Shown here piece by piece: positions 1 through 64,000 of a stretch of 64,000 nucleotides of DNA. Under the pieces are notes generated by a model. The model did not search any database. It had not been told where the DNA came from and was given only the letters and a program-made list of their open reading frames with translations. Origin of the DNA: Candidatus Marinacidobacterales bacterium (GTDB lineage: Bacteria; Acidobacteriota; Vicinamibacteria; Marinacidobacterales; SMYC01). The stretch covers positions 2,592,001 through 2,656,000 of the forward strand of contig OZ250169.1 of assembly GCA_965237955.1 (NCBI GenBank). The letters are read 5' to 3'. How positions within the stretch are numbered: position 1 is the stretch's first letter; every line of letters starts with the position of its first letter. The translations under genes and the position numbers were made by a program.

Positions 1-2
1 AT

Positions 3-1526
3 GCGAGCGCGTGCCGCTCGCCGCTCGCCGTCTTTCAAGACCTTACTGCCCGGGCGGCCGCGGAAGGTTCGCGAGGTTCCGTGCTCATGGAAAGCGCGGC
101 CCAAGGAAGCCCCGGCGGAACGAGAAGTCTCGTCGTCCCTGCTGGTGTCGTGCGGCTTATCGCCCGCGGTCGCGACGTCAGCTTCGACGCGCTGTCCCCA
201 CAAGGAGCGCGACTTCTCCCCGCGCTCGGTGGGCTATCGCGGTTCCCCCGCGGCGTGGGCGCGCCGTCGCTGCCGGACGACGAACGACTCCGAGTGCCCA
301 CGGTTCTCGATGCGGTACGCGCGCTCGCGAATCTCGTCGAGGACGAAGAGCCGAAAGCGGCCTTGCCGCCAGGTGTCTACGGCGCGTTTTCTTACGAGCT
401 CGTCGACTGCTGGGAAGATCTGCCTCCCCGTCCCGCGGATCCTTGGCACGAGCCAGACATCAACGTCGTCCTCGCACTCGATACAATTCTCTTTGACCAC
501 TTGGCCGGGCACGTCCACGTGGTCACGCGCTCTTTGGATCGGTCGGAGGACGCTCTCCGTGACCAGCGGCACCAACGGTTCGTCGAAGCGCTGACGACGG
601 GCGCGCCCTCCACGAAAAACGACATGCCGCTTCCCCGAGTCTCCGACCAACCGGCAACGCCCGACGTCAGTGACGAAGAGTTTCTTCGGTCGGTCGAGAA
701 GTTCCTCCACCACATCGGGCGCGGTGACATCTTCCAGGGAGTTTTGTCGCGCGGTCTCGAAATGGAGAGCCGAGTTGACCCGCTCGCAGTGTACCGGGTG
801 CTGCGAAAGCAGAACCCATCGCCCTACATGTTCCACGTCGACCTGGGAGACGGCATCCTCCTCGGTGCATCGCCGGAGACATGCATTAAAGTCGAAGGCC
901 GCCGGCTCGAGATCCGCCCCATCGCGGGGACGGCCCCGCGGGGGTTTTCGGAAGACGGCACCCCAAACGGTACTATCCCTGGCTCAATCGATGCCGAGCT
1001 CGATTCGCGGCTTGCCGTAGGGCTCCTCCTCGACACCAAAGAACAAGCAGAGCACGCGATGCTCGTGGACCTCGCACGGAACGACGTCGCCCGGGTCGCG
1101 ATTCCCGGAACACGCCGCGTCGCCGAACCGTTTAGCATCGAGAAGTACAGCCATGTGCAACACCTCGTGAGCGCTGTGTTCGGCGAGCTTCGCCCCGAGC
1201 TCGACGCTCTCCATGCCTACCGCGCGGCGGCGAACATGGGAACGCTCACGGGAGCACCCAAGCTCCGGGCGATGGAGCTCATCCGCGAGACCGAGCCCTA
1301 CGCGCGCGGGTTCTACGGAGGTGCAGTGGGCTATCTGCTCCAGGACGGAAGCTTCGATAGCTGTATCGTGATCCGCTCGCTTCGCTACCGACCGCAAGGC
1401 ACCTACTCGACGCGCGCCGGGGCCGGTATCGTGGCGGATAGCATTCCCGAGCGAGAGCTCGAAGAGACCGCTCACAAAGCTCGCGCGTGCCGGCAAGCGG
1501 TGGCGATCGCCGAGGCGTGCTCATGA
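3..1526 (+). CDS. trpE: Anthranilate synthase component I (5' end lies before the window)
   Basis: Frame open from position 3; chorismate-binding motifs GDIFQGVLS, NPSPYMF, GASPE, PIAGT, EHAMLVDLARND, GTLTGAPKLRAM, GAGIVADS. Confidence 0.97.
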   Translation, partial: ASACRSPLAVFQDLTARAAAEGSRGSVLMESAAQGSPGGTRSLVVPAGVVRLIARGRDVSFDALSPQGARLLPALGGLSRFPRGVGAPSLPDDERLRVPTVLDAVRALANLVEDEEPKAALPPGVYGAFSYELVDCWEDLPPRPADPWHEPDINVVLALDTILFDHLAGHVHVVTRSLDRSEDALRDQRHQRFVEALTTGAPSTKNDMPLPRVSDQPATPDVSDEEFLRSVEKFLHHIGRGDIFQGVLSRGLEMESRVDPLAVYRVLRKQNPSPYMFHVDLGDGILLGASPETCIKVEGRRLEIRPIAGTAPRGFSEDGTPNGTIPGSIDAELDSRLAVGLLLDTKEQAEHAMLVDLARNDVARVAIPGTRRVAEPFSIEKYSHVQHLVSAVFGELRPELDALHAYRAAANMGTLTGAPKLRAMELIRETEPYARGFYGGAVGYLLQDGSFDSCIVIRSLRYRPQGTYSTRAGAGIVADSIPERELEETAHKARACRQAVAIAEACS

Positions 1527-2140
1527 GCTTGGCCGGAGGACGCGTGCTCGTGCTCGATAACCGCGACAGCTTCGTCTTCAATCTCGTCGACGAGTTCGCA
1601 TCACGGGGCTCGGCGACGCGCACGCTTCGAAGTAACCTCGCGCTTGCTGCGTTTCAGCATGCGCTCATCGATTTCGATCCGCACCTTGTCGTGCTGTCAC
1701 CAGGTCCGGGACGGCCCGAGGACGCGGGGGTGATGGTCGAATGGCTCCGTAGCGAACCGGATGTTCCCGTGCTCGGCATTTGTCTCGGTCATCAAGCGTT
1801 GGCGGTGGCGGCCGGCGGTGTCGTTTCTCGCGCGCCTCGCCCTGTTCACGGGCAAAAGAGTCTCATCGACATGACTCCCGACGAGCCGCTGTTCGAAGGG
1901 CTCGGGTCGACGTTGACCGCGGGCCGCTATCACAGCTTGGTCGTGACCGAAGTTCCGGAATCGATGAAGGTGATCGCGTCGACGAGAGACCGTGGCGAGA
2001 CGTTGGTGATGGCTTTACGGCATCGCCACCGGTGTCAGCTCGGGCTCCAGTTCCACCCGGAATCCATTCTGACGCCGTTGGGACGCAAACTACTCTGGCG
2101 TTTTTTCGACGAAGCCTATGGCTATGGAGACACACGATGA
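1523..2140 (+). CDS. trpG: Anthranilate synthase component II (class I glutamine amidotransferase)
   Basis: DNRDSF, SPGPG, GICLGHQ, RYHSL, QFHPES motifs; ATGA overlap with trpE stop. Confidence 0.96.
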   Translation: MSLAGGRVLVLDNRDSFVFNLVDEFASRGSATRTLRSNLALAAFQHALIDFDPHLVVLSPGPGRPEDAGVMVEWLRSEPDVPVLGICLGHQALAVAAGGVVSRAPRPVHGQKSLIDMTPDEPLFEGLGSTLTAGRYHSLVVTEVPESMKVIASTRDRGETLVMALRHRHRCQLGLQFHPESILTPLGRKLLWRFFDEAYGYGDTR

Positions 2141-3186
2141 TACCGGAATTGATCGAGAGACTTCTCGGGGGTGAGTCCGCCGATCCGAAAGCCCTCGAAG
2201 ATGCGTTGCACCGCATCATGATGGGTGAAGTGCCGCAGCTGCAGACCGCGGGACTCCTCGTGGCGCTTCGAGTTCGAGAGCCGGACGCACCCACCCTCGC
2301 GGCCTGTGCTCGCGCCATGCGGGCGCACCGACTGGCGGTGCAAACCGAAGTGCAGCCGTTGATCGACACATGCGGTACCGGGGGCGATCGCACCGGGAGC
2401 TTCAATATTTCGACCGCGGCTGCACTCGTCGTCGCCGCTTGCGGAGGCGCCGTCGCCAAGCATGGGAACCGAAGTGTCTCGTCGAAGGCCGGAAGCGCGG
2501 ACGTGTTGGAAGCGAGTGGCGCGGTGTTGAGCCTCGGACCGAAGGAAGTCAGCACTTGCCTCGACTCGACCGGGTTTGCGTTTCTCTTCGCTCCCGTGTT
2601 CCATCCGGCGATGGCGAATGTCGCACCCGTCCGGAAAGCGCTCGGGGTACGCACGTTGTTCAACTTGCTCGGCCCTCTTGCGAACCCGGCACTCGCCCAG
2701 CGCCAACTCATGGGCGTGTACGACCCGAGCATGACTAAAGTGATGGCAGAGGCTCTCTTGGAGCTCGGAACCGAAAGTTCTCTCGTCATCCACTGCGAAG
2801 GGCTCGACGAGCTCGGTCTTCATGGCGTCACCCGGGGGCATTTTGTGAACGACGGTAAGGTAGAAGCGTTCATGCTTGATCCCAAGGAGCTCGACCTCGA
2901 GCGGGCCGGCATCGATGCGCTTTCGGGGGGCGAGGCGGAGGAGAACAAGACGATCCTCGAGGCGGTGCTGAACGGAGAGGAGGGTCCGAAAGCGGATGTC
3001 GTCGCTTTGAACGCGGCGGCCGCGCTCGGGGTTGGAGGATTGACGCGCGATCTCGCCGAAGGTCTCGACGTCGCCCGGGACGTCCTGAAAAACGGGGGCG
3101 CTTGGCGGGTTCTGACTCGCTACACCGAGACCAGTCAACGACTCGCCGCGGGAGCGCCGGGAAACGCTGAAAACGGGAAGAGCTGA
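2137..3186 (+). CDS. trpD: Anthranilate phosphoribosyltransferase
   Basis: DTCGTGGD, NISTA, KHGNRSVSSKAGSAD, RTLFNLLGPLANP motifs; ATGA overlap with trpG. Confidence 0.97.
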   Translation: MIPELIERLLGGESADPKALEDALHRIMMGEVPQLQTAGLLVALRVREPDAPTLAACARAMRAHRLAVQTEVQPLIDTCGTGGDRTGSFNISTAAALVVAACGGAVAKHGNRSVSSKAGSADVLEASGAVLSLGPKEVSTCLDSTGFAFLFAPVFHPAMANVAPVRKALGVRTLFNLLGPLANPALAQRQLMGVYDPSMTKVMAEALLELGTESSLVIHCEGLDELGLHGVTRGHFVNDGKVEAFMLDPKELDLERAGIDALSGGEAEENKTILEAVLNGEEGPKADVVALNAAAALGVGGLTRDLAEGLDVARDVLKNGGAWRVLTRYTETSQRLAAGAPGNAENGKS

Positions 3187-4004
3187 TGGGACTCCCTGGA
3201 CATATCGACGAGCTCATCCGAAGCGCACGCGAGCGCGCCCGGAAGCTTCCCGAGCGTATGCCAAAAGCTCGGCCCGAGCGCCCGAGCTTCATCGAAGCGG
3301 TTCGAGGAAAGGCGAAGCTCGATGTCATCGCGGAGTACAAGCAGAAGAGCCCGAGTCTCGGCGACATCGCGGAGCGTAGTTTGACCGAGCAGGTCGGCCG
3401 CTATGAGAAAGCAGGAGCGGCTGCACTCAGCGTGCTCACCGAGCCGACGCGCTTTAAAGGCTCCTACCACGACCTCGAAACCGCGACCGAGACCGTCGCC
3501 CTTCCGGTGCTCATGAAGGATTTCGTCGTCGATCCCGCTCAAGTACGCGAAGCGGCGTATCTCGGAGCGAGTGCGGTGCTTTTCATCGTGCGATGCCTGT
3601 CGCCGGTCGAGCTCTCCGAGCTCGCGCACGCCGCGAGCGAGCTCGGCCTCACGCCGCTCGTCGAGTGCCACGACGCGAGCGAGATCGAAAGCGCTCTCGA
3701 CATCGAAAGCGCCGTCATCGGTGTCAACAATCGCGACCTCGACACCCTCGAGATCGATCGCGACCTCGCAACCCGGCTTCTCTCCGAAGTTCCCGACGAT
3801 CGGGTCGTCGTCGCCGAGAGCGGTTATCTCACCGCGGACGACGTTCGGGACGTACGCGGTGTGGCCGATGCCGTCCTCATCGGCTCGGCCCTGATGAAGC
3901 TCGACGATCCTGCGCTGCTCATCGAGCAGGTCATTCATGCCGGGCATGCCCGTCATGCCCGTCATGAATATCCCGACGGCTCGGGGCAAGAGGGTCGATC
4001 GTGA
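3186..4004 (+). CDS. trpC: Indole-3-glycerol phosphate synthase
   Basis: IAEYKQKSPS, LSVLTE, KDF, GVNNRDL, VAESG, LIGSALM; operon position. Confidence 0.96.
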   Translation: MGLPGHIDELIRSARERARKLPERMPKARPERPSFIEAVRGKAKLDVIAEYKQKSPSLGDIAERSLTEQVGRYEKAGAAALSVLTEPTRFKGSYHDLETATETVALPVLMKDFVVDPAQVREAAYLGASAVLFIVRCLSPVELSELAHAASELGLTPLVECHDASEIESALDIESAVIGVNNRDLDTLEIDRDLATRLLSEVPDDRVVVAESGYLTADDVRDVRGVADAVLIGSALMKLDDPALLIEQVIHAGHARHARHEYPDGSGQEGRS

Positions 4005-4606
4005 AGCCACTCATCAAGATATGTGGACTGACGCGTCCCGAGGATGCACGCCTCGCGGTCGCTCTCGGAGCGACTCACATCGGCGCGGTGCGAACCGAAT
4101 CCTCACCCCGATGGGTGAGTGCGGCGCATGCGCGCGACGTTTTCGCCGCGGCAGAGGGAAAAGCGGAAACCGTGTTCGTCTTCAAAGATATTCCCGTGCG
4201 ACAAGTGATCGAAGATGCGAAGGTGTCGGGTGCGAGGGGCGTTCAACTCTACGACGCGAGCGACGACGACGTGCGCGCGCTCGCCTCGGAGGGATATCGC
4301 GTGTATCGGGTGTACCGGATGGAACAAGACTCGTCGAGCTTGCCGCGATTCGAACGCCCCCCCAACGAGGCCCAACCCGCGTTGCTCGACGTCGGCGGGG
4401 GTGGATCAGGACGCCGTTTCGACTGGACGCTCTTGGGTGAGCGGGCTCCACGGGCGACGTTCATCGCGGGCGGCATTCGCCCCGATAACGTCCGCGCGCT
4501 CTTGAAACACCGGCCGTACGGCATCGATCTCGCGAGCGGCGTCGAGAGTGCGCCTGGCGTAAAAGACGGGACCAAACTTAGAGCGCTCTTCGAGGAGGTG
4601 TCGTGA
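4001..4606 (+). CDS. trpF: Phosphoribosylanthranilate isomerase
   Basis: [34 protein letters not shown]; GTGA overlap. Confidence 0.95.
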
Positions 4607-5820
4607 TGGCGAGCGCGAGAGCAAGCTCAGTCCTACCGCGCATCGGCGCGTTTGGTGAATACGGCGGCCGCTATGTACCGGAGCTCCTCGTGCCCGCGCT
4701 GGTCGAGCTCGAGCGGGCGAGAAAAGAGATCGTGCCGAGCCGCGAATTCAAGAAAGCACTCACCGAATTGCTCGACCAGTGGGCGGGACGCCCTACGCCT
4801 CTGACGAGCGCGCCTCGGTTTTCCGAAGCGTGCGAGCTCGACGTAATCATGAAGCGGGAAGACCTCCTTCACGGCGGCGCCCACAAGACCAACAATGTCG
4901 CCGGCCAGGCGCTCATGACGAAGTTCATGGGAAAGCGCCGCGTCATTGCCGAGACCGGTGCCGGACAACACGGGACCGCCACCGCGATGGCGGCAGCGCG
5001 GCTCGGTCTCGACGCCGTCGTCTACATGGGCGAGAAGGACATGGAACGCCAGGCGCCGAACGTGAAACGCATGGAGTTGTGCGGCGCCGAGGTTATCCCC
5101 GTCCGTAGCGGCGCACGCACATTGAAGGACGCCATCAACGAGGCACTTCGAGACTGGACCGAGAATGTCGAGTCGACGCACTACCTTCTCGGCACCGTCT
5201 GTGGGCCTCATCCGTTCCCTCGACTCGTCCGCGATTTTCAGGCGGTCATTGGGCGCGAGGCGATGCCGCAATGGAAAAAGCTCAAAGGTGGGCTTCCCGA
5301 CGCGGTGATCGCGTGCGTGGGGGGCGGCAGCAACGCCATGGGGATCTTCCATGCGTTTGTTCCCAAAAAGCGCGTTCAGCTCATCGGCGTGGAGCCGGGC
5401 GGGCGTGGGATCGACACTGGACGCCACGGCGCGACACTCGTGGCCGGTACCGCTGGTCTCCTCCACGGAGCGCGCACGAGCGTCCTCCAAGACGACGAAG
5501 GTCAAATCCTCGAGGCCCACAGTGTTTCCGCCGGGCTCGACTATCCCGGCGTGGGACCGGAGCACGCTTACTTGCGGGATACGGGCCGGGCCCGCTATCT
5601 CGCCATCAACGATGACGAAGCGCTCGACGCCTTCGAGAAACTCTCCGAGCTCGAAGGGATCATCCCGGCGTTCGAGCCCGCGCACGCTCTCGCGTTCTTG
5701 TTGAAGGCGGTCCGAGAGCGAGAGCTTCCGCCGAGCGCGCGCGTTCTCATGAACCTTTGTGGGCGTGGGGACAAAGACCTAGACAACTACTTGGAGCACT
5801 ACGCGCGGAGGAACGCATGA
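4603..5820 (+). CDS. trpB: Tryptophan synthase beta chain
   Basis: [15 protein letters not shown] (PLP lysine), [38 protein letters not shown]. Confidence 0.98.
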
Positions 5821-6608
5821 GCCGATCCAAAGTGAAGCGACTCCTGCGGGACGCGCCCCAAGTGAGCCCGTTCCTGGTCCTCGGCGATCCGACCCCGGAG
5901 CTTTCTCTCGAGCTCGCGAAGACGTCCGTCGCGTGCGGTTGCGGCATGATCGAGCTCGGCTTCCCTTACAGCGATCCCGTTGCCGACGGCCCCGCCATCC
6001 AACAAGCCGACATGCGCGCGCTCGAAAACGGCACATCGACGTCGAAGGCGATGGCGATTCTCGGCCGTATTCGAGACGCTTGCCCCAAAACCCCGTTGAA
6101 CCTTCTCGTCTACGCGAATCTCGTCCACGCGCGCGGCTTCGATCGTTTTTGCAAGGATGCCGCGGACGCGGGCGCGTCGTCTCTCCTGGTACCGGACGTG
6201 TGTCTCGAGGAGAGCGCTCCGCTCAAAAAGGCTTGTCGCAAAGCGGGTCTCGGTCACGTTCAGCTCATAGGCCCTCTCACTTCACGCGAACGGCTGAAGC
6301 GCATCGACGCCGCGGCCACGAGCTTCATCTATCTCGTCGCCCATCAGGGCGTCACCGGCGTGCGCGGTGGGGGCTTCGATGGCGTCGAAGCGCTCGTCGG
6401 GCGTACCGCGTGGCAGTTGCAGAACCCGCTTTGCGTCGGATTCGGTTTGTCGAAGCCGGAACAGATCCGGCGAGTGTTTGCCGCGGGTGCGCGGCTTGCC
6501 GTTGTGGGGAGTTACCTCGCAAACGTCATCGGCGAAAGCGCCCGAGGCGATCACTTGCTCACCGCGTTCTCTGAGGCGCTCGAGCCGTTGGTTACCGCGG
6601 CCGAGTGA
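5817..6608 (+). CDS. trpA: Tryptophan synthase alpha chain
   Basis: [31 protein letters not shown]; ATGA overlap with trpB. Confidence 0.97.
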
Positions 6609-6626
6609 GAAAGAAAGGAAAGCAGC

Positions 6627-7667
6627 ATGTTGGTCATCATGCGAAAGGACAGTAGCGAGCAGCAAACCGACGCCGTCGAGGAGCAAATCCGGCGGATGGG
6701 TTACACGCCGCTCCCGGTGCCGGGTGAAAACCGCACCGCGATTTGCGTCACCGGCAACAAAGGACCGGTCGAGTCGGCGCTCTTGAGTCAGATGCCCGGC
6801 GTTCTCGAATGCATTCCAGTGACGAAGCCCTACAAGCTCGTGAGCCGGGAGGTCCATCCCGAGGATACGGTGGTGCGGGTTTCCAACGTCGAGGTCGGAG
6901 GCGAATCCCCTCCGGTTACGTTCATCGCCGGACCGTGCAGCGTGGAAACCGAATCACGTACGCTCGAAGTCGCTCGGCGGGTCCGGGCGGCCGGTGCACA
7001 CATCTTCCGTGCGGGGGCGTACAAGCCGCGGACGAGCCCGTACTCGTTCCAGGGTCTAGGCGAGGAAGGCTTGCATACGTTGCGGCGGGTGAAAGAAGAG
7101 TACGATCTTCCGGTCGTGAGCGAGGTCATCGACTCGTCGCTCGCCGAAAAAGTCGCCGAGCACGTCGACATCCTTCAAGTCGGCGCGCGCAACATGCAGA
7201 ACTTCACGCTCCTGAAAAAGTTGGGCGAGTTGAAGCGGCCGGTGCTTCTCAAGCGCGGTATCTCGGCGACGCTCGAGGAGTGGCTGATGGCGGCCGAGTA
7301 TCTTCTCGCGGAGGGCAACCCGAACGTAATCTTGTGCGAGCGCGGAGTACGCACGTTCAACAACCATTCACGGAACACGCTCGATCTGAACGTCGTCCCG
7401 CTGGTGCGGAAGATAACGCACTTGCCGGTACTCGTGGATCCATCGCATGGTGTGGGAAAGCGCGACCGGGTGAGGCCCCTCGCGCGCGCCGGCCTCGCCG
7501 CCGGCGCTCACGGGTTGATGATGGAAGTGCATACGCATCCCGACACCGCGTATTCCGACGCCCACCAAACGATCGACGTGGAGACGTTCGAAGGGATCGT
7601 GAAGGATGCGTCGATCTTGAACCAGCTGGAAGGCTTGTTCGAACCTGTAGTCGTCGCAAAAAAATAA
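6627..7667 (+). CDS. aroF: DAHP synthase (type I-beta) with N-terminal regulatory domain
   Basis: IAGPCSVE, KPRTSPYSFQG, QVGARNMQNF, LLKRG, CERG, DPSH motifs; AAGGA RBS. Confidence 0.95.
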   Translation: MLVIMRKDSSEQQTDAVEEQIRRMGYTPLPVPGENRTAICVTGNKGPVESALLSQMPGVLECIPVTKPYKLVSREVHPEDTVVRVSNVEVGGESPPVTFIAGPCSVETESRTLEVARRVRAAGAHIFRAGAYKPRTSPYSFQGLGEEGLHTLRRVKEEYDLPVVSEVIDSSLAEKVAEHVDILQVGARNMQNFTLLKKLGELKRPVLLKRGISATLEEWLMAAEYLLAEGNPNVILCERGVRTFNNHSRNTLDLNVVPLVRKITHLPVLVDPSHGVGKRDRVRPLARAGLAAGAHGLMMEVHTHPDTAYSDAHQTIDVETFEGIVKDASILNQLEGLFEPVVVAKK

Positions 7668-7799
7668 CGCAAAGGCGCAAAGTCGCGGAGACGCAAGGAA
7701 AGATCAGGATCTGAACAGCTCTTCCACGGGCAGAGACCAAAGAGAGCATCAGCGCCCAAGGCGCTCCACTTTGCGCCCTTGCGACTCTGCGCCTTTGCG
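7668..7799. repeat. REP-like inverted repeat built from 8-nt CGCA(A/G)AG(G) units
   Basis: Imperfect 31-nt arms at 7668-7698 and 7769-7799 between the convergent aroF and fabZ-like genes. Confidence 0.8.
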
Positions 7800-7817
7800 G
7801 TTTGTGCTTTTGAGGGT

Positions 7818-8246
7818 TCAGCCGAGCGCGAAGCTCATTACGCCCTTGGCCGCCATGGTGCCGTCCACGTACGCCGTCACCGCGAGAACTCCAAAGCGTG
7901 CTCGCATCCTGCGCACCTCGGCTTCGATGCGAACCGTCTGGCCGAGGGCGACGGGATCGTTGAATTCCGCTCCCTCGATCGCGCGAAAGTAGATCGTCCG
8001 CCCGCGATTCTCCTCGGGGTGCAGCACCAGGATCGCCCCGACCTGAGCCATGGCTTCGGCGAGCACCGTCGCCGGCAAGAACACGCCGTCGTCGCGTCTC
8101 GAGAGAAAGCGGATAGCGTCGTTGACGCCGAGCTCGCCGACGATTCGCTTGCCGTCTTCGATCTCGATGACCGAATCGACGAACAGAAACGGTTCGCGGT
8201 GCGGGAGGATGTTCTCTATGTCCGCGCGATCGAGATGGGTTGTCAC
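7818..8246 (-). CDS. FabZ-like hotdog-fold (3-hydroxyacyl-ACP dehydratase family) protein
   Basis: LPHREPFLFVD and EAMAQ motifs; the usual GHFP motif is absent. Confidence 0.85.
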   Translation of the reverse strand: MTTHLDRADIENILPHREPFLFVDSVIEIEDGKRIVGELGVNDAIRFLSRRDDGVFLPATVLAEAMAQVGAILVLHPEENRGRTIYFRAIEGAEFNDPVALGQTVRIEAEVRRMRARFGVLAVTAYVDGTMAAKGVMSFALG

Positions 8247-8440
8247 AGGCTTGTCCAGTTTCGGGCCAGTTTCTGAAATCGCGTCGAGAAGAACTATAGC
8301 ACGGAACGTGGTTGGGTTCTAGACTTGCCGTTCCACAAGTGGCTTGTTTTGTAATGGTTGTAGGCTCCTGTGGAGCCTAAAGGTGGCCGACAGTTTGCCG
8401 ATAAGACGATCGCGCCGTCTCGTCCTCTGTGTAGCCGATC

Positions 8441-10520
8441 ATGCGACCCCGAGAAACCTTCATTGCCGCCGCTATTGCAATCGTTGCGAGCGTTGCGACA
8501 CTCGGTCTTGCTCCGGTTTTGCCCGATGCTGTTGCGGTCATCGTCGCGGTGGCAGCGTCCGTGCTCGCCGTCGGGATCGGTCGTCGTTTCCTGAAACGCG
8601 GCCGCGTCGATCGAGCCTCGATATCTCTCGCGAACATCAGTCACGAGATCCGAACGCCGTTGAACGGTATCCTGGGCTTGACCCAACTACTCATGAGGAT
8701 GCGGCCGACGATCCAGCAAGCGGGAGTACCTCGAAGCGATCAAATCCTCCGGGCAATCGCTGCTGCGGCTCATCAACGATATTCTCGACTATTCGAAAAT
8801 GCGATCGGGGGCGCTCAGGTTCGAGCACGATTCGTTTCCGCTGCGCAAGTCGGTGCGCGATACCGTGCGCGGCCTCGCCCCACAAGCACACCTCTCCGGA
8901 CTCGAGCTCGCGTTCTGGGTCGAGCCCGACGTGCCCGAAGATCTCGTCGGGGACCCGAGCCGGCTCGGTCAAGTCCTGACGAACTTGCTCGTGAACGCGA
9001 TCAAGTACACCCAGGTCGGAGAGGTCGCTCTTGCGGTGTCGCTCGAGAGCCTCGACGACGTTGCCGCTCTCGTGCGCTTTAGTGTCTCGGATACCGGCGT
9101 CGGTGTTCCCGAGGGACAGCGAGGAACCATCTTCGATGCGTTCGCTCAAGGTTCACAAACGCGGTCGGCTACCGTCGATGAGGGTGGGGTGGGATTGGGC
9201 CTCGCCATCGCGAAGGACCTGGTAGAGCGCATGGGCGGTGAGATCGGGATCGAAGCTTCCGCGAGCGGCGGAAGCACGTTCTACTTCACCGCACGCTTCG
9301 AGCTGCCTGCCGGCGGCGCGATCGGCGACGATACCGCTCCGACCGATCCCCTCCCCGGGTTCGCAGTCCTCGTCATCGACGATAGCCCCGCGCAGCGGAC
9401 CGCGCTCGAAAAGCAGATGAAGGCGTGGGGGTTTTTGGTCACCACCGCGTGCGACGAAGCTTCGAGTCTCGAGGCCATGAAACGCGATGGGCCGTTCTCC
9501 TTTCTCCTCGTCGATTCTCACATCCCCGGCGTCGATGTTTGGGCTTTGGCAGCGAAGCTCCAGAAGCGACATCCGACGCCCGGGGTGTTGATGACGCTGG
9601 CTCACGAGCACGTCGACACCGAGGTCCTGCGTGCACATGGATTCCACGGACACCTGACGAAGCCGCTCGCGCCGACGCACCTGCTTCGAGCCATCGAGAT
9701 CATCCGCCGTGGCGCTACCGTCGAGTCACCAGAAGATGTCCAGACGCACAACATGGACCGGCTTGCTCTCGGCGGCATCCGCGTGCTCCTGGCCGAAGAC
9801 CATCCGGTCAACCGCACCGTCGTCGTCAGCATGCTCGAGCGGATCGGCTGCCACGTGATCGCAGTGACGAACGGGCAAGAAGCGCTCGAGCGCCTCAAGC
9901 CCGAGCGGCGCGAGCGGTTCGATCTGGCGCTCGTCGATGTGCAGATGCCGGAAGTCGACGGGCTAGAGCTCGCCCGCGCGATCCGAGCCCGAGAAGCCGT
10001 TACCGGCGATCATCTTCCTCTCATCGCCGTCACCGCTCACGCGCGCGAAGCCGACCGCGACCGCTGCCGCCACGCAGGCATGGATGCGTTCTTGTCCAAG
10101 CCTTTTGAAGAGGAGGAGCTCGTCTCACTCATGAGGCAGTGCTTGGCGGAGCCCAACCGGAGCGTTTCCGTACCGCGCTTCGATCGCGCTTCCGCGTTGG
10201 TTCGAGCCAACGGGGATGTCGATCTCCTGGCAGAACTTTCGACGCTTTTTCTCGAGGAGACCCCCCAGACGTTCGGGGCGATCGAAGCCGCGCTCGCCGC
10301 CTGTGACGACGTAGCCGTAGAACGGCTTGCGCACCGTCTCAAAGGCGCGCTCTTGACGCTGTCAGCGGAGCGCGCCGCGAAGATTGCGCTCACGCTCGAG
10401 AGGATGGCGCGCACGAGCTCCCCCGCGGAGTGCGAAGCGGTTCTAGGTCAGCTTGCCACAGAGCTCGAGCACCTCACCCCCGAGCTCGAAGCGCTAGCCG
10501 CGTCGGTAGAATCGCGGTAA
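8441..10520 (+). pseudogene. Hybrid sensor histidine kinase (TM-HisKA-HATPase-REC-REC-HPt), frameshifted near 8718
   Basis: SHEIRTPLNGI in the first frame; REYLEAIKSSGQSLLRLINDILDYSK, NAIKY, GVGLGL, two receivers and AHRLKG in the second frame; one extra base in CAGCAAGCGG (may be a sequencing error). Confidence 0.88.
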
Positions 10521-10591
10521 CCGCTCGTCATCTTGTTCGCGCGCGCGCGTTACAAGCCATGCTCGAAACCGGACGCGGTCTCCTCTAATAT

Positions 10592-11710
10592 ATGGAGATC
10601 TTGCCTAACTTGCGTATTCCCGGCCCTACGCCGTGCCGCGATGAAGTCCTCGAGGCGGTAGCGCGCCCGATGATGAACTACCGAGGTCCCGAGATGGCCG
10701 CACTCGTCGAAGGCCTAATCGGGAAGCACGGCAAGCGCGGCAAGCTGCAGCGTTTTCTCGAGACCGAGCACGATGTGATTCTCTTGACCGCGAGCGGTAC
10801 CGGTGGGCTCGAAGCGGTCATCCAGAACACGCTCAGCCCCGGTGATCGCGTCGTCGGCGTCGACGCGGGTGTTTTCGGGAAGCGATTCGTCTCGGTGGCA
10901 AGAGCGTTCGGCGCGTCGGTGCGCACGATCGACGTCGAGTGGGGACGGGCTCTCGAGCCGGACACGTTGAAAAACGTACTCCGTGAGGAACGCGCGTGCC
11001 GCGCCGTGCTCCTCACCCACAACGAAACGTCCACCGCGATTCGGCACCCGATCGAAGAGCTTTCGGAAGTCGTTCACCGCGAGAGCGACGCTCTTTTGTG
11101 TGTCGATGGCGTCTCGAGTCTGGGCGCGATGCCGCTTCCAATGGATACACTCGGCATCGACATCGTGATCTCGGGCTCTCAAAAGGCGTGGGGTGTACCG
11201 CCGGGAATGGCGATCTTGTGCTTGTCCCCGAAAGCGTGGGACGCGTGTGAGAAGGCGAAGATGCCACGTTTTTACTTCGACTTGAACCGCTACCGCGATG
11301 CGCAGAACCGAGGCAGCTTTCCGTTCACGCCATCGCTTCCGATCGTGTTCGGTCTCGACCTAGCACTCGATTTCATGCTGCAAGAGACTGCTGAGGGAGT
11401 TTTTGCGCGTCATGCGAGGATCGCCGCGCGCGCGCGCGCGCGCGTGCGCGGCATGGGCCTCGAGCTTTTCGCCGACGAAGACCATCCCTCACCGACCGTT
11501 ACCGCCATCCGCGTCCCCGATGCGATCGACGAGCCGGCGCTGGTCGAGTTGCTCAAAACTAAACACGACACGATTTACGCTCGTGGTCAAGAAAAACTCC
11601 GAGGGACCATCGTGCGCCTCGGGCATCTCGGATGGGTGCAAGAGCCCGAGATCGACGATGCGCTCGACGCGCTCCGTCTGTCTCTTCGAGAGCTAGCGTC
11701 CGCCGGGTGA
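10592..11710 (+). CDS. Class V PLP aminotransferase (alanine-glyoxylate / serine-pyruvate family)
   Basis: IPGPT, SGTGGLE, HNETST, VDGVSS, SGSQKAW motifs. Confidence 0.92.
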   Translation: MEILPNLRIPGPTPCRDEVLEAVARPMMNYRGPEMAALVEGLIGKHGKRGKLQRFLETEHDVILLTASGTGGLEAVIQNTLSPGDRVVGVDAGVFGKRFVSVARAFGASVRTIDVEWGRALEPDTLKNVLREERACRAVLLTHNETSTAIRHPIEELSEVVHRESDALLCVDGVSSLGAMPLPMDTLGIDIVISGSQKAWGVPPGMAILCLSPKAWDACEKAKMPRFYFDLNRYRDAQNRGSFPFTPSLPIVFGLDLALDFMLQETAEGVFARHARIAARARARVRGMGLELFADEDHPSPTVTAIRVPDAIDEPALVELLKTKHDTIYARGQEKLRGTIVRLGHLGWVQEPEIDDALDALRLSLRELASAG

Positions 11711-11741
11711 GCCGACACGTTTTCTCCCGGTTGTTTTATTG

Positions 11742-13061
11742 ATGCGCCGCGAATTCTGGCCAATGCTGCGTCTTGCGACGCCCGTCGTGGTGGCGGAGCT
11801 CGGCTGGACTGCCATGGCGACCGTCGACACGCTGATGGTTGGACGCCTCAGTGCGGAAGCTATCGGCGCCGTGAGTCTCGGCTCGGCCATTTTTCTCGGC
11901 GTCACCATCTTCGGGATGGGATTGCTCCTGGGGTTGGACACGTTGATCTCCCAGGCTTACGGCGCGGGACGACTTCGAGACTGCCACCGTTCGCTGATCC
12001 ATGGAATCTATGCGGCGTTGATTCTGGCGTTGCCGTTGACCGCCATCTTGGCGGCGGTGATGCGGGCCTTGCCCGAGCTCGGCATCAATCCCACCGTCCT
12101 CGAGTTGACGATCCCGTACCTGCGGCCGGTGACGTGGAGCCTTCTCCCCCTGCTGCTGTACGCCGCGTCGCGCCGTTATCTACAGGCAACGGGTCATGAG
12201 AGCTCGGTGATGGTGGTTCTCATGATCGCCAACGTCGTCAACGCGCTCACGAACTGGGGGCTCGTCTTCGGAAAGTGGGGCCTTCCTGAGCTCGGCGTCG
12301 TCGGCGCCGGGTGGGCGACGTTCGCGTCGCGCGCCTTCATGGCAGTCGTTCTTCTCGGCGCGATCGTGGTCTACGAGTGGAGGAACCCTCGCGGTCTCTT
12401 CCAAACCCCGCTGGGCCTCGAGTGGTCGCGCTTTCGTGAGCTCTTTGCACTTGGGCTTCCGGCGGCGGTTCACATCACGCTCGAGATGGGACTGTTCAGT
12501 GTCGCGACCGCGCTTGCAGCACGGCTCGACGCCGCGTCGCTAGCTGCGCATCAGATCGCGTTGAGCGTGGCAGCGACGACGTTCATGGTGCCGCTCGGCG
12601 TCTCGTCTGCGGGAGCGGTACGCGTGGGCCATGCCATGGGCGCGCGGGATCGCGACAGCGTCGCGCACGGGGGGTGGATGGCGATCGTGTTTGGCGTTGG
12701 CTTCATGGGCCTTGCGGCCATCACCCTGTTCCTCTTCCCGAAACAGATCATCGGTCTGTTCACCAGCGATGCCGACGTGCTCGCGGTGGGGGTATCACTT
12801 CTCTACATTGCCGCGTTCTTTCAACTCTTCGACGGGCTTCAAGTCGTCACCGCGGGCGTGCTCCGCGGGCTCGGCGATACGCGCACGCCCATGGTGGCGG
12901 GGCTCATTGGTTATTGGTTGCTCGGGCTTCCTACCGGCTATTTCCTCTGCTTTCGGTTCGAGCGTGGGGTGAGCGGGTTGTGGATCGGTATGTTGGTCGG
13001 GCTCGCCACCGTCGGCGTCGTGCTGCTCGCCGTGTGGGTCAGGCGCCTCCGACGTCTCTAG
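11742..13061 (+). CDS. MATE family efflux transporter (NorM-like)
   Basis: About 12 TM segments; VDTLMVGRL, SQAYGA, AAHQIA, FQLFDGLQ, LRGLGDTRTP. Confidence 0.93.
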   Translation: MRREFWPMLRLATPVVVAELGWTAMATVDTLMVGRLSAEAIGAVSLGSAIFLGVTIFGMGLLLGLDTLISQAYGAGRLRDCHRSLIHGIYAALILALPLTAILAAVMRALPELGINPTVLELTIPYLRPVTWSLLPLLLYAASRRYLQATGHESSVMVVLMIANVVNALTNWGLVFGKWGLPELGVVGAGWATFASRAFMAVVLLGAIVVYEWRNPRGLFQTPLGLEWSRFRELFALGLPAAVHITLEMGLFSVATALAARLDAASLAAHQIALSVAATTFMVPLGVSSAGAVRVGHAMGARDRDSVAHGGWMAIVFGVGFMGLAAITLFLFPKQIIGLFTSDADVLAVGVSLLYIAAFFQLFDGLQVVTAGVLRGLGDTRTPMVAGLIGYWLLGLPTGYFLCFRFERGVSGLWIGMLVGLATVGVVLLAVWVRRLRRL

Positions 13062-13082
13062 CTGGCTGATTCGCAAACACAG

Positions 13083-13174
13083 ACGCAAAGGCGCCAAGAC
13101 GCGAAGGCGCAAAGGACCCGAGTCGAAGAGTCAACTCGAATCCTTTGCGTCTTGGCGCCTTTGCGCCTTTGCGT
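13083..13174. repeat. REP-like inverted repeat with four 8-nt CGCAAAGG-type units per arm
   Basis: Arms 13083-13116 and 13141-13174 between convergent genes. Confidence 0.85.
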
Positions 13175-13197
13175 TATGTTTTTCTGCCCTATCCCCG

Positions 13198-14019
13198 CTA
13201 GGGAGTTACCCGAGCTTCGTTGGCGGGATCAGCGGCAGCGACCCCAGCATAATTATTCGCCTCGATCTCGTGCCATCGGGTGTCGTGCTCGGGCCAACCG
13301 GCGAGCATCGCGGGAACTCCCGACGCGAACACCAGCCAGTTAAAGCGGATATTCTCGTGGTGCCACTCCTTGATGGCCGAGCCTCGCTCCGCCTGGAGAC
13401 TATGGACGATCTCGTGCGAGAGCACCCACTGCGCGTCGTCGCCGATCGCGTCGATCCAAATCACTCCGGGCACGTAGTAGCCGCGCAATCCCGGCGGTGG
13501 ATCGCGGTTCAAGAAAACGAGGCTACCGCTCGTGAGGGTACGTTTCGTGTCGAAGGTGTATTGATCTGAGAACACGTAGTACGCGGAGAACGCGGCGTTG
13601 ATGGCGTCGAGCTCGAGGTGCGGCGAGCCGTCCCACTTGAAGTGGACGAACGAGTGCGTCAACTCCCAGTTGGTGTACAGAGATTCGTCGAAAACCGGAT
13701 AGCCTTGGATCGAACGGCGTGTCGTCAAGCTCGACTTCTGTGCAAGCGCTTTGCCGACGAGAGCGAGGTTCGGATTCTGCGCGGCGATGCTGTAACCGCC
13801 GTGGGCCATCAACCCCGAGACGGCACCTTCCTTCAAGGCTTGTTTGAACGCGCGTTTCGGCGATTCGTGATGCACCACCATCTTGCCCACGAAGCTGATT
13901 GCGATGTTAAAGCCCACCTGTCCCGCGATGAGCTTCGGGTCCCGCCACTGCGCTTCCCCCGCCCGTGCGAACAGGAAGCAACCCAGGCAGAGACCGCAGA
14001 TCCAATGACGGCTCCCCAT
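13198..14019 (-). CDS. Exported hypothetical protein with HExxH motif
   Basis: GAGGGG RBS before ATG 14019; signal peptide ending AGEA-Q; SHEIVH plus downstream HEIEAN. Confidence 0.7.
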   Translation of the reverse strand: MGSRHWICGLCLGCFLFARAGEAQWRDPKLIAGQVGFNIAISFVGKMVVHHESPKRAFKQALKEGAVSGLMAHGGYSIAAQNPNLALVGKALAQKSSLTTRRSIQGYPVFDESLYTNWELTHSFVHFKWDGSPHLELDAINAAFSAYYVFSDQYTFDTKRTLTSGSLVFLNRDPPPGLRGYYVPGVIWIDAIGDDAQWVLSHEIVHSLQAERGSAIKEWHHENIRFNWLVFASGVPAMLAGWPEHDTRWHEIEANNYAGVAAADPANEARVTP

Positions 14020-14306
14020 GGTGTCCCCCTCGACGTAGTCATACAAAGCAAGTTCGCTGCCATAGTGGGTCGCTCGTCGAAAAGGCGTACCGAAAGGATT
14101 TGTACCTCCCGCTATCCGCCGGCTTCTCGAAGTCGTAGGGAGAACCCCCCGGACGGGGTGTCATTTCTTCCGAATGACGGACACTCGTGTGAGAAATGTC
14201 ACCGGTTCGGGAGCAGACGGCGGTTGATGTAAGATGGCCCGATGCGCATCGAGTTGACCGGACAAGACGTCGTCGAACAAACACTAGGTACCGAAGGAGC
14301 ATTGTC

Positions 14307-15965
14307 ATGACCACCAAGACGAGCTCGGCGCGCAGCGTACGCGCTCCTCGAGGCACTAAGCTCACGTGCAAAGGCTGGCCGCAGGAAGCGGCCTACCGCA
14401 TGATCCAGAACAACCTCGATCCGGAAGTCGCCGAGCGGCCCGAAGATCTCGTCGTGTACGGCGGCACCGGGAAGGCTGCGAGGAGTTGGACAGACTTCGA
14501 TCGGATATTGGGCGCTCTCGAGAATCTCGAATCGGACGAGACGCTTCTCGTTCAATCGGGCCGCCCCGTGGGCATTGCGCAAACCCACCCCGACGCGCCG
14601 CGGGTGATCATCGCGAACTCGATGCTCGTGCCCCACTGGGCGACGTGGAAAGAGTTTCGTCGGCTCGAGGCGCTGGGGCTGACGATGTACGGGCAGATGA
14701 CGGCCGGAAGCTGGATCTACATCGGAAGCCAAGGGATTCTGCAGGGCACCTACGAAACCTTTGGCGCGTGCGCGGAGAGAGACTTCGGGGGCAGCTTAGC
14801 AGGGCGCCTCGTCGTGACCGGCGGGCTCGGTGGCATGGGTGGGGCGCAGCCGCTGGCGGTCACGATGAACGGCGGTGTTTGCCTCGCCGCGGAAGTCGAC
14901 CCCGCCCGCGTGGAGCGCCGTCTCGAGCACGCGTATCTCGACCGCGCGAGCTCGGACCTCGACGAGGCGCTCCGATGGTGTGACCAAGCGGTGCAAAAAA
15001 AGGAAGCGCTGTCGGTGGGGTATCGAGGCAACGCGGCCGACTTGCTCGGTGAGCTCATCGCCAGGAACCGCACTCCCGACGTGTTGACCGATCAAACGTC
15101 GGCGCACGACGAGCTGAACGGCTATGTTCCGAACGGCATGGGCTACGACGACGCGCTCGCGCTTCGAGAATCGGATCCGGATAAATACATCGCCGAGTCG
15201 ATGCGGACCATGGCCGATCACGTACGATCCATGCTCGAGCTTCAAAAACGAGGCGCGACGACGTTCGACTACGGCAACAACATACGGGGCCAAGCGATCG
15301 AAGCCGGTGTCGACAACGCCCTCGACATCATCGGGTTCGTCCTCGCCTACATCCGCCCGCTTTTTTGCGAGGGCTCGGGTCCGTTCCGGTGGGTAGCGCT
15401 CTCGGGCGATGCGGCCGACATTGCTCGCACCGACGATGCCGTGCTCGAGACGTTTCCCAAAAACGATCACTTGGCCCGGTGGATTCGACTCGCGCGCGAA
15501 AAAGTTCACTTCCAGGGACTCCCGTCGCGCATTTGCTGGCTCTCGTACGGAGAGCGCGCGAAGTTGGGTCTGGTGTTCAACGAGCTCGTTGCCAAAGGTG
15601 AGATCCGAGCGCCGATCGTGATTGGGCGCGATCATCTCGACTGCGGATCGGTCGCGTCCCCGTATCGGGAGACCGAAGGGATGAAAGACGGCTCGGACGC
15701 CATCGCCGATTGGCCGATTTTGAACGCGCTCCTCAACACCGCCTGCGGCGCGACGTGGGTGAGTGTTCACCACGGTGGGGGTGTCGGGATCGGCTTCGCC
15801 ATCCACGCGGGCCAGGTCATCGTGGCCGATGGGACCGATGCCGCGGCGAAACGACTCGAGCGCGTACTGACCGCGGATCCGGCAATGGGTATCTTTCGGC
15901 ATGTGGATGCGGGATACGAGCGTGCCGTGGAGATTGGTCGTGAACGCGGGGTGAAGATTCCGTGA
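14307..15965 (+). CDS. hutU: Urocanate hydratase
   Basis: [55 protein letters not shown]; GAAGGAG RBS. Confidence 0.98.
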
Positions 15966-16083
15966 GGGTCGGTATTGTTCCCGCTTCGCGCTCACATCTC
16001 ATACCCTCGAAGGTGCCCGTTGCGGACGATTCGGCACAAGAATACGGCATACGGTCGGATGCGCGTCTTGCCTTCGTCGGGCG

Positions 16084-17316
16084 ATGTTGATCATCGAGAA
16101 CGTCGGGGAGCTTTTTCTTCCCGCCGCCGCCGGGGCGCCGGTTCGGAACGATTGTGAGATTCGGTCGCTTCGTGGGGCTTACGTTTGTATCGAGGGCGGG
16201 ATCATCGTTGACTTGGGAGGGGGAAGCTCGCCTTCGGGCGGGAGTGACACCATCGATGCCGGTGGGGGGCTCGTCATTCCGGGGCTTATTGATTCTCATA
16301 CGCATCTCGTTTTCGCGGGGACGCGCGAGGACGAGTTTGCGATGCGCTGCGCGGGGAAAAGCTATCTCGAGATCGCGAAAGCGGGTGGGGGGATTCAACG
16401 AACGGTTGCTGCCGTCCGCGCGGCGAGTCTCGACGAGCTCGTGGAGCTCGCGCTCCCGCGGCTTGGCCGGATGCTGTCCTACGGCGTCACGACGGTGGAG
16501 GTGAAAAGCGGCTATGGGCTCAACGTTGACGACGAGATCAAGATGCTCGAGGCTGTTCGTAAGCTGTCCGAGCTCCAGCCGATCGAGCTAATAGGTACCT
16601 ATCTCGCGGCGCACACGCTACCGGCGGAGTATCGCGATCGGCGTGACGCCTACGTCGATCTCGTCGTGAGCGACGAGCTCATGGGGCGCGTCGCCGCCGA
16701 TGGACTCGCGGAGTTTTGCGACGTGTTCTGCGAGGATTCGGCATTCACCGTGGACGAGTCGCGTCGTGTTCTCGAAAAAGGCAAGGAGCGCGGCCTCGCT
16801 CCCAAGATTCACGCCGATCAGATCACACAGATGGGAGCGTCTCGTCTTGCCGCCGAGCTCGGTGCGGTGACCGCCGAGCATCTCGAGCACATCGACGCCG
16901 GCGGGATCGCCGCGCTCGAAGAGGCCTCAGTCATCGCCGGGCTCATTCCCGGCTGCTCGTTCTATCTCGGTGTGCCCCAGGCACCCGCCAGGAAGCTCAT
17001 CGAACACCGCATCCCCATAGCGGTCTCGACGGATTACAACCCGGGCTCGTCCGTCGTCGAGTCGCTGCCGCTCGTGCTCTCGATTGCGTGCACGCAAGCC
17101 AAGATGGCGCCATCGGAAGCACTCGTCGGCGCCACCGTGAATGCCGCGGCCGCTCTCGATCGCGGTGCGCGCCTCGGACGTATCGAGAAACGGATGCAAG
17201 CCGACCTCGTCGTGCTCGATGTTCCGAGCGTGGACCAGTGGCTCTATCAAGTCGGTCGTAACGCCGTCACGACCGTGATCAAGAACGGCCGCATAGTGCA
17301 CCAACGCGCGTCATGA
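16084..17316 (+). CDS. hutI: Imidazolonepropionase
   Basis: PGLIDSHTHLVFAG, EVKSGYGL, LAAH, DVFCE, KIHADQ, STDYNPGSS. Confidence 0.96.
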   Translation: MLIIENVGELFLPAAAGAPVRNDCEIRSLRGAYVCIEGGIIVDLGGGSSPSGGSDTIDAGGGLVIPGLIDSHTHLVFAGTREDEFAMRCAGKSYLEIAKAGGGIQRTVAAVRAASLDELVELALPRLGRMLSYGVTTVEVKSGYGLNVDDEIKMLEAVRKLSELQPIELIGTYLAAHTLPAEYRDRRDAYVDLVVSDELMGRVAADGLAEFCDVFCEDSAFTVDESRRVLEKGKERGLAPKIHADQITQMGASRLAAELGAVTAEHLEHIDAGGIAALEEASVIAGLIPGCSFYLGVPQAPARKLIEHRIPIAVSTDYNPGSSVVESLPLVLSIACTQAKMAPSEALVGATVNAAAALDRGARLGRIEKRMQADLVVLDVPSVDQWLYQVGRNAVTTVIKNGRIVHQRAS

Positions 17317-17477
17317 AGATCGTCGAGCCCGAGCTGCTGTGGTCGGAAGGTAGCTTCCAGCGAGGACTCCAGCTCGAGATCGGAGGTGATGGGACGATTG
17401 CGCGGGTGGGAGCGTCGCTGGATCCTGAATGCTGGATGCTGATTAAAACGCATACTCAAACCCGATCAACGGCGTAA
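17313..17477 (+). pseudogene. hutF: Probable N-terminal remnant of formimidoylglutamate deiminase
   Basis: ATGA-coupled to hutI; MKIVEPELLWSEGSFQRGLQLEIGGDGTIARVG resembles HutF N-termini, then runs into a heptamer array and stops after 54 aa. Confidence 0.55.
17417..17444. repeat. Heptamer tandem repeat (GCTGGAT-type, four units)
   Basis: gctggat cctgaat gctggat gctgatt. Confidence 0.65.
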
Positions 17478-18780
17478 TCTTATCCCGCAAGCCATTGTCA
17501 TCGAGATTGAACAAGATGTTCATGTCGATGAGAAGGCTCTCGACGACGTTGAGCTTGAAGCCGACAGCGCCGCTCAGCAAGTTGTAGCTCTCGTTCTCGA
17601 ACCTGACCGTGGGAAACGTGACGGCAGAGGTTCGCATCCCGGAATTGAAATCACGTGCCTGAAACTCCGTCTTGACGAGGCGTGGCGCGTCGAGCAGATA
17701 GTTCCCGAGGATGTCGATCACGAAGGTGAACCGCTCACTGACGCCGAAGTCGGCGCCGATGACGTACGTCGCCTGATCGGGCAAATCGGCGGACTCTCCC
17801 GTCGCCGGATTGCCGGCAAGGACGCTCGAGCCGTTCCAGAGATACCCGACGTTGATGTGCGGTGAGAACGCGCGTGATGACCTGGATAAGATCAAGAACG
17901 GGCGATTTCCAGGAGCGCCGACACCAAGCAGGTTTTTCTCGTCGCCCGTCGGCATCCGGATGTCCAGACCGAAAGCGGAGCCTGAGCTCATGCGCCCTTT
18001 GAGGCGTATCGTCAGATCGCCGATACCGCTCGCGCTTCCGGACGCCGTGAACGAGCGCTGGTTTCCGATAGTGTCACCTTGCTGCCGGTAGAAGTGGACT
18101 ATTTCATTGCTGGCGGTACCGAGGCGCTGCACCGTGGCGGTGGAGACGACCGTCAAGTCCGTGCTCACGATCGGAATAGCCAGCGACAGGTCGACTCTGT
18201 CGGTGAGCCCGTAGCTGACGAACGTCGTGAACTGGTTGACTCGAGCGGTGATGGCATTGGAGGTCGTGACGACGTCGATACGGCCTCCAGCCCTGAACGC
18301 GCTGTCGTGCTCGAACACTGACGGCACGCTGCTCAAGTCGAGCCCTTCGATCGTGTCGAAGGTGAAGTTCTGGAACGTGAACCCAAAGCTGAAGCGGCTG
18401 CCACCGATGGTTTCGGCACGTTCGGCCAGGATAGGACCGAAGCTCTGACTCGAGCGTTGAAAGACGCCGAGCTCCGAATCGAACTCGTACGTGAAGCCCG
18501 ACGCCGGAGACGGCAGGGGGACGGAGGCCAGTTGACTCGTCAGCGCGACGCCAAACTGGGTGAACTGCGACTGGAAGTCGCTGTTGTAGTGCGCCGAGTG
18601 GGTTCCGCCGCCCGGGAGCTCCGCGAGGCTATCCACGATCAGACCGCCGGGCCCATAGAGTTGGGTGAAAATCGTCGACAGCTCGTCGACGGGGATGGCG
18701 ACATTGAAGGGCTCTTGCGCAGAGACCAAGCGCGACGACAGGAGCAGCGCAAGTCCGAGTAGCGATGTTCGCTTTAGCAT
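17443..18780 (-). CDS. Putative outer-membrane beta-barrel protein
   Basis: Sec signal MLKRTSLLGLALLLSSRLVSA-Q; alternating hydrophobic strands; C-terminal GFEYAF typical of BAM substrates. Confidence 0.8.
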   Translation of the reverse strand: MLKRTSLLGLALLLSSRLVSAQEPFNVAIPVDELSTIFTQLYGPGGLIVDSLAELPGGGTHSAHYNSDFQSQFTQFGVALTSQLASVPLPSPASGFTYEFDSELGVFQRSSQSFGPILAERAETIGGSRFSFGFTFQNFTFDTIEGLDLSSVPSVFEHDSAFRAGGRIDVVTTSNAITARVNQFTTFVSYGLTDRVDLSLAIPIVSTDLTVVSTATVQRLGTASNEIVHFYRQQGDTIGNQRSFTASGSASGIGDLTIRLKGRMSSGSAFGLDIRMPTGDEKNLLGVGAPGNRPFLILSRSSRAFSPHINVGYLWNGSSVLAGNPATGESADLPDQATYVIGADFGVSERFTFVIDILGNYLLDAPRLVKTEFQARDFNSGMRTSAVTFPTVRFENESYNLLSGAVGFKLNVVESLLIDMNILFNLDDNGLRDKITPLIGFEYAF

Positions 18781-20281
18781 GGAAGGCACCTCAGTGTAGT
18801 TCTGGAAACGGGCTAATGGATATCGGTGATGACCCAACTACCATTGGATTTTTGAAGAACAAAACTCTGCTGACGACTGTTCCCGTTTTGGGAGCGGCCG
18901 CGGATGACGATGACATCTCTTCGGATGACGGCGACCGTCGCGGTGTCACCTTCGATGGTGACCTTTTGAACGTCGAGCTCGACGTCGTGCGAATCTATGT
19001 CCGCGAACGAGTTCGTCAGCCGTTTCGCTTCGTCGCGCGTCAAGTTGGGCTTCGCTTGGCGGAAGAGATCGAGGTTCTCAGACTCGAGCGCTCGCTCATA
19101 CGTCGCGAGCGTTTGACGGATAGCAGTCTCGTCTTGAGCTCGACTCGGCGCCGAGCTCGTCACCGAAGCTGAGCTCGTAGAGGGCACGCTCGTGGGCGCC
19201 GGTGGTGGCGCCACGGCCGCGCGGCGCGACTGAGCTTCGGCGTACTCTTGCCGCGCCGTCTCGAGATACGACGTGGCCGTCTCGTAGGCTCTCGCCGCCC
19301 CGGCGAGATCGCCCGAGCGCTCGAGAGCTTTGGCCGATGCTTCCTCCGACATCGCTCTTTGATACGAAGGCCGGGAAGCGACACCCGTATCGGCCGGCTG
19401 ATTGCGCAGACGGGTCCATTGACTCTGAGCTTGCTCGAAGGCAGCCCGCGCACTGGCCTGCGATGCCGCCTGGCGCTCCACTTGGGCGAGCCTTTGGCCT
19501 TCGGCCTGGCGGTGCGCGGCGACGGATTGTGTGAACTGGTCGCGCGCGGCGAGATACTTCTGCGCCGCGTTCGTGTACTCGCCGCGGTTGAAATCCGCGC
19601 TGGCTTCCTGGCGCCTGAGATCGGCTTGGCGGAACTCGGCGCGAGCGCCCTCGGCCTGGCTCTGGAAATGCTGGTTCAGTTGATCGTTGAGCTCCGCTCC
19701 CAACGGGTGCGACGGATCGAGAGCCAACACCTGCCCGAGTGCTTCCGCCGCTTCTGCGGTCGCTCCTCGCGCGAGGGCCGCACGGGCCTGGGTCACGGCC
19801 GCGTCGATTTCGTCGAGCGCTTGGCGCGCCTCGCTCTGGACCTGGAGCGCTTCCGCGTTTTGCGGATCGTTGGCGAGGATGGTGTCGGCTTGGCTCAGCG
19901 CAGCGCTGTAGTCGCGCTGGCTGAGGCTGGTCAGCATGAGCTCTTGTTGGCTCGCGCTCAGCTGTTGGCTCAGCTCTTCGACGCTCGGGCCTTCTCGCCC
20001 GGGGCCACCCGAAAGGTAGAACAATCCACCCGCGATCGCGGCGACGAGAACGGCGCCGCCGACGTAGAGGCCGATGGGCCGCGACGGCGTGATCGGACCC
20101 ACCGAATGGGACGTCATCTCGCGCTGGCGCATCGTCCCGCCCCGGCTCCCGGACGCCGAAGCTCCGGTCCCGGCGCGCGCGGGAACACTCCGCGCCGAGC
20201 GCGCCGGAGCGGAAGTGTTTCGGTTCAGCTGGAACATGACAGTCCTGAAGTTAAAATACGCACATGGAAAAAGGAGCTGTC

Positions 20282-21554
20282 ATGAGCAAAGGTCGTCGTC
20301 GTCACACTGCGGAGCAAAAGGCAGAGCTGTTGCGCCAGCACGTTGCCGAGAAAAAGCCGGTCTCGGAGGTATGCAACGAGGCAGAAATCCAGCCGAGCCT
20401 GTTCTACACATGGCAAAGGGAGCTATTGGCTGGAGCCCATACGGTGTTTTCGTTCCGTCGTGCGCCGAGCCGTGAGAAGGAGCTAGAGGAGAAGCTCTCC
20501 CGTCTCGAGGCGAAGGTGGCCCGTAAGGATCAGATCATCGCTGAGGTGACCGAAGAGTACGTGACACTCAAAAAAAACTTGGGGAAGCCTGAGTGGTGCC
20601 TGGATTCCCCATGACCGTCGTGACGAGGTTGTCGACTTCGTGAACACAATCGCCACCAAGACCCAGCTTCCGGTCCAGCAGATCGTTCAGTGGTGCGGGA
20701 TCGCTCGGGGCAAGTTCTACGACTGGCGCAAGCGGTACGGGAAGGTGAATGAGCACAACGGCCTGGTGCTGCGGGATCACTGGATCGAAGAATGGGAGCG
20801 CCAGTCCGTGATCGACTACTTCGACTGCCACCCACTGGACGGGTATCGCCGACTCACGTTCATGATGCTGGACGAAGACGTGGTGGCAGTTAGCCCCTCG
20901 ACGACGTACCGGGTGTTGTCGAAGGCGGGTCGTCTGGACCGTTGGAACCCGAAGCCGTCGAAGAAGGGAACGGGCTTCGTTCAGCCGCTGCGAGCGCACC
21001 AGCACTGGCACACGGATATCTCGTACTTGAACCTGGGTGGGACGTTCTACTACCTCTGCTCGTTTCTGGATGGTGCGAGCCGCGCGGTGGTTCACTGGGA
21101 GATTCGTGAGTCGATGACGGAAGCGGATGTGGAGTGCATCTTGGAGCGAGCAAAGGAGCGGTACCCCGATGCGCGGCCTCGAATCATCTCGGACAACGGT
21201 CCGCAGTACATCGCGAAGGACTTCAAGGCATTCATCCGCATCTCAGGGATGACGCACGTGAGGACCGCGCCGTACTACCCGCAATCGAACGGGAAGATCG
21301 AGCGTTGGCACAAGACGATAAAATCGGACGCCCTGCGTCCTGCCAGCCCCACGAGCCTCGAAGAGGCTCGCCGCTTGATGGAACGATTCGTCGAATATTA
21401 CAACGGGGTTCGCCTGCACAGCGCGATCGGCTACATTGCGCCGCTGGACTTCATGGATGGCAAGGCCACCCAGATCTGGTCGGAGCGAGACCGCAAACTC
21501 GAGCAGGCTCGGAAGCTGCGGCGTGAGCGCCGTGCGAACAAGGTGCCCGCATGA
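20282..21554 (+). CDS. IS3-family transposase OrfA/OrfB
   Basis: HTH OrfA at 20282-20614; DDE OrfB (WHTDI, SDNGPQY, SNGKIERW, HSAIGY); A8 run at 20570-20577. Confidence 0.92.
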
Positions 21555-21606
21555 ACACTCTGATCCCAGGAGCCCCACTCCGTTCCCTCTCGCCCACAAG
21601 CATTGA

Positions 21607-21712
21607 GTACCAGAGAGCGCAGGGGGCGTCAAGGGCGGCGAAGCCGGCGCGCGCAGCGCGCTTTACCGCGCGCAGCGCGCTTTACCCTTGACGCCCCCGA
21701 GCACTCTGGTAC
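21607..21712. repeat. Long hairpin with internal 19-bp tandem duplication in the IS3 3' region
   Basis: Perfect 9-bp and 14-bp stems (GTACCAGAG; GGGGGCGTCAAGGG) enclosing (CGCGCGCAGCGCGCTTTAC)x2. Confidence 0.85.
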
Positions 21713-22910
21713 GATCCCTGGGGCGATAGGGGACATCCTGCCGCCGGGCGTTGCGTTAACGTCCAACCTCGCTGTCATCTTCACGCTGAACCAATACAGA
21801 AGGACCCGACGGATGCGAGCCAGGCTCAGGCGCGGGGGTGAGGATGGTGGCGTCGAGCTTTCCGATGCCGGTCAAGGTCGTGTCCGCGCCCGCGCCGGCA
21901 GTCGCCTCTTTGCGAATCGCACGAAGATGCTCGCGGAGGGCGTTGCCGTCCGCGAAGCGTCCATCGGGATTCGGGTCGAGAGCACGATCGACCATGGCGA
22001 CGATAGGCGACGGCAGATGCGTGTATTGAGACAGTGGCTCCCGCTCGCCCTGAACGACTTTGAACATCGTTGCGTGCATCGACTCGGCGCTGAAGGGTTT
22101 CTTTCTCGTGAGCAGCTCGTAGAAAACAGCGCCGAGCGAAAAGATGTCGGAGCGCGGATCGACTTTCTCGCCCTGGACCTGCTCGGGCGACATGTAGTTG
22201 GGCGTCCCCATGATGTGCCCGGTCTTCGTCATGTCGGATGACTCTTCGCGGACGAGCCCGAAGTCCAGAATCTTGATCTGACCTTTCTTCGTGACGTGGA
22301 GGTTGGCGGGCTTGAGGTCACGATGTACCATGCCGGCCTCATGGGCAAAGCCGAGACCGTCAGCGATCTGCTCCATGTAGGTGAGAATCTGATCGACGGT
22401 GAGGGCCGAGCCACTCTTGATGACCTCCTTGAGGTCCTGGCCGTCGAGAAGCTCCATCACGATGTAGAGGTTGCCCTCTTCTTCGACGAAGTCGTAAATC
22501 GTGATGATGTTGGGGTGGTTGAGCTGCGCCGCCATCCTCGCTTCGCGGCGGAACCGCTCGACCAGATCCGCATCGGTGTCGAGGCTCTCGGCGATGACTT
22601 TGATCGCCACATAGCGGTTGAGGACCGGATCGTGGCCTTTGTAGACCTCTCCCATCGCGCCCTTGCTGAGCTTGCCGACGATATTGTATTTCCCTAATTT
22701 CTCGGGCTGCTTCGCCATGGGGGCGCCCCTTCGCCGCGGATGACGGCCACACCAGGAACAGACAAAAATCTTAAGGTGTTTCGACCGTTGATTGAACAGT
22801 CTAGCATGCGTTTTCGTAAGCGAACAACCTCACATCGCGGCTGGGCGTTGACCACAGGGGCAGGGGAACATTCGCCCGAGGGCGCGCCCCGAAGTTGTTA
22901 TCCTGTTCCC

Positions 22911-23825
22911 ATGGCGACAGCGTGCCCCTCGTGCACTCGTCCGAACGGCGACAACGCAACGAAGTGCCTCTATTGTTCCGAACCGCTCCCCCCGGCGCCG
23001 CCTCCGGCAGCCGAGGTGGATGAGAGCTCCAACCTCGCCCCTTTGCCGGTGTCCGAGGTCGATTGGCATCTGATCATCCTCATACCGAGCGGCCCTCCCG
23101 ACGATGGAATGGTCGAAAGTCTTGCCGATGTTGCGGGCGTGTCTCGCTACGACGCTCGGCTGAGCTTGACGTCGGTGAGACCCCGCGTCTTGCGCCGCAT
23201 GGAAGGCGATCTGTTCGCGCGTGGTCTTTCGGAGCAGCTCAAAGCGTCGCGCATTCCGCACTATGTCGTTTCCGAGCAATCGATCCTTACACTCCTAGTA
23301 TCCCAAGCGCAGAGGGCAGAGCTCAAACAGCGCGAGCTCGAAGTGAGCTTGGAGGGAAGAACTCTGTCGATTCCGTACGAGGACATCTTGCTCTTCGTCC
23401 GCGGTGAGATCACGCGTGAGAATCACAATGAGAGAAAGCTTGCTACCGCCAAGGGAGCCAACCGGAGCCTTTCTCCGGGCCTTCTCCTTCATCTTTATGA
23501 TACGGAGGCGTCGGTGGCGGTGGAAATCGACCCCGAGAGTTTCACCTGGCCGAATTTCGGCCACGAGCCGACGCGCTCGGCCCTCCTGAACCTCGAGCAC
23601 TTTCTCGACGCCGTCGAAGACAAGTCACCGGGCGTCGTCGTCGATCGGGGATTCGATCTCGAGACTCCGGTCTTGTCGCGGGCCGGCGACGGTTCTGACT
23701 TCGCTCAGATCCTCTCGGGCCGCGGTGCCCCCGGCGGGGTGCTCTTCGACAACGAAGACCAGTTCCGGTTCTACGCGCGCTGGCGCTACCGCCTGGAGTG
23801 GCATCTGAGGCAAGCCTCCTGCTGA
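22911..23825 (+). CDS. Hypothetical protein with N-terminal zinc ribbon
   Basis: CPSC-x10-CLYC at the N-terminus; long ORF divergent from the kinase. Confidence 0.75.
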   Translation: MATACPSCTRPNGDNATKCLYCSEPLPPAPPPAAEVDESSNLAPLPVSEVDWHLIILIPSGPPDDGMVESLADVAGVSRYDARLSLTSVRPRVLRRMEGDLFARGLSEQLKASRIPHYVVSEQSILTLLVSQAQRAELKQRELEVSLEGRTLSIPYEDILLFVRGEITRENHNERKLATAKGANRSLSPGLLLHLYDTEASVAVEIDPESFTWPNFGHEPTRSALLNLEHFLDAVEDKSPGVVVDRGFDLETPVLSRAGDGSDFAQILSGRGAPGGVLFDNEDQFRFYARWRYRLEWHLRQASC

Positions 23826-23969
23826 AGCAAGTAAGAGTTACACGAGCGCGTAATTTCTGCCTCGCCAGCGTATTCTCAAAGCCGCAGTCCAACTCGTCAA
23901 GGTGTTGATATGAATCGAATTGCAGCGATTTTCCGTAGATGGCAGCCGTCTTGCTATTACAGTCCTTCG

Positions 23970-24192
23970 ATGAGACGACTGGTTTGGGGACTTCTCACGA
24001 TTCACCTGTTCTCGGTCGGCCCGGCGTTTTCACAAGCTGAGGGCAACGGCGAGAACCTGCCCCGTTTTCGTTTCAATACCTCGGTCGACGCCGTCCACCT
24101 CAGCGTCTCGGTCGTCACCAAGAAAGGCAAGCTCGTCACCGACCTCGAGCAGAGCGATTTTTGGGTGCTCGAGAACGACGTGATCCAGGACA
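23970..24192 (+). pseudogene. N-terminal fragment of an exported VWA-domain protein
   Basis: Signal peptide then FRFNTSVDAVHLSVSVVTKKGKLVTDLEQSDFWVLENDVIQD, typical of VWA-protein N-termini; no MIDAS domain follows. Confidence 0.7.
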
Positions 24193-24349
24193 AGCGGAAG
24201 CGGTACGCGACTATCTCTACCAGGCTCACGGCATTCCGCTCCATCGGGTCGCGGTGTATAGCTTTGGTGAAGAGCAGCCGGTGGCGGACAACACGTCCCG
24301 CGAGGGTCGTGCACGAAACCGCCGCGTGGTGGTGAAAGTATTGGAATAG
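24193..24349 (+). pseudogene. C-terminal fragment of an OmpA/Pal-family peptidoglycan-binding protein
   Basis: AEAVRDYL...SFGEEQPVADNTSREGRARNRRV; no matching 5' part. Confidence 0.85.
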
Positions 24350-24384
24350 AAGAGACTCCCCAGCTCGGCAACGGGCTAGTGGAG

Positions 24385-24434
24385 CCCGGCAGACCCCTAT
24401 TCCGGCGCGCGGGGGTCTGCCGGGTTAGTTTTTT
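24385..24434 (+). terminator. Rho-independent terminator
   Basis: 13-bp stem CCCGGCAGACCCC/GGGGTCTGCCGGG followed by TTAGTTTTTT. Confidence 0.8.
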
Positions 24435-24476
24435 CCAGCATCCAGCATCCAGCCTTGTGCTGATGGCCGATGGCCG
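24435..24476. repeat. Heptamer repeats in inverted arrangement
   Basis: (CCAGCAT)n followed by GCTGATG GCCGATG GCCG. Confidence 0.65.
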
Positions 24477-24571
24477 CCGAGCGAGGGCTTACCGTCCCAC
24501 CCCGCCCTCGCTTCCCGCTACAATGGAATAAATCACCGGTTCCCCGGTAACTCTTGCAAGGAGGAAAAGGC

Positions 24572-25189
24572 TTGGGCAGTCCAGCCCGTGCCCGGAATTG
24601 GGAAAGCTCGAGCGAGGCCGATCGAGACCTCGTCGTGCGCGCGCGAGCGGGTGACGAGGGTGCGTTTGCCGAGATCGTGCGCGGATACCAGCGACGGGTG
24701 TACGGTGTTGCGATGAGGATGACGCGACGGCACGAGGTGGCTGATGATATCGCTCAGGATACGTTCATACGGGCCTACCGCAGTCTGGCTCGATTCGAAT
24801 TGGGACGTCCTCTGGGGCCGTGGCTCGTAAAAATCGCCGTGAATCTCTCGATTAACTACCTGAACGGTGCCGCGCGTCGCGAGCAATCGCTCTACAGCGA
24901 GGACACTCCGGACGGCCCGGTGAGCCCGGCGGCGAGCCCGGACCCGAGCCGGGAGCCTCTGGAGTCGAACCCGATGCGGCGGTTGCTGTCCAGCGAGTTC
25001 GCATGTGCGCTCTCGGGCGCGCTCGATAAGCTCAGCCCGGAGCATCGCGCGGTGTTCTTGTTGAAAGTCGACGAGGGGCTCCGGTATGACGAAATCGCGG
25101 AGACGCTCGGCATCTCTCGCGGTACGGTCATGTCGCGGCTGTTCCGCGCCCGGGCGCGTTTGAAGACCTTGCTCGAGGTTTACCGATGA
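24572..25189 (+). CDS. ECF sigma-70 family RNA polymerase sigma factor
   Basis: AGGAGG RBS then TTG; region 2 (DDIAQDTFIRAY, WLVKIAVN) and region 4 (YDEIAETLGISRGTVMSRLFRAR). Confidence 0.94.
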   Translation: MGSPARARNWESSSEADRDLVVRARAGDEGAFAEIVRGYQRRVYGVAMRMTRRHEVADDIAQDTFIRAYRSLARFELGRPLGPWLVKIAVNLSINYLNGAARREQSLYSEDTPDGPVSPAASPDPSREPLESNPMRRLLSSEFACALSGALDKLSPEHRAVFLLKVDEGLRYDEIAETLGISRGTVMSRLFRARARLKTLLEVYR

Positions 25190-26304
25190 CGTGTGACCAA
25201 GCGATTCGGCTCGTCGAAAAGCTCGCCGACGGTGAAGCGAAACCGAGCGAGCGGACCGAAGCGGAGTCACATCTCGAAAGCTGCGCGGACTGCCGCTCGC
25301 ACTACCAATTCGTGCGCGCGCTCGAGTCGGCGTCAGAGAAAATCGATTGGCCGGAGCCGCCCGAAGCCTACTGGCAGCATTTTCCGTCGAAAGTGCTCGC
25401 ACGGCTCGAGCGCGACGAGCCCGCCCGAAGCGTTTGGCAGAAGCTCTTGTCGCCGCCGGTACTTCGTTTTGGCGCCGTGGCCGCAACGCTCATGGTCGTC
25501 GTCGCCGTTGGCTTCAGCGTGCTCGAGAACGATCAACTGCAGCCGGAACCGAAGTTGGCACAGACACCTCCTGGCGCGGGTAAGCAACCAGTCGACGAGG
25601 AAGCGGCGGGGGTTTCCGGTGAGCCCGGGCCGTTGGCAGATAAGGCACCCGCGCTTGCCGTGGACTCGGCCCCGGTGGCGCCCGAGGAGAGTGGTCGAGT
25701 CGAATCGGCTCGTAGTAGCACTCGGAGGCGCCCCGAATCACTCAACGACTCACTCGACGTCGCACCAGTGCCGCTACCGACCTTGTCGGCGGAAGAAGAC
25801 GAGCTCGCCGAGCTCGAACGCCCCGCGGACGTCAAAAACCCCGACGGGCTCGCGGGGGGCGTCGCCGAACAGAGTTTTGAAGACGCCCCCGCGGCGGCCT
25901 CGCCGCGCGCCCGCGACAACCGCATGCTCCGTACGCTCGCGGAGGCTCCGGCCGAGCCGGGTAAGGCCATGGTCGCAACCGAGGAAGCGACGAACGCCGA
26001 GATCGCGCCTGTCGAAGCGTCCGTCGAACTGGCGCGCAAGCAAGCTCCCGCGCGCGCGCTGTCGTCGGTGACAAACCGCTGTGCCGAGTGGCGTGACTAT
26101 CTAGCTGAAAACGGCGATGAAGGCAGCGATTCTCTCGAGGCGCGGTACCAAGTGGCGTTGTGCTCCCTCGAGCGCTACGCGTCGGAGCCAAGCGATGAAG
26201 CTCGGGCGGCAGCAGAGCGAGACGTCGAAGCGTTACTTGCGATGGAGAGTGATGGCGAGCGGGCGGATGATGTTCGTGCGCGAGCTCAACAGCTAAAGCG
26301 TTGA
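25186..26304 (+). CDS. Zinc-binding (ZAS) transmembrane anti-sigma factor
   Basis: HLESCADC (HxxxCxxC), one TM, low-complexity periplasmic part; ATGA-coupled to the sigma gene. Confidence 0.88.
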   Translation: MTCDQAIRLVEKLADGEAKPSERTEAESHLESCADCRSHYQFVRALESASEKIDWPEPPEAYWQHFPSKVLARLERDEPARSVWQKLLSPPVLRFGAVAATLMVVVAVGFSVLENDQLQPEPKLAQTPPGAGKQPVDEEAAGVSGEPGPLADKAPALAVDSAPVAPEESGRVESARSSTRRRPESLNDSLDVAPVPLPTLSAEEDELAELERPADVKNPDGLAGGVAEQSFEDAPAAASPRARDNRMLRTLAEAPAEPGKAMVATEEATNAEIAPVEASVELARKQAPARALSSVTNRCAEWRDYLAENGDEGSDSLEARYQVALCSLERYASEPSDEARAAAERDVEALLAMESDGERADDVRARAQQLKR

Positions 26305-26306
26305 GA

Positions 26307-26432
26307 CCCCTGCCCCTGCCTCTGCCCGGCCCCGTTCCAACTTGCTCCGAAGCTGTCGAAAGCGGAAACGGTGCCAGAACTGCAGCTCGCGTGCCGGTTT
26401 GAGGCGGGGATGGGCAGGGGCAAAGGCAGGGG
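26307..26432. repeat. Inverted repeat built from 6-nt CCCCTG/CAGGGG units
   Basis: Arms 26307-26334 and 26405-26432 between convergent genes. Confidence 0.7.
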
Positions 26433-26449
26433 AAAACGTTTTGCGGGGG

Positions 26450-27460
26450 CTACGAGACGTCCATCTCGATCTTGTACACCGAGCTCGCGCCCGCGAGCAC
26501 CATCCCGCCGCCGCCGTCGAACGCGATGCCGACGAGGGGAGGCGAGGCGACGATGCGCTCGGCAGTTCTCTCGGGCCCGATCCGGTAAACCCCGCTATCC
26601 CCGACGAGTCCCTCTGTGACGTACAGCGTTCCCTCGCTGTCGAACGCCATGCCTTGCGGTCGACCGAAACCGCCGCAATACACTTCGACTTCGGCGTCGA
26701 CCCCAATGCGGTAGATCGGATCGACCGGCGAAAGGCTCGGCGCGGAGACGAAGAGATTCCCTTGGGAGTCGAACGCGAGATGGTACGCGGCGACCGAAGG
26801 TTCCAAACGGCAGAACGAGCGCGGCTCGCCGTTCGGTTCGATACGAAAGATCGTTCCCCGGCGATCGCCGACGTACAAGATCCCTTCGGGATCGAAAGCG
26901 ATCCCTGTCGCCGTGCCGAGCTCATCCGCGTAGAGCTCGACTTCGCGGTTGGCGCCGACGCGGTACACGGCACCATCTTCGCGACTCGAAACGTAGAGAC
27001 AGTCGTCTGGTCCCCAGGCAAGTCCTGTCGCGTTGAGGATCTCGCCCGAGTAAGGCGCGACGTCGCCATCGATGACGACGCGATAGACCGACACCGGTAC
27101 TTTCTCGCCGCGGCTACCGCTCAACGTGACGTAGAGACGACCTTCACGATCGAACACCGGGTTCGCCACGGGTTGCAGTTGCTCGGCAATCGTGTGGGCG
27201 ACGGAAACGTGATGCGGCGTGCTCGAGCCACCGTCGATCTCGACGCGGACGTCGGACATTTCCGAGAGGGCGTCCTCGGGCACAATGGCCGCGATGGTAT
27301 CGCTCGACACTCGGGTGACCTGCGCTCGGTGGTCACCGAAGAACACGCGATGGGCGTGCGCTCGCTCGGGCTCGAAACCGTCTCCGCGGATCGCCACGCG
27401 GCCTCCGGGAACGACGTAGGGGGGATCGATCTCCCGAACTTGCGGTGGGCGTACGCTCAC
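26450..27460 (-). CDS. IPT/TIG domain plus beta-propeller (SMP-30/NHL-like) protein
   Basis: N-terminal PGGRVAIRGDGF; repeated GLAW/GIAFD/GMAFD..G.LYV blades. Confidence 0.82.
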   Translation of the reverse strand: MSVRPPQVREIDPPYVVPGGRVAIRGDGFEPERAHAHRVFFGDHRAQVTRVSSDTIAAIVPEDALSEMSDVRVEIDGGSSTPHHVSVAHTIAEQLQPVANPVFDREGRLYVTLSGSRGEKVPVSVYRVVIDGDVAPYSGEILNATGLAWGPDDCLYVSSREDGAVYRVGANREVELYADELGTATGIAFDPEGILYVGDRRGTIFRIEPNGEPRSFCRLEPSVAAYHLAFDSQGNLFVSAPSLSPVDPIYRIGVDAEVEVYCGGFGRPQGMAFDSEGTLYVTEGLVGDSGVYRIGPERTAERIVASPPLVGIAFDGGGGMVLAGASSVYKIEMDVS

Positions 27461-27496
27461 TTCGGTGGTTCCGTTTGGGCAGTTGCGGCCATCATA

Positions 27497-28612
27497 TTAC
27501 TCCTCGAGCTCGATGAGCCCCTGGTCGAGCAACCTCTTGAAGATGATCAGAACTTCCTGTTCAGCCATCGGACAGATTTTGGTGATGGACGCGACGTCCC
27601 AGTCGCCGTTCACTCGCGACACCACGAAACCCTCCTGGGGATCGAGATCGAGTCCTGACAACTCGACCAGCGTAACCTTGAGATGCGGCACCGCCTCCGG
27701 CGAAATCTCCGAGACTTTCTGCAAGTCCTCGAGGATGCGCTGGATCTTGAGCGTGAACAGACGTGCGTACTTGTTTTGGGTGTCGACTTCGAGAGCACCT
27801 TCGAACGCGGCGAGGGCGTTCTCGTAGTCGCCGGCGTTGTACAAGCTCACGCCGGTATCGAGCTTGTCGCGAAGCTCGGTGACCTGCTGATCGAAGTCCA
27901 TCTCCTCAGGAGACTCTTTGACGACAACGAGCTTCCTTTCGTGCAGATCGAGAAGCCTCGACGCGGCGTAGAACTCGACGGCGTGAAGCTCGAGCGAGAT
28001 CTCCGCCAGGTTCTTCCCGCGGGCTACGAGCTCGAGGACGCGGCGGTCTTCCTCGCTGACATCGGGGGCTTCCTCTAGCGTGTCGTGATTGACCTCGAAC
28101 GTTGCCAGCCGTGAGGGGAAGACCTCGTGAATACGCTGCCATTCGTCGGTGCGGCGCGCGCCCTCGAGGATGACGCCGGTCAGATCCAGGGGTAGCGAGA
28201 CCGGGATTGTTTCGGGAAGGGTGTCGTTGTCGAACGTGAATTCTCCATCCTTCCACAGGAAGCAATCGTAGATGGCTTCTTCGGTTTTGAGCCTCAAAAG
28301 CTCCTCGAGCACGTCTTCGGTGATGACTTCCGAGGCAACGAGAATCTGTCCCAATGGACGGTTCGAGCGATCCTGCTCGATGAGCGCCTTGAACAGTTCC
28401 TCTTCGGTAATGTGGCCGGATCGGATCAGGAACTGGCCCAGGGTTTCGCGCGGACTGCTCAAGACCGACGAGAACAGGCGACCGTCCTTGAAAAACAGCT
28501 GCTTCTCGATCGGGCCGCGCTTGACGTGGAGCGTTCCCGTCTTGAGGTTGGTCCCACACCACTGCAGCAGATCTCCCAGCTGCATCGTGGCGAGGCTTCC
28601 GGAGAGACTCAT
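27497..28612 (-). CDS. DUF4388 (PATAN-like) domain protein with TPR
   Basis: LSGSLATMQLGDLLQW...KTGTL, LGQFLIRSG, W.DGEF.F, EGARRTDEW; TPR-like segment; LDPQEGFVVSRVNG C-terminal domain. Confidence 0.85.
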   Translation of the reverse strand: MSLSGSLATMQLGDLLQWCGTNLKTGTLHVKRGPIEKQLFFKDGRLFSSVLSSPRETLGQFLIRSGHITEEELFKALIEQDRSNRPLGQILVASEVITEDVLEELLRLKTEEAIYDCFLWKDGEFTFDNDTLPETIPVSLPLDLTGVILEGARRTDEWQRIHEVFPSRLATFEVNHDTLEEAPDVSEEDRRVLELVARGKNLAEISLELHAVEFYAASRLLDLHERKLVVVKESPEEMDFDQQVTELRDKLDTGVSLYNAGDYENALAAFEGALEVDTQNKYARLFTLKIQRILEDLQKVSEISPEAVPHLKVTLVELSGLDLDPQEGFVVSRVNGDWDVASITKICPMAEQEVLIIFKRLLDQGLIELEE

Positions 28613-28670
28613 CGATTCGAATGGAGCTTCGCGCGCGCTCCCGCGCTGGGTCTTGGGGACCGCGGGTGGA

Positions 28671-29186
28671 TCAACTCGCCCAGTACAGGAAGTCGCGCCA
28701 GCTCTTGGGCACTTCGGCCATGCCGTATGTGATCGCGTGAGCGGGAAGATAGGTCGGTCGCTTCGGTCGCCGCACCAGTGTCAGTCCAGCTTCTCGCGGA
28801 GTCTTTCCGCCTTTCTTGCGGTTGCACTCGATACAGCAGGTGACGATGTTCTCCCACACTTTGCGACCGCCCTTGGAAACCGGGACGACGTGATCGAACG
28901 TCAGCTCCGAAGCTTGAAACCGTTCGGCGCAATACTGACATCGGTATTTGTCTCGAAGATAGATGTTCGACCGAGAAAACGGAACCTGGTGAAATCGACG
29001 AGTCACCCGCACGCGCCGGAGAAGCCTCAATACCGACGGAAGCTCCAGAGTAATGCGCACTCCCCTGATCCTTCGATCGTACGAAGCGATCACCTCCACT
29101 TTGCCTGTGAAGAGCAACACCACCGCTTTTTGCCAGGTGATGACACGTAGCGGCTCATAGCTGGCGTTCAGCAAGAGGCTACGCAT
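28671..29186 (-). CDS. HNH endonuclease
   Basis: LLLNASYEPL, RDKYRCQYC, TFDHVVPVSKGG, NIVTCCIECNRKKG. Confidence 0.93.
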   Translation of the reverse strand: MRSLLLNASYEPLRVITWQKAVVLLFTGKVEVIASYDRRIRGVRITLELPSVLRLLRRVRVTRRFHQVPFSRSNIYLRDKYRCQYCAERFQASELTFDHVVPVSKGGRKVWENIVTCCIECNRKKGGKTPREAGLTLVRRPKRPTYLPAHAITYGMAEVPKSWRDFLYWAS

Positions 29187-29396
29187 CAGGAAGACGCTCC
29201 GAACCGTCCGGGGACACGACGCACTTCTGTGCACGTCGACGAAGAAGCTCGGAGTTGCTCCCGCGGATGCGCTTCGTTAGTGGCTTGCCTGGCTGGGATG
29301 ACCCTCCGAATGCACGGGATAAACCCGTAAACTCATATTTTAGTATATGTTCCGCCAAAGTCGTTGCGTTGTCAAACGCGAGAGGAGGAAACTTCG

Positions 29397-29876
29397 ATGC
29401 AGATTTCGATCGCAGTCGTCGGTGCGTCGCAACCGAGTGACGTGGCTTCCGAGCAGGCTGTCGCGGTGGGTGCGGCGGTGGCCGCTGCGGGCGCCACGCT
29501 CGTCACCGGCGGCCTCGGAGGGATCATGGAGGCGGCGTGTAGAGGCGCGCGCGGACGGGGCGGGCTGACCGTCGGGATCTTGCCGGGCACGTCGAAGGAG
29601 GATGCGAACCCGTACGTTGACTGCGCTGTGCCTACGGGGCTTGGGGATTTTCGGAACTATCTCGTCGTGGCGGCGGCCGATGCAGTCATTGCGCTCGAGG
29701 GTCGTTTCGGGACGTTGTCCGAGATTGCGATGGCGTTGACGCTTGGTAAGCGCGTGGTCGGTCTTGGGACTTGGGAGATTGAGGGGGTTCGCACCGCGCG
29801 GGATCCCGAGGGCGCCGTGCGCCTTGCTCTCGAAGCCGCTCGGGCGGGGGGTGAGAGGTTCCGAGGTTTAAGTTAG
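29397..29876 (+). CDS. TIGR00725 / LOG-like Rossmann-fold nucleotide-binding protein
   Basis: TGGLGGIMEAACRGA, VGILPG, RN, GTLSEIA; GAGGAGG RBS. Confidence 0.9.
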   Translation: MQISIAVVGASQPSDVASEQAVAVGAAVAAAGATLVTGGLGGIMEAACRGARGRGGLTVGILPGTSKEDANPYVDCAVPTGLGDFRNYLVVAAADAVIALEGRFGTLSEIAMALTLGKRVVGLGTWEIEGVRTARDPEGAVRLALEAARAGGERFRGLS

Positions 29877-29911
29877 GTTTGATCGGGGACGGGCACGGGC
29901 AGGGGGAGCTA

Positions 29912-31094
29912 GTCCCATGGAACAGAAAAAGCTAGACAACACCGGCCCTTCTGTGATCTGCTAAATGCATGAAACACAAGGGCCGGCGAAAAGCCGAATT
30001 GAAGCTGTCGTCTCAAGAAAGCGAAGCGCTGACGCGACTGGCGCGACGCAGCCGTAGTTCGCCGCACCAAGCCTTCCGAGCGAAGATCGTGCTGGATTGC
30101 GCGGCGGGTCTGACGAATATGGAAGTTGCTAGGAAGATGCACACCATGAGGAGCACGGTGGGCAAGTGGCGAAGACGCTTTGTAGAACAACGAATGGAAG
30201 GGTTGTACGACGAACCTCGGCCGGGAGCGGCTCGCAAAATCGGCGATGACCAGATCGAGGAAGTCGTGACCAAGACGCTGGCGACGACTCCAAAGGGGAG
30301 AACCCATTGGAGTACGCGCTCGATGGCCAAGCATCTTGGGCTGAGTCATTCGACGATTGGACGTATTTGGCGAACGTTCGGGCTTCAACCGCACCGCTCG
30401 GAATCGTTTCGTCTCTCGCAAGACCCACAACTGGTCGAAAAAGTACGCGACGTTGTTGGCCTGTATATGAACCCACCGGATAACGCGGTCGTCCTGTGCG
30501 TCGACGAGAAATCGCAGATTCAAGCGCTCGAGCGTGCTCAACCTGTCCTGCCCATGAGCTTGGGCCAGCCCGAGCGACAAACCCACGACTATATTCGGCA
30601 TGGAACGACTGACCTGTTTGCCGCACTCGACGCCGCAACAGGTGAAGTCTTCGGAAAGTGCTACGCGCGACATCGAGCGCTAGAGTTCAAGAAGTTCCTC
30701 GCTGAGATCGAAGCAGCCGTTCCCAGCGAGTTGGACATCCACGTCGTGCTCGACAATCTCGCCACGCACAAGACACCGGCGATCAAACGCTGGCTTTCCA
30801 AGCGACCTCGGTTCCACTTTCACTTCACACCGACACACGCCTCTTGGCTCAACTTCGCTGAGCGCTTCTTTGGCTTGCTCACCGAACACGCCTTGCGACG
30901 AGGCTCGCACACGAGCGTGCCTCAGCTCCGCGTTGCGATACAAGACTATCTCGATGCTCACAACGAGAACCCAAAGCCGTTCAAGTGGACGAAATCCGCC
31001 GACCAAATCCTCGAAACCATCGCTCGGTTCGCCCAGCGAACGCTCGATACACATGGCAAATCGAATTTGGACAGTAATTAAAGATCCAGGGGAC
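29912..31094 (+). mobile_element. IS630-family insertion sequence, copy 1 (1183 bp)
   Basis: Ends GTCCCATGGA...TCCAGGGGAC; TA duplicated within a CTAG context on both sides. Confidence 0.95.
29969..31081 (+). CDS. IS630-family transposase
   Basis: HTH domains, [41 protein letters not shown]. Confidence 0.96.
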
Positions 31095-31462
31095 TAGAGG
31101 TACTGGCGGTAGATTGGGTTCGACTGGCAATAGGCCTGGATGGTCCACACGATCACACGGACGTCCTCGACCGCGAGCTTTTTGAAGCGTGCACCGAAGC
31201 CGACCGGAAGCCCGTGGACGGGATGCGTTTGGTGGGTCTGGATCCACGCCACCAAGCTCGGGATCCTGAGCTCGCGCTCGTTTCCCGGCACGCGGAACAT
31301 GACTTCGACCTCTTCGCCGCCGACGGGAAGTTTGTGGGTGGCGACGTAGATCCCGCGAAGCGACAGGTCGAGTAACATCGCCTCGGTATCCCTGCCGGAG
31401 GCGAAGACAGTACAACGGCGGACGAACGGAATACGCAGGGTGGGCGGTGGCTGACTCGTCAC
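31094..31462 (-). CDS. Stand-alone PilZ-domain protein
   Basis: LRIP...DLSLRGIYV...VAW...GFGARF; GTG start inferred; the TAG stop coincides with the IS630 target. Confidence 0.8.
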   Translation of the reverse strand: MTSQPPPTLRIPFVRRCTVFASGRDTEAMLLDLSLRGIYVATHKLPVGGEEVEVMFRVPGNERELRIPSLVAWIQTHQTHPVHGLPVGFGARFKKLAVEDVRVIVWTIQAYCQSNPIYRQYL

Positions 31463-31546
31463 GGTGTGTTTCGAAGGGGGATTTCCAGAGTACCGTTCGT
31501 AATAAAGCCTGTCAATATGGTGGGCGGTGCTACGATAGCCGCGCGC

Positions 31547-34402
31547 ATGCCAGACATGCCAAACATAAAAGACCTCGAAGCCGGTGTGCTTGCCGAGGTC
31601 GACACCTTTGTTCGCGAGCTCCGCGGCTCGCGTGCTCTGGCCCCCGTGTCGCGCGACGTCGCACCCGAAGCATCGCTCGAAAAAGACCTGGGGCTTGGAA
31701 GCCTCGAGCGGGTCGAGCTCTTGTCCCGTCTCGAGCGGCGCTTCGGCGCCAAAGTTTCCGAAAGCGTTCTCGGCGAAGCGGAGACACCTCGAGATCTCGC
31801 CGTGGCGTTTCTCGAAAGCGAGCAAGAGATCGCGATCGAAACGGCGACGGCCTGTTACCGACCCACGCGGCGTTCTTTACAGGCCTTGCCTGCGGACGCG
31901 CGCTCGCTCCAAGAAGTTCTCGTCAAGCGAGCGCAGGCGGAGCCCGACAACATCCATCTGTTCCTTCGTGAGGACAAAGGGCCCGAGCGCGCGGTCAGCT
32001 TGTCGGAGCTCTACAGCGAAGCGCTCACGCTTGCGGGGGGGCTAACGGATGCGGGAGTTTCCCGCGGCGACAGAGTGGCCATCATGCTCGGAACCAGCCG
32101 CGACTTTTTCTCGAGCTTCATGGGCACGCTCCTCGCGGGCGCGGTGCCGGTGCCGCTCTATCCGCCGTTCACCATGAATCGGCTCGAGGAGTACATCGCC
32201 CGTCAGGCCGGAATCGTCAAAAACGCCGAAGCCTCGGTATTCATCACCCTCGATAATAGGCGCGCAATAGGCGAAGTGCTCAAAACCAAGGCCCCTGCAC
32301 TACGCGCGATCGTTAGCGTGTCCGACCTCGTATCGCGATCGAGGCCGATCGAGCCGGTCCTCGTCGACGGCACCGAGCCCGCGCTCATCCAATACACATC
32401 TGGAAGCACGGGTGATCCCAAAGGTGTTTTGTTGTCGCACGAAAACCTTTTGACCAATATCCGCGCCATTGGTCACACGCTATCGATTCAACCGAACGAC
32501 GTCGGCGTGAGCTGGCTTCCGCTTTACCACGACATGGGGCTCATCGGGGCATGGCTGACGCCGCTCTATTTCGGGATCCCTGTCGCCATTTTCTCGCCGC
32601 TTGCGTTTCTGGCACGACCGGAGCGGTGGCTTTGGACCATCCACACGCGCCGCGGCACGATCTCGCCGGCGCCGAACTTTGCCTACGAGCTTTGCGCGCG
32701 CAAGATCGAGCAAAGCGATATGGAAGGGCTCGACTTGAGCTCGTGGCGGGTCGCACTCACCGGCGCGGAACCGGTCGCGCCGAACACGATCGATCGCTTC
32801 ACGCGAAGATTTTCCGCGTATGGCTTCGACGCCGAGAGTTTTTTGCCCGTCTACGGTCTCGCCGAGTCGTCACTGCTCGTCGCCGCTCCTAGGCGTCGCG
32901 AAAAACCACGGGTAATAGATTTCGACCGCGACGCGCTCGAGCGCGATCGCGTTGCTCGGCGAGCCGTTTCCGGGACGCGGTCGCTCCGGCTCGTGTCGGT
33001 GGGAGAGGCCGTTTTGGGACACGAGGTCAAAATCGTCGACGATGGCGGGGCCGTGGTGGAAGACGGCGTCGAGGGTAGCGTGCTCTTCCGAGGTCCGTCC
33101 TCCATGCAGGGTTACTACCGGAACGAGAGCGCCACCGCCGCGATCCGGCGCGACGAGGGGTTTCTCGATTCCGGGGATCGAGGCTTTCGCTCCGAAGGAG
33201 ACCTCTTCATCACCGGCCGCTCCAAGGACATTATTATTCGCGCCGGCCGCAACTTGATGCCGCAGGAGATCGAAAGCGAAGTAGCCAAAGTTGCCGGCGT
33301 CCGCGCTGGATGCGTCGCCGCTTTCGGCGTGGCCGACCAAGACGCTGGCACCGAGAGCATCGTGGTGGTCGCCGAGGCGCGCGAGTCTTCCCACGACGCG
33401 AAGGCTCGCATCCGCCGGGAGATCGAAGTGAGCGTTCTCGACGCCTCTGGCTCGCCTCCGGCCGACGTCGTTCTCATCCCACCACGAACGATTCTCAAGA
33501 CGCCGAGCGGGAAGATCCGTCGCTCGGCGTGCCGCGAGCAATACCTTCGTGGCGGGCATCGACGAAACGCGGGGCGAAACAAAACTTCGTGGATGTGGTG
33601 GGCTCGAGCCGGTTATCGCTGGTACACCACCGTGCTCGCACGCGGCTGGCGTCAAGCTAAACGCCTCGCCTTCGGGAGCTACGTCTCAGCGGTTAGCGTG
33701 CTCTTCGTCGCGGCCGGCTGGGTTCTCGCGCTCGTCGTGCCGTCGCGGCGTTTCTTTCAACACTTCGTCCATCGGGCGGCGCGCGCCTACCTCGCACTGA
33801 CGGGCATCCGGCTAGAAGTGGAAGGTGCGGCGCGACTCGACGGACGAGCGGGTCCATTCGTCTTTGCCGTCAACCACGCGAGCTACCTCGACGCCATTCC
33901 CGTCATGGCCGCGCTTTCGATCGACTACGCGTTCGTGGTGAAACGCGAAGCGGCCGCGTGGCCTGTCATCGGAAAGTTCATACAGCGACTGGGTCACCTT
34001 CCGGTCGAGCGCGTTCACGCTGGAGAGAGTGCGAAGAGTACGCGCGCCATGCACGGACTTCTCGAGAACGGTCGCTCGGTCGTGCTTTTTCCGGAAGGTA
34101 CGTTCACCTACGCGAGCGGCATCCGTCCTTTCAAGCTCGGCGCGTTCAAGCTTGCCGTCGAAAGCGAAACGCCTCTCGTGCCGGTTGCGCTCGTCGGCAC
34201 GAGACGTTGGCTTCGCGATGGCACGTGGATCCCGCGGCGGAGCGCGCTCAAAGTCGTGATCGGCAAACCGCGGACGGCGCGCGAAGCCTCGTTCTCGGGC
34301 ATGGTGCAGTTGAAGGAAGAGACTGTGGAGCTCATCGCCCACGAAGTCGGCGAGCCGAGACTCGATCTGATCGCCGCCGGCCCCGTCGACGCTAATCGCT
34401 AA
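31547..34402 (+). CDS. ACP - fatty acyl-AMP ligase - PlsC-type acyltransferase fusion
   Basis: LGLGSLERVEL carrier motif; YTSGSTGDPKG, SWLPLYHDMGLIG, YGLAE, GRSKD; C-terminal NHASYLD and FPEGT. Confidence 0.93.
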   Translation: MPDMPNIKDLEAGVLAEVDTFVRELRGSRALAPVSRDVAPEASLEKDLGLGSLERVELLSRLERRFGAKVSESVLGEAETPRDLAVAFLESEQEIAIETATACYRPTRRSLQALPADARSLQEVLVKRAQAEPDNIHLFLREDKGPERAVSLSELYSEALTLAGGLTDAGVSRGDRVAIMLGTSRDFFSSFMGTLLAGAVPVPLYPPFTMNRLEEYIARQAGIVKNAEASVFITLDNRRAIGEVLKTKAPALRAIVSVSDLVSRSRPIEPVLVDGTEPALIQYTSGSTGDPKGVLLSHENLLTNIRAIGHTLSIQPNDVGVSWLPLYHDMGLIGAWLTPLYFGIPVAIFSPLAFLARPERWLWTIHTRRGTISPAPNFAYELCARKIEQSDMEGLDLSSWRVALTGAEPVAPNTIDRFTRRFSAYGFDAESFLPVYGLAESSLLVAAPRRREKPRVIDFDRDALERDRVARRAVSGTRSLRLVSVGEAVLGHEVKIVDDGGAVVEDGVEGSVLFRGPSSMQGYYRNESATAAIRRDEGFLDSGDRGFRSEGDLFITGRSKDIIIRAGRNLMPQEIESEVAKVAGVRAGCVAAFGVADQDAGTESIVVVAEARESSHDAKARIRREIEVSVLDASGSPPADVVLIPPRTILKTPSGKIRRSACREQYLRGGHRRNAGRNKTSWMWWARAGYRWYTTVLARGWRQAKRLAFGSYVSAVSVLFVAAGWVLALVVPSRRFFQHFVHRAARAYLALTGIRLEVEGAARLDGRAGPFVFAVNHASYLDAIPVMAALSIDYAFVVKREAAAWPVIGKFIQRLGHLPVERVHAGESAKSTRAMHGLLENGRSVVLFPEGTFTYASGIRPFKLGAFKLAVESETPLVPVALVGTRRWLRDGTWIPRRSALKVVIGKPRTAREASFSGMVQLKEETVELIAHEVGEPRLDLIAAGPVDANR

Positions 34403-34407
34403 GTAGT

Positions 34408-35171
34408 ATGGAGTACATCATTACCAACTCCACTCCGGATCCCCGACCCTGATTAACCAGGGCGCATTCGAGGATCCTGTTCGCAACTACCAGTCCATCG
34501 AGCTCACCATGGACAAGCGGGTCTCGAACAACTGGGGTCTGTTCGCGTCTTACCGCTGGTCGCGGCTCTACGGGAACTTCGAAGGCTTCTACCGGAGTGA
34601 TAACACTCAGTCCGATCCCGCGATCACATCGCTGTTCGACTTCCCGATCAACGATCCGAGCTACACCGAGATCGGGGTACCGCAGTTCGGTTTCAGCGGC
34701 CACATCCGCAACCAGGGCGAGCAAGGCTCCGGCCGGCTTCCCAACGACCGTCAGCACCAGATCAAGGGGTACTCGACGTACTCCATGGACAATGGCCTCG
34801 GTGTCGGCATCGGGCTGGTGTTGAGCTCGGGCACGCCGCTGACCGCGCTCGCCGCGAACCCAGAGTACGACAACAGCGGCGAGGTTCCGGTTACAGATCG
34901 TGGCGAGGGTTTCGACACCCACAACGGGTTCAAAAAGTCGGCCGACTTCCAATACGGTCTCGATCTGCACGTGGACTACCGCTTCAATATCGGTGATACG
35001 CAGGGCCTGACGCTCATCGCGGATCTCTTCAATACGTTCAACCTGCAGGCCGTGCTCCGTTACAATCAGTTCGCGGACCTCAGCTTTCTGGTGGCCGATC
35101 CGGACTTCCGTCGCCCGCGCGAGTACATGGCGCCGTTCCGTCTCCGGTTCGGCGTGCGCTACGAGTTTTAG
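34408..35171 (+). pseudogene. C-terminal fragment of an Oar-like TonB-dependent receptor
   Basis: YQSIELTMDKRVSNNWGLFASYRWSRLYGNFEG, GRLPNDRQH, DLFNTFN, terminal RFGVRYEF; only about 250 codons, no signal peptide or plug. Confidence 0.85.
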
Positions 35172-35196
35172 AGCGCGAGACGCAAATTTCAGTCCC

Positions 35197-35226
35197 GGGC
35201 GGGAGCAAAGCTCCCGCCCCTTTTTT
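35197..35226 (+). terminator. Rho-independent terminator
   Basis: GGGCGGGAGC-AAA-GCTCCCGCCC then T6. Confidence 0.88.
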
Positions 35227-35274
35227 GGGATCCTTTTTTTGACACCGAGACGTTAAGACACGAAGATTGGGGCC

Positions 35275-37071
35275 ATGATTCGTCAATGGGTAGGGATTCT
35301 CATCGTTTTGGCTGCTCCTGCGCTCTCAGCTTGTCGGGAGCCCCCCGCTGAGGAAGCCGAGGCCACGGCTTTCATCGAGCGGGCCGAATCCGAGCTTCTC
35401 GCGGCGTGGCAGGACTCCGCGCGCGCGAGCTGGGTTCAGGCCACGTACATTACCGAAGACACCCAGATCCTGGCCGCGAAAGCGAGCGAGACGTCGACGG
35501 CGCTCGCGGTGCAGTTGGCGCAAGAGGCCGCCCGGTTCCAGGGTCTCGAGCTACCGTACGATCTCGATCGCAAGCTTCGCCTGTTGCGTCTCGCGCTCAC
35601 CGTGCCGGCGCCCAATAACCCCGAAGAAACCCGTGAGCTCGCGCTCATCGAGACGTCGATGGAAAGCACCTACGGGCGCGGGAAGTATTGTCCCGATCAA
35701 GACACCTGCTGGGACCTTCAAGTCATGAGCAAGATGCTCGTCGAGAGCCAGGACGAGAACCATCTCCGGGAAGTTTGGAAGGGATGGCGCACGATCTCGC
35801 CACCCATGCGCGAGGAGTTCACCCGCTACGTCGAGCTCGGCAACAAGGGCGCCCGCGAGCTCGGGTTTACCGATCTCGGCTCGATGTGGCGTTCGCAATA
35901 CGACATGCCGCCCGACGCGTTCGCCGCGGAGCTCGATCGTTTGTGGGATCAGGTAAAGCCCCTCTACGTATCGCTGCATGCCTACGTGCGGCGTCGCCTG
36001 CGCGAAACGTACGGCCCGGAGATCGTGCCCGCAAGCGGTCCCATTCCGGCACATCTTCTCGGCAACATGTGGGCCCAGCAGTGGGGAAACATCTATCCGC
36101 TCGTCGCTCCCGACGACTCGGATCCGGGCTACGACTTGACGGACAAGCTGGTAGCGAAGCGCACCGATGCCGTGGAGATGGTGCGCTACGGCGAGAGATT
36201 CTTTCTCTCGCTCGGGTTTGATCCGCTACCGGAAACGTTTTGGGAGAGGTCTTTGTTCGTGCAGCCGCGAGACCGAGACGTGGTCTGCCATGCAAGCGCG
36301 TGGTCCGTCGACGCCGCCGCCGATCTCCGCATCAAGATGTGCATCGATATCACCGCCGAGGATTTCTCTACGATCCATCACGAGCTCGGGCACAACTTCT
36401 ACCAGCGAGCGTACATGAACCAAACGCCGCTCTATCGCGGGAGCGCCAACGACGGCTTCCACGAGGCGATTGGCGACACACTCGCGCTCTCGGTGACGCC
36501 GGCGTATTTGAAAGAGCTCGGTCTCATCGACGAAGAGCCCGATACCTCCAAGGACATCGGTCTCTTGCTGCGGATGGCCCTCGACAAGGTCGCGTTTCTG
36601 CCGTTCGGGCTTCTTGTCGACCAGTGGCGGTGGCGTGTGTTCTCGGGTGAGGTTTCTCCGGCGCATTACAACGAAGCGTGGTGGGAGCTGCGGGAGAGGT
36701 ACCAGGGCGTGGTCGCACCGGTTGCGCGATCCGAAGCCGACTTCGATCCGGGCGCCAAATACCATGTGCCCGCGAGCACTCCCTACTCCCGCTACTTCCT
36801 TGCTCACATTCTCCAATTCCAGTTCCACCGCGCGCTTTGCAAGGAGGTCGGATACGACGGACCGCTCAACCGCTGTACGATCTACGGCAACAAAGCGGCC
36901 GGGGCACGCTTGAACGCGATGCTCGAGATGGGGTTGTCGCGACCCTGGCCCGAGGCGCTCGAAGCGATGACGGGTGAGACTGAGATGGATGCCACCGCCA
37001 TTCTCGATTTTTTCGCGCCTCTGCAGGCTTGGCTCAATGAGAAGAATGAAGGGCATCCGACGGGGTGGTAG
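35275..37071 (+). CDS. Peptidyl-dipeptidase A (M2, ACE-like) metallopeptidase, probable lipoprotein
   Basis: HLLGNMWAQ, CHASAW, HHELGH, GFHEAIGD, FDPGAKYHV; LSAC lipobox. Confidence 0.96.
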   Translation: MIRQWVGILIVLAAPALSACREPPAEEAEATAFIERAESELLAAWQDSARASWVQATYITEDTQILAAKASETSTALAVQLAQEAARFQGLELPYDLDRKLRLLRLALTVPAPNNPEETRELALIETSMESTYGRGKYCPDQDTCWDLQVMSKMLVESQDENHLREVWKGWRTISPPMREEFTRYVELGNKGARELGFTDLGSMWRSQYDMPPDAFAAELDRLWDQVKPLYVSLHAYVRRRLRETYGPEIVPASGPIPAHLLGNMWAQQWGNIYPLVAPDDSDPGYDLTDKLVAKRTDAVEMVRYGERFFLSLGFDPLPETFWERSLFVQPRDRDVVCHASAWSVDAAADLRIKMCIDITAEDFSTIHHELGHNFYQRAYMNQTPLYRGSANDGFHEAIGDTLALSVTPAYLKELGLIDEEPDTSKDIGLLLRMALDKVAFLPFGLLVDQWRWRVFSGEVSPAHYNEAWWELRERYQGVVAPVARSEADFDPGAKYHVPASTPYSRYFLAHILQFQFHRALCKEVGYDGPLNRCTIYGNKAAGARLNAMLEMGLSRPWPEALEAMTGETEMDATAILDFFAPLQAWLNEKNEGHPTGW

Positions 37072-37100
37072 ACTGACGCTTCTAGATCACCCGTAATCCC

Positions 37101-37886
37101 TTGCTCAAGAATCTCCGGACCGTCTTCCGCTACCGTGTGCTCATCCAGAGCCTTGTGGTACGGGAGCTCAGGGCGCGCTACCGGGGCTCGGTCCTGGGCT
37201 TTTTGTGGTCGTTCATCAACCCTTTGCTCCAGCTCGTCATCTATTGGTTCGTGTTCAGCTACATCATGCCGACCCGGGGCATGATGGGAATGTCACCCTA
37301 CGCGCTGTTTCTGTTCACCGGCATCCTTCCTTGGACCTGGTTCAGCTCATCGGTCATGGAATCTTCGGCCGTCCTCATCTCGAGTGGTAACCTCATTAAG
37401 AAGATCTTCTTTCCCGCAGAAGTGCTCCCCATCGTCGTCGTGCTCAGCAACTTGGTGCATTTTTTTCTCGGGCTTCCGATCCTATTCGGTTTCCTCATTT
37501 ACTACGGGAAGATCCAAGCGACGCTCGTGTACTTCCCTGCAGTCGTGCTCTTGCAGTTGGTCTTCACCCTCGGCGTGTGCTTGTTCATCTCCGCGTTGGC
37601 GGTGCACTTCCGGGACGTTCAGAACATCATCGCCAACCTGATGATGCTGTGGTTCTTCGCGAGTCCAGTGATTTACTCGTATCTGACGATCTCGCCGTCG
37701 CTCCAGCGCTGGTTGAACTACAACCCGATGACCCACATCATTGTCGGCTATCACCAGTCGCTCTTCACCGGCTCGATGGGCCACTGGCCTTGGCTCTTGG
37801 TCATGATCCCGGCCGCACTGATAACATTTTTCGTGGGCTACTATTTCTTCGACAAACTAAGAGACACCTTCGCCGAAGAAGTGTGA
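37101..37886 (+). CDS. wzm: Polysaccharide ABC transporter permease
   Basis: RYRGSVLGFLWSFINPL, LIKKIFFP, FRD, NPM; about six TM. Confidence 0.93.
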   Translation: MLKNLRTVFRYRVLIQSLVVRELRARYRGSVLGFLWSFINPLLQLVIYWFVFSYIMPTRGMMGMSPYALFLFTGILPWTWFSSSVMESSAVLISSGNLIKKIFFPAEVLPIVVVLSNLVHFFLGLPILFGFLIYYGKIQATLVYFPAVVLLQLVFTLGVCLFISALAVHFRDVQNIIANLMMLWFFASPVIYSYLTISPSLQRWLNYNPMTHIIVGYHQSLFTGSMGHWPWLLVMIPAALITFFVGYYFFDKLRDTFAEEV

Positions 37887-37896
37887 GCAATGAGCA

Positions 37897-39249
37897 ATGA
37901 CGACAGCGATACAAGTTTCGGACCTCACCAAGGTTTATCAGCGCTACAGCCATCGGAAGCAGTTCCGCACGCTCAAAAGTGCGCTCTTGGGTGGCAGCCT
38001 CCTCGCGGACCTTCGGCCCGATGAGCGATTTCCCGCGCTCAGCGGGGTGACCTTCAACGTCCGCCAGGGATCGACGTTCGCGATTATCGGGAGAAACGGC
38101 TCCGGGAAGAGCACCCTTCTCAAAGTCATTGCCGGCATCTCGAAACCCGACGCGGGGACGGTCACGGTGAACGGCCGCGTCTCCGCGCTCATCGAGCTCG
38201 GCGCCGGCTTCCATCCCGAGATCACCGGCCGCGAGAACATCTTCATCAACGGCATCATGTTGGGGTTGTCGAAGAAGGAAATCCAGAATCGCTTCGATGA
38301 CATCGTGGAGTTCGCGGAGCTCGAGGAGTTCATCGATGCTCCGGTCAAGACCTACTCCTCCGGCATGTACATGCGCCTCGGGTTCGCGGTTGCGATCCAT
38401 GTCGATCCGGATGTTCTCTTGATCGACGAAGTGCTCGCGGTGGGTGACGAAGCCTTCGTTCACAAGTGCCTCGACAAGATCAGCGAGTTCCGCCGCCGCA
38501 ACAAGACCATCATCCTCGTGACCCACAGCCTTGGCCTCGTCGAGAAGATGGCCGACGAGGCGCTCTGGATCGACAAATCCGAAGTACAGCTGCGAGGCGA
38601 TCCGAAGAAGGTCGTCGACGCTTACCTCGCCCGCGTGAGCCAGCACGAAGAAAAAGAGCTCACCGCCGCCGAACAGAGCGCGCTCGCCGAGTTTGAAACA
38701 CCCGAGTCCGCGCCCCGGGAGTCCCGAGAGATTGAGCCCGAATTTCCTGTCAGTGAGGTCGAGCCCACGTCGGCGTTCGAGCGAGAGAAAGGCCGTTGGG
38801 GCTCGCGCGAAGTGGAGATCGAGGATGTCTCCCTCCACGGCGACGACGGGAGCAGCAAGCACATTTTCTCGACCGGCGAGCCGGTGACGGTTCACTTGAA
38901 GATCAAGAGCACCGGTACGATCAAAGACTTCGTCTTTGGCGTGGCCATTTTCAACGCCGACGGTGTGTGCTGCTATGGGACGAACACCGACATCGAGGAG
39001 CTCGAGCCGGTCACACTCTCGGGCGAGGGAGAAGTGAGGTTCGTGATCCCGAAGCTTCAGCTCATCGAGGGGACTTACTTTCTCGACGTGGCCGCTCATC
39101 AACGCGATGGCTATCCGTTCGACTATCACCGCGCACTGCACCAATTCCGTATCCAATCGCGGGTGAAAGACGTCGGAGTGTACCGTCCCACACATCGGTG
39201 GGAGTTCACCCCCAATATCGTCATGCGCCCGCCCAAGTCGTCGTCGTGA
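37897..39249 (+). CDS. wzt: Polysaccharide ABC transporter ATPase with C-terminal carbohydrate-binding domain
   Basis: [29 protein letters not shown]; C-terminal extension. Confidence 0.94.
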
Positions 39250-39728
39250 GCCGCAACAAGGTCCTCGACCGGGAGTCGATGCTTGCGGAGCGCGCGAAGC
39301 TCCGTGACGCCCGCGCGAAGCTCGTGTTCACGAATGGATGCTTCGATATTCTGCATCCCGGCCACGTGCGCTACCTCAACCAGGCCCGCGGCCTCGGCGA
39401 TCGTCTCGTCGTCGCCGTCAATGCCGACGCGACCGTGTCTGCGCTCAAAGGCGAAGGACGCCCGCTCATGCCTCTCGGCGAGCGGATGGAGATTTTGGCG
39501 GCGCTCGAAGCCGTCGACTACGTCGTGTCCTTCGATGAGGAAACGCCACAGGCGATCATCGACGCGATCATTCCCGACGTCCTCGTCAAAGGCGGCGATT
39601 GGACGCCGGACAACATCGTCGGCCGCCACACGGTCGAGAGCTCCGGCGGGAAGGTTTTCTCGCTCCCGTTCGCACCGGGCTACTCGACGTCGGGATTGAT
39701 CGACCGCATCGTATTCAAGAAGGCATGA
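39246..39728 (+). CDS. rfaE2: D-glycero-beta-D-manno-heptose 1-phosphate adenylyltransferase
   Basis: [37 protein letters not shown]; GTGA overlap. Confidence 0.93.
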
Positions 39729-42700
39729 CCCGAGGCACGAAAACCTCGCTCGGGCGTATCGTCGACGGGCTCGCGCTCGAGTCTATCATCGAGTCCGGCA
39801 TAGAGACCGGCGCGACCGCCCGTATTTCCGGCTTGATGGGCCCGGCTCGCTCCCTCCTCGTAGCCGCGATCGCGCAAAAAACGTCGGGACCGATGCTTGT
39901 CGTCGTCGCCGACGAGAGACGCCTCGCTCCCGCGGTATCGGATCTCGAATCGCTACTACGCGCACTCGGTGTTCCCCGGCGCGTGTTGTCGTTCCCGGCG
40001 TTCGCGCTCGATCCGTATCGCGGCCTGTCACCTCATCTGGAGGTGACCTCCGCCCGGCTCGAGGCGCTCGTCTCCTTGCTCGACGGCGAGGATGTCGTCA
40101 TCGTTGCCACCGCGGGCGCGCTTCTCTATCGAACCGCCGCGCCCGAGCTCTTGAGGCGCGGCATCCGCGAGCTCCGCGCCGGCGATAGCTTCGACCCCGG
40201 TGAGCTCGAGCGCTACCTCGTCGATGCCGGATACCGCAACGAAGATCCGGTGACGACGCCTGGAGACTTCACCCGCCGCGGCGGCATCCTCGACGTGTTT
40301 CCCCCCGGACACTCGGGACCGCTCCGCCTCGAGCTTTTCGGCGACGAGCTCGAGGAGATCCGTACGTTCGACCCTCAAACGCAGCGTACGATCGGATCGC
40401 TTTCCGAAGCCCGCATCGTACCCGCCAGTGAGTGGCCAGCCGCACAGGCGCACCTCGAGGCCCTTGCGCTCGAGGACATCGCGGGCGCTCCCGGCCTTGG
40501 GTTCCGTCTGCCGCGTCACCCGGATTTCCAGGCGAGTCTGTTCGATTATCTCGGGGCAGGTTCCATTGGCCGACTGGTCGTCGAGGAGCCGGTCGACGTC
40601 TCCCGCTCCGCCGAGGCCGAGTGGGAACGAGTGCTCGCGAGCTTTGCTGAGGCTGAAGACGACCTGTCTAGGCTGCCCCGCCTGTCTCGTTACGCGGAGC
40701 CGTCCGAGCTGTTGATGGATTTGGGGGCGTTGAAGGACATCGTCGAATCACGCGCGCTCACACTTCAAGAGATGGGCGTTCTCGGGGAAGACACCCGACA
40801 TCTGTCGACGTTGATCCCCCCCTCGTTTCGGGGGCGTGTTTCCGAGTTCCTCCAAGAGGTGCGCAAACACATCGACCGCGGCGCGCTCGTGCGCCTGTTC
40901 GTCTCCGGCGAAGGGATGGCAGACCGTTCGGTAGAGCTCCTATCGGAAGCCGGGCTCACCGCGGGCCGGGCAAAAGACGATGCCAGCGGTGAAGGCCACG
41001 TCGTGCTCGAGCTCGGACACCTTTCGCAGAGCTTCGTCGTGCCCGAGCTTTCACTCGCTGTCTTCACCGCGAGCGACGTCTTCGCCGAGCCGCCGGCGCC
41101 CGCGGCGCGCAAAGGCGCCAAGCTGAGACGCTTTCTCTCCGACTTCCGCGATCTCGCAATCGGTGACTACGTGGTTCACACCGAGCACGGCATCGGCGTC
41201 TTTACCGGGTTGCGCCAGCTCGCCGAAGGCGACACGAAAGAGTTCGTCGTGCTCGAGTATTCAGGCGGCGACAAGCTGTACGTCCCCGTGGATCGGCTCG
41301 ATTATCTCGAGAAGTACTCGAGCGCCGAGAGCGCCAAGCCCAAGCTCGACAAGCTCGGAGGCACCGGTTGGGAGCGTGTCAAAACGCGCGTACGCAAATC
41401 CATGCGCGACATGGCGCAAGAGCTCTTGAAGCTCTACGCCGCGAGGAAAGAAGCGGAAGGGTACGCGTTCGCTTCCGATACTGCGTGGATGGGCGAGTTT
41501 GAAGCACTGTTCGAGTTCGAAGAAACACCCGATCAGCTCCAAGCGATCGCGGATGTGAAACGAGACATGGAAACGCCGTCACCGATGGACCGGCTTCTAT
41601 GCGGCGACGTCGGTTACGGCAAAACCGAAGTCGCGATGCGGGCCGCGTTCAAAGCGGTGAGCGATGGGCGCCAGGTAGCGGTGCTGGTGCCGACCACGGT
41701 GCTCGCGTTCCAACACTTGAGCACGTTTCGAGAACGTTTCGCGGCGTTTCCGATGCGCGTGGAAATGCTCTCCCGCTTCAAGACACGGAAGGAGCAGAAG
41801 AAGATCGTCGAGGACCTGGCCGACGGCAAAGTCGATATCGTCATCGGCACCCATCGTCTGCTCTCCAAAGACGTCCGCTTCCAAGAGCTCGGGCTGCTCG
41901 TCGTCGACGAAGAGCAGCGTTTTGGCGTCTCTCACAAAGAGCGCTTGAAAACGCTCAGCCATGGTGTCGACTCGCTGACGATGACCGCAACCCCGATCCC
42001 GCGCACCCTTCACATGTCGTTGTCCGGTATCCGCGACATGTCGGTGATCGAGACGCCGCCGAAAGGCCGGATGGCGATCCAGACGCACATCGTCCGCCTC
42101 GATGCGACGGTTCTCACCGAGGCGATCCGCTACGAGCTCGGCCGCGGCGGCCAAGTCTACTTCGTCCACAACCGCGTCAGCTCGATCTACTCTCTGGCAA
42201 ACTACCTGCACCGGCTCGTTCCCGAGGCGCGCATCGTAATAGGCCACGGCCAGATGAAAGAATCGGAGCTCGAGAGCGTCATGCTGCGGTTCATCCGTGG
42301 TGAGTTCGACGTCCTCGTCAGCACCACCATCATCGAGAACGGGCTCGACATTCCGCTGGTCAACACGTTGATGGTCAACCGTGCGGATCGGTTCGGCCTC
42401 TCTCAGCTCTACCAACTCCGCGGTCGCGTCGGCCGCTCCAACCGCCGTGCGTACGCGTACCTGCTCATCCCCGACGAATCTCACCTGACGCCCGTCGCGC
42501 GGCGGCGTTTGGCCGCCATACGGGAGTTCAGCGAGCTCGGAGCTGGATTCCGTATCGCCGCGCTCGATCTCGAGCTGCGGGGAGCAGGCAACCTTCTCGG
42601 CGGCGAGCAACACGGTCACATCGACGCCGTCGGCTTCGATCTCTACTGTCGCCTCCTCGACGAGACCGTGCGGGAGCTCTCGGGTGAGGAAGCGCTCGCG

Positions 42701-43183
42701 AGCTCCGCCCGTGCGAATCTCAACTTGCGGATCGAGCTTCGCCTGCCCGAGGAGTTTATCCCCGATATCAACCAGAGGATGTCGATCTACAAGCGCACGT
42801 CGTCCGCGCGCGATCGCGATACCCTCGAGGAGCTCCAGGAAGAGACCCGCGACCGTTTCGGATCGCTCCCCGAGAGGGTCCTGCAGTTCTTCGAATATGC
42901 GCGGCTCCAAGTGATGGCGGACGGGCTTCGGCTCACGAGCGTCGAGCGCGACCATCGCGGCGGCGGTGGCCTCTCGTTCCGATTGACGCCGGCAACGGGC
43001 ATTGAGCCCAAAGAGCTCGTCCAACTCGCGAAAGCACTACCGGCGAGTGTCCGCGCCGACGTGCCTGACGTGAAAGCCGCGGTGGTGAGAATCGAGCTTC
43101 CCGGAACGACGCCGTCCGAGATCCTCACCGCGGTGCGCGAGGTTTTGCTACAGCTCTCGCATTACTCTAAGATGAGCGTATAG
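39725..43183 (+). CDS. mfd: Transcription-repair coupling factor
   Basis: [62 protein letters not shown]. Confidence 0.98.
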
Positions 43184-43193
43184 CAACAGGATT

Positions 43194-43218
43194 CCGCCAT
43201 CCGCCATCCGCCATCGGC
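43194..43218. repeat. Heptamer tandem repeat (CCGCCAT)3
   Basis: Directly after the mfd stop codon. Confidence 0.7.
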
Positions 43219-43247
43219 TGGCGTAGGGCTTTTGACGCTTCGGGACC

Positions 43248-44192
43248 ATGAGATATACCCTTCTCTTCGCGATCGGTGTTGCGAGCTGCGTTTCGCGCGA
43301 GGTCCCACGGAGCGAGCGGATCGTGGTGGAGATCGCCGGGGATGCCATCACCGTGGGCGAGTTCGACCGTTTCGTCGAGTCCTCGGTGCATCAGGACGAG
43401 CCGTTTCTCGCCGCAGACGTCAAGGAGGCTCTGCTTGAGCAATTCATAGAAGAGAAGCTCCTGCTCCGCGCCGCGGACGACGCTGGGGTTCGCGCCGATC
43501 CCAAATCGGTGGCGCGCCGACTCGAAGTCATCGAAAAAGCACAAATGGCGAAGTCGCAGGTCTCGAGCCAGGGGGCGATGGCTGCGGTTCTCGAGCGGCA
43601 GCTTGTGATCGAAAAGCTCGTCGAGACCGAGCTCTTCGACGAGCTGGATGTGACCGACGCCGAAGTGGAAGCTCACTTCGAGGCCAACCGGGCTCTATTC
43701 CAGCGACCGGAGACGGTCTCGATCTCGCAGATTCTCGTCGAAGAAGAGCCACGGGCGAACGAGATCCTGCAACAGCTCAAAGCCAACCCCGCGCTCTTCA
43801 AGAAATTCGCCGAAGAGCACTCGATCGGTCCGGAGTCGAGCCGGAGCGGGCTTTTGGGCACCTTCGGGCGCGGCGAGCTGCCTCCTTCGTTCGAAATGGC
43901 CGTGTTCGCGCTCAGGAAAGGTCGCATCTCCGACGTCGTAGCGACCGATTTCGGGTTTCACATCTTCAAGCTCCACGAGAAGACCGACGCCGAGCTTCTC
44001 TCTCTCGACGACGTGCGCGACACCATCCGCGTCGCTCTTCTGCGCGACAAGAGCGAGACCGAGCTCTCGCGCTATATTGAGGGGTTGAAACAGACGTACG
44101 CCGTGACCGTCCATCGTGAGCACTTGAGCTTCGCTTTTCTAGAGTGGGAGGACGGTAACGCCGCGGGGGCGCCAACGGAGGAAAGTCCATGA
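43248..44192 (+). CDS. PrsA/SurA-like parvulin peptidyl-prolyl isomerase, probable lipoprotein
   Basis: VASC lipobox; SQILV, GLLG, FEMAVF, TDFGFHI. Confidence 0.9.
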   Translation: MRYTLLFAIGVASCVSREVPRSERIVVEIAGDAITVGEFDRFVESSVHQDEPFLAADVKEALLEQFIEEKLLLRAADDAGVRADPKSVARRLEVIEKAQMAKSQVSSQGAMAAVLERQLVIEKLVETELFDELDVTDAEVEAHFEANRALFQRPETVSISQILVEEEPRANEILQQLKANPALFKKFAEEHSIGPESSRSGLLGTFGRGELPPSFEMAVFALRKGRISDVVATDFGFHIFKLHEKTDAELLSLDDVRDTIRVALLRDKSETELSRYIEGLKQTYAVTVHREHLSFAFLEWEDGNAAGAPTEESP

Positions 44193-45172
44193 GCATGATC
44201 GTGATCGTGACCCGGCAACATCTTGGCATCGTCGCAACCGCCGCGCTCCTCGTGATAAACGGCGCAAACACCGCGTCGGCCGACACGGTGGAGCGCATCG
44301 TCGCCAAAGTCAATGGCCAGATCGTCACCCTGACCGAGCTCGACGCGGAAGTCGAGACGGCGCTCCAGCAACTCGGGCCGGCGCAGTCGGAGGAAGAGCA
44401 ACGCCGACGCGTTGAAGAGCTTCCCAGGAGGATCCTCGACACCGTCATCGACAGCATGCTCGTCATGCAGGTGGCAGAAGACCGGGGGCTTCGAGTGCCA
44501 TCGCGTTTCTTCGAAGAGTGGAAACAGAACATCATGTCCGAGATGAACATCGAGGACGAAGCCGAGTTCGAGCGCCAAGTGAAGCTGCAGGGCGGGACGG
44601 TCGAAGGGTTGAAAAAGCGATTCGAAGAGGGTGTGCTGCTCCAAGAAGTGCGGCGCATGGAAGTCGACTCCAAGGTGACGGTGTCGGAGCCGGAGATCGA
44701 AGAACGTTATCGGCTGAACATTCAAGACTACACCCAACCGCCGCGGATGCGTCTCCGCGAGATCGTCGTGCGGTTCGACGACACCAACGAGGTCGACCAA
44801 GGACGGAAGGCGCGGCGTCTTCTTCAAGACGTCCGTCAAGGCGCGGACTTCGCCGAAGTGGCGCGCATGCATTCGGAGTCCGGCTCGCGCGACGCCGGCG
44901 GAGACCTCGGGTTCTTCAATGAAGGCGAGCTGACCGAAGCGCTCGCGGCCGCCGCGTTCGAGCTCGGCCCCGGCGAAGTGAGCGAGATCATCCGACTCCC
45001 CACCGCGTTCTACATTATCCGCGTCGAAGAGAAAGAAGAGGCGACGACGAAGTTGCTCGAAGAGGTCAGAAACGAAGTGGCTGATGGCATCTATCAAGAG
45101 AAGATGAGCGAGCAAATGGATCGCTTCGTCAAGCAGCTTCGTGAGCGGGCGATCATTGAGATTAAGCTTTAA
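44189..45172 (+). CDS. SurA-like chaperone / parvulin peptidyl-prolyl isomerase
   Basis: VERIVAKVNGQIVT, FAEVARMHS, GGDLGFF; follows mfd as in many bacteria. Confidence 0.9.
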   Translation: MSMIVIVTRQHLGIVATAALLVINGANTASADTVERIVAKVNGQIVTLTELDAEVETALQQLGPAQSEEEQRRRVEELPRRILDTVIDSMLVMQVAEDRGLRVPSRFFEEWKQNIMSEMNIEDEAEFERQVKLQGGTVEGLKKRFEEGVLLQEVRRMEVDSKVTVSEPEIEERYRLNIQDYTQPPRMRLREIVVRFDDTNEVDQGRKARRLLQDVRQGADFAEVARMHSESGSRDAGGDLGFFNEGELTEALAAAAFELGPGEVSEIIRLPTAFYIIRVEEKEEATTKLLEEVRNEVADGIYQEKMSEQMDRFVKQLRERAIIEIKL

Positions 45173-45185
45173 ATCGTTGCGCCTT

Positions 45186-45212
45186 CAGCCATCGGCCGTC
45201 AGCCATCAGCCA
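45186..45212. repeat. Heptamer tandem repeat (CAGCCAT-type)
   Basis: cagccat cggccgt cagccat cagcca. Confidence 0.7.
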
Positions 45213-45217
45213 GTCCC

Positions 45218-45493
45218 GTGAGGGTCGATGTTTTCTTGAAGCAGACGCGTCTTATCAAGAGGCGGTCGTTGGCGAAGGAGCTTTGTGAGGAAGGGGCGGT
45301 CTCGATCAACGGGCATGTCGTGCGGGCGGGGCGGGAGGTCAGCCCGGGTGACACGCTCGAGTTGAACCTGCGCAATCGGCAGCTCGTCGTGGAAATAGTG
45401 GACATCCCGTCGCGGCCTCCGAGCACGGCGCACGCGAGCGATTTCTACCGTATCATCAGTGATGAGCGGATCGAAGATGCCGAACAGGAGTGA
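45218..45493 (+). CDS. S4-domain RNA-binding protein (Hsp15/YabO-like)
   Basis: MRVDVFLKQTRLIKRRSLAKELCEEG.V.ING. Confidence 0.92.
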   Translation: MRVDVFLKQTRLIKRRSLAKELCEEGAVSINGHVVRAGREVSPGDTLELNLRNRQLVVEIVDIPSRPPSTAHASDFYRIISDERIEDAEQE

Positions 45494-46493
45494 CCCGCTG
45501 AAGCCTCTGACCATCGGCGGCAAGGTCGAGATGAAGACGCCGCTCGTCCTGGCGCCGCTCGCGGGGCACACTGACCGAGCGTTTCGGGGCCTGGTGCGCG
45601 ATCTAGGGGGCTGCGGTCTCGTGGTCACCGAAATGGTGAGCTCCGAGGGGCTGACGCGCGGTAGTGACTTTTCCAAGGAGCTCGCGGCCATTGCCCCGGA
45701 TGAGCGTCCAATAGGCGTTCAGATTTTCGGAAGCGATCCCGAGCGCATGGGTGATGCGGCGGCGATGATCGAGGACATGGGTGCCGATCTCGTCGACGTC
45801 AATATGGGTTGTCCCGTTCCCAAAGTCACGCGTAAGGGTTCGGGCGCCGCGCTCATGAAGGACACCAAGAAAGCCGCCGCCGTCGTGTCGCGGATGGTCG
45901 CTCGAACGACGTGTCCGGTCACAGTGAAGATCCGCTCCGGTTGGGACCAAAACTCGATCAACGCAGCCGAGATGGCGCGGGCCCTCGAGGACGCGGGCGC
46001 GTCCGCGATTACCGTTCATCCCCGTTGCCGCAGTGAGCACCATCGAGGTCAGGCGGTGTGGTCGGTCATTTCCGATGTGAAACGAGCCGTGAGCGTTCCC
46101 GTCATCGGCAACGGCGACGTTGACGGAGCGGAATCAGCGCGCAAGATGTTCGAACAGACCGGCGTCGACGGCATCATGGTCGGTCGTGGCGCCTTGGTAA
46201 ATCCGTGGGTCTTTAGGCAGATCATCGAAGGGGACCCGCGTGGTCCCGAGCTCGACGACTACCGCCGCGTGTTCGAGGGGTTCATCGAGAGATTGCGAGA
46301 CTATCTACCGGAGCGCGTCGTGTTGAACCGCATGAAGGCGTTCATCGGTTGGGTAACGAAGGGGCTTCACAAAGGACATGCTCTCCGTCGCGACATCTAC
46401 GCGGCGAAGTCCTTGCCCGAAGTGTGCTCGGTCTTCGACGACTACTTCGAAACCGTGGGAACGACAGAGACTCCCGCCCAAACTCTAGACTGA
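45477..46493 (+). CDS. dusB: tRNA-dihydrouridine synthase
   Basis: LAPLAG, TEMVS, QIFGS, DVNMGCP, VTVKIR, IGNGD, MVGRG; start could also be 45462. Confidence 0.93.
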   Translation: MPNRSDPLKPLTIGGKVEMKTPLVLAPLAGHTDRAFRGLVRDLGGCGLVVTEMVSSEGLTRGSDFSKELAAIAPDERPIGVQIFGSDPERMGDAAAMIEDMGADLVDVNMGCPVPKVTRKGSGAALMKDTKKAAAVVSRMVARTTCPVTVKIRSGWDQNSINAAEMARALEDAGASAITVHPRCRSEHHRGQAVWSVISDVKRAVSVPVIGNGDVDGAESARKMFEQTGVDGIMVGRGALVNPWVFRQIIEGDPRGPELDDYRRVFEGFIERLRDYLPERVVLNRMKAFIGWVTKGLHKGHALRRDIYAAKSLPEVCSVFDDYFETVGTTETPAQTLD

Positions 46494-46823
46494 CTAGCTT
46501 TTCGCGAGCTTCGCGCTCGGTGCGTTCTTCCTTACTGACTGCATTCCCTTGGCGCACGAGCGATCGGTCTTGTACATTTGGCTCTGACCGACGACCTACC
46601 CGTTTTTCGCCTTCAAGACGAAGTAGGACTGGCCTCGCTTTGAGCTCTTGATCTCGAATCGCCCTTGGACACGGCTGTTGGTGCGTACCGACTCGATGCC
46701 TTTGCGGCAACCGTCGCGCCCGGCGTAGCCCTGGCTAGCGAGAATGATCTCGCCGTTCGGCCCTTTTAAGTTGAAATAGAATTTTTGATTGCGTCCTTTG
46801 GAGATCGTAAATTTACCTGCCAT
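46494..46823 (-). pseudogene. yegP: YegP (DUF1508 x2) family protein with an in-frame amber codon
   Basis: FYFNLKGPNGEIILASQGY repeat 1; repeat 2 YFVLKAKNG*VVGQSQMY continues in frame past TAG at 46596-46598. Confidence 0.9.
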
Positions 46824-46862
46824 GAGCGCGAGCGTATCACGGTAGAACGAAGTCGCATCCTA

Positions 46863-46945
46863 AAAAGATCACCGCAGAGGCGCAGAGGGCGCAGAGGAAA
46901 CGCAGAGGGAAGAACCAATCGGCGTGGCCTCTGCGGTGATCTTTT
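46863..46945. repeat. REP-like inverted repeat with CGCAGAGG units
   Basis: Perfect 19-bp IR AAAAGATCACCGCAGAGGC/GCCTCTGCGGTGATCTTTT with three further CGCAGAGG units inside. Confidence 0.85.
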
Positions 46946-46948
46946 CTA

Positions 46949-48019
46949 CTATCGGCGAGATTGCAACAGTCGAAGTACGTTGCCGCCCAAAACTTTGCGG
47001 ATGCGCTCGTCGGAAAAACCTCGGCGCAGCATGAGCTCGGTGAGGGCGGGCAGACCGTCGGCGCCGATCGGTGGCGTAACATAGCCGTCGAAGTCCGAGC
47101 CGATGGCCACGGCGTCTTCGCCGCCGACGGCCATGACATGCTCGATGTGCCGAAGCGCTTCTTCGAGGCTCGCGTCGCGGAGCGCTGGTGGCGCCAGCAT
47201 CACGCCGATGACACCGCCTCGGGACGCGACCGCACGAATCTGGTCGTCCCCCAAGTTGCGCCACGTATCGTGCACCGCGCGCACACCGCTGTGACTGACG
47301 AGAGGCGGACTCTCCGTCAACGCGAGGCTCTCGTCGAATGTCTTTCCGGACGCGTGCGCGAGATCCAAGAGCACGCCGGCCCGGTTCATTTCCGTCACCA
47401 GGCTCCTCCCGAGCGCGGTGAGACCGCGATCGCTTCCCGACGAGCTCCCGCCGAACGCGTTGTTCGTCAAGTGCACCGGCCCGATGAACACGACGCCCCG
47501 TGCCGCCACCTCGCGCACCCGGCGGACATCAGACTCGAGCGCATGCGCCCCTTCGATGCCGTGAAAACCGTAGAGGCCTTTTTGCTCGCGCAGCAAGGCC
47601 GGATCGGCCGTCACCGTGATCGCCCCCCGGTCTTCGAACCCCGCCATCTTCGATAGCTGATGCTTCAGACGCTCCCACGGCGAGAACCACGTCCTCGGCG
47701 TCCACCGATCGTGGAACGCCTTCAAACCGGCCACACCAAAAAACGCCGTCGGAATGGTAAACGCCGCAACATCGAGCCCGCCCGCCCGCATCCGAGGAAA
47801 GTCCACTTGACCCCCCTGATCCGCAAGCCTCAGATCGCGACGCCAAAGAAGTGAATCAACGTGCAAGTCGATGACAACGGCCTCGTCATGCAACCGCCGC
47901 GCCCGCTCACTAATTTCGATGTCGATCGGCACGGGCCGAAACGAAGGCTCAGGGTTGAAAGCGAAGAAGAGAGCGCAAGCGATGATGAGAGCTAAGACGC
48001 CAAAACCGGCACGACGCAA
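46949..48019 (-). CDS. Membrane dipeptidase (M19) family protein
   Basis: DLHVD, GIEGAH, DLAH, SHSG, RNL.D, IGSDFDG, GGNVLR; N-terminal TM; TTG start inferred. Confidence 0.92.
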   Translation of the reverse strand: MRRAGFGVLALIIACALFFAFNPEPSFRPVPIDIEISERARRLHDEAVVIDLHVDSLLWRRDLRLADQGGQVDFPRMRAGGLDVAAFTIPTAFFGVAGLKAFHDRWTPRTWFSPWERLKHQLSKMAGFEDRGAITVTADPALLREQKGLYGFHGIEGAHALESDVRRVREVAARGVVFIGPVHLTNNAFGGSSSGSDRGLTALGRSLVTEMNRAGVLLDLAHASGKTFDESLALTESPPLVSHSGVRAVHDTWRNLGDDQIRAVASRGGVIGVMLAPPALRDASLEEALRHIEHVMAVGGEDAVAIGSDFDGYVTPPIGADGLPALTELMLRRGFSDERIRKVLGGNVLRLLQSRR

Positions 48020-48020
48020 A

Positions 48021-48054
48021 GCCGATGGCCGATGGCCGATGGCGGATGGCGGAT
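48021..48054. repeat. Heptamer tandem repeat (GC(C/G)GATG)5
   Basis: Fills the moaA-dipeptidase intergenic gap. Confidence 0.75.
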
Positions 48055-49082
48055 CATCCTCCACGAGTATGCATCTCGAGATGCGGATCCTTCCGAAGCC
48101 CCTCGATCTCCACCGGGGTAGTGCGGTCCACGAGCTCAAGCCGCACTTCGGCGCCGCGATCGTCTCGTGCGTGCCACGAGGACGTGACTATCGCGGTGAG
48201 CTCTTCGTCGGTCGCGCCGCGACGGAGCTCGCGTCTCAAGTCGATGCCCTTTTGAGCATAGAGACACAGATACCAAAAGCCATCCGCGGTCAGCCGGCTG
48301 CGATCGCACGTCCGGCAAAAAGGCGCCGTCATCGTAGCAATGATGCCGAACGTGGTGCCGTCCGGGAGGCGGTAGCGTTTTGCCGGGGCCCAGCTTTCGA
48401 GATCGAAAGCGGCGATGGGACCACCGAAGTGTTCCTCCACGGTGCGGAGAATGTCGGCCTGGCCGAACACTTGCTTATCGGACCAGCGGGTCGCGCCTCC
48501 CACGTCCATGTACTCGATGAACCGTACTTCCGCGTCGATGCGCTGGGCGTACTCGATGAGGTCGCACACTTCGTCGTCGTTCGTGCCCCGGATGACGACG
48601 GTGTCGAGCTTGAGCTTGTCGAAGCCTACGTCGGTGGCGGCTTCGATCCCGCGAAGCACATCGTCGAGCTGGTCGCGGCGGCTGAGCTCTCGAAACCGAT
48701 CCGGGCGCAGCGTGTCGATGCTCACCGTGACCCGGGAGAGCCCGGCGTCTTTGAGAGAGCGAGCTTGCGCCTCGAGCAACAAGCCGTTGGTCGTGAGCGC
48801 GAGCTCGTGGACGCGCTCGAGATCCGACAGCATGCGGACGAGCTCGGGCAAGTCTTTCCGGAGCAGCGGCTCGCCTCCGGTCAGGCGTACTTTGTCGACA
48901 CCGAGCCCGGTGAAAACGCCGACGAGACGCCGGGTCTCCTCGAAGCTGAGGATGTCTTTTCGTGGGAGCCAGACGTAGTCGACCTCGGGCATACAGTACT
49001 GACAACGCAAGTTACACCGATCGGTCACCGAGACCCTGAGGCTTCGGAGCGGCCGTTTTAGCGTGTCCATTATCTGTACCAC
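48054..49082 (-). CDS. moaA: GTP 3',8-cyclase (radical SAM)
   Basis: LRVSVTDRCNLRCQYC, RLTGGEP, RFIEYM, FCRTCDRSRLT, C-terminal GG. Confidence 0.97.
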   Translation of the reverse strand: MVQIMDTLKRPLRSLRVSVTDRCNLRCQYCMPEVDYVWLPRKDILSFEETRRLVGVFTGLGVDKVRLTGGEPLLRKDLPELVRMLSDLERVHELALTTNGLLLEAQARSLKDAGLSRVTVSIDTLRPDRFRELSRRDQLDDVLRGIEAATDVGFDKLKLDTVVIRGTNDDEVCDLIEYAQRIDAEVRFIEYMDVGGATRWSDKQVFGQADILRTVEEHFGGPIAAFDLESWAPAKRYRLPDGTTFGIIATMTAPFCRTCDRSRLTADGFWYLCLYAQKGIDLRRELRRGATDEELTAIVTSSWHARDDRGAEVRLELVDRTTPVEIEGLRKDPHLEMHTRGG

Positions 49083-49161
49083 GAGTGCAGCTTAACCAGT
49101 CTGGGGACACTTGATCAAGGGGGCCGCGTGGCGTAAGAGGCTAGTCCGAGGAGCTCATGCC

Positions 49162-49245
49162 ATGTCGATCGCGCGTCGAGACGTTTTGAAGATGCTGACG
49201 GCGGCTCCGTTCGTGGGCCTCGCCGGAGTTCCAGGGCTTCAAGAA
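49162..49245 (+). pseudogene. Orphan twin-arginine signal peptide (probable truncated gene)
   Basis: GAGGAG RBS, MSIARRDVLKMLTAAPFVGLAG; the rest of the ORF reads through antisense/non-coding sequence. Confidence 0.5.
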
Positions 49246-49284
49246 CCGGGGCAACCGGCCGGTGGTGCCAGCCCCCAGAGGGTA

Positions 49285-49341
49285 CTAGGGCTCAGTCTTG
49301 ATGTAGGGACAGCCAGCTTTGATCTTGCTTTGAATCTTCAT
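49285..49341 (-). CDS. 18-aa small peptide MKIQSKIKAGCPYIKTEP
   Basis: GGAGG RBS 6 nt before ATG; sigma54-type promoter upstream; GC-rich hairpin downstream. Confidence 0.65.
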   Translation of the reverse strand: MKIQSKIKAGCPYIKTEP

Positions 49342-49414
49342 TGTATTCCTCCGGGGTTTGTCTCTTTCGAGATTTGTTTTTCGTTTCGCATCGTCAAACT
49401 CTGCTGGGGGTTAT

Positions 49415-49430
49415 TGCAGGCGCGATGCCA
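49415..49430 (-). promoter_or_regulatory. Candidate sigma54 (-24/-12) promoter
   Basis: TGGCATCGCGCCTGCA with GG-N10-GC spacing, 73 nt upstream of the small ORF start. Confidence 0.6.
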
Positions 49431-49664
49431 GAAACCGGAAGGAAGGAGACGCACGAAAAGACGCGGTTGACACGGGTTTTCGCGATCGAGCGCTCTAGCG
49501 GGGCAGGAAGTTGTCCGAGGTTCGTACGGACACCGTTACAGCCCCCGTACGGATTGCTTTGGTCACCGGAGACACTCGGAGTCCACAGAGGATTGCAGGC
49601 TGGAAGCTCGAGCGCTCAGTCCTCGCACGAGCAACTCGATGCGCTGAACGCTGAATGCTGAACC

Positions 49665-49697
49665 AAAAAAAAGGGCGGAGGCAGCGATGCCTCCGCC
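49665..49697 (-). terminator. Rho-independent terminator after trxA
   Basis: GGCGGAGGCA-TCGC-TGCCTCCGCC then C and T8 on the minus strand. Confidence 0.9.
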
Positions 49698-49733
49698 GTG
49701 TGGAAAATGTGAAGTTATTCTTGCGCGGGCCGC

Positions 49734-50075
49734 TCAGGACACGACCGCGATCAAGCTGTTGAGCTTCTCCGCGAGCGCGTCTTTCTGTGCGGCTCCAACG
49801 AGCTGCTCCGCGACTTTGCCGTCACGGAAGAACAGAAGCGTAGGGATCGAGCGCACGCCGTACTCCTGGGCCAGTTTCGGCTGCTCGTCGACGTTCACTT
49901 TGACCACTTTGGCCTTGCCGTCGAAATCGGCCGCCAGCTCTTCGATGGCGGGCGCGATCATCTTGCACGGGCCGCACCATTCAGCCCAAAAGTCCACGAG
50001 GACGGGCTGTGAGGACTCGATCACCTCACTCTTAAAGTTCTCCTCTGTGGCGGTAATGTATTTGGCGTCACCCAT
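49734..50075 (-). CDS. trxA: Thioredoxin
   Basis: [16 protein letters not shown]; AAGGAG RBS. Confidence 0.97.
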
Positions 50076-50701
50076 GATGCGGGTCTCCTTTCAGTGCGTT
50101 GCTTTCCCGTCAGCGACGGCAACGCAGGTTCGTCCAAAACCGAAAGCGTGACGTCGACGACGTCCTGCAACATGTCGACATCCACGCAACACCTCGATAA
50201 AACTCGGAGTCCTTGTAGACCGTTCGTTAAGAAGCGCGCCAGCGCGCGGGGCTCGTGCCGCTCCGAGATGTCGTCTGATTTCGCGAGCGCGCTCTCGAAA
50301 GCGTCTTCCACCCGGCGGAGATTCTTCCGGACGCGGGAGGCCGTTTCTTCGTCCCCCTCGGACAGGGCGACAGCCGTGTTGGTGATAAAACAGCCGCGGC
50401 TGCCGCTATCGCACGCGCAATCGAGCACGACGTCGCGGAAGATCCTTGCAATCCGCTCCCGGGCCGGCAACGACTCCGACAGGATTCCGACCATCTTGCG
50501 GTAGAAACGCTCTTCGTAGCGGTCGAGAGCCTCCAGAAACAACTGTTGCTTGCCGCCGAACGCGGCGTAGAGGCTTCCTCGCTGTATGCCCATGGAGTCG
50601 ACTAGATCTTGCACCGACGTCCGGTCGTAGCCCCGCGTCCAGAACACTTGGATCGCGCGGTCCAAGACCACATCGCGGTCGAACTCTCGAGGCCGTGCCA
50701 T
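50021..50701 (-). CDS. TetR-family regulator (NemR-like, Cys-rich)
   Basis: [31 protein letters not shown]; the C-terminal tail overlaps trxA by 55 bp. Confidence 0.92.
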
Positions 50702-50817
50702 GACAGGGAGACTATAACAGTTGTGGAACGAATAGTCAATAACAACGTAAGCTATTGAAATAAAAGGGTTCAAAATCTAGTTGTATCTTATGAACAATTG
50801 AATTATGCTTCAATCGT

Positions 50818-51162
50818 ATGGCGACGACCACGAGTGCCCATCGCTGCCCGGACATCGGGAACGAGGTTCTCTCGTTCGAGCAAGCCCAGATTTTGGCCGA
50901 GACGTTCCGGGTTCTCGGCGATCCGACCCGGGTGCGCATCGTCCATGCGCTTTCGCTCAACGAGCTGTGCACGTCGGATCTCGCGAGCGTCGTCGCGATG
51001 AGTGAGTCCGCGGTCTCGCATCAGCTCCGCACCTTGCGCCAGCTTCACGTGGTCAAGAGCCGCCGCGAGGGAAAGCTTGTCTTCTATAGCTTGAACGACG
51101 ATCACGTCCGGAGCCTCTTCCAACAGGGGCTCGAGCACGCGTTCGAGGACAAAGTCCGTTGA
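50818..51162 (+). CDS. ArsR/SmtB-family metal-sensing repressor
   Basis: LGDPTRVRI, ELC, SAVSHQLR, DDHV...LEH alpha5-type site. Confidence 0.93.
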   Translation: MATTTSAHRCPDIGNEVLSFEQAQILAETFRVLGDPTRVRIVHALSLNELCTSDLASVVAMSESAVSHQLRTLRQLHVVKSRREGKLVFYSLNDDHVRSLFQQGLEHAFEDKVR

Positions 51163-52100
51163 CTACAGCGAGCGCCACCTCTGAACACGGTACACGCCGC
51201 GCCATGATACTCGCGTTCTTGTTGACGTCGGGCTTCATGGTGGCCGAGCTCGTCGGCGGCGTCCTAGCGAACAGCCTCGCTTTGATTGCCGATGCGGGGC
51301 ATATGGTCTCCGATGCGGCCGCGCTCGGGCTCGGACTGTTCGCGATGTGGATCGCGAGGCGCCCACACACCGAACGTCGGACGTTCGGGTTCCACCGCGC
51401 GGAGATTCTCGCGGCGCTCGTCAACGGGTCGCTCCTCGTCGGCATTGCACTGTTGGTGAGCTATCACGCGGTGGGACGACTGCGCGAGGCACAGGTAGTG
51501 GCGAGCGGACCGGTGCTCATCATCGCGGCGCTCGGTCTCGTCGTAAATGTCGTCGCGCTCAGAATCCTCGGAGGTCACCGCCACGCTAGTCTGAACGTCC
51601 GCGGTGCGTTCGTGCACGTGCTCGGCGACGCATTGGGCTCGATTGGCGTTCTCATCTCGGGTGTGGTGATTCGGTTCACCGGATGGATGCCCGTCGATGC
51701 CATCGTCAGCTTGTTCATCGCCACGCTCATCCTCGTCTCTGGATGGCGTCTCGTGCGGGAAACGATCTCGGTGCTGCTCGAGAGCTCACCGCGGCATCTC
51801 GATACCGACGCTCTCCGTCGCGATCTCACCGAGATCGAAGGGGTGCGCGATGTGCACGACCTCCACGTGTGGACGGTGACATCCGGCTTCGTCTCGCTGA
51901 GCGCCCACGCGGAAGTGACCTCGAGCGACATCGCCGACGAAGTCCTGCGCAGGGCCACCGTACTTCTTCGAGAGCGCTACGGCATCCGCCACGTCACCAT
52001 TCAGCCGGAGACGTCACAGATCCACGACGAGCTCGAGCATTGCTGTCTCGACGACCACGAGCCGTCGCTGTCGTTCCGGCGGTTCTTGAATCAGAGCTGA
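51159..52100 (+). CDS. Cation diffusion facilitator (CzcD-like) efflux transporter
   Basis: SLALIADAGHMVSD, TFGFHRAE, NVRGAFVHVLGD, HDLHVW, HVTIQ. Confidence 0.95.
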   Translation: MTTASATSEHGTRRAMILAFLLTSGFMVAELVGGVLANSLALIADAGHMVSDAAALGLGLFAMWIARRPHTERRTFGFHRAEILAALVNGSLLVGIALLVSYHAVGRLREAQVVASGPVLIIAALGLVVNVVALRILGGHRHASLNVRGAFVHVLGDALGSIGVLISGVVIRFTGWMPVDAIVSLFIATLILVSGWRLVRETISVLLESSPRHLDTDALRRDLTEIEGVRDVHDLHVWTVTSGFVSLSAHAEVTSSDIADEVLRRATVLLRERYGIRHVTIQPETSQIHDELEHCCLDDHEPSLSFRRFLNQS

Positions 52101-52106
52101 GTGGTC

Positions 52107-54090
52107 ATGATGATGCGGTGGTTACTTGCAGTTCTCCTTTTGTCGGCAATCCAGACGCCCACACGCCATTGGCGGGAGCTTCTCGTTGTGCACGGGGACG
52201 ACGTACGCACGGAGCACTTAGAAACGCTCACGCGACGCTCGAACGTCACCTGGCTCGCGCGCGGCGTCCAAGGCCACTCGAGAGGACCTCGCGCGCGGCA
52301 ACGTGGTGCTCGCGGGAACCCTGCAGTCGAACCGCTTCATCCGCGAGCTCGCCCCAAATGATCTAGCCGGGTGGTACCGGCGACCTGGGCACGTCGTGCA
52401 GGTCGTGCGCCGGAACCCGATGAACCGCGACTACCGAATGGTCTTCGTCGTTGGCGAGATCGTGGAGCCAGTCCGACGCCGGCGAGCTGACGTGCACGTT
52501 CGGCGGGACGGCAAAACGGTCTTCCTCGGCTTCGAAGGTGACGACGGTGCGCTTCAGACGCGGCGGTTCGTGCTCGCGGAGACACCCGAGCTCGAAGTCG
52601 GAGGTTTCCGGTTCTTCGTGCACGGCTTCAACGCGCCGGACACCGAGCTGCGCCGTCTCGTCGTCGAGGATCAACGCGCGGACGTCCACGTTTACCTTAG
52701 CCTGGAAGAGAAGAGCTTGATTACGGACGATACTCGTTCGGCGCACGTTGAAGATGGCGTATTCCACATCGTGCTCGGCGTCGACGAGCGTCCGTCCCGG
52801 TTCATTGCCGAGAATCTAGTCGATGATGACGCGCCGCTTCTCGTGCGGCGCGGTCTCGCGGCCGTCGACGTCTACGACGCGAAAACCCTCGATCGATTGG
52901 ATGAGACCGCCAGGCGACTTCTTTCCACGACGAATCCGCCGTCGCTCGCCGAGCTTGCCGACGATGAACGTTTCCTAGCCGAGTCGCCGTTCGTGACCGA
53001 CGCATTGAGTGCGTCGTTTGCCCGTTTTGTCGGTGATCGCGAGTTCGACATCGCTCGGTTGGAGCGAGGCTGGTCGCGGTCGCTTGTGACGAAGGCGGCG
53101 CTCGAGTCGTCGTTGTCGCCGCCGAGCTCTTTCCAGCGGGGTGTCACCTACGCGCACATGGGCTACCAGATTTACAACGGCTATCTCTCGGAGCGAAGCG
53201 ATGATTCTCTGTCCAAGCTCGAAGTGCTGGGAATCGACGCCGTGGCCGTCGTGCCGTACGCGTTCATGCAAGACCCGAACAACATCGTGCCGCTCGACGT
53301 GCCCACCCGTGCCGGCTCCGAGACCGACGAGGATGTGATCCACGCCATCCGTCGCGCGCAAGCGCTGAGCATGACGGTGATGGTGAAGCCTCAAATCTGG
53401 GTGCGCCGCGGCTGGCCGGGCGACATCGATCCCGAGAGCGACGCCGACGAAGAGCGTTTCTTCCGCGAGTACCGTCACTGGATCCGGCACTACGCGCTCA
53501 TGGCCGAAGCCTACGATGTTCCTCTCCTCGCGATCGGAACCGAGCTCGAAAACCTAACGAAAGGCCACCGTGCGCGGTGGGAGTCGATCGTCGAAGATAT
53601 CCGTTGCGTTTATGGAGGGAAACTCGTCTACGCCGCCAATTGGGGCGACGAAGTCGAAAACGTCGACTTCTGGGATCTGCTCGACTACATCGGCGTCGAT
53701 TTCTACTACCCCCTGAGCTTCGAGGACCGGCCCAGCGACGAAGACCTGATGAAGGGCTTCGAGTCGGCGCTCGATCAAATCCGAAAGCTTCATGAGCGGT
53801 ACCAAAAACCCGTGCTGCTGACGGAGATCGGCTACGCGAGCACGAAAAGCCCGTGGAAGAGACCACACGCGAGCGACAAAGTGCGTGAGCTGGCTCCGGA
53901 AGATCAGGCCCGCGCGTACGCGATTGCGTTTCGAGCCCTCGAGGACGAAACCGATTGGATCCACGGCATGTATTGGTGGAAGTGGCCGACCAACCTGGAC
54001 CGCGGCGGACCCGAGCATCGAGGGTTTTCTCCGAACCGAAAACCCGCCGAAGAAGTCATACGCCGTTGGTACGGCTCTCGGCTACAATAG
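52107..54090 (+). pseudogene. Exported protein with C-terminal GH113-like glycoside hydrolase domain, frameshifted near 52240-52260
   Basis: Signal peptide in one frame; DLARGNVVLAG onward in the next; IGTEL, YAANW, IGVDFYYPL, LTEIGY motifs; frameshift may be a sequencing error. Confidence 0.78.
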
Positions 54091-54910
54091 GCGGCTTCGA
54101 ATCGCGCGCGAAGGGAGAAACCATGAAGTACCTAGCAATCGTATTGAGTGTTGCCCTGTCCAGCATGTCCGGCCTAGGCTGCTCGGACAATTCGGATTCG
54201 GATTACGTCGACGATATGGCCGAAGAGCACGCCGACGACACTCCGGAATCCAACGAAGCCTCGCAAGCGTCGCCGGCCGTCGACGTCGACACCGAGATGG
54301 TCGACTACGCGACCGTTAACGGTGAGACCGCAACCGGCTATTTGGCGCGACCTGCAGGCGTCGAGGGACCGCTCCCCGGCATCATCGTCATCCACGAATG
54401 GTGGGGCCTGAACGACAACGTCCGCTCGATGGCCGAGCAGCTCGCCGGCGAAGGCTATCAAGCGCTTGCCGTCGATCTCTACGGAGGAGAATCGGCAGAC
54501 ACTCGGGACGGCGCGATGGCTCTCATGTCGGCATCGATGGAGAACTCCGAAGGCCTGAAGGAGAATGTGACCCAAGCGTTCGCGTACCTGGAAGGCGACG
54601 GCCAGAAAGTCGGCACCATCGGATGGTGTTTCGGCGGCGGTTGGTCTCTCGCGACGGCGCTCGCGTTGCCGGAAGACGTCGACGCGACCGCCATCTACTA
54701 CGGCCGTCTCGTGACCGATCAGGATAAGCTGGCGCCACTACAGATGCCGATCCTCGGGTTCTTCGGCTCCGAAGACCAGGGTATTCCCGTAGATTCCGTG
54801 CATGCGTTCGAAACTTCGTTGAACGCACTCGGCAAGGACGCCGCTATTCACATTTATGAAGGAGCGGACCACGCGTTCGCGAACCCTTCGGGAAGGGACT
54901 TATACCGCTA

Positions 54911-56094
54911 GTCCCCTGGATCTTTAATTACTGTCCAAATTCGATTTGCCATGTGTATCGAGCGTTCGCTGGGCGAACCGAGCGATGGTTTCGAGGATTT
55001 GGTCGGCGGATTTCGTCCACTTGAACGGCTTTGGGTTCTCGTTGTGAGCATCGAGATAGTCTTGTATCGCAACGCGGAGCTGAGGCACGCTCGTGTGCGA
55101 GCCTCGTCGCAAGGCGTGTTCGGTGAGCAAGCCAAAGAAGCGCTCAGCGAAGTTGAGCCAAGAGGCGTGTGTCGGTGTGAAAGTGAAAGTGGAACCGAGG
55201 TCGCTTGGAAAGCCAGCGTTTGATCGCCGGTGTCTTGTGCGTGGCGAGATTGTCGAGCACGACGTGGATGTCCAACTCGCTGGGAACGGCTGCTTCGATC
55301 TCAGCGAGGAACTTCTTGAACTCTAGCGCTCGATGTCGCGCGTAGCACTTTCCGAAGACTTCACCTGTTGCGGCGTCGAGTGCGGCAAACAGGTCAGTCG
55401 TTCCATGCCGAATGTAGTCGTGGGTTTGTCGCTCGGGCTGGCCCAAGCTCATGGGCAGGACAGGTTGAGCACGCTCGAGCGCTTGAATCTGCGATTTCTC
55501 GTCGACGCACAGGACGACCGCGTTATCCGGTGGGTTCATATACAGGCCAACAACGTCGCGTACTTTTTCGACCAGTTGTGGGTCTTGCGAGAGACGAAAC
55601 GATTCCGAGCGGTGCGGTTGAAGCCCGAACGTTCGCCAAATACGTCCAATCGTCGAATGACTCAGCCCAAGATGCTTGGCCATCGAGCGCGTACTCCAAT
55701 GGGTTCTCCCCTTTGGAGTCGTCGCCAGCGTCTTGGTCACGACTTCCTCGATCTGGTCATCGCCGATTTTGCGAGCCGCTCTCGGCCGAGGTTCGTCGTA
55801 CAACCCTTCCATTCGTTGTTCTACAAAGCGTCTTCGCCACTTGCCCACCGTGCTCCTCATGGTGTGCATCTTCCTAGCAACTTCCATATTCGTCAGACCC
55901 GCCGCGCAATCCAGCACGATCTTCGCTCGGAAGGCTTGGTGCGGCGAACTACGGCTGCGTCGCGCCAGTCGCGTCAGCGCTTCGCTTTCTTGAGACGACA
56001 GCTTCAATTCGGCTTTTCGCCGGCCCTTGTGTTTCATGCATTTAGCAGATCACAGAAGTGCCAGTGTTGTCTAGCTTTTTCTGTTCCATGGGAC
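54911..56094 (-). mobile_element. IS630-family insertion sequence, copy 2 (1184 bp, inverted)
   Basis: Near-identical to 29912-31094; TA duplicated in a CTAG context. Confidence 0.95.
54924..56037 (-). pseudogene. IS630 transposase with a 1-bp insertion near 55181
   Basis: CACTTTCAC here vs CACTTCAC in copy 1; the ORF splits into 297-aa and 68-aa pieces. Confidence 0.9.
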
Positions 56095-56296
56095 TAGCTT
56101 GACAACCCCATAAGGGCGATAGTGGAACACGGAAGCCGCTAGGAAACAGGGAAATCCGCCGCCGCTACATGGCTGGGCTGCTGGCGCAGCCCACAGCGCC
56201 CGAACTCACCGAGGCCGGGCTCGTCCGGCTGTCTCCCAACGGGAGACACGATGACTTATTACGATCCACACCTCGTACCTAAGCAGTTGTAAATAA

Positions 56297-56449
56297 ATGA
56301 CTTGCTTAGAAAAACGCCCGCTACCACGCACCAAAAAAATCAAACCTAAGCCGCAGGACGGTGACGACGAGCGGAAGCGCAAGCGCAAGCGCCATGCCAA
56401 ATCCAGCCTCGCCGCCCACCGGAAGCGGTGGGCGCGTGTCAAGCCATAG
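56297..56449 (+). CDS. Possible 50-aa highly basic passenger peptide in the MITE
   Basis: MTCLEKRPLPRTKKIKPKPQDGDDERKRKRKRHAKSSLAAHRKRWARVKP; stop inside the right IR; no clear RBS. Confidence 0.3.
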   Translation: MTCLEKRPLPRTKKIKPKPQDGDDERKRKRKRHAKSSLAAHRKRWARVKP

Positions 56450-56551
56450 GTATAAGTCCCTTCGGGAAACGCCTACCAGGCCGAGCCGGCGAAAGACGCA
56501 TGGGAGAAAACGCTCACGTTCTTTGGAGCCCATCTGAAGAGCTCGAGCTAA

Positions 56552-57448
56552 CTACAACTGAGCGGGATCTCTAGCTCCTCCGAGCGTCGCCGCCAAGGCG
56601 GCGCCGAGGAGCGCTCCCACGACACCCGCGGAGGCGAGAACGCTCAAATCGTCCCGCGCGGGCCACTCCGTGTAGCGAAAAATCGTACTCCAGTACCAGA
56701 AGAATCCGCCGAGCCCACTGCCGACAATCCCGCCGGTGAACCCACCCACGAGCACACCCAAGACAGGCTCCCTCGCCTGTCGAAACGAGCGCCCGAACAT
56801 CCCTCCAACGAGTGCTCCCCCCATCCCTCCGACGAAGGCAAAGGGAATGCCGGAAGCTCCCCAAAGCGACGGAGGCGGTCCACCCGCGGCGAACGTACCG
56901 CCCACCACCGCCCCTATCGCAGCAGCGAAGGGCGCCAGCATTGCCGCGGCCGAGCGCAGCGGCGCCCAGTTGACGACGAAGCCGAGACGAAACGGCCACG
57001 AGCATACGAATCCGGCGGCGAGAGCGACGGCGAGAACGTTGAGAAACGGCCCCACCTCTTGACTGGCGTTCGACGCGAGCGTGAGCGAGACGCTCAAGAG
57101 CGCCCCGAGTTGAGCATCGCGGAGGTCGAACAGTGCCCCTCGACGCCACTTGCGGAGATCTCGCTCGAGGTCTTTCCACTCCTCGGTGGTCCGCTCGGGG
57201 CGGGTCCACTCGGGTGTCCTGTGCGTCGTAACCGGTTCGCCAGTACGAACACGAGCATCGTAAGCCGCGCGTTTCCTGCGATCGGATAGGACTTCGTAGG
57301 CGGCGACGACTTCCTTGAAACGCTCTTCCGAGTCGGGATCACCGGGGTTGTAGTCCGGATGGTAGCGCCGTGCAAGCCGGAGATAAGCACGCTTGATCTC
57401 ACGCTGCGACGCATACGGCTCGACCTCGAGGGTGTCGTACAGGGTCAT
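56552..57448 (-). CDS. J-domain membrane protein
   Basis: [28 protein letters not shown]; Gly-rich TM C-terminus. Confidence 0.9.
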
Positions 57449-57531
57449 GAATTAGGAGAGTTTGCTATGCCATCAGAATGACATACCCTCGGGCGGCGTG
57501 GTAGCCTGAGCGTCCTCGAAGGGAGTTCGTT

Positions 57532-58752
57532 ATGACGACCAAAATGTCTCGACGTGGATTCATCGGTTCCGCGGCGACGGGCGCCGTTGGCGCTTCCCTG
57601 CTTTCCCCTCGACCGGCCCAAGCTGCGAGCTACGATCCCGTACCGCTCGACGACCCAATGAGTCTTTGGGATCTACCGACCCCGGCACTCGTCGTCGATG
57701 AAGAGGCTCTCGAGCACAACCTGGACAAGATGGCGAGCTTTTTTCGCGGCAAGAGCGCGAGGTTGCGTCCGCACGCGAAGACGCACAAGTGTCCCATCCT
57801 CGCGCGCAAGCAGCTCGATCGCGGTGCCCACGGCATTTGCACCGCGAAAGTGAGCGAGGCCGAAGTGATGGTCGATGCCGGTATCGGTAACGTGCTCATC
57901 ACGTCACCGGTCGTCACCAAAGAAAAGATTGTCCGGGTGGTAGCACTTGCTAAGAAGGCCTCCGACGTCGCCATGGTCGTCGACCAGGAACAGAACGTGC
58001 GCGACTTCAATGACGCCGCTGCCGCCGCGGGCACCACGCTGCAAGTGGTCGTTGGTCTCAACGTGATGAACCGCACCGGCATCGCCATGGGTGAGCCGGC
58101 GGTGAATCTCGTGAAGGCGATCCACGACGCGCCGGCGCTGAGATTCGGAGGCCTTCAGGCGTATGCCGGACACCTCCAGCACCAGAGCGGGTTCGAGTTT
58201 CGGCGTCAAGCCTCGAAAGAGGTGATGAGCCGGGCCGTGGAGCTCAAGGAGACTGTCGAGAAAGCGGGCTACGACGTTCCGGTGTTAACCGGTGGCGGTA
58301 CGGGTACGTACAACATCGACTCCGAAGTGGACGGCGTCGACGAGATGCAAGTGGGCTCGTACCTGTTCATGGATGTGAACTACCGGAAGATCGGCGGTAA
58401 AGAGGGCGCGATCTTCGACGACTTCCGTCCATCGCTCCTCGTTCTGTCGACGGCGATCAGCCAGCCCGCGCAAGGACGGATCACCATCGATGCCGGCCTC
58501 AAGTCGTTCGCCACCGACAGCGACTTACCGCAGCTTCGCGACATCCAGGGCGTTTCCTATCGCTGGGGCGGTGACGAGCACGGAATTCTGCAGTTCAAGA
58601 ACCCGAGTCGCAGGATCGAAGTCGGCGACAAGGTGCTCTTGATCGCGTCCCATTGCGATCCGACGGTAAACCTCTACGACCACTTCTATCCGTACCGGAA
58701 CGAAACCGTGACCGAGCTCTGGCCCATCGCCGCCCGCGGCCGGTCCCAGTAG
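57532..58752 (+). CDS. DSD1 / D-threonine aldolase family PLP enzyme with Tat signal
   Basis: SRRGFIG; LPTPAL, RPHAKTHK, GGGTGT, GSYLFMD, DEHG, HCDPTVN. Confidence 0.92.
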   Translation: MTTKMSRRGFIGSAATGAVGASLLSPRPAQAASYDPVPLDDPMSLWDLPTPALVVDEEALEHNLDKMASFFRGKSARLRPHAKTHKCPILARKQLDRGAHGICTAKVSEAEVMVDAGIGNVLITSPVVTKEKIVRVVALAKKASDVAMVVDQEQNVRDFNDAAAAAGTTLQVVVGLNVMNRTGIAMGEPAVNLVKAIHDAPALRFGGLQAYAGHLQHQSGFEFRRQASKEVMSRAVELKETVEKAGYDVPVLTGGGTGTYNIDSEVDGVDEMQVGSYLFMDVNYRKIGGKEGAIFDDFRPSLLVLSTAISQPAQGRITIDAGLKSFATDSDLPQLRDIQGVSYRWGGDEHGILQFKNPSRRIEVGDKVLLIASHCDPTVNLYDHFYPYRNETVTELWPIAARGRSQ

Positions 58753-58765
58753 GGACCGACGAGTA

Positions 58766-58790
58766 GCTGATGGCTGACGGCCGATGGCGG
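58766..58790. repeat. Heptamer tandem repeat (GCTGATG-type)
   Basis: gctgatg gctgacg gccgatg gcgg. Confidence 0.65.
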
Positions 58791-58809
58791 GTCTGCGCGT
58801 CAGTATTTT

Positions 58810-59634
58810 ATGAAATCGCTCCTTAGAAGCCCTCTCGTTCACTTCGTTGCGATCGGGACGGTCATCTTCGTGATGTACGGGCTACTCCGGGGCTCTGCCG
58901 TGAACGACAACCGCCGCATCGAAGTCGGTGAGCAGCAGATCGCGCGCTTGCGCGAGATGTGGATGGCTTCATGGAAGCGTCCGCCGACGGAGAGGGAGCT
59001 CGATGGGCTCATCGACAGCTTCATCCGCGAAGAGGTTCTCTATCGCGAAGCGCTCGCGATGGGTCTCGACCGCAACGACACCGTTGTCCGCAGGCGGTTG
59101 GCGCAGAAGATCGAGTTTCTCGCGGATGATCTCGCCACCCGGAGCGAGCCTTTGCCCGAGGAGCTCGAGCGCTTCCTCGAAGAGAACCTCGAGCGCTACC
59201 AGCTTCCCGCGCGGGTGAGCTTTTCTCACATCTATTTCAGCGTGGACCGTCGCGGCGAAGCTTGTGAGAGCGATGCCCTCGACGCGCTTCACAAGATGCG
59301 CGATGGCGCTTCGCCCGACGAGCACGGCGATCCGTTCATGCTGCAACGCGACTATCCTTCGCGTACCGAACGAGAAGTCGCCGAGCTCTTCGGCTCCGCG
59401 TTCGGGGAGGCGCTTCTCATGTTGAGCCCGGGAAGCTGGCAAGGTCCGGTGCCCTCGAGCTATGGACTCCACCTCGTGAACGTCCGCGAGCGTACTCCAT
59501 CGCGCACGCCCGAGCTCGCTGACGTCTCCGAGCGCGTCAAGAACGACTTTCTTGCCGAGCGTCGCCGGGCCGCGAACGAGGCGCTCGTCGAATCGCTGAA
59601 AGAGCGCTACCAGATCGTCGTCGACGGTCGCTGA
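58810..59634 (+). CDS. PpiC-type peptidyl-prolyl isomerase domain protein
   Basis: PLVHF, REEVLYREA..GLD..D.VVRRRL.QK, WQGPVPSSYGLHLV. Confidence 0.88.
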   Translation: MKSLLRSPLVHFVAIGTVIFVMYGLLRGSAVNDNRRIEVGEQQIARLREMWMASWKRPPTERELDGLIDSFIREEVLYREALAMGLDRNDTVVRRRLAQKIEFLADDLATRSEPLPEELERFLEENLERYQLPARVSFSHIYFSVDRRGEACESDALDALHKMRDGASPDEHGDPFMLQRDYPSRTEREVAELFGSAFGEALLMLSPGSWQGPVPSSYGLHLVNVRERTPSRTPELADVSERVKNDFLAERRRAANEALVESLKERYQIVVDGR

Positions 59635-59721
59635 CGCGATGAAAGAAAATCAATAAGAGCGCGATGTCCACGGAGTGAGCCTCGCCGTCGCCCTGCAGGG
59701 TTGATGTGAAAAGATAGAAGC

Positions 59722-60435
59722 ATGAGCCGGTTCGTCGTTGCTCTGTCCATCCTGTCCATGATGCTTCTCGGCGCGAGCGCGCCCGGCCAGGGGAAACTCG
59801 CTCCAGCCAGAGGTGTTTTCCTCGTTGCCAAGAACGAGATCGAGGGCGGCCCGTTCTACCAGAGCGTCGTGTTGCTGATCGCGCACAGCGAGAAGGGAAC
59901 CATCGGGCTCATCGTCAACCGCACGACGGAGATTCCACTGTCCGAAGCGCTCCCGGAGCTCGGCCGCGAAACGTCTCATGAGCTCTACTTTGGTGGTCCC
60001 GTCGAGCTGAGCGGGCTTTTGTACCTGTTCCGGAGTAGCGAGCCCCCCGAACACCCCGAACATTTTGACGACGCCGATCATGTGATGGGCGACGTGTACT
60101 ACAGCGGAGATCGAGAGCTACTCGAAGAGCTCATGGAAACCGACAAGAAGACAGACGAGCTCCATTTGTTCATCGGTCACTCGGGGTGGGCGCCGGGTCA
60201 GCTGGACGCGGAGCTCGTTCGTGGATCGTGGGACCTCTTGCGCGCGAACGCGTTCACGGTCTTCGGTAAGGATCCGGAGACGATGTGGCACGAGCTGTCG
60301 AAAGACAGCCGCGTCATCGCTCGTTCTTCACGACCTTCGCGTCCTTCGTCACGAAAACACGCGCCGAAGCGCGGTAATGTCGTCGAGCGGGTTGCCATCG
60401 ACGGCGATGAGCGACGTCTTCGCTCGAGCTCTTGA
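59722..60435 (+). CDS. YqgE/AlgH (DUF179) family protein
   Basis: FLVA, F..SVVLL..H...G.IGLIVNR, GGPV, GHSGWAPGQLDAE. Confidence 0.9.
   Translation: MSRFVVALSILSMMLLGASAPGQGKLAPARGVFLVAKNEIEGGPFYQSVVLLIAHSEKGTIGLIVNRTTEIPLSEALPELGRETSHELYFGGPVELSGLLYLFRSSEPPEHPEHFDDADHVMGDVYYSGDRELLEELMETDKKTDELHLFIGHSGWAPGQLDAELVRGSWDLLRANAFTVFGKDPETMWHELSKDSRVIARSSRPSRPSSRKHAPKRGNVVERVAIDGDERRLRSSS
60314..60411 (-). pseudogene. C-terminal remnant of an amidohydrolase-family gene
   Basis: LIAVDGNPLDDITALRRV then, after a frameshift, FVTKDAKVVKNER*. Confidence 0.7.
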
Positions 60436-60532
60436 GCTTCTCGACCCACTCCTTCACGGGTGCCTGCGCCATCGTCTAGCGGGACTCTAGCATGACGTGG
60501 ACCTCCCTTATAATAGTGCCTCTCCTGCCATT

Positions 60533-61750
60533 TCAGTGGATCCTCTCGAGGGTGAGACCGCCACAGTTTAGGTAGACGAGACTGATGAGAGCTTCGGCAG
60601 AGTGGAGTCCAAAGCTGCGGTGGCTCAGCAGCCTGATTTTGTTGTTCATTCCTTCGAGTCGGCCGTTGCTGAGTCTCCACGTGACCCACGCGATGACGCC
60701 ATCGAAGTGGCTGCTCATCTTCGCCGCGCGTTTGACGGGCTCTATCCTCGAGCTCATAGCGCGCCGCAGCCATCCTCGGAGAAACTTCTTGGCCCATGTC
60801 TCGGTTTTGTAGGTGTAGAGGTCCATGAAGTCGTCGCGCAGAAGCATGGCGCGGTAGAGGCGACGATTAGCTCGCACCTGCTCGCGGAGCACCCGTTTGT
60901 CTTTCGCGCTGCGGTTGTGTTTGGCCTTGAGAAGGGGAAACTTGGTGTTCTTGAGGTTGCGCCGGGCAGTCCCTTTGAGCTCGCGCACCAGCTCGCGCCG
61001 GGTCTTATCCACGGCCTCGTTCAGATGCTTGACGATGTGGAAGCGGTCAAAGATCACCCGTGCCTGAGGAGCCTTTTTGCCGACGACAGTTATGTACGGC
61101 TCCCACATGTCCATGCTGACCGCTTCGAGCTCCGCGGCTCTTTGTGGTCCGAGCTTGCGGAAAAACCGCAGCAGCGTCTTGGCCTTGCGCTCCTTTCCCG
61201 CCCAGACGACCCGGCCGCTGAGATGGTCTATTACCACTGTTAAGTACTTGTGGCGTTTGCGGTAGCTGATCTCGTCCATCCCAATCACCCGCAATCCATC
61301 GAGCTCGCGCCGCTCATCCCGCTGCTCGGCAACCACTCGCTGGATGATCCGTCGCACCGAACGCCACGTCACTCGGAAATAGTTCGCTACGGCGCTGACG
61401 TCCGTCCTCTGTGCCAGCCACGCTACCTCTTGTTCGAAGCTTTTGGTAAAGCGGCTTCCCTTGTCTGCCCAAGGCACCTTTTCTCTGACCACTCCACACC
61501 GCCGACATACCACTCGTCGGATCGAGTAGCGAAGATAGGTCCGGACTCCGAACAGGTCCAAGTGCCGCCAGTAGCGATTGTAGCGATCTTTGTTCTTGCG
61601 GACCTTTCGTCCGCAAATCCCGCACAGAGGCTTCCTCCTCCGTGGTACTACATCCACCACCACTCTGGCTTTGTCCGCCTGGAAGTGGAAACCTCGGACC
61701 CACAGGCCTTGCAATCCGATGAGCTTGTTGACTAACGTAGTAACGCGCAT
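60533..61750 (-). CDS. ISL3-family transposase
   Basis: CGIC...CRRC zinc finger, IGMDEISYRKRHKY, SMDMW, DRFH, SNGRLEGMNNKI. Confidence 0.95.
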   Translation of the reverse strand: MRVTTLVNKLIGLQGLWVRGFHFQADKARVVVDVVPRRRKPLCGICGRKVRKNKDRYNRYWRHLDLFGVRTYLRYSIRRVVCRRCGVVREKVPWADKGSRFTKSFEQEVAWLAQRTDVSAVANYFRVTWRSVRRIIQRVVAEQRDERRELDGLRVIGMDEISYRKRHKYLTVVIDHLSGRVVWAGKERKAKTLLRFFRKLGPQRAAELEAVSMDMWEPYITVVGKKAPQARVIFDRFHIVKHLNEAVDKTRRELVRELKGTARRNLKNTKFPLLKAKHNRSAKDKRVLREQVRANRRLYRAMLLRDDFMDLYTYKTETWAKKFLRGWLRRAMSSRIEPVKRAAKMSSHFDGVIAWVTWRLSNGRLEGMNNKIRLLSHRSFGLHSAEALISLVYLNCGGLTLERIH

Positions 61751-61875
61751 CGCGGGAACGCTCTTTTCTCTTTCGGGAAAAAAGATTCTAGCGTTCTCGC
61801 CGATGCGCATCTACACATGGCTTACCCTCTCAACCCACGGGCCTCACCAAATGCCACTGCCCCTCAGCGGGAGAC

Positions 61876-62188
61876 GAGGCTGTGGGAAACGCCCCCACGG
61901 TTCTGGTCGTTCAGACCTTGCTCACGACTGAGTTCTCTTCGAAGCCTGGAAGGGCGTTTTCCATAGCCTCCACTAATCGAGCCCCCCCTTCCTTATTCCA
62001 TATGAATTAATCTTTCTTGTATATATATCAGGAGGGGCCTGTGGGCGCTCGTGGGAAACGCGAAGCGTTTTCCAAGCGATTGTGGAAAACGCCGCTCCAC
62101 GTTTGTACGTGCTCACAACCTTTCCCTAAACGCCTCTCTCGCCCGGAGTTTCCGGCGTTTTCCACAATCGCGGCAGCGTCCATAGGCC
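61876..62188 (+). other. Two related multi-stem palindromic domains in the ISL3 5' non-coding region
   Basis: Stems 61876-61894/61952-61970, 62036-62049/62175-62188 and a perfect 19-bp 62076-62094/62153-62171; shared TGTGG(G/A)AAACGC motif. Confidence 0.75.
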
Positions 62189-62473
62189 ATGCCCTCCAAC
62201 ACAAATCAGATCCCCCGAAACGACAGGAGAACCATTAGGGTTACGCCTGCGATGCTGCGCGGGTTCAACTAAGGGCCGCCGACAAAATAACTGTCTAGTT
62301 TTGAGCACACTCTTCCTGTTTCAGGTCGTGATCGCGATGTCGTCTGGCATCACGAGAGCCTGGCAAGCTCCCTAGAAACGGAACATTTGTAGATCTTCAG
62401 CAACCAGCGCGTGTTTGACAAACGGTCCTCATTTTAGGGAGGATTACGCCTATCAAGGAGCACTTCTCCTGTT

Positions 62474-64000
62474 ATGAGACCTACGAGCTATCAGTCTGAA
62501 GATCTCGACCGCCTGTTGAGGAAGCACAAAATAGCTACCCTCGATGATTTGAAGGCAGTGTTGGGTACCGATGTGGACTCGACCGTCTTCCGAAAGCTCA
62601 ATGAGTTGGCGTATCGGACAAGCTACTCCCACCGTGGTAGCTACTACACGTTGGACGAGATCGCCCAGTTCGATCGAAAAGGTCTTTGGTCGTTGCGCTC
62701 AGTGTGGTTCTCGAAGTACGGGACGTTGCTTGCGACGGTAAAAGCGTTGGTCGCGGCCTGTGAGGCAGGCTACTACGTCGACGAGCTCGAGGACGAGGTG
62801 CAGGTTGACGTCAAGGCTCCTCTGTTGAAACTGGTCCGAGAGAAAAGATTGGCGCGCGAGCAGGTGTTCGGCCGATATCTGTATCTGGCCACCGATGTGA
62901 GCACGCGCAAGCAACAGCTCTCGGCCCGCCAGGTACATGAGGCGTCACCTTCCACGTTGGGCTGGGTCGGGGGAGTCCGCGTGCTCCCCGTGGAGTTGAA
63001 GGCTGCGATCGTTCTTTTCTACAGCCTGCTCGATGAAAAGCAGCGCCGTCTCTACGCGGGGGTCGAGGCCATGAAGCTCGGTCACGGTGGCGACCAACAG
63101 ATTGCCGAACTGCTCGGGATGGATCCGAGCACGGTAGCCAGAGGTCGTAGGGAATTGCTAATGAGAGATGTTGAGCTCGACGGAGTTCGGCGAAAGGGTG
63201 GCGGACGGCGCGCCGTGCAAAAAAAACGCCAGAAGTCATCGCCAAGATCGAAGAACTCATGAAGCACGACACCGCGGGCGATCCGATGACGGGAGTGAAA
63301 TGGACGCGGCGGACCACCGACAAGATTGCTTGCGAGCTAAGAAGCCTCGGTGTGAACGTCAGCAGCAAAACCGTCGGTCGACTGCTCAAACAGCTCGGCT
63401 TCTCGTTGCGGGTGAACCACAAGAAGCTGTGCGGTGCCACGTCCGAAGATCGCGATACCCAATTCGCGTGTATCGCCGAACTGCGCGAGCGTTTTGCCGC
63501 AGCTGGTCATCCCATCATCAGCGTAGACACGAAGAAACGGGAGCTGGTGGGATTATTCAAAAACGGCGGGCAGGCCTGGAACCGCGAGCCGACTCTCGTC
63601 AAAGACCATGACTTCCGTTCCGAATCGAACGGCATCGCAATCCCCTACGGCGTCTACGATCTGCTCGCGAACCGCGGGACAGTGTTCATTGGTACCTCGT
63701 ACAACACCCCGGACTTCGCCGTGAATGCCATCGAGAAGTGGTGGCGAACGGAAGGACGGCGACGCTATCCTGCAGCCCGTGACCTCGCGATATTGGCAGA
63801 CGCCGGGGGCAGCAATGGCTATCGGTGTCGGGGTTGGAAGCACGGGCTTCAAACGCGGATTTGCAATCGCCACGACATCGCTATCACCATAGCCCACTAT
63901 CCGTCCGGTACATCCAAGTGGAATCCAGTGGAGCACCGTCTGTTCAGCGAGATCAGCAAGAACTGGGCGGGCAGGCCTCTCGACAGCTACGAAACCATCC
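62474..64000 (+). CDS. ISAzo13-family transposase, -1 frameshift at A8 63219-63226, runs off the window
   Basis: LDEKQRRLYAG, GGGR in ORF1; -1 frame gives TAGDPM..KWT, ISVDTKKRELVG, ADAGGSNG, HYPSGTSKWNPVEHRLFS. Confidence 0.93.

Follow-up and report, generated by a model that had tools for sequence, protein, structure and literature searches.

Insertion of one IS into another mobile element is common, and a hit inside a terminal repeat is usually read as inactivating the outer element. For the IS630 family, targeting of CTAG is reportedly the subject of a 1991 paper by Tenzen and Ohtsubo, to judge from its title. Members of the IS1595 family, summarized in PMC8101967, are described in the accessible parts of the literature as making 8-bp AT-rich duplications and carrying inverted repeats (IRs) of 14 to 25 bp (PMC8101967, PMC7835479, PMC12561309, PMC5704250). 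The available sections of these sources report 25-bp IRs and 8-bp repeats for MTnSag1 (PMC5704250), AT-rich 8-bp duplications for ISEc69 (PMC7835479), and 14-bp IRs for ISApl4, an IS1595-family member with 39 copies in one genome (PMC12561309). In the same accessible literature, recognition of the IRs by the transposase is only assumed for this family.

The window, the stretch of 64,000 nucleotides from Candidatus Marinacidobacterales bacterium that was analyzed here, contains a dienelactone hydrolase gene interrupted by an IS630-family element nested in a small transposase-free element, and the insertion cuts off the last 27 residues of the hydrolase. The parts of the locus, in window coordinates, are the following.

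54123 to 54894, plus strand: 5' part of the dienelactone hydrolase gene (to ...HAFANPSG), from Pfam match and orthologue comparison
54887 to 54894, no strand: left copy of the 8-bp target duplication, TTCGGGAA
54895 to 54907, plus strand: outer 13 bp of the left IR (the stub), the first 12 matching the right IR perfectly
54908 to 56097, minus strand: IS630-family element, 1190 bp with the CTAG on either side included (1186 inserted)
54924 to 56037, minus strand: IS630 transposase gene, its frame shifted by an extra A near 55180
56094 to 56104, plus strand: inner half of the left IR (CTAG and a block ending TTGACA), 1.19 kb away from the stub
56094 to 56460, plus strand: body of the 380-bp non-autonomous element
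56251 to 56449, plus strand: what is left of a small basic ORF that ends within the right IR; of 10 copies translated, one keeps it open (65 aa), and it is broken in the window
56273, plus strand: T in the four copies with a full-length IS630 in the window's orientation (the composites), G in 8/8 other copies
56285, plus strand: A in the four composites, C in 7/7 other copies keeping the position
56437 to 56460, minus strand: right IR, 24 bp, intact
56461 to 56468, no strand: right copy of the 8-bp target duplication, TTCGGGAA
56462 to 56551, plus strand: orphaned 3' part of the hydrolase gene (SGNAYQ...SSS, stop)

The 5' part of the hydrolase matches positions 3-194 of the 217 in Pfam DLH, and its frame then runs through 5 foreign codons to a stop, TAG, at 54909-54911, giving 262 aa versus 284; the 29 residues 3' of the second duplication match DLH positions 196-216 weakly (E 0.13). 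A HAFANPSG-x-x-Y..DAW-like run continues without a gap in all five orthologues examined (64-72% identity) and in the register of the window's 3' piece, in agreement with the earlier note, which had the hydrolase stop at ...NPSG and resume in frame 1.57 kb on. The rest of the anatomy that the note described from the letters alone also held: TTCGGGAA stands on both sides of the insert (54887-54894 and 56461-56468), the IS630 has entered the left IR at its CTAG (now present at 54908-11 and 56094-97), and it is rightly labeled copy 2, another copy being present in the window at 29909-31097. The whole outer insert covers 54895-56460, or 1566 bp, and subtracting the 1186-bp IS630 leaves 380 bp that encode no transposase. 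The 24-bp IRs were likewise recovered, since the left and right IRs of an uninterrupted natural copy match at 21 of 24 positions, the first 12 perfectly. A promoter scan gave no sigma-70-like site, and synteny of the neighboring DnaJ gene found no match at the five orthologue loci. The effect on the host is small: a single hydrolase is truncated, in a genome densely populated by insertion sequences, among them over 30 near-identical copies of IS21; an ISL3 transposase is also encoded in the window at 60533-61810.

The reconstructed element, sought in the genome by means of an uninterrupted natural copy, is present in 12 copies in the single 8.13-Mb contig; with a length of 379-380 bp, bounding IRs and no transposase, it is a MITE. 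Eleven copies have the left end and the twelfth lacks it. This end is intact in 3/11 copies (212k, 497k, 2898k) and holds a full-length IS630 in the window's orientation in 4/11 (window, 1858k, 3856k, 6534k), the IS630 at 3856k being itself split by a nested IS21. The 4361k copy has a reversed IS630 plus a 133-bp IS630-family mini element, the 2183k copy has the 133-bp mini element with 45 bp deleted, and in two copies (137k, 1518k) the left end is 9 bp shorter. The 8-bp duplication is perfect in all 10 listed copies, representing 9 distinct sites, which excludes a chance origin of the anatomy; at the eleventh copy, 212k, it is off by one T. Since 137k and the intact 497k occupy one site, duplicated within a 4.9-kb segment, the short-ended copy at 137k arose in place. 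In 9 of the 10 listed copies, the duplication has an A or T at 7-8 of its 8 positions, versus 4 in the window. Variation among the copies falls mostly in a short, AT-rich and roughly palindromic stretch (window 56273-56310). An internal ORF piece had no Pfam match in the scan, and comparison of the body with 60 relatives returned only 4 matches of 23-38 nt (E about 5e-4), which is the level expected by chance.

The inner element belongs to a set of 38 full-length IS630 copies in the genome, plus split ones, and all 38 lie at CTAG. Its transposase matches NF033545 with 227.5 bits (cut-off, 100) and measures 297 aa in the window, where a typical copy has 370 aa; this additional A occurs in 2 of the 38 full-length copies and is missing from the collapsed contigs of four runs, which are uninformative on the window copy alone. 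CTAG flanks the IS630 on each side and is single in uninterrupted copies of the outer element, consistent with a TA duplication within CTAG. IS630-family mini elements, which share ends with IS630 and insert at CTAG, occupy about 110 sites in the genome (G000:C1), with 97 copies of exactly 133 bp and 11 copies of 166 bp. Read outward, both IS630-family ends give GGGAC-TAG, which repeats the outer element's own tip (almost GGGACT). An inversion of IS630 between its IRs, a mechanism treated in the available part of PMC3004938, is one candidate origin of the reversed 4361k copy, at whose ends no exchange was seen.

The four composites have an identical layout (13-bp stub, IS630 in one orientation, body) at unrelated sites, with single-copy left flanks in 4/4 and duplications that are all different: TTCGGGAA, AAAAAAAA, TTATTTTA, and TAAGTTTT. 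As IS630 duplicates TA, according to the part of PMC2170065 available, the outer 8-bp duplications were not made by IS630. The four also share the private T and A of the body, a haplotype carried by no uninterrupted copy among the 12, and its coincidence with the composite state would be expected at random in 1 in 210 to 1 in 330 cases. We propose, with a probability of about 0.72, that IS630 entered the element once and that the 1.57-kb pair then spread as a unit, and it is likely that the hydrolase gene was entered in one step by the preassembled pair. The earlier note had placed the events in the order gene, MITE, IS630, an order that the shared private haplotype and the composites at three more loci probably reverse, and it had called the element immobilized, which is probably wrong given the same composite at four loci with four different 8-bp duplications.

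The frequency of IS630 insertion speaks for this proposal. Four independent full-length hits appear very unlikely, since IS630-family elements occupy 48 of 3738 CTAGs (about 1.3%) in other multi-copy contexts and the element's CTAG, with a target score of 1.65 bits (146 training sites, the element's own excluded), is about threefold favored; the probability of at least 4 full-length hits among 11 copies is about 5e-6, a rough and post hoc figure. A first score of 2.13 bits was dropped because it included the element's own sites. The odds improve if the element spread first and the CTAG of its left IR is a strong IS630 hot spot, where four same-orientation hits left the copies stuck and conversion later homogenized them. 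Six of the 11 left-ended copies do carry an IS630-family insert and 2 more are shortened, the IS630 copies of the composites are mosaic and no closer to one another than average, and CTAG is strongly used elsewhere: in a 13-copy repeat end that served as a control (e.g., at 721014, 2397296, and 2926036 in G000:C1), it is filled in 5 copies, by at least three independent events. Even at this occupancy of 38%, however, the same four hits have a probability of 0.024, or about 0.003 when one orientation is required (again rough and post hoc), and they would have to fall in exactly the copies with the private haplotype. Moreover, the control hot spot holds no full-length element in its 5 filled copies, which contain minis of mixed type in both orientations, and an uninterrupted copy with the composite haplotype is absent among the 12. 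We thus regard a hot spot hit four times as unlikely.

Spread of the preassembled pair must also accommodate at least two other events at the same CTAG, namely, the reversed IS630 plus mini at 4361k and the mini at 2183k; the short-ended copies (137k, 1518k) may be deletion scars of further hits. In favor of spread as a unit, a second pair of copies has a 133-bp IS630-family mini in this CTAG, equally oriented in both, although the two copies occupy separate sites. The IS630 sequences speak both for and against it. A two-site IS630 haplotype occurs in 3/4 composites versus 4/35 other copies (Fisher p 0.014), the 6534k IS630 being the one without it. Against a unit, pairwise comparison of the three composite IS630 copies that are not split gives 3, 6, and 5 differing sites, compared with an all-pair mean of 4.8, and the grouping of the four composites differs between body and IS630 variants. 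These variants are mosaic, with 42 of 136 site pairs failing the four-gamete test, so they were set aside as a clock and are not decisive. Given this mosaicism, gene conversion between composites is another way in which the two body variants private to them may have spread.

Conversion might be given a larger part, with IS630 entering one copy and then being copied into resident copies by recombination or gene conversion, without any transposition of the composite. The common orientation and the shared nearby variants would follow, and conversion-like mosaicism is seen in both the IS630 copies and the element bodies. To the left of the insertion, however, only 17 bp are shared, which is too short for efficient homologous recombination, and the transfer would have had to succeed three times; we consider this account highly improbable.

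In the mechanism that we favor, the composite would go back to a single IS630 insertion into the CTAG at IR positions 14-17. An IS1595 transposase supplied in trans would then have moved it, using the right IR, which is intact, and no more of the left IR than its outer 12-13 bp. IS630 would have been carried as cargo into non-CTAG sites, the whole 1.57 kb moving at least three times and once into the hydrolase gene. The transposase may have been a relaxed resident enzyme or a cognate one that has since been lost or is missing from the assembly. So short an end requirement is plausible because the IRs of ISApl4 are only 14-bp. The moves could have proceeded by copy-out/paste-in via a circle, the route that a review suggests for the family; for MTnSag1, the accessible part of one report mentions a circular intermediate and suggests a replicative route (PMC5704250). 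More tentatively, and with considerable doubt, the outer 12-13 bp at one end may in general suffice for IS1595-type transposases, in which case an IS630-hit MITE would copy IS630 to AT-rich non-CTAG sites. Because the IS630-family ends so resemble the MITE's tip, the same hit would add a new left end and allow a 369-bp short form to escape. The 369-bp copy at G000:C1:1518511-1518879, which has a perfect 8-bp duplication to itself, would exemplify such an escaped form.

Which family moved the outer element was approached through its ends. The IS1595 domain PF12762 has 8 matches in the genome, which is 98% complete, and four IS1595 elements are bounded by paired ends that start with GGGAATTA and by 8-bp duplications. 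Only one IS1595 element encodes a full-length transposase (321 aa, G000:C1:4380143-4381105), and its ends match those of the 380-bp element at just 12-13 of 24 positions. The nearest IS1595 end reaches 16-18 of 24, with TTGACA at the equal position, and the remaining IS1595 ends reach 10-14 of 24. A target is shared as well: in 7 of the 432 copies of a repeat ending with TTTGAAAT, an insertion follows directly after this motif, and the seven comprise one IS1595 element, three copies of the 380-bp element, and three others with related ends. This repeat end (e.g., at 206189) often leads into an integrase-core-like ORF. The IS1595-like assignment made in the earlier note thus stands as far as related ends, 8-bp duplications, and one shared target go; the transposase with exact ends that should accompany it was looked for in the genome, its relatives, the phylum, and sequence collections and was not found, in the genome neither among the 8 PF12762 matches nor by tblastn. 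On these sequence features, the outer element is likely a non-autonomous IS1595-type derivative, and by its ends it may belong to the ISNwi1 group, whose end consensus a literature search did not retrieve.

The end pattern was absent from 400 genomes of the phylum and from viral collections, and metagenome collections gave none in one scan and one in another; a single match in a genome collection lay inside a long ORF with no IS1595 near and was taken as chance. On metagenome contig LXNJ01007975.1, positions 2225-2247 of the extracted locus (L028) match the element's left IR at 23/23. This match lies directly upstream of an ORF with a TnpB-like N-terminus (below the cut-off), cut by an IS4-like piece, and a second element end was not found. 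Within the genome, the locus of the full-length IS1595 transposase (G000:C1:4380052-4382616) holds ORFs that by eye resemble a DNA methyltransferase and a BglII-type endonuclease. Three further elements have IS1595-like ends (G000:C1:866904-868410, G000:C1:578315-578760, and one near 405809) and gave no tblastn match to an IS1595 transposase; two of these have perfect 8-bp duplications and small ORFs, one ORF pair in them being HicA/HicB-type-like by eye, and the third yielded no right end. A 1.17-kb unit present at two loci (G000:C1:360148-361320 and 8031201-8032373) is flanked by 12-mer direct repeats one base off the element's tip.

The genome also offers other families with GG ends and 8-bp duplications, ISL3 (22 elements, one end type) and IS256 (8-bp duplications), and with no exact IS1595 partner found, one of these might have moved the outer element, or the nested structure might be an artefact of assembly. 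The ISL3 and IS256 ends compared, one of each, nevertheless match the element's IRs at only 7-9 of 24 positions. As to an artefact, short-read contigs of runs X15, X16, and X18 cross the junction of gene and element with no other letters. Under a rule requiring 31 or more letters on both sides, only the X15 piece passes, the others having 24-29 on the short side; the spanning of the junctions by reads was the check on misassembly named in the earlier note. Contigs from four runs of two studies carry the insertions at the loci checked, those of independent runs agree with the window junctions and join the flanks of the 3856k composite to the stub, and the interrupted frame is confirmed by the orthologues. 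We therefore hold another family or an artefact to be the least probable of the explanations considered. The same contigs were searched for empty sites, and neither an empty nor an element-only allele was seen at the window (X15, X16, X18, X1) or at the 6534k composite (X16, X18, X17, X2), where the left junction is unbridged. This search gives no order of events, because the flanks have hardly any coverage in X1 and X2, rare variants are lost from contigs, X15 and X17 represent one sample, and that junction is unbridged.

If the pair did spread as a unit, an insertion into a terminal repeat does not mean the end of mobility, and the order of nested insertions cannot be read from one locus. 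The left ends form a natural series, from the intact end through ends split by 1.2 kb or by 0.13 kb to the one 9 bp shorter, each with a clean 8-bp duplication, and they offer ready donors with which to map the requirements of the transposase.

Compared with known systems, the outer element resembles the MITE and tIS of the IS1595 family (MTnSag1/tISSag10, tISCpe8), in the accessible descriptions of these, in its GG-starting IRs of about 24 bp and its 8-bp, mostly AT-rich duplications, and it has related ends and one target site in common with the IS1595 elements of the same genome. It differs from those derivatives in that an IS630 interrupts the left IR in 5 copies and a mini alone does so in 1. 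The inner element is like the IS630 family (IS630, ISY100) in NF033545 and CTAG sites, its window copy being frameshifted in the assembly; unlike usual IS630, four copies were probably carried to new sites inside an element of another family, as its cargo, and not moved by their own transposase. Unlike usual nesting, the interrupted form is the commonest here (4/11 left-ended copies versus 3 intact), and the literature searched, which leaves aside ISfinder and most subscription journals, showed no MITE reported to have spread while an IS lay in its terminal repeat. The parts of this locus are thus all of known kinds, and the twist is likely that the nested pair moved together.
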